DNA of 32,000 bases from Wallemia ichthyophaga EXF-994 (GCF_000400465.1 NW_008806289.1:120001-152000), one strand, 5' to 3'; positions 1 through 32,000 are shown, counted from the first letter of the stretch. Numbers and translations: made by a program. The notes: generated by a model not told the origin, from the sequence alone.

Positions 1-632
1 TTCTTTTCGCTGGTGACAAGGATATCATCTGCAACTACCAGGGCATAAAGAACCTAATTGACAACCTCGAGTGGAACGAAGGAAAAGGATTCTCTGACGA
101 AAGTGAAACCGAGTTGTGGTCATTACACGGTGATCCAGTCGGTGAATGGCAATCTGAAAGAAACCTCACCTACGTGCGTGTATACAATGGATCGCATATG
201 GTTCCGATAGATGCGCCAGAAGCTATGCTTGATCTCGTTACCCGATACATGCAAGTGGATATCACGGCGGTGCAATCAGATGATCTTTACGACTTTGACA
301 GCGTCGTTGGAGAGTCGAATCAAGTGGGCGAGAGTGATTCCGATAGTTTCGCAAACTCGCACAAAAAGAGTGGTGCTTTGTTCCTGCTAGTCATTATCAT
401 CGCTGTCGCCGTCGCTGCTTTCGTATGGCTTAGACGGAGAAGAAGGCAGATGCTCGTGCATGACTATAGCCAACTGCGCGCTAATACGGCTCTCGCACAC
501 GAAGATAATGAGAATCGTCGCAAGTCTGACGAACGTGTCGAATCAGAGAGATTATTCGATGTCGGCAGCGACATTGATAGCGATCAAGATCAAGATCAAA
601 ATCAAGGTGAGACGAGTAAGCATAGAGAGTGA
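1..632 (+). CDS. KEX1: Kex1-type serine carboxypeptidase (peptidase S10), 3' part; 5' end outside window
   Basis: Frame is open from base 3 (LFAGDKDIICNY, catalytic Asp region) through VRVYNGSHMVP (catalytic His). A TM helix (ALFLLVIIIAVAVAAFVWL), RRRRR and an acidic tail follow, which is the Kex1 topology. Confidence 0.88.
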   Translation, partial: LFAGDKDIICNYQGIKNLIDNLEWNEGKGFSDESETELWSLHGDPVGEWQSERNLTYVRVYNGSHMVPIDAPEAMLDLVTRYMQVDITAVQSDDLYDFDSVVGESNQVGESDSDSFANSHKKSGALFLLVIIIAVAVAAFVWLRRRRRQMLVHDYSQLRANTALAHEDNENRRKSDERVESERLFDVGSDIDSDQDQDQNQGETSKHRE

Positions 633-698
633 TAGAAATTGTTTCTAGTGAACATAAAGAAATTTAAATATGGGAATATCTATGCATATTAAGATATA

Positions 699-3600
699 TT
701 ACACCTCGGACACTTGTTCCACATAACTGCTCGTTACATCCTCTGCATACACGAGTGCATCCTTGCTTGACTGTCCTTGTCCATCACCACTACCATTGTT
801 CTCTCCAGTTATCTGCATGATAAAGGCACTGCGCTCCAAAACCGCTGCTGAAGGTCTAGCAGCGTGGTCAGTTTCGAAAGTCTGTCTCAAGAAATCCTTA
901 GCGTCGTCGCTAATATCGTCTGGAATGGTAGGTGAAGCTGAACTACCGATTTTAAAAATAGCCTGCATTTGATTGAGTGTAGGGAAGGGGTGCTCCCCCG
1001 TAAGCATCTCGACTATGAGACAACCAAGTGACCATATATCAGCTTTGCGAGTATATGGTTCTTGCTTCACTACTTCAGGCGCCATCCAAAAGACAGATCC
1101 TTGTAAACTCTGTCTAACTTTTTTGTTAACTCCGAATAAATTATCCGTTACCTTTTTCTTGGAAATTCCAAAATCCGATATCTTTACTCCGCCCTTATTG
1201 TCGACGAGGATATTAGCTCCTTTTATATCACGATGTATGATGCCTTTCGTGTGAAGGTAGTTCAATCCTGTCAAGATTTGTTTGACAAAGTTGCGCACGA
1301 GCTCTTCTTCAAAAGCGCCGTAGTTCTGCAGGAGCGCTGCAACACTCCCGCCTGGTACGTACTCCAAGAAGATATTCAGACAGCTCTCATCGAGGGACGA
1401 GTCTGAGATGTCGAGTCAGTCTGAGGAAGAAGCACAGTATCTCCCAAAAAAAACCCACCTAAGTACTGCACGATATTGCTATGCTTGAGCACCTTCAACA
1501 GTTCGATTTCACGTTCGAGAGCATCGAGCATGGATTTCTTGCGCGGCTCGACATACACGCTGCCCTCACCATCGCCACTTCCATTTCCATTTCCAGCAGG
1601 AAGATCGACCTGCTTGACAGCCATGAGTAGACCGGTCGACTTATTCATACCGAGGAAGACACTACCGAACGATCCACTGCCGATGAGCGCACCTTTATGC
1701 CACTTGATGGGTTTTCGCTCTCCATGTCCACCGCTATCGTCTTCATCTTCGTCCGTAGTCACTAATGACTGGTCCTGCTCATTCTCATCTCCCTCCGCAC
1801 CCAGTCCGACGGATGGCCTGCGCAGGAAGTTATCCCCAATTGCCGATGGTGGCTCGAGCGGTGACGCTGGTCGTGAATCAGAGTATGATTGTGATTGTGA
1901 TTGTGATCGCGTGATTGACTGCGATTGCGATACGGCGTCCGTCTGCTCAGAGGCACCCGAGGCTAGTGAGCGCGATGAGGGCGCGGGCGAGACTTGCGAG
2001 TCCTTAGAGTAAGGCGAGCGAGGTGAGAGAGAAGCAGGGGAAGTGAGCGAGCGTCGTGAAACCGTCGGTTTTAGGTATTGTGAAGTAGGTGAGAGTGAAG
2101 TGGGCGAGGTAGGCGAACGCTGCGAGAACGCTGGTCTGAGGTATTGGGATGTCGGAGAAAGCTCGAAGTGCTCCGTGTTCATTGGGAGTGGTTGCTGGTG
2201 TGGTGATATCTGCGAAGAGGCCGGTGAAGCGACATGCTCACTTGCATCGCCATCCTCACCATCTTCGTGTATGCTGCCGTCGCGGTATTCGTCCTGCGAA
2301 ACTCGATTCTCCACCTCCTGGACGACCTGGTCCATAGTGAGGACAGACGACGTGTCGTCGTTCATGCTCGCATTGCGACTGCGCGACATTCGACTACCAA
2401 GTGTTGGCTGCAATGATCCCATGCTTCGGGTCTCAGACCAGTCAAGTGGCTCGACATTGACAGGCGGTAGCATCGGTGGTTCACCCGGCACAGGAGGAAT
2501 ATCATGCTTTGGCGGCTCCTTCTGCGGTATCTTGTACTTGCTGTCCATGTACTTGGACGGCGGTGCTGGCAGCTCTGGCATCGGTTCACTCTCCCATATA
2601 GGTTTAGTTGAGCTAACAGAGTTCCCGTCTCGTCTGTTTATTCGCGAGTTGCGTGCTGTTTTGTGTATCGATTTAATGTCCGCTGTAGGGAAGAAATCTG
2701 CCAAGTGAGTCGATATCAGCTCAGATGGTGGCCTCTGCCCATGGAAATTCTGTAGTCTACCACGTGGATTGGCTACTCTGTCAGCTTGATTTACGGACGG
2801 GAGCTGTGCTGCTGATTCGTATAGTTGTGGCTCATCGTGTTCTGGTACAGCACCAAGACCAGACATGACGCTCATCATACTTGCTCTGTTTGTTCTCCTT
2901 CTCATCCTGAGCGACTCTGATGATTGCTTATGCATTGACTGCTTGGATGACTTCTTCTGTGGTGTCTTATCGGTGAAGAAGGCTTCGAACTTTTTCTTGG
3001 ATTTGGATTTAGGTAGCTGCCAATTTTCAGTGCGCTGGATATACAGTCCACGCTCACGCTGCGGATCGTCCGGAGGGGATTGACATACAGCGATGATCTC
3101 ATTATCGCTGAGTGGGTATCCGTAAACTATTTTATAGTGTTAGCAAATGCGGAAATAAGCAAAGCGCGAGACTCACTCTGTCCGTCTACGCACCTAAACA
3201 CTCCCCAGCCTTGGTATACAAAGTACGTCCTGTCATTGTCTTCTATTGCACCACTCTGGTTTTTGGAGAGGTAATTAATTTTGCCAAACTTTTTCAACAC
3301 TCTTGCAAGAACATCGTCAGCTTTCTCGCACTCAGACACGTCGACAGTTCTCGTGAAACCGTCTGCAGCGGTGATGAACTTGACACATTTTCTCCGAACG
3401 TCTGTCAAGGACAACTTGGAGTTATTGTGAGACTGATAAGGACCAGCGCCTATTCTATAGCCGTTTTCGAACATCTCTTCACGAACAGACTCAGTGGGAG
3501 AGACCTGTGGCTTGGCATAAGGATGGAGAGCAGGATTAGCCGTGTTAGGACGAATACCATGTGCAGAGAACTGCTTCCTCGAGACGACATTGCTAGTGGA

Positions 3601-4224
3601 AGGACGCCTGAGGGAGCCAGAAGAGAGATTGAGTAGATTCTTGCGGGATGAGCTGGGTGGATTTGGAAGTGGAGCTGTGGTGTAGAGCTCCTTATTGGAA
3701 GGAACTCTATGTGGGTTTGAGTTACCACGCGGTCTCTTTAAGCCAGGTACACCGAGTGAGGCGAGTGTTGACTTTGTGCTCTTGTCCTTCTGAGGCTGGT
3801 ACGCAATATCGTTCTTGTGCTGCTGTTGAGCGTGGTCGAGGACAAGAGGCGGTGGCCTGGCCTGGGATGGACGAATAGGTGCAGGTTTGCGCTTGGACAT
3901 GGTCATGTTCAAACTCATACTCCTGCTTATGCTATCCTCGACACTGGATGATTTCTTATCATCGAGCTGAACCAACTCGTTGAGGCATCTGTAACGTAGG
4001 CTACTGATTGCTACCGATATACGCACTCTATCGGCAACGCTCGGAATTCCCATTTCCTTCAACGCGGACTGATCGACGTCGAGAATGTTTTCACCGCGTA
4101 TATCGTTTTCTCTGAATAGCTGTACGTATACAGAGCAATTGTAGTCGCTTAGAAAGGTAGAGACATCTTGATCGTCCCAATTTTTAATTTTATTTAGAAA
4201 CCCTTGCTCATCCTTCCCGGCCAT
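699..4224 (-). CDS. STE11: STE11-type MAP kinase kinase kinase (SAM, Ras-association-like and kinase domains), 3 exons
   Basis: N-terminal SAM ([10 protein letters not shown]...[22 protein letters not shown]) and kinase motifs [36 protein letters not shown]. Introns at 3127-3176 and 1403-1458 join the three ORFs in frame. Start assumed at MAGK (4224); upstream ATGs at 4263 and 4275 are possible. Confidence 0.93.
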
Positions 4225-4359
4225 CTTTCGAAGTGGCAGATCAAGACACGGCACGCGACACATAATACAACACATAACGCCTAAATTTTAAAAAAAGTTT
4301 AATGAAAAAACAAAGGCTTTACAAATGCTCGGGTAATCGTGTTCTACATTATTGAGAGT

Positions 4360-5750
4360 CTACTGTTGGGCGCATTGTACACCTGGACCTGCACCACCGC
4401 GCATATCATCCTCGTCATCTTCCTCCATCGAATCAGGACGGTGGTGTTGCTCAGCTTGTTGACCGGCAGAGAGTTGCTCGAATGCAACGTCGTCAACGTG
4501 CAATGAAGTACTCTCTGGTACATTTCTTGGTGGCAATGCCTTTTCGAGGTGTGGAACTAACTCTGGGCTGATAGTTTCTGGGAACTTAACCTTAATGTTT
4601 ACGAAGAGATCACCTAATTCGTGGAATCTTTGTGATGGCATACCTTCTTTAGGAATCTTACGAAGTGACTCTGGTGTGATAATTTCACCTGCTGGCCAAG
4701 AAACCTTTATTAAGCGTTCATCGAGATGTGGAATGGTGAATGAACCGCCGCCGAGTGCAGATAACAAGTCAATTTCCTTATCAGCGAATAAGTCATTACC
4801 CTTTCTCTTGAAAATGCTATGTGGCTTCTCTTCAACAACGATAACAACGTCACCAGGAAGGGTACCAGGTGCTTGATCAGCCTCACCGTTGAAGACGATT
4901 TGAGCGCCATTCTTCAAACCCTTATCAATGTGAACTTCAAGAGTTTTACGACCAGAAGTAATCTTTTTACCGTTGCAAGTTTTACAGCGATCCTTTGCAG
5001 GGATTTCTTCACCTTGGCCGTTACAGCTGTCACATTGCTGTTGGACTTGTTGCATCATAGGACCGAGTTGGCGGAGAGAGACCTTGATACCTCTACCGTG
5101 ACAAGAGGTACATTGCTTAACGGAGCCAGCTTTACCGCCTCTACCTTCACAGCCATTGCAAATTGAGTTCTTGTTCAAAGCAAGCTTTGTAGTCTTTCCT
5201 TTGTACATGTCCTCCAATGAGACATTCAGTCTGTGGACCAAATCTTTACCTTTCCGTGGGCCAGTAGGACGACGACCGCCACCGAAGCCACCGAATAATT
5301 GAGAGAAGAGGTCGCCTGGGTCCATGCCCATGCCTGCATCGCCTTGCAAACCTTCTTCACCGTATTGATCGTACATTTGTCTCTTGTCCTCGTCGGAGAG
5401 GACTTCGTAGCTGATAGGGGTGAGGATTTATAGGAAAACAAGGAAAAGACTAACGCGTGAGTGACTTCCTTGAACAAGTCAGGATCACCACCTTTGTCTG
5501 GGTGAAGACGAAGAGCTCTTTGGGAGTGTAAGGGATTTGTAAAAGTAGTTATATATCCACATACTTCTTACGATAAGACTGCATAACTGTATAAGCCATG
5601 TACGCCACTATAAACAGATTTTATGCTCACCTTCTTCAAATCAGCCTGCGAAGCCTCTGGCTGGCTATCTAATAGGTCGTAATATTTACTATTCTATCGT
5701 TAAATACGCTAATTTAACACTATTTCAGCTACCTACCGATCAGCGACCAT
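4360..5750 (-). CDS. YDJ1: Type I DnaJ/Hsp40 co-chaperone, 5 exons
   Basis: Spliced N-terminus MVADRKYYDLL...SYRKKALRLHPDKGGDP using introns 5689-5736, 5579-5630, 5518-5564 and 5411-5454. Four CxxCxGxG-type zinc repeats and a C-terminal CAQQ CaaX box. Confidence 0.95.
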
Positions 5751-6033
5751 AGTTTTTGAGCGAGCGAGAAGCTTAGAATTCTCGAAACGTCGACATATTT
5801 TGATAATGACATTTTAAATTTGGATTTGTTCTTATTAGAGGGATTTTGAGAGTGGCTGGATCTTATTTAATAGGACTGCTTAAATACCTCACCAGTCCCA
5901 GTACACTGCATATCGTCGCAGTATGTGTCATCTTAGACATGTTTGAATACAACAAGATGAATAAGATATTCTAAATCTGATCATCTTTCTGACTACATCT
6001 TTATAATTTCATTTCTAACTCTTCAAATCTCAT

Positions 6034-6094
6034 TTACTCATTTTACTCATTTTACTCATTTTACTCATTTTACTCATTTTACTCAGTTTACTCA
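6034..6094. repeat. Tandem 9-bp repeat with 7 copies of TTACTCA (unit TTTTACTCA)
   Basis: TTACTCA starts at 6034, 6043, 6052, 6061, 6070, 6079 and 6088. Confidence 0.95.
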
Positions 6095-6111
6095 GTTTAG
6101 GTAATAAGGCT

Positions 6112-6118
6112 TATAAAA
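6112..6118 (+). promoter_or_regulatory. Probable TATA box of the pirin gene
   Basis: TATAAAA ~85 nt upstream of the pirin ATG at 6201. Confidence 0.6.
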
Positions 6119-6200
6119 GCACCGAAATTGCAGCTATCCCGGCTATCATAGCTACAACGATCTAATCAACATTAAATTCACTCTCAAAACCATTGAAAGC

Positions 6201-7141
6201 ATGACACAATCACAAGTTTCAAGACAAATTGCAAAGTCATTTCAATCGGTTGCGTCGACTGATGGTGATGGCGCACGCGTATACAGATCCATTGGTACAC
6301 CACAGCTACGCAACTTTCATCCTTTTCTCATGATGGATCACTTCAAGGTTGGTAAAGGTGCTGGATTCCCCAATCACCCACACAGAGGTGAGTTTATGGT
6401 AAAATGATATGCGTATATAAATGAACAACAAAACCAGGGCAAGCAACCGTTACTCTCATGCTCAAAGGTACATTCAAACATGGTGACAATCAAGGCCACA
6501 GCGGCTATATACATGAAGGAGATGTACAATTCATGAAGGCTGCTTCTGGTTTGATTCACAGCGAAATGCCTGTACAAGATAAGCCAACCGACCCTATCCC
6601 AGAAGGTCTTCAACTCTGGATCGATCTTCCTGAGGCAGACAAGATGTCTGCGCCTGAATATCAAGAGTTGACAGATGGTCAGATTCCTCGCGCTTATCCA
6701 CACGGTCAGGATGGGAACGTGGTGGTTAAAATACTCAGCGGTGAATCGTACGGGGTTTCCTCACCAGTGAGACAATGTGCAGGATGCTGGTATTTCCAGG
6801 TAGATTTGAAAGAGAAGGGCGCAACGTACTTCCAAGCCATACCATCAAATTGGAACACATTCGCATACATAATTAGTGGTACAGCTAAGATGGGCAATGG
6901 AGAAAATTTGGCAGCTCACAGTACGATAACATTTACAAAGCAACAAGAGCAGAATGGGATAGAAATCGAAGCAAAAGAGAGTGGCACTAGCTTGGTTGTG
7001 GTTGCAGGTGAGCCATTGAATCAAAAAGTGATTCAATATGGGCCATTCGTCTTGTCCAAGGAGGAAGATATCTACAAGGCTTTCGAGGATTATCAATTGG
7101 GAAGGAATGGGTTTGAGAGAAGGAATTTGGTGGATGAGTGA
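6201..7141 (+). CDS. Pirin-family (bicupin, iron-binding) protein, 2 exons
   Basis: GDGARVYRSIG, PFLMMDHF, FPNHPHRG|QATVT (intron 6388-6437), GLIHSEMP metal ligands, GLQLWIDLP, QYGPFV. Confidence 0.93.
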
Positions 7142-7189
7142 AATGTATTGTCTTTATGTATTCTTGTCTTCTTGTTTATAACCATCATT

Positions 7190-8110
7190 ATGCCATCGTG
7201 AGTTGTAGCGTGTTAATAAAGGTTTAAAGTCTAAAACCTAAATTATAGACAATGTGGAGTACAAATACATCCAGCTGCGTTATTTTCTATACTTGACCAC
7301 TTCATGAGAAGGCCGATTCAACAGGATCGAGTAATCGGTGCTTTATTAGGCAGCAGGAGTGGTGAGCGTGATGTTGATATTAAATCTTCATTCGCTGTAC
7401 CACACTCGGAGAATGAAGAGCAAGCAACTGTCGATTCCGAGCACTTGCACTCGATGCTTGATTTGCACTTGAAAGTCAATCCAAGGGAAGTCGTCGTGGG
7501 TTGGTGAGTTGTGCTGTATCATTTATACCTGTCAAGGCACTCACAGTACACCAGGTACGCTACAGGTTCCTCCCTCAACTCGTACTCGGCTCTTATTCAG
7601 AACTTCTTCACCCAGCAATCCACTCAGCCATTCAACGCCATACACATCACCGTGGACACAAATAACCTCAACTTCTCTACTGGAGTCAACGCCTACATGG
7701 GCTCATCCCTCGGCCCGCTCCCTAAAATGGACAACTGCGTTTTCCAGCCTCTGCCAGTCAGTTTACTCGTCAGGGAGCACGAGAAGGCTTCCTTAGACGC
7801 TCTGACTAGCACTCCTTCCCAAACTAACCAAGATATTCCTGCCCTCGTCGCTGCCGTTGACAGATTATCCCAACAGATCGATCATGTTCTCGCCTACGTG
7901 AATAAAGTCGTTAGCGGTGAAATTCAAGGTGACGCCGTCGTTGGAAAGTCCCTCCTCTCTGCTGTTCAGGCTCTCTCTTCTAGATTCGATGAGGGTCATC
8001 TCAACTCTATCCTCGACGCTCACATACAGGACACAAAGGCCGTTTCGTACCTTGCTGATCTCATACGCACTCAGTCTGACTTGGCTTCGAGGCTGAGTTT
8101 GATTGTCTAG
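7190..8110 (+). CDS. Translation initiation factor eIF3 subunit F (MPN domain), 3 exons
   Basis: Spliced start MPS|QCGVQIHPAALFSILDHFMRR (intron 7198-7248), RVIGALLG, and VVVGW|YATG (intron 7504-7554). C-terminus ends ...YLADLIRTQSDLASRL. Confidence 0.88.
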
Positions 8111-8195
8111 TTTGGCTTCAACTGACTCACTCAAACGATCGACTTGTTTTCTTTGTTTGTATATCTGTTATTTACAATCTTCTCCTTTTACTCAA

Positions 8196-9772
8196 CTAAT
8201 TCGCTGGCTTGGGCTGCTCTCCACTTTGTACGCCGACCATTCCCCATAATTGCCCTTTAAGCGCATCCGTCTGACGCTTGGTGTCTTCTTCGATAATCTT
8301 GGTGAACTCCTCCTTGTTGTCACGCCAGTATTTCTGCTCTTCCTTGTAAATTGCTTGCGCTTCTCTCCTCTTCAAGTCGAGGTAACTCAATGGTGGCTGT
8401 CCCTTGCCTGAATCTGTAGAGAAGTTTACTGGTGATGTTGGTGGTCTCATTGAGCTGTTTCCACCACCGAATCCCCATCCTGACTTCTTTGGCTGTCCAC
8501 CCTGGTTCTTCCAGTTCTCAATCTGCTTTTCTCTCATCTTTTCCTCTACCTTTGCCCATTCTTGGGGAATGTTTGTGCCGTTGTACTTTTGCAGCACTGG
8601 ACGTACATCTGGGACATTGAACAGTGCAACGCCTGTGAAGGTGGTGGTGTTAGCAGGTGACTTCAATTTAACCACTCAGACTCACATTCAAGGAAAGGAA
8701 TATGCGCGATGAGGTCCTTGTTGCCTGGCTCGCCCTTCCATGGTTTCAAGATGAGTCCATTCTCAGGCTGTGCTGATACATTCTCTGGGTTTGTGTCGAG
8801 TACAACTACCTTGCTGAGGTCGCGATTCAGGTAGCTGAGATCCTATCGAATGAGTCAGTAAAGTCCAAAAAAGCCACAGCAAGTCACCCACTTTGACAGT
8901 CTTGCCGTTCTTGTATCTAGTCGACTCTCTAAAGAGCTTGTAAGGGACGTAAGCGCCGAATGGGTCGAGCTTCTCCATCACGCTTATCGCAGTGTAGTTT
9001 GGCTGAGTGGTGAAGAGGACGATTTCGTAGAATTGCGACAGGTAACCGAGGAAATACTCAGCACCTGGTCTCTTGGCGGTTCTCCAGCCGTGTTGGCGCT
9101 GTGAGGTTGTATGAGAGGTGAAAAATACGTGAAATGTGTTTCACTCACGTCCCACGACGAAGACACCAGCAGGCCCTCTAGATCGACCAGTAGAGTGTAA
9201 GGACGTTGGTGCGGTGGAGGCATCATCGGTGGCAGCAACTCAGACCAAGCTGGCTTATCGAACACATCAGTGTAACCTCGCAGACGATTGTAGAGGCGAC
9301 TCCACCAGCTATCAATGACGGCACTTTCGCCAGCCTTCTTGGTCCTCTCAATTGCCTCTTTGCGTTCACTGTCGTCCTCCCAATCGCGCGAAAGGTGTAT
9401 AGCACCAGCTACAGCACCGAGACCAGCGAGAGCGAGCATAATGCGTGATCTCATCTGTCTACGCTTCTCTATAGACGACATACTCCTCTTACCCTTGGCC
9501 TGTGCGCCAGTAGTCTCGCCGCCAATCCTGAAAGGCTCGTCTGTAGAGACGTTGAGATCTGGGACGAGCTTATCCAGCTGATTGGAAGCTATTGATGGTT
9601 GTGGGAGTGGCTTTTTGGCTGTTTCCTGCGCCTCGTTCTCGTTTGGCTTGTGTGCCTTGTGTGCACTGCCATCGTCACTCATTGGGCGCACGAATATCCC
9701 CGCGCGGCTAGCACAGCGTGCCGTTCTGCTCACATGCCCTAATATTCCCGCTCGCAGTATCGGTGGTGACAT
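8196..9772 (-). CDS. TIM50: Mitochondrial inner membrane translocase subunit Tim50, 4 exons
   Basis: Presequence-like start, a TM segment, then [29 protein letters not shown]|[12 protein letters not shown] and [13 protein letters not shown]. Introns at 9099-9147, 8843-8891 and 8633-8685. Confidence 0.93.
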
Positions 9773-9835
9773 GGTCGTTTTGCGCTGAGAAGTCCGTCTT
9801 CTCTCTCCACACAACAGCCGCAGATAACAAAATTT

Positions 9836-10967
9836 ATGTTTTTAGACGGACACAGCCAGCCTGTTATTGATTTGTGCGTGAGCCCGCATGATCAGCGGGG
9901 TATCACGCTCGCCACCGCTTCTGGTCGGTGGTGCACACACATCCAGACTCTTCCTGATCCACCCACACAGAGGACTGCACAGCGAGAATCTGGACAGGCA
10001 GCTTCGACGATGGCTTAAGATCCACTAAGGCTGTCGTCGGATTCGAGGATGCCGTTGTTGCGTTGGCTTGGGATACGAGAAATGCACACAAGCTGTATCT
10101 CTCCAACGGTGGCAGTGTGGGTGGTGTTTACTGTATAAATGCGTTAACTAATGGATACAGCTGTTTTTGTTCTCTTTGGACACACCTAAACCGCTGATTC
10201 ACGCTTCTAATGCACTTGAGACATGGAAAGTATCAGAAGTTGAGATAAACAGCGTGTGTCTTGCTTTCAGGGTTTATATTGCTAGGCTAACCCCCAAATG
10301 CAGATACGTATTGATAGAAAGTCACTTGAATTGGCCTGGTGCGACGACAGCGGTGCAGTAGGCATCCTCAACCTGTCCACTGGGAAGAGCAGGCTGTTTA
10401 GAATGAAGCATGCCAACATCGCCAGCAAGGTGCTGTACAAGTCAGCCAAAGACGGCGAACGTATGTTCCTCCCTTCACTTCAAGACACCCAACTTACGTG
10501 AAAAATTGCCAGTACTCTCAGCGTCGTACGATGGCAGTGCGTTGATATGGGATGCACGCAAGGGTACCATAAGTGACACGCTAGATCTGAGTGCCCGTCA
10601 AAGCGCACAAGCTACCACACCATCATTCGTACTCTCCCTCGCGTCGTCGGAGGATGGAAAAAGACTGGCGACGGGTGCAGGGAATGGGTCAGTGTGGATG
10701 TCTTCGACGCGTCTATCGAATGCCAGAGAAGTTGTTGCTCACACAGGACCCGTCGTTGGGCTTGCCTTCGCTGACTCTCGCCTGTTAAGCTGTTCCCTGC
10801 ACCAGCTGTGCGTGTGGAAGGAGAATTTGGAGGAGGTGGCCACTACTGTGGATATAAAAGACTTGGAAAAGGCAAATTGCATTGCTGCAACCCGTACACA
10901 CGTCTTTATTGGTGGATTCACGCAAAGTGGGAGTGGAAGAGTTTTAGTGATGCCTTTGGAATTTTAA
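9836..10967 (+). CDS. WD40-repeat protein (WDR53-like), 5 exons
   Basis: Introns 9924-9970, 10117-10160, 10254-10303 and 10461-10512 give one reading frame with repeats such as GH...LATASEDCTARIW, LSASYDGSALIWD and AHTGPVVGLAF. The subfamily call is tentative. Confidence 0.8.
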
Positions 10968-11015
10968 AAGGGATTTACATATATTTACTTGGTACAAATT
11001 CGTCCATGAGCCATA

Positions 11016-12248
11016 ATGTGGAATTGGTTCATGTACAATTGGGCGAGTGAGCGTGACTGGGGCTGTGATCGTATGTACAGTATCTTATTAAAACACCACA
11101 GTCTCAACAAATCGCTCTTGTCGAGCCGATGTACTGCGATGCCGACGCATGGATCGCGGAAGCCAGCCAACGCGCCACCCAGCCTGCTAGCGTGGCTGAG
11201 AGGAGCCAGAAGCCAAAGCCAGGCAGGAACTGGGAAAATCATATTCAGACTGCTTTTCGCCGAGACTGATGTAAAGCGTCGATATGGATTGAAGGAGTAC
11301 ACACTCACGCCACTCCTGAGCAGCGTTCTGGGCGTGGATTTTAAGAGCACATCTCAGTCTAGGCCGAGATGTCTACGACGCTCTGACAAGAATCCCTGTC
11401 ACCACTACTCCCCGCGATATTTCCTTATACAGGGTGGACGAGCTACAAAGCGAATTGGCAGCGCGGTGCATCTGGAGCGGCAAATGCATCAAGAAGTACA
11501 GAAGTAGGCGTACAAAAGAGGACATCCTCCGCGATTTGCTCTGCGGTGTTTCAGCTGAATCTGTGGCTCTAATCACGCAGATTATCTTGAAAGATATAAT
11601 TTTACTCATATACCCACGACCATGAGCAAAATCACTTATCAACTACAATTCCAACGCATAACGAAGCTAAGTCTGCATGACTAAATGGCCGCTTGGCACT
11701 GGTCTATGCCCAAGATATACGCAAATATGGCTGATCTCGATTTATCTGCTGATGCTGTGGAAGATCTGCCAGTGGACGCTTCGCCGTTTAAATATCAACA
11801 TCTCATCCACTCACTTGGAACCCAGCTGGAGGTAGTTTCACTGACCTTGCATTGTCTCACACTCACACACACACAAATACCGAAATGCATCAAAGGCATC
11901 TCCCTTCGACATGCTCTAGACCTTGGTCAAGGCGCAATGCAGCTCGCCGCGGAGACGAAATAAGACGGCGAAAGAATGCAAATTCACGTCTTCGACCGCG
12001 ACAATGTGAAGATCTTCTCCAAATTCATACGAGATAGCACGGCCGACAGATTACTGACCATGTCAATCATCATAGAAGCTTTGGGACTGGTGCGGAAAGT
12101 ATTCCCTCGCGGCTTCCCCGCGGATGAGTTCCACCACGCCCTTCCATCATCGCAAGAAAGGCCCAAGGTCCACGATGCAATACTTGAGGCTGATATGGAT
12201 GCTTTAGACAGGATAATCACTTCACGTAGTCATCATTCTAGTACTTGA
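11016..12248 (+). pseudogene. Disrupted, 3'-truncated ATP-dependent DNA ligase (LigIV-related fungal family); 5' boundary approximate
   Basis: Remnants include GTGKIIFRLLF...RRYGLKE, VDELQSELA, ITQIILKD and AAETK*DGERMQIH (motif I with TAA at 11961-11963), then KIFSK..RDST.DR and ILEADM (motif III). Frameshifts at ~11350 and ~11660, stops at 11623 and 11682, intron 11832-11876 ends in AA, and motifs IIIa-VI are not found. Confidence 0.85.
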
Positions 12249-13411
12249 AGTTAAGATTTGTACATCGCTGTCACAAACTTGAGGTGGAACTTAGATCTCG
12301 TTAAATTAAGTAATAATGAGATTCCGAGGATACGACTGATGTACTTATTTCCTTTATTTTTCTAGAATTACTGAAGTGACCACAAAGGTCTCAGCGAAAT
12401 TCACGATTATCTAAGTACAATCTATCATTTTCGCTAAATGGTATAAGGTTTGGTGTACTTTATCTTGTAAGCTCATAATGCATATCTGTGGCTTCAAATC
12501 TCCAAATCCACTAAGTTTGCGCTTGGATGACAAAGTCAGACTTATTGAGCTTTCTTTCAGAAGCGAGAATGAAAAAATCAGATTTAAAGGTATTTATCTA
12601 TTAATTAAATGACAAGGAATAAATCTATATTATTATCTACAAAATAAAGTAAAATTCAGATCTTCAAGTATTGAATATCGCGATTGCACAATTTTTCTAC
12701 AATTATTGTAAATGTATTTTCACGGTGCACGTAGAGACCATCTAAATGAGATATATATATTCTAATATATTATTATAATTTCCACTTTAGATATCACTTT
12801 TAGTAGAATTGTATGTTCTAATTAAATTTCTCTAAATATTTTTCCATTCTTATATTTCTTATTTATTACATATGTATTTTTTTTTTTTTGCCGTGTCTAA
12901 ACTTTTAAGAAAGGTATTTCAATTTCACGATTTTGAAAGTTGAGTTGACCCCCACTTTTTATTACATCAATCGATAGCGCTATGTTTGGAGATTGCGTTG
13001 GTGATGTATTTCATCCTCTACGGTATGATTGCGTATTGCAGTCGTCGAAGTAGTCGAAAACTTCTTAGCGTTTATCTCTCTCTATTTTGGTGGCTGTTGT
13101 CACTCTGTCCACCACTCAATTCGGTCTGGTTGCAGCATTGAAATCGCGCAGATCATAAATCGAGAAGGAATTCAAGAGCGTGAAAATTGGAAGGGTCCTT
13201 ATCGTCGTCAAGGATCCACAATCGGTTGTTCCTTTAGCCGGATTCAGATTGCTTTGGGACTCCATCAGCCTAGTTTAGGATTGTAGTGAATTAATATTAC
13301 TGTATTAACTCCTGTTTATTGAGCTTCTTGGAAACTTGTATGCACGCTGAAACGCCTACGCAAGCACTCTGGCAGAATTTTTTCTGCCTCCTTTCCCTAG
13401 TGCAAAAACAA

Positions 13412-13510
13412 TGGTAGAACTGGGACTCGAACCCAGGATGCCTGAGGCAGCCGGAAAACTTAAGATAAATTACTTAAGCCGACCCGAATAACCAACTATC
13501 GGATTCTACC
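13412..13510 (-). tRNA. tRNA-Leu(UAA) with 17-nt intron (13456-13472)
   Basis: Acceptor GGTAGAA/TTCTACC plus discriminator A, 3-bp D stem, anticodon stem GTCGG/CCGGC with TAA at 13476-13474, long variable arm TGCC-TCA-GGCA, T arm CTGGG-TTCGAGT-CCCAG. A T5 Pol III terminator lies at 13404-13408. Confidence 0.92.
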
Positions 13511-14787
13511 AGGCGAAAAGCGCGCGGTTTCCCGTCGTACTACTCGGCAATGAAATTTTGAGCGCGTCTGTAAAATATAATCCTTTGAAATTAATGTGTG
13601 CCCATTTCAAGTACCTGTGTGAGCGTTTTAAATTAATTTGGCTCACTCACACTCATATTGACTCGAGTGTGTCGGTGGGAGTGGTTCAATTGGCTCTTCG
13701 GTGTCACATTTGCATTAAAAAATCAAAGTGGCACAAAAACTTTAAAAAGGTCTATCGCAACCTTAATGGCTTTAAATTTGGTGTTTTCGAGTCAGCGCGG
13801 TCCAGGTACTCGCAAGGCGAACAAGGCAAATGAAAGGGATAAATAAGCTTTATTGTCGGATTTCACGATCTCGTAAAAATGCAGCACCTTTGCTTCTCCT
13901 CACACCTAACGATCGCTCAGTCTACAACTCGGCCCTCTCTTACTGATGACCTCAGGAGGACTTTATGAAATAGAAGACGCGTCTTACTATTCAATATAAT
14001 ACATAATGAACCTCATAATGTTATGTTAGACTCGAAGTATATGCAATTGCTCAGCTCACCCTGTAAAGGACGCGAAGACAGGTACATTGTTTACCGCGAA
14101 AGTATACAGTTTAGCAGCATAATCATTTTCATCAAATCGTCAGAGCTTCAAATTTACCTCTCTCTTTCAACCATCCACCCGATATACACCGATTAGACAT
14201 TCCTAAGGATGACACCTCATAGAGACTGGTTGATTGCTACTTCTGATAATCTCAAAATGAAAGGGCTTGATTGGCAGCTCTGGTGGCATGAAAATGATTA
14301 GGCCAATTTCAGGGCCCTTCAGTCCCCACCGTGTCCTGTACGTTTATGGGGAATGTCAATTCAACATTACACCGGAGCATGCAACGGAGCAGATGTAGAT
14401 GGTAACACATGTTTTATTTGATTGTGCCATTCTAAAAGATCGATAGGGACCGTAAACACCCAAACACCACAACTATTCACCCTCCGAGTCGCGTGTCTTG
14501 TTTTACGACGCGTACCCTCCACGTTGTTTGCTGTTGAATTTAGGGGAAAAGTGAGACAATTTCATGCCAAGACAAACCTATGGAAAATAATTCATGTTAA
14601 ATAAAAGTGGTCAGCTCAACACTGTAATTGGGGGGTTTGACTCAACCATGTGCATTACAAAAATGCGAATAGTGAAGGGAAAGGCTTGGTTGAGGTTGCG
14701 CAAGAATTTCAGAATCCGGGAAAGTATTATATACATTTTCAATATCAAGTTTCTAGGAGGCATTCTTACACCGTGACCACAACGAAA

Positions 14788-15713
14788 ATGTCATTCGGAA
14801 CGATTTCACTCAACGACGGCACAACGGCTCCATCACCGTGAGTGAGAAGGAGAGAAGAGAGTAGAGGTCAATGCTGATCCACCACCGTAGCGCCTTCGGC
14901 ACAGGCAGTAAGTGAGGCCACCCATGCATACCGCGCTAAAAGCGGCCAGCGGCGCTGAAAGGGCGAGATGCGAAAGAGCAGGTATTGCAAGCACTCCAGA
15001 ATGGACAGCGACACCTAGACTGTGCGCAGTTCTACGGCAATGAAGGGAGTGTTGGTGAGGCGATAGCCGCGAGTGGATTACCTCGATCATCTTTATACAT
15101 AACAACAAAATATGCCACTGGGGACATCAGCACATCGCTACGCACATCTCTGCAACTTCTCCAGGTGGATTATGTGGATCTGTACCTGCTGCATAGTGTG
15201 AAGTTTGCAGAGGTGCACGGATTATCTAGGAGCTGGGAGGTGATGGAGTCGCTGCAGCGCGATGGTCTGACGCGCTCTATCGGCGTGTCAAATTACAGAG
15301 TGGGCGATTTGGAGATACTTGGACACACAGCACACACCATGCCCGCTGTTAACCAGGTCGAGTTTCACCCGTTTGTCTACAATCAAGCCGCCAAGCTCCA
15401 GCAATACTGCCATGATCACGGTATTGCGCTCGCTAGCTACGCTGGCCTCGCCCCACTTACTAAAACGCGACATGGTGATTTCGACGCTGTGGTTAAGCGC
15501 CTCGCTAGCAAATACGCTATTACTGAGCATGCAGTGCTGTATAATTGGCTGCGCAAGCATGGCGTTTTCGTCGTTACTACTTCCAGTAAGAAGGAAAGAC
15601 TCGAGGAGATGCACTGGCTGGCGAGGGAAATTAGCCATGAGGACAGCGCTGAGCTTGACAGCGTGGGCTCTCAGTACCATCACCGATACTACATGTCATT
15701 CATGGATGAGTGA
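14788..15713 (+). CDS. Aldo-keto reductase, 3 exons
   Basis: MSFGTISLNDG...AFGTGT using introns 14838-14890 and 14908-14949. Catalytic tetrad in LDCAQFYGNE, ITTKY and LYLLHS, plus SIGVSNY and NQVEFHP. Confidence 0.92.
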
Positions 15714-15721
15714 GTGGAGTG

Positions 15722-15775
15722 CAGGAAGAACGGTGATTACAGGAAGCACGGTGACTACAGTAAACACAGTAAACC
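15722..15775. repeat. Short degenerate 18-bp tandem repeat plus a CAGTAAAC pair in the AKR 3' flank
   Basis: caggaagaacggtgatta / caggaagcacggtgacta / cagtaaaca cagtaaac. Confidence 0.6.
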
Positions 15776-15978
15776 CATTGAATAAATACATTACGCCACT
15801 GTTTCAGACTAGTTACAGTAATACTACGCTACGAAAGTTATGCGTTAGTGACTGGGTCGAATGACCAGAAAACCTGTGAAAACTCATTTGAATCAGGTGC
15901 GAGTCTATCATGGTCCAAGGTTTAGAAAGGGATGGTCGTGAGCGGGAAGTGGGAGTGCAGGATGGCTACTCCCCAATC

Positions 15979-16032
15979 TTGTACTAGGGTTTATTTGAAG
16001 AATACTTGTGCTAGGGTTTATTTGAAGAATAG
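15979..16032. repeat. 27-bp tandem duplication containing CTAGGGTTT
   Basis: ttgtactagggtttatttgaagaatac / ttgtgctagggtttatttgaagaatag (2 mismatches). Confidence 0.9.
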
Positions 16033-16262
16033 CGTGCGTATTTCATTCAGCACCAATTCGAGCGAGTGAAAGTGTCAAGCGCGGCATCAGCGTTGAGAAG
16101 GCTGTTAACGAGCGAGTGGGAGTAGTTGTAGTTGATCAAATTGCTGTGGGCTGTAAAGAAGAGAATATAGAAAGAACTGAAATTTATATGCGCGGATGGC
16201 TGGCTGATTGAGTCTGTGAAATGTACTTGAACAGGAACAGTGGTCACCTGGTGTACTAGAGA

Positions 16263-16640
16263 ATGCCGCTGTATAACATTCTGTGTATCGCAGCGCATTA
16301 TCCAGAGATTGTGGGTGTGTTTGGTGGTTTTTGGGTGCGCTGACGCCGTGACGCCGACCAACAGGCACCGATCCGCGAGCTTCTGAAGACAACGAGCTCA
16401 ATCATAAACAACGGCAATGGAGTTATCAGGAGTGTGGATTTCTGGGGCACCCAAACGCTGCCAATGAAGATGAGAAGACATCAGGAGATGCACGACAAGG
16501 GCGATTACATAAACATGCAGTTCATGGGATCGCCTAGAGTGCTCAACAACCTCAACCAACTCCTCAGATTAGATCCGCGAGTCGTTCGATGGCAGACGAT
16601 CAATCAGGGTGCAAAACTGGAGGATGTACTGGGGAAATGA
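16263..16640 (+). CDS. MRP17: Mitochondrial ribosomal protein bS6m, 2 exons
   Basis: MPLYNILCIA...|...GVIRSVDFWGTQTLP...LRLDPRVVRW. Intron at 16311-16364. Confidence 0.88.
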
Positions 16641-16670
16641 ACAACTAAAGAAATGAACAAATGAACAAAA

Positions 16671-17154
16671 CTACTTTCTTATCTTTGAATCCAAGTTGAT
16701 TGTGAATGGTCCGTCGTTTTCGATATTGACGCGCATCATTTCCCCAAATCTGCCGTCTTTGATGAGATCTGGGTGGTGTAGCTGGCTAAGCGTGTTGAGG
16801 AAATGCTGGTAAGCGTCTCGAGCGTCTGAGCTCTTCATGGCTTTGCGGTAGTCCAAGCTGTTGCCTTTGAGGGAGGCATGCAAGGTGAACTGCGAGACGG
16901 AGAGTATTTCGAGGCGGTTGTCTGCCACACATGCGCCGCCGTCGAACAAACGCAATTTGACAAGTTTGTTGGCCATCCATTGAATGTCCTCGTCGCTATC
17001 ATCCACGCTGAGCCCCACGAGAAGACACAAACCACTGTTTATGCTGCTCACCAGTTGCTCGTTCACCGTTACCGACGCTTTGAGAACCTTGAAAACCTTG
17101 AGCATTCCAACTTAGGCGCACGGAGATCCTCACCTTTTGTACCACCACTCTCAT
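16671..17154 (-). CDS. DTD1: D-aminoacyl-tRNA deacylase, 2 exons
   Basis: True start MRVVVQK|VLKASVTV (intron 17088-17133) restores the conserved N-terminus. SQFTL and NDGPFT motifs are present. Confidence 0.93.
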
Positions 17155-17168
17155 CCTGGTTGTGCTGA

Positions 17169-17699
17169 ATGACGCACAACTTACCGCCAATCTCCTCGCT
17201 CGATTTGTTCGATAGGCAGAGAGGCTCCGGCGTGGGCGCGGATAGATCGCCGCCGCCGTCGCTCTTCCAATTCCCAACTGAGCTTCTGCCGTCGTCGTCG
17301 TTCAGGCATCCATACGTGACGAGCTCCCGTTCTGATCCGCTGCTCGGAGGGAAGAAGGCGTTGTCGGATGCCTCTGCGAATATGTCGCCTAATCCATCCT
17401 ATGCATCGTCATATCCATCGTCTAATACATCCTCCAATGCATACACCTCCAGGAAACGACCGCCATCCACCAACTCGGGGGCTGTCAACCAGCGGAACCA
17501 CGTCAAAGCAAAGAATCAGCACAGCAGTATACTCGTGGAGTGCATAGAGTTGCTCCATCAGCGCTGCGATCCACGCACCACGCCCCCTCTACCACCCAAC
17601 TGGCACGAGCGTAATTTGAGGTCCGTCAAGGATAAAGTGGGCGCAGTGAAGGATCTCTATTTGAGTCTTACTGGCGAGCCTTGGGAGCAAGGGGATTGA
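17169..17699 (+). CDS. Hypothetical protein with low-complexity N-terminus and degenerate HLH-like C-terminal region
   Basis: 176-aa ATG-initiated ORF filling the gap between DTD1 and proteasome alpha1, with an LPPISSL start and RKRP basic patch. No family recognised with certainty. Confidence 0.65.
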   Translation: MTHNLPPISSLDLFDRQRGSGVGADRSPPPSLFQFPTELLPSSSFRHPYVTSSRSDPLLGGKKALSDASANMSPNPSYASSYPSSNTSSNAYTSRKRPPSTNSGAVNQRNHVKAKNQHSSILVECIELLHQRCDPRTTPPLPPNWHERNLRSVKDKVGAVKDLYLSLTGEPWEQGD

Positions 17700-17777
17700 T
17701 GGAGTCAAACTCTATGTCTTGGTGACACAAACACACTTGTAATACTATTTATCTCGTCTCACTTTACACCACTCATT

Positions 17778-18515
17778 CTAGTCTTTGTCGGCAATCTTCT
17801 GCAGAATATCCTCCACTTGATCCTCCCCGAGAGTCCTAAACACCTTATCGTGCTTGCTAACGACGCCTATTTCGATTTCGCTTGGTTTAAGATCGGTGCT
17901 GAGGACGCTGCTGAGGGTTTCAACCGCCAGTTCGAGCGATTGTTCATAACCGAGGGTGATATTCTCCACCTTGAATTTCTTCTCGAGGAAGTTGATAGCC
18001 TCTGTCTGTTTAGTGCCTGCGGAAGTTGCTTTGAAGCCAACAAAGTAGCCAGCAGGATCTACCTTGAAGAGCTGAGGCTGATCGAGTTCATCGTCGTGCC
18101 CAACGATCATCATGGCGATACCTAGTGGGCGCATTCCCGCTCTTTGCGTATGTACCTGGTTAATATTGGCTATTCTGCGCGCGAGCTGCTCAGCGGATAT
18201 GTCGTAGCCGTACTTGTACTTGAATTCGGCAGCCTCAGAGCGAGCGCGCATCACTTGCGAGCGGGCGTCGGGCACTATACCAGTCATTACACAGCCAATT
18301 GTGGGCGTTAGGGAGAATAAGTGGGTCACTGTAGACGCATCTAATAGCTTGTCGGGTACTCGCTTCTGGGTGATTACTACACTGGCTTCATCACCGCGCA
18401 CTCCTACAGCCGTTTGGTTTGAACCTGATATCGCCTTGAACGCATACTCTAATTGGTATATTCTGCCTTCTGGACTGAATACTGTGAGGAATCTGTCATA
18501 AGAGGATCTGGACAT
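17778..18515 (-). CDS. SCL1: 20S proteasome subunit alpha1 (alpha type-6)
   Basis: MSRSSYDRFLTVFSPEGRIYQLEYAFKAI, TQRAGMRPLG, KVDPAGYFVGFKATSAGTKQTEA. Confidence 0.93.
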   Translation of the reverse strand: MSRSSYDRFLTVFSPEGRIYQLEYAFKAISGSNQTAVGVRGDEASVVITQKRVPDKLLDASTVTHLFSLTPTIGCVMTGIVPDARSQVMRARSEAAEFKYKYGYDISAEQLARRIANINQVHTQRAGMRPLGIAMMIVGHDDELDQPQLFKVDPAGYFVGFKATSAGTKQTEAINFLEKKFKVENITLGYEQSLELAVETLSSVLSTDLKPSEIEIGVVSKHDKVFRTLGEDQVEDILQKIADKD

Positions 18516-18664
18516 GTTGTTGGAGGTACGTAATCAAAGGATAATTTCAGTAAAACAAAAGAAATTGTTTGAATTGTATAAAGTGCATAAATTCATGTTA
18601 AATCTATCTCGAAGGAATAAAAAATGCGTTTACATTGGTTTATCTGGTTATCTGAAATACAGCA

Positions 18665-20161
18665 CTAGAATGGGAATCCACCGGCAGAAGTGAATCTGGT
18701 TCCACCACCACCGAAAGAGCTATAACCGCCACCCATTCCACCACCACCCATTCCACCACCAAACGCACCAGATGCGAATAAATCAGCCAAGTTTATATCT
18801 GCACCCATTCCACCACTGCTAAATCCACCACCCATGCCACCAACGCCTTCATCAAGATCAAGACCATTGTCATATATGTGTCTTTGTTGTGAATCTGTGA
18901 GTACGCTGTAAGATTCGTTGATCTGTTTGAAATATTCCTCGTCACCACCTTTATCTGGATGGTGAATGAGGGATTGTTTTCTAAATGCCTTTTTCAATTC
19001 AGGATCAGTTGCAGTCTTTTGTACTTGAAGTATTTTGTAGTGATCGACGCGTTTAGATTTTTTGAGTTCCTTTTCAGCGTTACGGACTTCCTTCTCCAAG
19101 CCCTGCTTTTCTTCCATGGTGCAGGTATCGAGAGCAGCTTTAAAGTCGGAGACGCACTCTTCAAACTTTTCTTGAGAGAGGTTTATACGAGCGCGTGTTC
19201 TGAGAGCTTTAGTGTAGTTTGGGTGTAGTTTGAGAGCGTGATCGACGTCAGTAAACGCTTCATCAGATTTATCGGATAATTTGCTGTAAGCAGTGGCGCG
19301 GTTGGATAACAAAACAGCCTTCACTTTACCTTCACCGATTTCGCCTTGATCGCTGCTGAGGGCGTCAAGGGCGGTGGAGTATTGTTGTATAGCTTCAGTA
19401 TAACGTGCGTGTTTGAAAGCCTCATTACCACTCTCCTTACCCCTTTCAACAACGCGTGTACGTTTAAGGAGTGATTTAGCGGGAGAAAAGTCAGGATCAG
19501 ATCTCATTGCAGCTTGCAAGTGAGCGATGGCTTTAGAAAAGTTGGAGTCGAGGAAGAGAACGCGTGCTCGGAGGTAAAGGAGGTCAGGGGAGGCGGGGGA
19601 CATGGAGAGAAGGTCGGACGCAATTCTACCAGCTTCGAGGAGGTCACCTTTGCCGATGAGACATTCAACTTTACCGGCCTTCCATTCGAGAGGGGAATCG
19701 AGGACGTTGCAGCCAGACTCACGCTCAGCCTGGCGCAGGGACATAGAAGCCATAGACCAGTTGTTGTTAGCGCGTTCTTTGTCGTAATTGTGGATGGCGT
19801 TGAGCGTGCGTTGGCATTGTTGGGTGAAGGATACAAGGGAGGGGTCACTCGAGGATTTGTAGTCGGTGAGAATGGCTAATGCCTTTGCTGGCTGGCCCAA
19901 GCTGAGGTAACAGCGTGCAAGTCTGAGCTGGATTTTCAAGGAAGAAGGGGTGGTTGACGTAGCCTCCTCAATGTCATTGATAGCCGATCTGAACTTCTTC
20001 TGAGCCATTAGAGCAGCAGCTCTGTTTGTAAGGAAGGCTTTGTTGGATGGGTTTGCTTGGATGGCGGTGGTGTACAGTGACACAGCCTGATCATAGTCAC
20101 CGCCTTTAAACGCAACATTCCCCTGCTCTTTGAGTTGCTCTGCGTGTGCGTCGTCGCCCAT
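18665..20161 (-). CDS. TPR-repeat DnaJ protein (DNAJC7/Tpr2-like)
   Basis: Multiple TPR repeats (AEQLKEQGNVAFK, KESGNEAFK, LLSNRATAY), a C-terminal J domain with HHPDKGG, and a G/M-rich tail. Confidence 0.92.
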   Translation of the reverse strand: MGDDAHAEQLKEQGNVAFKGGDYDQAVSLYTTAIQANPSNKAFLTNRAAALMAQKKFRSAINDIEEATSTTPSSLKIQLRLARCYLSLGQPAKALAILTDYKSSSDPSLVSFTQQCQRTLNAIHNYDKERANNNWSMASMSLRQAERESGCNVLDSPLEWKAGKVECLIGKGDLLEAGRIASDLLSMSPASPDLLYLRARVLFLDSNFSKAIAHLQAAMRSDPDFSPAKSLLKRTRVVERGKESGNEAFKHARYTEAIQQYSTALDALSSDQGEIGEGKVKAVLLSNRATAYSKLSDKSDEAFTDVDHALKLHPNYTKALRTRARINLSQEKFEECVSDFKAALDTCTMEEKQGLEKEVRNAEKELKKSKRVDHYKILQVQKTATDPELKKAFRKQSLIHHPDKGGDEEYFKQINESYSVLTDSQQRHIYDNGLDLDEGVGGMGGGFSSGGMGADINLADLFASGAFGGGMGGGGMGGGYSSFGGGGTRFTSAGGFPF

Positions 20162-20236
20162 TTAAAAACCTTGAATCCTTGGTTCAAGAAGACAGCCATC
20201 ATTGGAATATCAAGGAATAATTAAAATTTATCTAAA

Positions 20237-22100
20237 ATGACTGGGAACCAGCAGAAATCTAAACAGTCCAAGCAACCCAAGGATTCCCAACTCGCTTCCA
20301 TCTCTAACGGTTTAAATAGGCGTCGTCCCGGCAGCACCGAGGATACAACGCCAGACCACCTAAAATCTATTCCAAATAGAAAACTACGTAATAAGCTCAT
20401 TCGCCAGCACAACTACCAACAAGCCAGCCAGCGTGCTATTGCTGATTATCAGCATTATCTCTTACCAGACAGCAGCAACGGCATTCAGCCAGAGCATCCC
20501 CTTGAACGCACCTACAAACTCAATCAATCCCATATCAAAGACGCCGTCGCGGTCTCCACCGCACAGAAGTCCTTCTCCCTCTCCATCCAATCTGGCGTAA
20601 ACGCCCTTTCGTACTCTAACGACGGCCGTAACCTCGCCTTCACCGCCCCGCACGGCCGTATTGCTTCCTTTGACCCCACTCTCGGCCGACTACACACCGA
20701 TATCAACACCCATGAACACACCTCCGCAATCACCTACCTCCACAACTCTAGTATGATGGCTGTAGCCCAATCCAAGTATGTCTACATCTACGACAACCAG
20801 GGTTTAGAACTGCACAAACTCCCTGACCACATTGAACCCCGTCACCTTCAATTCCTCCCGCACCATTTCCTCCTCGCCTCCGCTGGACACACTGGCTGGC
20901 TCAAATGGCAGGATGTCAGTACAGGTGCGATGGTAGCCCAAACACGTACCCGCCTCGGCCCCACCACCGCAATGGCCCAGAACCGTACCAACGCCATCCT
21001 CTCCCTGGGTTCGAGTAACGGCACAGTCAGTTTCTACTCTCCCTCCACTCCTCACGCCCATGTCAAGCTACAAGCCCACCGCGGTGGTGTCCGCTCCATC
21101 GACCACGACCGTCAAGGTCGCTATCTCGCCAGTGCTGGTGCAGACGGTATGGTGAAGCTCTGGGACATGCGAATGTGGAGGGAACTCACCACTTTCCGCG
21201 CCCGCAACCAGATCGCCGATATCAGCTTCAGTGATACAGACATGCTAGCTGTGGGGTGGGGCAACCATGCCTACGTCTACCGCGACCTACTACAGCAGCA
21301 AGTTGACAACGGCAGCAGCAGCACCCCTACACCCTACCTCACCCACCACTTCAGCGGGAGGAATGTAAACAAAGTCGCCTTCTGCCCGTATGAGGATGTC
21401 TTATCGGTGGGACACGCCGGTGGTCTCGATAATCTCCTCATTCCAGGTGCTGGAGAGGGTAACTACGACTCCCTCGAAGCTGATCCCTTCGAAGGCAAAG
21501 GCGCGCGTCGTGAGCGTGAAGTCCGCCAGTTGCTCGATAAGGTGCGTTTTTTGTGTGGTGTACATGTATTATTCTAACTGACACAAACTCCCACAGATCC
21601 AGCCCGATCTTATTACTTTCAATGACAACGTCCTCGGTGGACTTCACCTCCAGCATGATAACAACAACCCTAATGCGAAGAAGGTACAGGGTAAGAAAAC
21701 TCGCCCGGTCGGCACGCCCAAGCCCTTCGCTCAGATGTCGAGATCGGAGCGACTGCGTGCGAATGGGATGGGAGAAAGCGACGAGGAGGAGGGTGATGAC
21801 GGTGACGATCAAGCTGACGATGACGCTGACGATGCTGAGGGCATGCTCGACGAACTCGACACTCAACATCACGACGACATGGGTAGAGCACAATTGAAGC
21901 AGAAGAAGAAAATGAGAGGTAGGAACACCTCTACGAAGAAATACCTGGCGCGGAAACGTAAGAACGTCGTCGAGCCTTCTCAACTCGCCCTCAAAGCTAA
22001 ATTGGCTAAAGAGAAGGCTGATATTGAGGCTAACGTTGCTAACAGACGTGGCACCAACACCCCTCATCAACCGTCTGCTTTGGATAGGTTTACCAAGTAG
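20237..22100 (+). CDS. UTP7: SSU processome WD40 protein Utp7/WDR46, 2 exons
   Basis: AVAQSKYVYIYDNQGLELH, GWLKWQDVSTG, and the BING4CT region LIPGAGEGNYDSLEADPFE...REREVRQLLDK|IQPDLI. Intron at 21542-21596. Confidence 0.92.
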
Positions 22101-23746
22101 GTGAAGGTGTAGGTACATGTGTGCATGTCAGTAGTGTACTAGTTGGATGCTTTCCTCTCTTTTCTCGTCATATATTCTATTTATTTTGCAATTCTGTTGC
22201 AATTCATGCTTTGGTTTGTGCTTTATGCTTTATGCTTTCTGCAAGATTTCCCAAGTTACATCCCTGGCGCTTCAATCGCGCCTTGCACGCTGCTCGGAAG
22301 CAAATATCCGACATGGCTCTGGGCATCATATAGGATAAATAGAAAAAACAACACGCGTTTCATCGATAATAGCCAATCATATTGACTGATATAGACCACA
22401 GCCACCCACAAGTCGCATTTGCTCCCTCTCCATCCACGCGATTTACCTCTTGGCGTCCACAGGACTAAGGCTATCTTTAGAGAAAATTTTTAGATATTGC
22501 GCATCATCGCAAAGCATTAAATGTAATGGATGTAACCGTTGCAGCTGATGTAATTCATGAATAGGAAAGTGAACATCAGCCCAACTCCAACTCCGACTCT
22601 GCAATCTCTGCAATCGGCCGTTTGGCTTTATCAGCAGGAGTATGTCGAAATTTCTAAATAGTCCAAGTGAAGTGCTGGTCAAGGTAGTTAAAGAATTGTG
22701 CGAGTCAGGTTAGTGGAAACGCATATATTCATGTACCAAGTTTCACTCCCTGAGACATACCACATGTGCATTTGTATCTGGTTGGGCGAGTGCAGAGCAA
22801 ATGACTTTGCTTTTCGTGATAAGCTGTATAAAACACCTAATCTCATCACAAACCTGATAGCTACAGAATGTTTTCAAGATAGCTCAAATTAAAGAGTAGG
22901 AATAAGTCATTTCGTTCAGTTATCTTGGTCAGCAGCTACAATTTAGCTGGTAGTTTGAATCTGCATCATTTTAGCTGCTGCCCTGACAACTGAGGATCAA
23001 CACTACTCACTGTGCTTCAGTGTTACCCTTGCCCATACTATTAGTTGATGAAACACCGCCGAGACAGTTCAAATTAGCATCCGTCACTGTGATATGACCA
23101 AATATTAATCAGTCATTGAACATGTCATTCGACCGGGACATCTAACAAAATCTTCCCTCTTCGCTTTGGAAAACGCAATGGGAAGTTGTAGAAATTTACA
23201 TGACTGCCTGTAATGCTTCAATGCTCCAACGCTCCAATGCGCCATTTTAGCACTGTCAGATACAAGCTCTAAACACCTCCTTGGCATAAGTTAAGTTGAA
23301 GAATCTCGACCGCCATTGAGCTGTTGCTTCCGTTGAACAATTACGTGATAGGGCGTGAGAATCGCGGAAGTTTATTTAGAAATTGCATTGTTACAACTAC
23401 ATATCAAATGTAGCAAGCCAAGACATTCAACAAAACCCATAATAGTCGAATATATCTGTATTTACAAGTCGAGTTCGAAAATAGAATAATCAAGAAAAAT
23501 TTGGGTGAGATTCGTATTATGTATTAACGAAAAGTATTCACCGCTGTGAAAGATAAAGCCAATATATACCAGATGGCTAGGAATGACATCGGTTGAGATG
23601 GTCATTAGTGGTCGCGTTAAGTGGTTGGTCTCTTTACTTGTTTGTGATTGTGGAGAAGACGAAGAGCACGTGAAATAATTGAGAGAAGTAATTGGTGCAA
23701 AAGCTTGGTGTTGACAATTGAGTAGCCTACAGAAAGGTAAGGAAAA

Positions 23747-23826
23747 GTTGATTGTTTGCAATACGCGTTGATCGCTAGCAACACGATCTAATCGCTTGCA
23801 ACATGCGTTAATCGTTTGCAACACGC
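23747..23826. repeat. Four 20-bp tandem units overlapping the GST stop codon
   Basis: gttgattgtttgcaatacgc / gttgatcgctagcaacacga / tctaatcgcttgcaacatgc / gttaatcgtttgcaacacgc. Confidence 0.85.
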
Positions 23827-24872
23827 TCTAAATAAACGCGTTTGAAAGAAGGACGTTTGATCCAACTACGCCAGAAGCGCTGTGTGGGTGTTAGTGATTT
23901 TCGGTAAAACCTTCAAATTCAACCCACCCTTAAACTGTCACAAAGACTCAACCCAACAATATTCAACAACTTGAGTAGACCCTCGTCATCCATAGAGCCA
24001 TTTATATCGGCTATAACTCTCGCTAGGAATGCAACTATAATCAAGTCTACCAGAGTAAGATCATGGCCTAACAACCACGGACCGCGTTGTTCACGCTGTT
24101 CAGTTGATGTGGTGGTGTTAGAGAGATGATCCGACGATAGTTCATTATCGACTTTGATCAAAAAAGATGCGACGTTCGACCAGGTTTTCTTGCTTGCATT
24201 GAAGAAATCCTGGCGATTTTTCAAGATAACTTCCACAGGCTTGTCAATATTTGATGGAATATTGTCATTGGGGTATTCAGTGGTTGTAGGAGGGATGTAC
24301 CTGTATCTATATATATCAAGTATATCCATATTCGACTTTGATTTTGATTCAAACCAGCTTCGTCTGTCTACAGGGCATAGGTGTCTGTATCGATCGAAAG
24401 CAGTCTGACGAGAGGTCAAGTAGGAAACGGCGCGAGTAGAGTTCAATTCCAATTCAGAGGGAGACGTTGCGCTCAGCATGAGGAAATTGGTATCAACTTC
24501 ACCAGAGAGGAGGTAGTTGATGAATTCATCACTCTTGCTTATTAAGTGTGGCAGTGGGATGAGTGAAGGTATAGATCTTCTCTTGATTGAAAGGAATTTG
24601 AGAATTGATTTGGTGTCTGAAATGCGCGTATATTCTACTGGTCTGTCTGCTTTGATTGATTCCGCGTTGGGGACGAGCATCACCGGAAGCGTTCCAGCTG
24701 GATTTATGGCCAGAAAAGAAGGGTGGAAATTATCACCCATATTCAAATCCACTTGTATCAAATCAAAATCTTGGTCGCTATATATTTTCTCCTCTAAGCA
24801 AAGTCTGACTATTGTAGACTGATATGAATGAGGTGACCAATATAACCTTGATGGAGGTATCATGGCATTCAA
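23808..24872 (-). CDS. Glutathione S-transferase-like protein, 2 exons
   Basis: GST N-domain (YWSPHSYQSTIVRLCLEEK...PSFLAINPAGTLPVM) and C-domain (WLLGHDLTLVDL). Intron 23880-23927 adds RFWRSWIKRPSFKRVYLERVAND*. Confidence 0.82.
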
Positions 24873-25004
24873 CTCTATATCTCAATGCGCTTGAGTCTTT
24901 TTTTTTTTATCTGTCGGTGTGATTCGCTGTCTAGATTAAACCAGTGAATCCACCAGTCACACTATTTAGGATTTGTAGATCATTGATGGAAGTATTTTTT
25001 ATTT

Positions 25005-26771
25005 TTACAAAAATTCTTTTGGTCTGCTTATTGGGTCTCCCGCTTGACTATCATATATTAATCCAGCCACCTTGAACGCCAACTCATCCGCTTGACCACG
25101 CGTTTGTGCTTCTGCGTAAACTCTCACACAATCTTCAGTACCTGAAGGTCTAACGAATGATCTACCATCCTGATACTTGCTTACATGACCATCTATCTCT
25201 TTCTGCAGATCAGCTGGCGTGACTAGCTTTCTTTCCGCATCGGTCGTCGTGAAAGCGGTTCTGTCTGGTACTGTAACCTTAACTAATCTGTTTGGGAAGT
25301 CTTCATACAGCCCATCCCATTCTGCTGGTCCCCATTGCTTTTGAATGAGAATTGCTTCAACCAGTAATAAATCTGATAATGCATCTCCAACAGTTTGGTT
25401 TGCAACTTCAGAAAGAGCAATCAATTGTTGTAAAGCAGTTTGTTGTGCTGGCATAACTGGCACTGTGTTCTTGATCAAATTTATAAATTCATCACTGAAA
25501 AGAACAGTCCCATGACCATTTGCTTCAAAGTAAACACCAACGCTATATTGTTGTGCTGCGTGATGAAGATGCTTAACACCAGTTGGTACACACTTAATTG
25601 GAACTTGTTGTGCGTTTATGAACTTTGAGCTACAACCATTAGCGTATGCTGTTTGAACAACACCAACATTTGCAGTATCAGACAAACCAGCTTTATCGAC
25701 GAGATCAATGATAAACACTGAAAGCAAGCTAGCAATTTTATCACCATCGAGTAATTTGAAGTTACCTCTTTGGTCGTTGTAATAGTAAACAATTCTATCA
25801 GCGTCACCATCGAGAGAAGCGCAGCGTTGATTAGGAGTAGGTGAGAAACCAACTGGTAATTGCTGCTTAGATTTTACGTGATCAGCGCCGCAACCGTTAT
25901 TAAGTTTACCAATTCCAGCAGTGGTATCGTCAAACACAGGCTCGAGTGTGAGTGGGGCATCGACTCTATTCAACCTAGAGTTAAGGTCATGGATATATGG
26001 AGCACCGATACCATTTGCACAGTCAACTTTTAAAGGAGCGATGCTAGGTTTACCTTGAACGAGGCCATTGAAAGCGTTGACCATCTTATCCATGTAACCG
26101 TTAATAGTGGGTTCACCGTACTCATCGTTAGTACCTTTGCTGTTGGTAGCGCGAACGAGGTAATGAAGTGCAGGAGTTGTAGCTAACCCGTAATCTTCTA
26201 CTTGCACGCTACCATTGTTCACAGCGTGAATGCCATCTTTGAGAGAAGCGAGGAGAGAATCACCGGAAGGACGCGTGTCTCTTGCGATAATGATGTTAGC
26301 CTTTTTAGACAGATCAATTTTGAGGGTATTTGCAAGTTGTGTGCAGTAGCTAGCGAAGCTGTCTAAAGGCGTGTTTGCGAGTGCAGTCGCGTAAGCTTCC
26401 CAGGAAGGATCAAGCATGTCACCATGTGGATCAACAAGCTTTACGCCGTTATCCTGTGTGTATTTTGAATCAGCTCAAGCTGAAAACTTGGTCAAGACAA
26501 CTAACAGATTCCGGGTTATGTGAAGCAGTGACCATAACGCCGACAGCTTTGCCGTCTAACTTTTGAGAGCGAAAAACGGCGATGATACCGACGCGGAATA
26601 ATACGGCGTCGAGTACAGTGGCTCTGGGAGTGAGGAATGTTAGTGCCAGCTAATGAGAGACATATAGACAAACTTGGTACGGAAGCCAGCAGTACCGTAT
26701 GCGTAGATGTGGTTAGCTGGTGGAGGATGTTGGTGTGCTAGCTTTGAGATATTTTCAGTAATCAATGACAT
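25005..26771 (-). CDS. PCM1: Phosphoacetylglucosamine mutase, 3 exons
   Basis: YGTAGFRT, catalytic GVMVTASHNPES|DNGVK, DGDADR, GVYFEANGHGT, RPSGTED. Introns at 26624-26673 and 26454-26505. Confidence 0.95.
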
Positions 26772-26833
26772 TTTTTGGTGATTGTGTGTTGCTGAGAAGT
26801 CTCGCTCGGACAACAACGATTAACGAATAAGGA

Positions 26834-27170
26834 ATGTCGTCAGTAGAAGATTTACATGGTGAGTTGAGCGTATTAACTCCGTGGCTTCTAACTTAATATC
26901 TCCCTCAACAGCCCTGAAGGACGCCCAAGCTAATCACGTTCGTGAAAGCTGGGTTAGTGCAATGGAACTTAGATTAGTTAAAACAGAGCTTCAAAAGTGC
27001 CATCAATATGAAGGAGTTAACCACTACGCTACTTGTCAAGATTTGAGTAATCGTTATGTGGATATGCTTAGGGATCATAGAGTTGGTGGTTTTCTAATGG
27101 ATACAAGCACAAAATTGACAATTCATAGGTCAAGGGTTATAAGATTCAAGAGAAGGAAGTCGATTCTTAG
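26834..27170 (+). CDS. Complex I accessory subunit NDUFB10 (12 kDa), 3 exons
   Basis: HVRESWVSAMELRLVKTELQKCHQYEGVNHYATC. Introns 26859-26911 and 27082-27128 give the ending ...VKGYKIQEKEVDS*. Confidence 0.85.
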
Positions 27171-28045
27171 TGTTGTTGAGCAGATTCATACGATTTCATT
27201 ACTTGAATAGCCATACGTTCAGCTTGAGATTCTAGCATGCTTAGTTGGTGTAATGTATCTGTTGTTGCCTTTTTCAAATCCTCAACGCCCTCTTCACTAC
27301 TGAGATTGAATTCTGTCAATCCGATATCCACAATCTCGTCTTCACTATCGAATAGATGTTCACCCATAATCAAATTGGATATTTTACCATCTTTGACAAG
27401 GTTTAGACGGGTTTCAAGTATATTTAGACATTCTCTAGCCCTAATTAGCTCCTCTACTAGCTGTTCTAATCGATCTGCTGAGGGAATATGATTGATTACG
27501 TTTGTTGCAGGTAAGTTACGCGGTAGGAGTGTGTTGCTTGGGTGTATCGTGAATTTCAATTGTGACATTATCCAATCGCCCACGAGATCATTCTTGGTGT
27601 ACGATTTAAGCAATTCTAGATTATCAATTTCAATGGGTATATGCATTAATCTGTAGAGATGTATATCGCGTGGTTGAGTAGTATAAACCGTGTAAATGAA
27701 GAATAAGATAGCATTGATTGCATCATTATCGTTATTCTCAATAAAACCTGTAAACAGTTTGAATGAAATTCTGAAAATGGTTTGATAAAATGAACATCTT
27801 ATATGTGAATGTAGGTGTATAAAGTGAATATTTCTCCAACCAAGATGTGTATACGTTTTTATAAAACAATCAAAAGCGTTTTGAGTGCTGTTCGGGATAT
27901 TCAGGCTATTCGATTTGTACGTATCAACCAATCTTCTCAAGTCATCAAAGAGTGATGTAATGAATTGATTACTGTAAAAGTAAGATGGCTGTATATTATT
28001 TGCATATTTATTACCAGGCTCTGCTCTTCTCTTGATTACACTCAT
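27167..28045 (-). CDS. snRNA-activating complex subunit SNAPC1/SNAP43-like protein
   Basis: 292-aa intronless ORF. FDCFIKTYTHLGWRNIHF...AILFFIYTVYTTQP resembles the SNAP43 conserved block (F..F...W/Y..F..I; LY.LY.TQ). Recognised from memory and not searched. Confidence 0.62.
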   Translation of the reverse strand: MSVIKRRAEPGNKYANNIQPSYFYSNQFITSLFDDLRRLVDTYKSNSLNIPNSTQNAFDCFIKTYTHLGWRNIHFIHLHSHIRCSFYQTIFRISFKLFTGFIENNDNDAINAILFFIYTVYTTQPRDIHLYRLMHIPIEIDNLELLKSYTKNDLVGDWIMSQLKFTIHPSNTLLPRNLPATNVINHIPSADRLEQLVEELIRARECLNILETRLNLVKDGKISNLIMGEHLFDSEDEIVDIGLTEFNLSSEEGVEDLKKATTDTLHQLSMLESQAERMAIQVMKSYESAQQH

Positions 28046-28055
28046 TGTGGCTGCG

Positions 28056-29005
28056 ATGAAGTGAGTTTGAGTTTGGATTGAATTTACTTGAAATATTCAA
28101 CGAAACTGAAGTAAAGTTAAAGAAATTCAAGCTTTAGTGAGTTTTCTGGATTCTTTGGGTCCTTGGGTTCCCTGGGTTCTTTGAATAAACTTCTAACTCA
28201 CTTGGTATGGCTTAGAATGATAAGGAACTCCAGCTTAATCTTTCTTCTGCAAGTTGGCATGATCAATATAAGCGTGTGTAGAAGTTGATCGGAAATACTC
28301 AACTCAATTCACACCGCTCACAGACTCAGCCTATGTCTACGTCGGTGGTCTTTTCACTGGTCTAACAGAAGGAGACGTCATTACCATTCTATCTCAGTTG
28401 GTTGATTATCTAACCCCACGCACAAACACTCACACACACTCAGATTTGGTGAAGTCGCTGACATCAATATGCCCCGCGATAAGCAATCTGGTAATCCACG
28501 CGGTTTTGCTTTCGTCATGTACGAAGATCAGCGTAGTACTGTGCTAGCTGTGGATAACTTGAATGGGTCACAGGTGTTAGGACGCACCCTTCGCGTTGAC
28601 CACGTCGATAGATACTCACAGCCCAAAGTGCGCAACGAGGACGGCGAGCTTATCGATGCTGAGAGCGAGCAACTCAATGCGCGCTGGACTGAGCACGTTG
28701 GAGAGAGTAATGAGAGTAATGAGATTAATCAGGGTAAGGGTGGGTGTTTGTATGGCTGCTTGAATCTCCCCCCGCTAAACACACACCACATAGGTAAGAG
28801 ACATGAGGGAGATAGCGACAGTGAGTTGGAAAGCGAAGATCCTATGGCTGCGTATATACGCGCGCAGCAGAAGGCTGTCGGTGGTGTTTCCTCTACAGTT
28901 GACAAAAACAGAGAGAAAGAAGAGAGGAAAGCACGCAAAGCTCAACGTGCGGTTAAGCGAGCAGCGAGAGAAGCGTCTGAGAAAGAAAAACGACGTCGTT
29001 ATTAA
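28056..29005 (+). CDS. IST3: RES complex RRM subunit Ist3/Snu17/RBMX2, 5-6 exons
   Basis: Spliced MN|KVKEIQAL|NDKEL...SWHDQYK|.SAYVYVGGL..GLTEGDVITILSQ|FGE...GFAFVMYEDQRSTVLAVDNLNG. Introns at 28061-28111, 28137-28215, 28274-28323 and 28397-28443, and probably 28734-28793. Confidence 0.9.
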
Positions 29006-29017
29006 AATTACATCACT

Positions 29018-29566
29018 TCACCTCCTCATCATCGCTTGTACCAAATTAGCTCTATTGATAGCCCCACTCTTGTGAATCTCCTCCTTCCTCTTAAGAACAT
29101 CAGATTGTTGTTCAAGTATAGCGAGAACCTCTCTCGCCAGTCTATGATGCAGGAACTTTTCATTACGTTTATCAGAAGCCTTCATTAGGGCATGGAAACC
29201 AAGTCTAATCCTCTGACGTTCGTTAAGTGCCAGTGGAGTATGTAGAACTTTATTGTTACGCTTGCTACTGCTTAGACGGAAAGAAGGTGCAGCCATAGCG
29301 ATAGCGTTTCTGAGTAAGGAAACGGGTTCAGTGGAGTTTGCAGTGAGAGAGCGCATTTCAGTGAGGGTTTTATTAAGGTGACTCTCGGCTCTAGCTTTCT
29401 TTCCATCGCGCATAATTAGATTACTGAGATAACCCAATAACGGTTCACTTGAAGGTGGAATTTGTGTGGGTGTACTGCGAAATCCATTCACAGCGACCGA
29501 TAAAGATGAAAACTGCTCAAAATGAGTCTGTGCCGTGCGGGAAGATGTTTGTAAAAATCTCTTCAT
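29018..29566 (-). CDS. RSM7: Mitochondrial ribosomal protein uS7m
   Basis: LSNLIMRDGKKARA...AIAMAAP...PLALNERQRIRLG...LAREVL...KRKEEIHK.GAINRAN. Confidence 0.9.
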   Translation of the reverse strand: MKRFLQTSSRTAQTHFEQFSSLSVAVNGFRSTPTQIPPSSEPLLGYLSNLIMRDGKKARAESHLNKTLTEMRSLTANSTEPVSLLRNAIAMAAPSFRLSSSKRNNKVLHTPLALNERQRIRLGFHALMKASDKRNEKFLHHRLAREVLAILEQQSDVLKRKEEIHKSGAINRANLVQAMMRR

Positions 29567-29631
29567 CGCCGTGTGCTGGGAAGGTGAGTGTACCCACTTT
29601 GAGATAAAACAATCAAGTTGAAATAATAAAA

Positions 29632-30211
29632 ATGGTGAGATTTGTTTATATTTTTATTCAGATTTATTAAATGAGTTTTATAGTCAGACGCTGGTAGGTA
29701 CACGCACATACTCACACATACCCGCACCAACACACCTCCCGCAGAAGCTAAAGAAGCATTCGCCTTATTCGATAAACGCGGCACTGGGAAGATTCCTTCG
29801 GGTCAACTCGGTGACCTCCTTAGAGCTCTCGGCCAGAATCCAACACAAGCAGAAGTTGACTCTTTACGCTCTTCAGCACCTTCTGAGCGTGAGTTTTAAC
29901 CTTTTCTTGGTTTTGTTACGCGTCTAACGCGTATAATTATCTCAGTCGACTACAAGACATTCCTCTCCATCCTCCAACGCCCTGATGGCTTCAAACCTGC
30001 AGGTGAACTTGACGATTTCGTTAGAGGTTTCCAAGTTTTCGATAAAGATGGCTCTGGCGTCATCGGCGCAGGTGAATTGAGATACGTACTCACTCAACTT
30101 GGTGAGAAAATGTCTGACGCTGAGGTCGATGAGTTGTTGAAAGGCGTGCCAATTTCTTCAGATGGAAACATCAATTACCGCGACTTTGCCGCTCACATTT
30201 TAGGTGCTTAG
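29632..30211 (+). CDS. MLC1: Myosin light chain (Cdc4/Mlc1-type EF-hand protein), 4 exons; missed by the ORF track
   Basis: M|SDA|[18 protein letters not shown]...[17 protein letters not shown]...|...[40 protein letters not shown]. Introns at 29635-29683, 29694-29744 and 29889-29945. Confidence 0.92.
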
Positions 30212-30355
30212 TCTTTTTCTCATATTTTTTCTCTTGATTACCCCAAATTGTTTCTGTTTTCTGCTTTGAATTGATTTTATTAAGTTAACAACAGAAATAT
30301 AAAATATAAACGCGTTTCATTAAAAAGGTTTGATATAAAGGTCTTGTTTGTCCAT

Positions 30356-32000
30356 CTACTCATTGTATCTTGGTGGTGGTGAGTTAATTACGTAGCTGTT
30401 GTATGTTAGTCTTTCTCTACATCCGCATACACCCTTACTCACCCTTTCGTCGTTCCACTGCCCTTCTCTATCTCCACTCTGATATCATATACCAAATTCC
30501 CAGTACTCTCGTCAAACTCTATTGAAGTCCAGTTCCTCCTTGGCATTACATATGGGTAATCACTTTCCTCTCCATTGGTATCAACTTGGAACAACTTGAC
30601 TGCATCCTCTTCTGTTTTGATATAATGCAAACTCTTATGCTTCTTGGTAGCGAGATAGTTTACCACTTTAGCTGCAACTGGTGGTGGTGGAGTGTTTACG
30701 ATAGCTGACGTAACGACATTAAACATCAATTTATGGTCCTTAGTTGGCTCCTTCTTCTTGCTGTATGTTCTACCAACTGCAGCAGCGTGTACATCTCCAG
30801 AAAGGAATGATATACGAAGGTTCTTGTCGAGTGCCAATTTCTGACATTGTTCAATAAACCAATTACGTTCCTTCTTGTGATGCTTAGCACACCAATGATC
30901 ATTTAAATCATCAAGCAGCTCGGCATCTTTGTTAAATTTATTAACAAACCCATTCAACCCAAGCCATGGATGTCTACCGATAAATGTGAGCGGGTTACCT
31001 TTCCACTCGAGGAACTTCTCCGCAAACACCATTCGCGGATAGAGGAGAGGCACACCGATAAGCCACACAAGCTGCTCGACTTGCTCAGGCAATCTCTTGA
31101 TAGCTTCGAAACATAAATCCCACGTCGTCCTGCTGCACATCTGATCGAGTTTCCTCTCAGCTCTGCAGTCCAGTCCTAACATGTAAACCTTTGGTCCGAG
31201 GTACGTGAGTGTGTTGTGTGTAGGGAATGGTATGTAGACACCCTCGCCACCAATAATCATCGATTTGAATGTGTGCGGTTTCGGCGCTGGCACTTTGTTT
31301 TCCTCCGCTTTCTGTCGAGCTCGGACTTGCGCAGAAGTTATTTCACCGAAGCCTTGCGGAGATGTGATGCGAGATCCGTCAACTTCCATAACTGTAAACT
31401 GCTGGAAGAGGAGATACCAGAAGTAACCACTTGTACCAATTTTATTGAAGATGGGCGAATACATAAGCTCGTCCGGGTAAGAGCCGAAACCATCAATGAG
31501 GTCGTGGTCATCGAGTATATTTACTTGGGGTATTTTTGCAACAGCTTCACCGAAAGAACCTGCTCTGAACCACTTGGAGTAGTGATTAAAGAAGAACCTA
31601 TCGAGAGCAAACGCAATTGGCTCAGTTAGCGGCATCTTCTGCTTCTCTTCACCATCTTCCATACTAACCCAATCCTGCAATTCAGGCTCGCGCATGAGGA
31701 TATCACAATAAATCTGATCACCGCCTCCAACGACGGTATGGAATGGTTTCTCCTTATGTTGTCTCAAAACATCATCCCATAGTCTAAATGGACCGTTAAA
31801 GTCAGCTGGGTTGACTCCCATCGAGAAACCATTGCAGCTCTGACCGATCCAGCGTAAGTGTTGGGAATGAGCGGGGACGTGGAAGGCATAACGAGCGCCA
31901 CCATTGATGCCATACTCAACGGCATTCTCACTCTCGCCTAGTGGAACATCTATCATGAACCTCCAGAATGTGAAAGTACCTGAAGGTCCTCTATAAACAT
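30356..32000 (-). CDS. PhoD-like metallophosphoesterase, 3' part; 5' end outside window
   Basis: GGGDQIYCD, LDDHDLIDGFGSY, LDCRAER and SFLSGDVH motifs. The frame is open to the window edge, and terminal intron 30396-30442 adds YVINSPPPRYNE*. Confidence 0.85.

What the first reader, a model, noticed from the sequence alone, without database searches (positions are those of the whole stretch)
28043..28060. Head-to-head genes with start codons only 10 nt apart (SNAPC1-like / IST3)
Seen: CAT-tgtggctgcg-ATG. The minus-strand ORF has no other Met for ~130 codons. The plus-strand ATG is needed to build the conserved spliced N-terminus MNKVKEIQALNDKEL of Ist3/RBMX2. Inference: unless both 5' UTRs are under ~5 nt, the transcripts overlap sense-antisense. 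Each promoter would then lie inside the partner's CDS or first intron, implying transcriptional interference or coupling. Both products act in spliceosome biology (snRNA transcription and the RES complex), so this could be a co-regulated snRNP module.
Basis: partly seen in the sequence, partly recalled or inferred. Interest (0 to 1): 0.7.

Follow-up and report, generated by a model that had tools for sequence, protein, structure and literature searches.

The report
Two fungal genes starting 10 bases apart
In the very compact genome of the salt-loving fungus Wallemia ichthyophaga, a splicing-factor gene (Ist3/Cwf29/RBMX2) and a divergent SNAPC1-like gene really do begin 10 bases apart on opposite strands. 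This looks like ordinary genome squeezing seen all along this stretch of DNA, not a dedicated regulatory module.

Summary
The window is Wallemia ichthyophaga EXF-994, KE007239.1:120001-152000. CAT at 28043-28045 starts a 292-aa minus-strand ORF. ATG at 28056-28058 starts a 5-nt coding microexon (ATGAA|GTGAGT) of the Ist3/Cwf29/RBMX2 orthologue. Homology supports both starts, and one NCBI annotation of another strain uses the same two start codons.

The head-to-head pair and the microexon are kept in four Wallemia species, with spacers of 10, 26, 45 and 45 nt. The minus-strand protein is a divergent basidiomycete SNAPC1 (SNAP43) relative. That assignment holds only at profile level, because its own Pfam hit is below threshold.

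The pairing is absent in Coprinopsis, Tremella and Tilletia. Four other divergent pairs in the same window have ATG-ATG gaps of 62-75 nt. The same SNAPC1-like gene overlaps an unannotated NDUFB10-like gene at its stop codon, and Ist3 ends 12 nt from the mitochondrial S7 gene.

The 10-nt gap is therefore the extreme of a genome-wide compaction pattern. Crossing 5' transcript ends, with each core promoter inside the partner gene, is the most likely arrangement. It is inferred only, because no transcript data were reachable. A dedicated "snRNP co-regulation module" is not supported.

The parts
27167..28045 (-). SNAPC1(SNAP43)-like gene, single-exon CDS of 292 aa; start codon is CAT 28043-28045 on the + strand
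   Evidence: ORF. The N-terminus (AEP..K..N.IQPSYFYS) is conserved in four Wallemia species. A profile search found 69 relatives, and 36 of 38 aligned members hit Pfam SNAPC1. The family profile's best PDB hit is human SNAPC1, 7xur_C, E=0.0047. The protein's own Pfam hit is below threshold.
28046..28055 (.). 10-nt spacer tgtggctgcg between the two start codons; it gives a purine at -3 for both ATGs (gcgATGA and acaATGA)
   Evidence: The homologous spacers are 26 nt (W. mellicola) and 45 nt (W. hederae and a Wallemia sp.). The alignment shows a deletion of about 35 nt in W. ichthyophaga.
28056..28060 (+). Ist3/Cwf29/RBMX2 exon 1, coding part: ATGAA, followed by a GTGAGT donor
   Evidence: ATGAA|GTRAGT is conserved in all four Wallemia species.
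28061..28111 (+). Ist3 intron 1 (51 nt); candidate site of the SNAPC1-like core promoter or 5' leader
   Evidence: Splice model. The promoter role is inferred only.
28112..28136 (+). Ist3 exon 2 (25 nt), completing MNKVKEIQAL
28137..28215 (+). Ist3 intron 2 (79 nt, CTAAC branch site)
28216..28273 (+). Ist3 exon 3 (NDKELQLNLSSASWHDQYK)
   Evidence: It matches the NCBI partial protein P0004.
28324..28396 (+). Ist3 exon 4 (start of the RRM)
28444..28733 (+). Ist3 exon 5 (rest of the RRM). The donor is either 28734 (my 220-aa model) or 28740 (NCBI 222-aa model)
28794..29005 (+). Ist3 exon 6 and stop codon
26834..27170 (+). Neighbour: unannotated NDUFB10-like gene (exons 26834-26858, 26912-27081, 27129-27170). 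Its stop codon overlaps the stop codon of the SNAPC1-like gene
29018..29566 (-). Neighbour: mitochondrial ribosomal protein S7. Its stop lies 12 nt from the Ist3 stop

Best explanation
Two genuine, unrelated housekeeping genes have been pushed together by genome compaction in the Wallemia lineage until their start codons almost touch. One is the RES-complex splicing factor Ist3/Cwf29/RBMX2. The other is a divergent SNAPC1-like protein.

A 10-nt spacer cannot hold two 5' UTRs and two core promoters. Ist3's first coding exon is only 5 nt. The two transcription units therefore most likely cross. Ist3 transcription would start inside the first codons of the SNAPC1-like gene, within about 68 nt of the Ist3 ATG, which is downstream of the nearest upstream ATG. 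SNAPC1-like transcription would start inside Ist3 exon 1, intron 1 or intron 2. Each core promoter would then be embedded in the partner gene, and the mRNAs would be complementary over some tens of nucleotides at their 5' ends. The arrangement is probably tolerated because both genes fire rarely, rather than selected for coupling.

Shown: gene identities, start codons, splice model, spacer lengths in four species, lack of pairing outside Wallemia, and similar crowding of neighbouring genes.

Inferred: TSS positions, transcript overlap, and absence of a regulatory role.
For: Geometry and start codons. An independent NCBI model has the same starts.

The Ist3 N-terminus is conserved across Basidiomycota, and the RRM scores E=4.7e-17.

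The SNAPC1-like N-terminal 133 aa are conserved in Wallemia and align to the SNAPC1 domain of relatives from their residue ~12-17 onwards. The consensus Met sits 16-17 residues before the QP.YF motif, as it does here.

The pair and microexon are conserved with spacers of 10, 26, 45 and 45 nt.

Compaction is general. CDS makes up 73.6% of a 9.6-Mb genome (PMC3849046). Other head-to-head gaps in the window are 62-75 nt. The SNAPC1-like stop overlaps the NDUFB10-like stop. The Ist3 and S7 stops are 12 nt apart.

Pairing is absent in Coprinopsis (eIF3-zeta neighbour), Tremella and Tilletia (ELP1 neighbour).

There is no upstream ATG for 68 nt before the Ist3 ATG or for 212 nt before the SNAPC1-like ATG in W. 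ichthyophaga. This is compatible with extended leaders.
Against: No TSS or transcript data were available.

The uATG-free runs are not statistically remarkable against a realistic null, the antisense strand of CDSs in the same window: 33% of positions reach 68 nt and 4% reach 212 nt.

In the other three species a palindromic CATG at the Ist3 start would put a short uORF into any SNAPC1-like leader that crosses it. This hints that their SNAPC1-like leaders may be short (44 nt or less) and lie inside the spacer.

Very short 5' UTRs are documented in another compact fungal-lineage genome, Encephalitozoon (PMC3629993).
Confidence: 0.68

Rival explanations
1. The transcripts do not overlap and have ultra-short leaders. 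Both TSSs lie within or at the edges of the 10-nt spacer, giving near-leaderless mRNAs (5' UTRs of 0-10 nt). A single tiny shared initiation region would be used in either direction, as in microsporidia, whose 5' UTRs are among the shortest known.
For: Head-to-head gaps of 62-75 nt are the rule in this window, so Wallemia leaders must often be short. In the three sister species the CATG palindrome at the Ist3 ATG would create a uATG in any SNAPC1-like leader longer than 25-44 nt. [quoted passage not shown] Both ATGs keep a purine at -3 inside the spacer.
Against: Ist3's first exon would be 15 nt or shorter in total, with the 5' splice site within about 15 nt of the cap. From general knowledge of scanning initiation, leaders of about 5 nt or less are poorly recognised. 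Two pre-initiation complexes cannot sit on the same ~10 bp, so the promoters would still lie inside the partner genes. W. ichthyophaga specifically lacks the CATG palindrome (GCGATGAA rather than GTCATGAA) and has 212 nt free of minus-strand ATGs.
Confidence: 0.17
2. This is a selected sense-antisense or bidirectional regulatory module. The 5' overlap or shared promoter couples, or mutually excludes, expression of a snRNA-transcription factor and a RES splicing factor, so that snRNP supply and splicing are co-ordinated.
For: Both products belong to spliceosome-related pathways by homology. The head-to-head pair and tiny spacer persist in four Wallemia species whose SNAPC1-like proteins are only ~40-60% identical.
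Against: The pairing is absent in Coprinopsis, Tremella and Tilletia. Within Wallemia the whole neighbourhood is syntenic (PhoD, EF-hand, S7, Ist3, SNAPC1-like, AGM1, WD40), so conservation of the pair is not special. Unrelated gene pairs nearby are similarly tight. No conserved non-coding motif appears in the spacer or introns beyond the splice signals.
Confidence: 0.1
3. One of the gene models is wrong, as in the older EXF-994 annotation. The SNAPC1-like protein would start at Met134 (the 159/173-aa models), or Ist3 would use another 5' exon, so the true starts would be far apart.
For: The GeneMark-ES annotation of EXF-994 models a 159-aa protein and a 191-aa RRM protein with an exon inside the 292-aa ORF. 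NCBI also holds a 173-aa model (P0003).
Against: Residues 1-133 are conserved among four species and carry the part homologous to the SNAPC1 domain. The Ist3 N-terminus MN.VKEI..LN.KEL can be built only from the ATGAA microexon, which is conserved in all four species. There is no other in-frame Met before the RRM.
Confidence: 0.05

Closest known systems
Overlapping or abutting transcription units in compacted eukaryotic genomes (microsporidia such as Encephalitozoon cuniculi and Antonospora locustae; nucleomorphs)
   Same: Intergenic DNA is reduced to almost nothing. Transcripts initiate in, or terminate in, neighbouring genes. 5' UTRs are very short (PMC3629993, which cites Williams et al. 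2005, PMC1182411).
   Different: Wallemia is a free-living, culturable, intron-rich basidiomycete with 2.4 introns per gene (PMC3849046). Here the 5' splice site of a microexon sits 15 nt from the neighbour's start codon. No transcript mapping exists for it.
Bidirectional (head-to-head) gene pairs of yeast, plants and mammals
   Same: Divergent orientation, a shared upstream region, and possible co-expression or interference.
   Different: Classical bidirectional promoters have outward-pointing TSSs at the edges of a nucleosome-depleted region roughly 100-200 bp wide (general knowledge). With 10 nt between the ATGs that geometry is impossible. The TSSs must either cross or nearly coincide.
Ist3/Snu17 (S. 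cerevisiae), Cwf29 (S. pombe), RBMX2 (human): the RRM subunit of the RES complex
   Same: A single RRM, a conserved N-terminal MN..KEI..LN..EL and SWH..YK lead-in, and 50-60% identity to basidiomycete proteins named Cwf29/RBMX2.
   Different: Nothing notable in the protein. Only the gene structure (5-nt and 25-nt first coding exons) and the neighbourhood are unusual.
SNAPC1/SNAP43, subunit 1 of the snRNA-activating protein complex (human structures 7XUR, 7ZWC)
   Same: An N-terminal helical domain of ~150 aa that aligns at profile level. Relatives hit Pfam PF09808.
   Different: The protein is very divergent: its own Pfam score is 15.5 bits against a threshold of 23.8. The C-terminal half is unrelated. 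The existence of a SNAPc complex in Wallemia was not tested.

Membership tests
Ist3/Snu17/Cwf29/RBMX2 (RES complex RRM subunit) | A single canonical RRM near the N-terminus | tested here: met
   Pfam RRM_1 E=4.7e-17 over residues 34-104 of the spliced 220-aa product.
Ist3/Snu17/Cwf29/RBMX2 (RES complex RRM subunit) | Conserved N-terminal extension (MN.[VI][KR]EI..[IL]N..EL ... SWH.[EQ]YK) before the RRM | tested here: met
   The spliced N-terminus MNKVKEIQALNDKELQLNLSSASWHDQYK matches P0008, P0011, P0016, P0070, P0091, P0098 and P0119.
Ist3/Snu17/Cwf29/RBMX2 (RES complex RRM subunit) | Closest relatives are the family's named members | tested here: met
   1552 hits at E<=1e-20. Basidiomycete hits are named 'RNA-binding protein Cwf29' or 'RNA-binding motif protein, X-linked 2' at 50-60% identity.
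Ist3/Snu17/Cwf29/RBMX2 (RES complex RRM subunit) | Binds Bud13 and Pml1 to form RES | not testable with these tools
   Needs biochemistry.
SNAPC1/SNAP43 (Pfam PF09808) | The protein itself scores above the Pfam gathering threshold | tested here: not met
   15.5 bits, E=0.019, against a threshold of 23.8. No hit at E<=0.01.
SNAPC1/SNAP43 (Pfam PF09808) | Homologous family members match the SNAPC1 model (transitive homology) | tested here: met
   The profile search found 69 relatives. 36 of 38 aligned members hit PF09808, best E=1.1e-12. The named relatives are basidiomycete hypothetical proteins.
SNAPC1/SNAP43 (Pfam PF09808) | The family profile recognises a solved SNAPC1 | tested here: inconclusive
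   The top PDB hit is human SNAPC1, 7xur_C, E=0.0047 over profile positions 30-185. The full-length chain 7zwc_a scores only E=0.42.
SNAPC1/SNAP43 (Pfam PF09808) | Fold similarity to SNAPC1 | tested here: inconclusive
   The AlphaFold model from a 2-sequence alignment has pLDDT 53.9. Foldseek found no match at E<=0.001.
SNAPC1/SNAP43 (Pfam PF09808) | Partner subunits (SNAPC3, SNAPC4) and PSE-type snRNA promoters present in the genome | not tested
   These lie outside the window. No snRNA gene is in the window (Rfam).
Head-to-head overlapping (5' sense-antisense) gene pair | Divergent genes whose start codons are too close for separate leaders | tested here: met
   The spacer is 10 nt.
Head-to-head overlapping (5' sense-antisense) gene pair | Mapped TSSs showing that the transcripts overlap | not testable with these tools
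The metagenome scan for the spliced junction found nothing.
Functionally coupled bidirectional pair | Pairing conserved beyond background synteny | tested here: not met
   The divergent neighbour of Ist3 is eIF3-zeta in Coprinopsis, an unrelated 273-aa protein in Tremella and ELP1 in Tilletia. tblastn found no SNAPC1-like sequence in those loci.

The most novel reading that the evidence does not exclude
Wallemia may use crossing, face-to-face promoters embedded in neighbouring coding sequence and introns, or near-leaderless mRNAs, as a genome-wide rule. That would make it a free-living, culturable, intron-rich model for the extreme transcription-unit compaction otherwise known from parasites and nucleomorphs. 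In the W. ichthyophaga lineage, a further ~35-nt deletion plus loss of the CATG palindrome at the Ist3 start would have forced the SNAPC1-like leader to run antisense through Ist3's start codon and first intron. The result would be an obligate 5' sense-antisense pair that influences splicing or translation of Ist3.
Probability: 0.15. Interest if true: 0.55.

Novelty: new member of a known kind. Interest (0 to 1): 0.27.

Why it matters
The finding mainly helps annotation. The type-strain annotation mis-models both genes because gene finders avoid such tight packing: it truncates the SNAPC1-like gene and invents an Ist3 exon. A conserved NDUFB10-like gene next door is missing from all annotations inspected.

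Biologically, it shows how far a free-living, intron-rich fungus can compress its transcription units. At this locus the gaps are 10 nt head-to-head, 12 nt tail-to-tail, and one pair of overlapping stop codons. If the predicted 5' crossing is confirmed, Wallemia would be a convenient system for studying promoters embedded in coding sequence and polymerase collision at housekeeping genes. It does not, on present evidence, reveal a new regulatory mechanism.

Tried and rejected
1. An exact-product look-up of the 292-aa ORF found nothing on record, because public models differ (261, 173 and 159 aa).

I did not pursue it another way.

3. One metagenome scan used a degenerate pattern spanning the spliced exon 1-2-3 junction and gave 0 hits.

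4. Structure prediction from a 2-sequence alignment gave pLDDT 54. Its Foldseek matches were meaningless.

5. Upstream-ATG depletion was tested as a proxy for leader extent. It looked suggestive against dinucleotide shuffles. It was unremarkable against the antisense strand of real CDSs in the window, so I do not rely on it.

6. The alignment of the four species' spacers and introns showed no conserved non-coding promoter motif beyond the splice signals and the TTGTCATGAAGTRAGT context.

7. Rfam found no RNA gene in the window.

8. Literature searches found nothing on Wallemia bidirectional promoters or UTRs.

9. I tried to resolve the first exon of the EF-hand gene beside S7 and did not succeed.

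Full report
**Source of the window.** The 498-aa ORF at 18665-20161 is encoded identically on Wallemia ichthyophaga EXF-994 scaffold KE007239.1 (GCA_000400465.1). The coordinates show that the window is KE007239.1:120001-152000. W. ichthyophaga is an extremely halophilic basidiomycete. Its genome is 9.6 Mb, 73.6% CDS, with 4884 genes and introns averaging 61 bp (PMC3849046). Those figures leave roughly 370 nt per gene for everything between coding sequences.

**Checking the observation.** The plus strand reads ...acactCATtgtggctgcgATGAAgtgagt....
- CAT is at 28043-28045, the spacer at 28046-28055, ATG at 28056-28058 and a GTGAGT donor at 28061.
- The minus-strand ORF 27167..28045 is 292 aa.
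- An in-frame stop lies 17 codons upstream with no ATG in between.
- The next Met is residue 134.

I built the plus-strand gene from canonical GT..AG introns of 47-79 nt. The exons are 28056-60, 28112-136, 28216-273, 28324-396, 28444-733 and 28794-29005. The product is 220 aa and begins MNKVKEIQALNDKELQLNLSSASWHDQYKHSAYVYVGGL.

**The plus-strand gene is Ist3.** The spliced protein has a full RRM, Pfam RRM_1 E=4.7e-17. It has 1552 homologues at E<=1e-20. The basidiomycete homologues are 50-60% identical and are named Cwf29 or RBMX2. They all start MN[VKT][VI][KR]EI..IN..EL. This shows that the 5-nt exon ATGAA supplies the true start. There is no other in-frame Met before the RRM. One public W. 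ichthyophaga model (P0004) is 'partial' and starts at NDKEL, which means the annotators missed the two microexons.

**The minus-strand gene is SNAPC1-like.**
- On its own the protein misses the Pfam SNAPC1 threshold: 15.5 bits against 23.8.
- A two-species profile searched against 1.84 billion representative proteins found 69 relatives. Their alignments begin at query residue ~20 and subject residue ~12-17.
- Of 38 aligned members, 36 hit PF09808, best E=1.1e-12.
- The family profile's best hit in the PDB is human SNAPC1, 7xur_C, E=0.0047.
- The named relatives are basidiomycete hypothetical proteins.
- The family consensus places its Met 16-17 residues before the conserved QP.YF motif, exactly as in the window protein.
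- Residues 1-133 are conserved among Wallemia species.

The start at 28045 is therefore real. The shorter public models (261 aa with a false in-frame 'intron', 173 aa and 159 aa) are artefacts. I file the protein as 'SNAPC1-like, profile-level evidence'. A structure-based test failed for lack of a confident model.

**Independent confirmation of the geometry.** The NCBI annotation of another strain (GCA_004918065.1) has the RRM gene ending at L002 5990 and the neighbour starting at 6001. These are the same two start codons, 10 nt apart, and the DNA is identical.

**Comparison across species.** I recovered the locus from W. mellicola, W. hederae and an unnamed Wallemia assembled from SRR25399871.
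- All three keep the head-to-head pair and the ATGAA|GTRAGT microexon.
- The spacers are 26, 45 and 45 nt.
- The alignment shows that W. ichthyophaga lost about 35 nt, including roughly three N-terminal codons of the SNAPC1-like gene.
- The whole neighbourhood is syntenic in these species: PhoD, EF-hand, mitochondrial S7, Ist3, SNAPC1-like, AGM1, WD40. The pair is therefore no more conserved than its surroundings.
- Outside Wallemia the pairing is gone. Ist3's divergent neighbour is eIF3-zeta in Coprinopsis cinerea (123 nt away), an unrelated 273-aa protein in Tremella mesenterica (640 nt) and ELP1 in Tilletia horrida (214 nt). tblastn with 38 family members found no SNAPC1-like sequence in those loci.

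**How unusual 10 nt is here.** It is less unusual than it first seems. Other divergent pairs in the same window have these ATG-ATG gaps:

| Pair | Window positions | Gap |
|---|---|---|
| NIF phosphatase / WD40 | 9772 / 9836 | 63 nt |
| D-Tyr-tRNA deacylase / 176-aa protein | 17105 / 17169 | 63 nt |
| DnaJ-TPR / WD40 | 20161 / 20237 | 75 nt |
| AGM1 / NDUFB10-like | 26771 / 26834 | 62 nt |

The 3' ends are just as tight. The SNAPC1-like stop codon (27167-27169) overlaps the stop (27168-27170) of a conserved, unannotated NDUFB10-like gene. The Ist3 stop (29003-29005) lies 12 nt from the stop of mitochondrial ribosomal protein S7 (29018-29020). The SNAPC1-like gene thus has essentially no private flanking DNA on either side. 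The 10-nt gap is the extreme of a local, and probably genome-wide, continuum.

**Mechanism.** To contain their start codons, the Ist3 mRNA must begin to the left of 28056 and the SNAPC1-like mRNA to the right of 28045. Either both TSSs fall within 10 nt, so the leaders sum to 10 nt or less, or the transcripts cross. I favour crossing, at about 0.7, for four reasons.
- With a TSS in the spacer, Ist3's first exon would be 15 nt or shorter, and its 5' splice site would sit almost at the cap.
- From general knowledge, scanning ribosomes recognise an AUG within a few nucleotides of the cap poorly.
- Two pre-initiation complexes cannot occupy the same 10 bp, so the core promoters must lie in the partner gene in either case.
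- W. ichthyophaga alone has replaced the GTCATGAA context of its three relatives with GCGATGAA. In the relatives the palindromic CATG puts an ATG on the minus strand. The replacement leaves 212 nt upstream of the SNAPC1-like ATG free of ATGs.

On the Ist3 side the nearest upstream ATG is 68 nt away. This would cap the leader at about 68 nt if uATGs are avoided.

These uATG arguments are weak. On the antisense strand of real CDSs in the window, 33% of positions have 68 nt or more of ATG-free sequence upstream, and 4% have 212 nt or more. The ultra-short-leader rival (about 0.17) is a live alternative. Typical gaps of 62-75 nt show that Wallemia leaders must often be short, and microsporidia provide a precedent (PMC3629993).

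**The co-regulation idea.** Both products are plausibly spliceosome-related. However, the pairing is absent from other basidiomycetes, functionally unrelated genes nearby are packed equally tightly, and no conserved non-coding motif appears in the spacer or introns. Adjacency by chance, fixed by compaction, is therefore the economical reading. I give dedicated coupling about 0.1.

**What could not be done.** No transcript-level data were reachable.
I did not try to get round this.
- One metagenome scan for the spliced junction found nothing.
- The published RNA-seq paper reports no UTR or antisense analysis.

Re-mapping that RNA-seq, or mapping 5' ends, would settle the question.

**Verdict.** The transcript-overlap inference is reasonable but unproven. 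The 'snRNP module' interpretation is not supported. This is a striking local example of a known phenomenon, namely gene crowding with embedded promoters and overlapping UTRs in a compacted eukaryotic genome. It is already implicit in one public annotation. Interest is modest.

Noticed in passing
window 26834-27170 (+): exons 26834-26858, 26912-27081, 27129-27170: A conserved small gene is absent from every public annotation I inspected (no gene is called here in L002, L004 or L010). It encodes a 78-aa NDUFB10 (complex I PDSW)-like protein. Pfam PF10249 gives E=4e-4, 21.3 bits, just under the 22.2 threshold. It is 72-98% identical in three other Wallemia species, including the last exon. Its stop codon overlaps the stop codon of the convergent SNAPC1-like gene. 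Its ATG is 62 nt from the AGM1 ATG (CAT 26769-26771).
   Followed up: partly
window 29018-29566 (-): The mitochondrial ribosomal protein S7 is annotated as 112 or 131 aa in public records. The full 182-aa ORF has an N-terminus (M.RF..T..R..Q.HFEQ) conserved in four species, so the true start is probably 29566. Its stop lies 12 nt from the Ist3 stop, so the 3' UTRs must overlap the partner's CDS.
   Followed up: partly
window 29506-30211 (+): One NCBI model places the ATG of the EF-hand (myosin light chain / Cdc4-like) gene at 29506. That would overlap the S7 CDS head-to-head by 61 nt. I could not build a convincing first exon, so this overlap is unresolved.
   Followed up: partly
window 27790-28956 and 27167-27646 (L010 1206-2372, 2516-2995): The type-strain (EXF-994, GeneMark-ES) annotation mis-models the locus. 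It has a 191-aa RRM protein with an exon placed inside the SNAPC1-like ORF, a SNAPC1-like protein truncated to 159 aa, and AGM1 fused into an 853-aa product.
   Followed up: yes
window 27742-27834 approx. (residues 70-100 of the 292-aa ORF): NCBI model P0001 (261 aa) removes an in-frame 93-nt 'intron' encoding WRNIHFIHLHSHIRCSFYQTIFRISFKLFTG. This segment is conserved in the other Wallemia protein P0002, so it is coding and the intron is spurious.
   Followed up: yes
window 28734-28793: Ist3 intron 5 is 60 nt long and in frame with no stop, so retaining it would give a 240-aa protein. The donor is ambiguous (28734 GTAAGG or 28740 GTGGGT), giving 220-aa or 222-aa products. Intron retention is reported as the main alternative-splicing mode in this fungus (PMC3849046).
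   Followed up: no
window 28155-28179 (Ist3 intron 2): There is a triple imperfect repeat, TTGGGTCC / TTGGGTTCC / CTGGGTTC, about 100-135 nt upstream of the SNAPC1-like ATG on the other strand. It is not conserved in the other Wallemia species. It could be a lineage-specific factor site or simply slippage.
   Followed up: no
window 9772/9836, 17105/17169, 20161/20237: Three further head-to-head gene pairs have only 63, 63 and 75 nt between their start codons: NIF phosphatase/WD40, D-Tyr-tRNA deacylase/176-aa protein, and DnaJ-TPR/WD40. D-Tyr-tRNA deacylase also ends 30 nt from the convergent mitochondrial S6 gene.
   Followed up: partly
window 28397 and 27082: The unusual 5' splice site GTTGGT is used twice within 1.4 kb, in Ist3 intron 4 and in the predicted NDUFB10-like intron 2. 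Exon conservation in sister species supports both.
   Followed up: no
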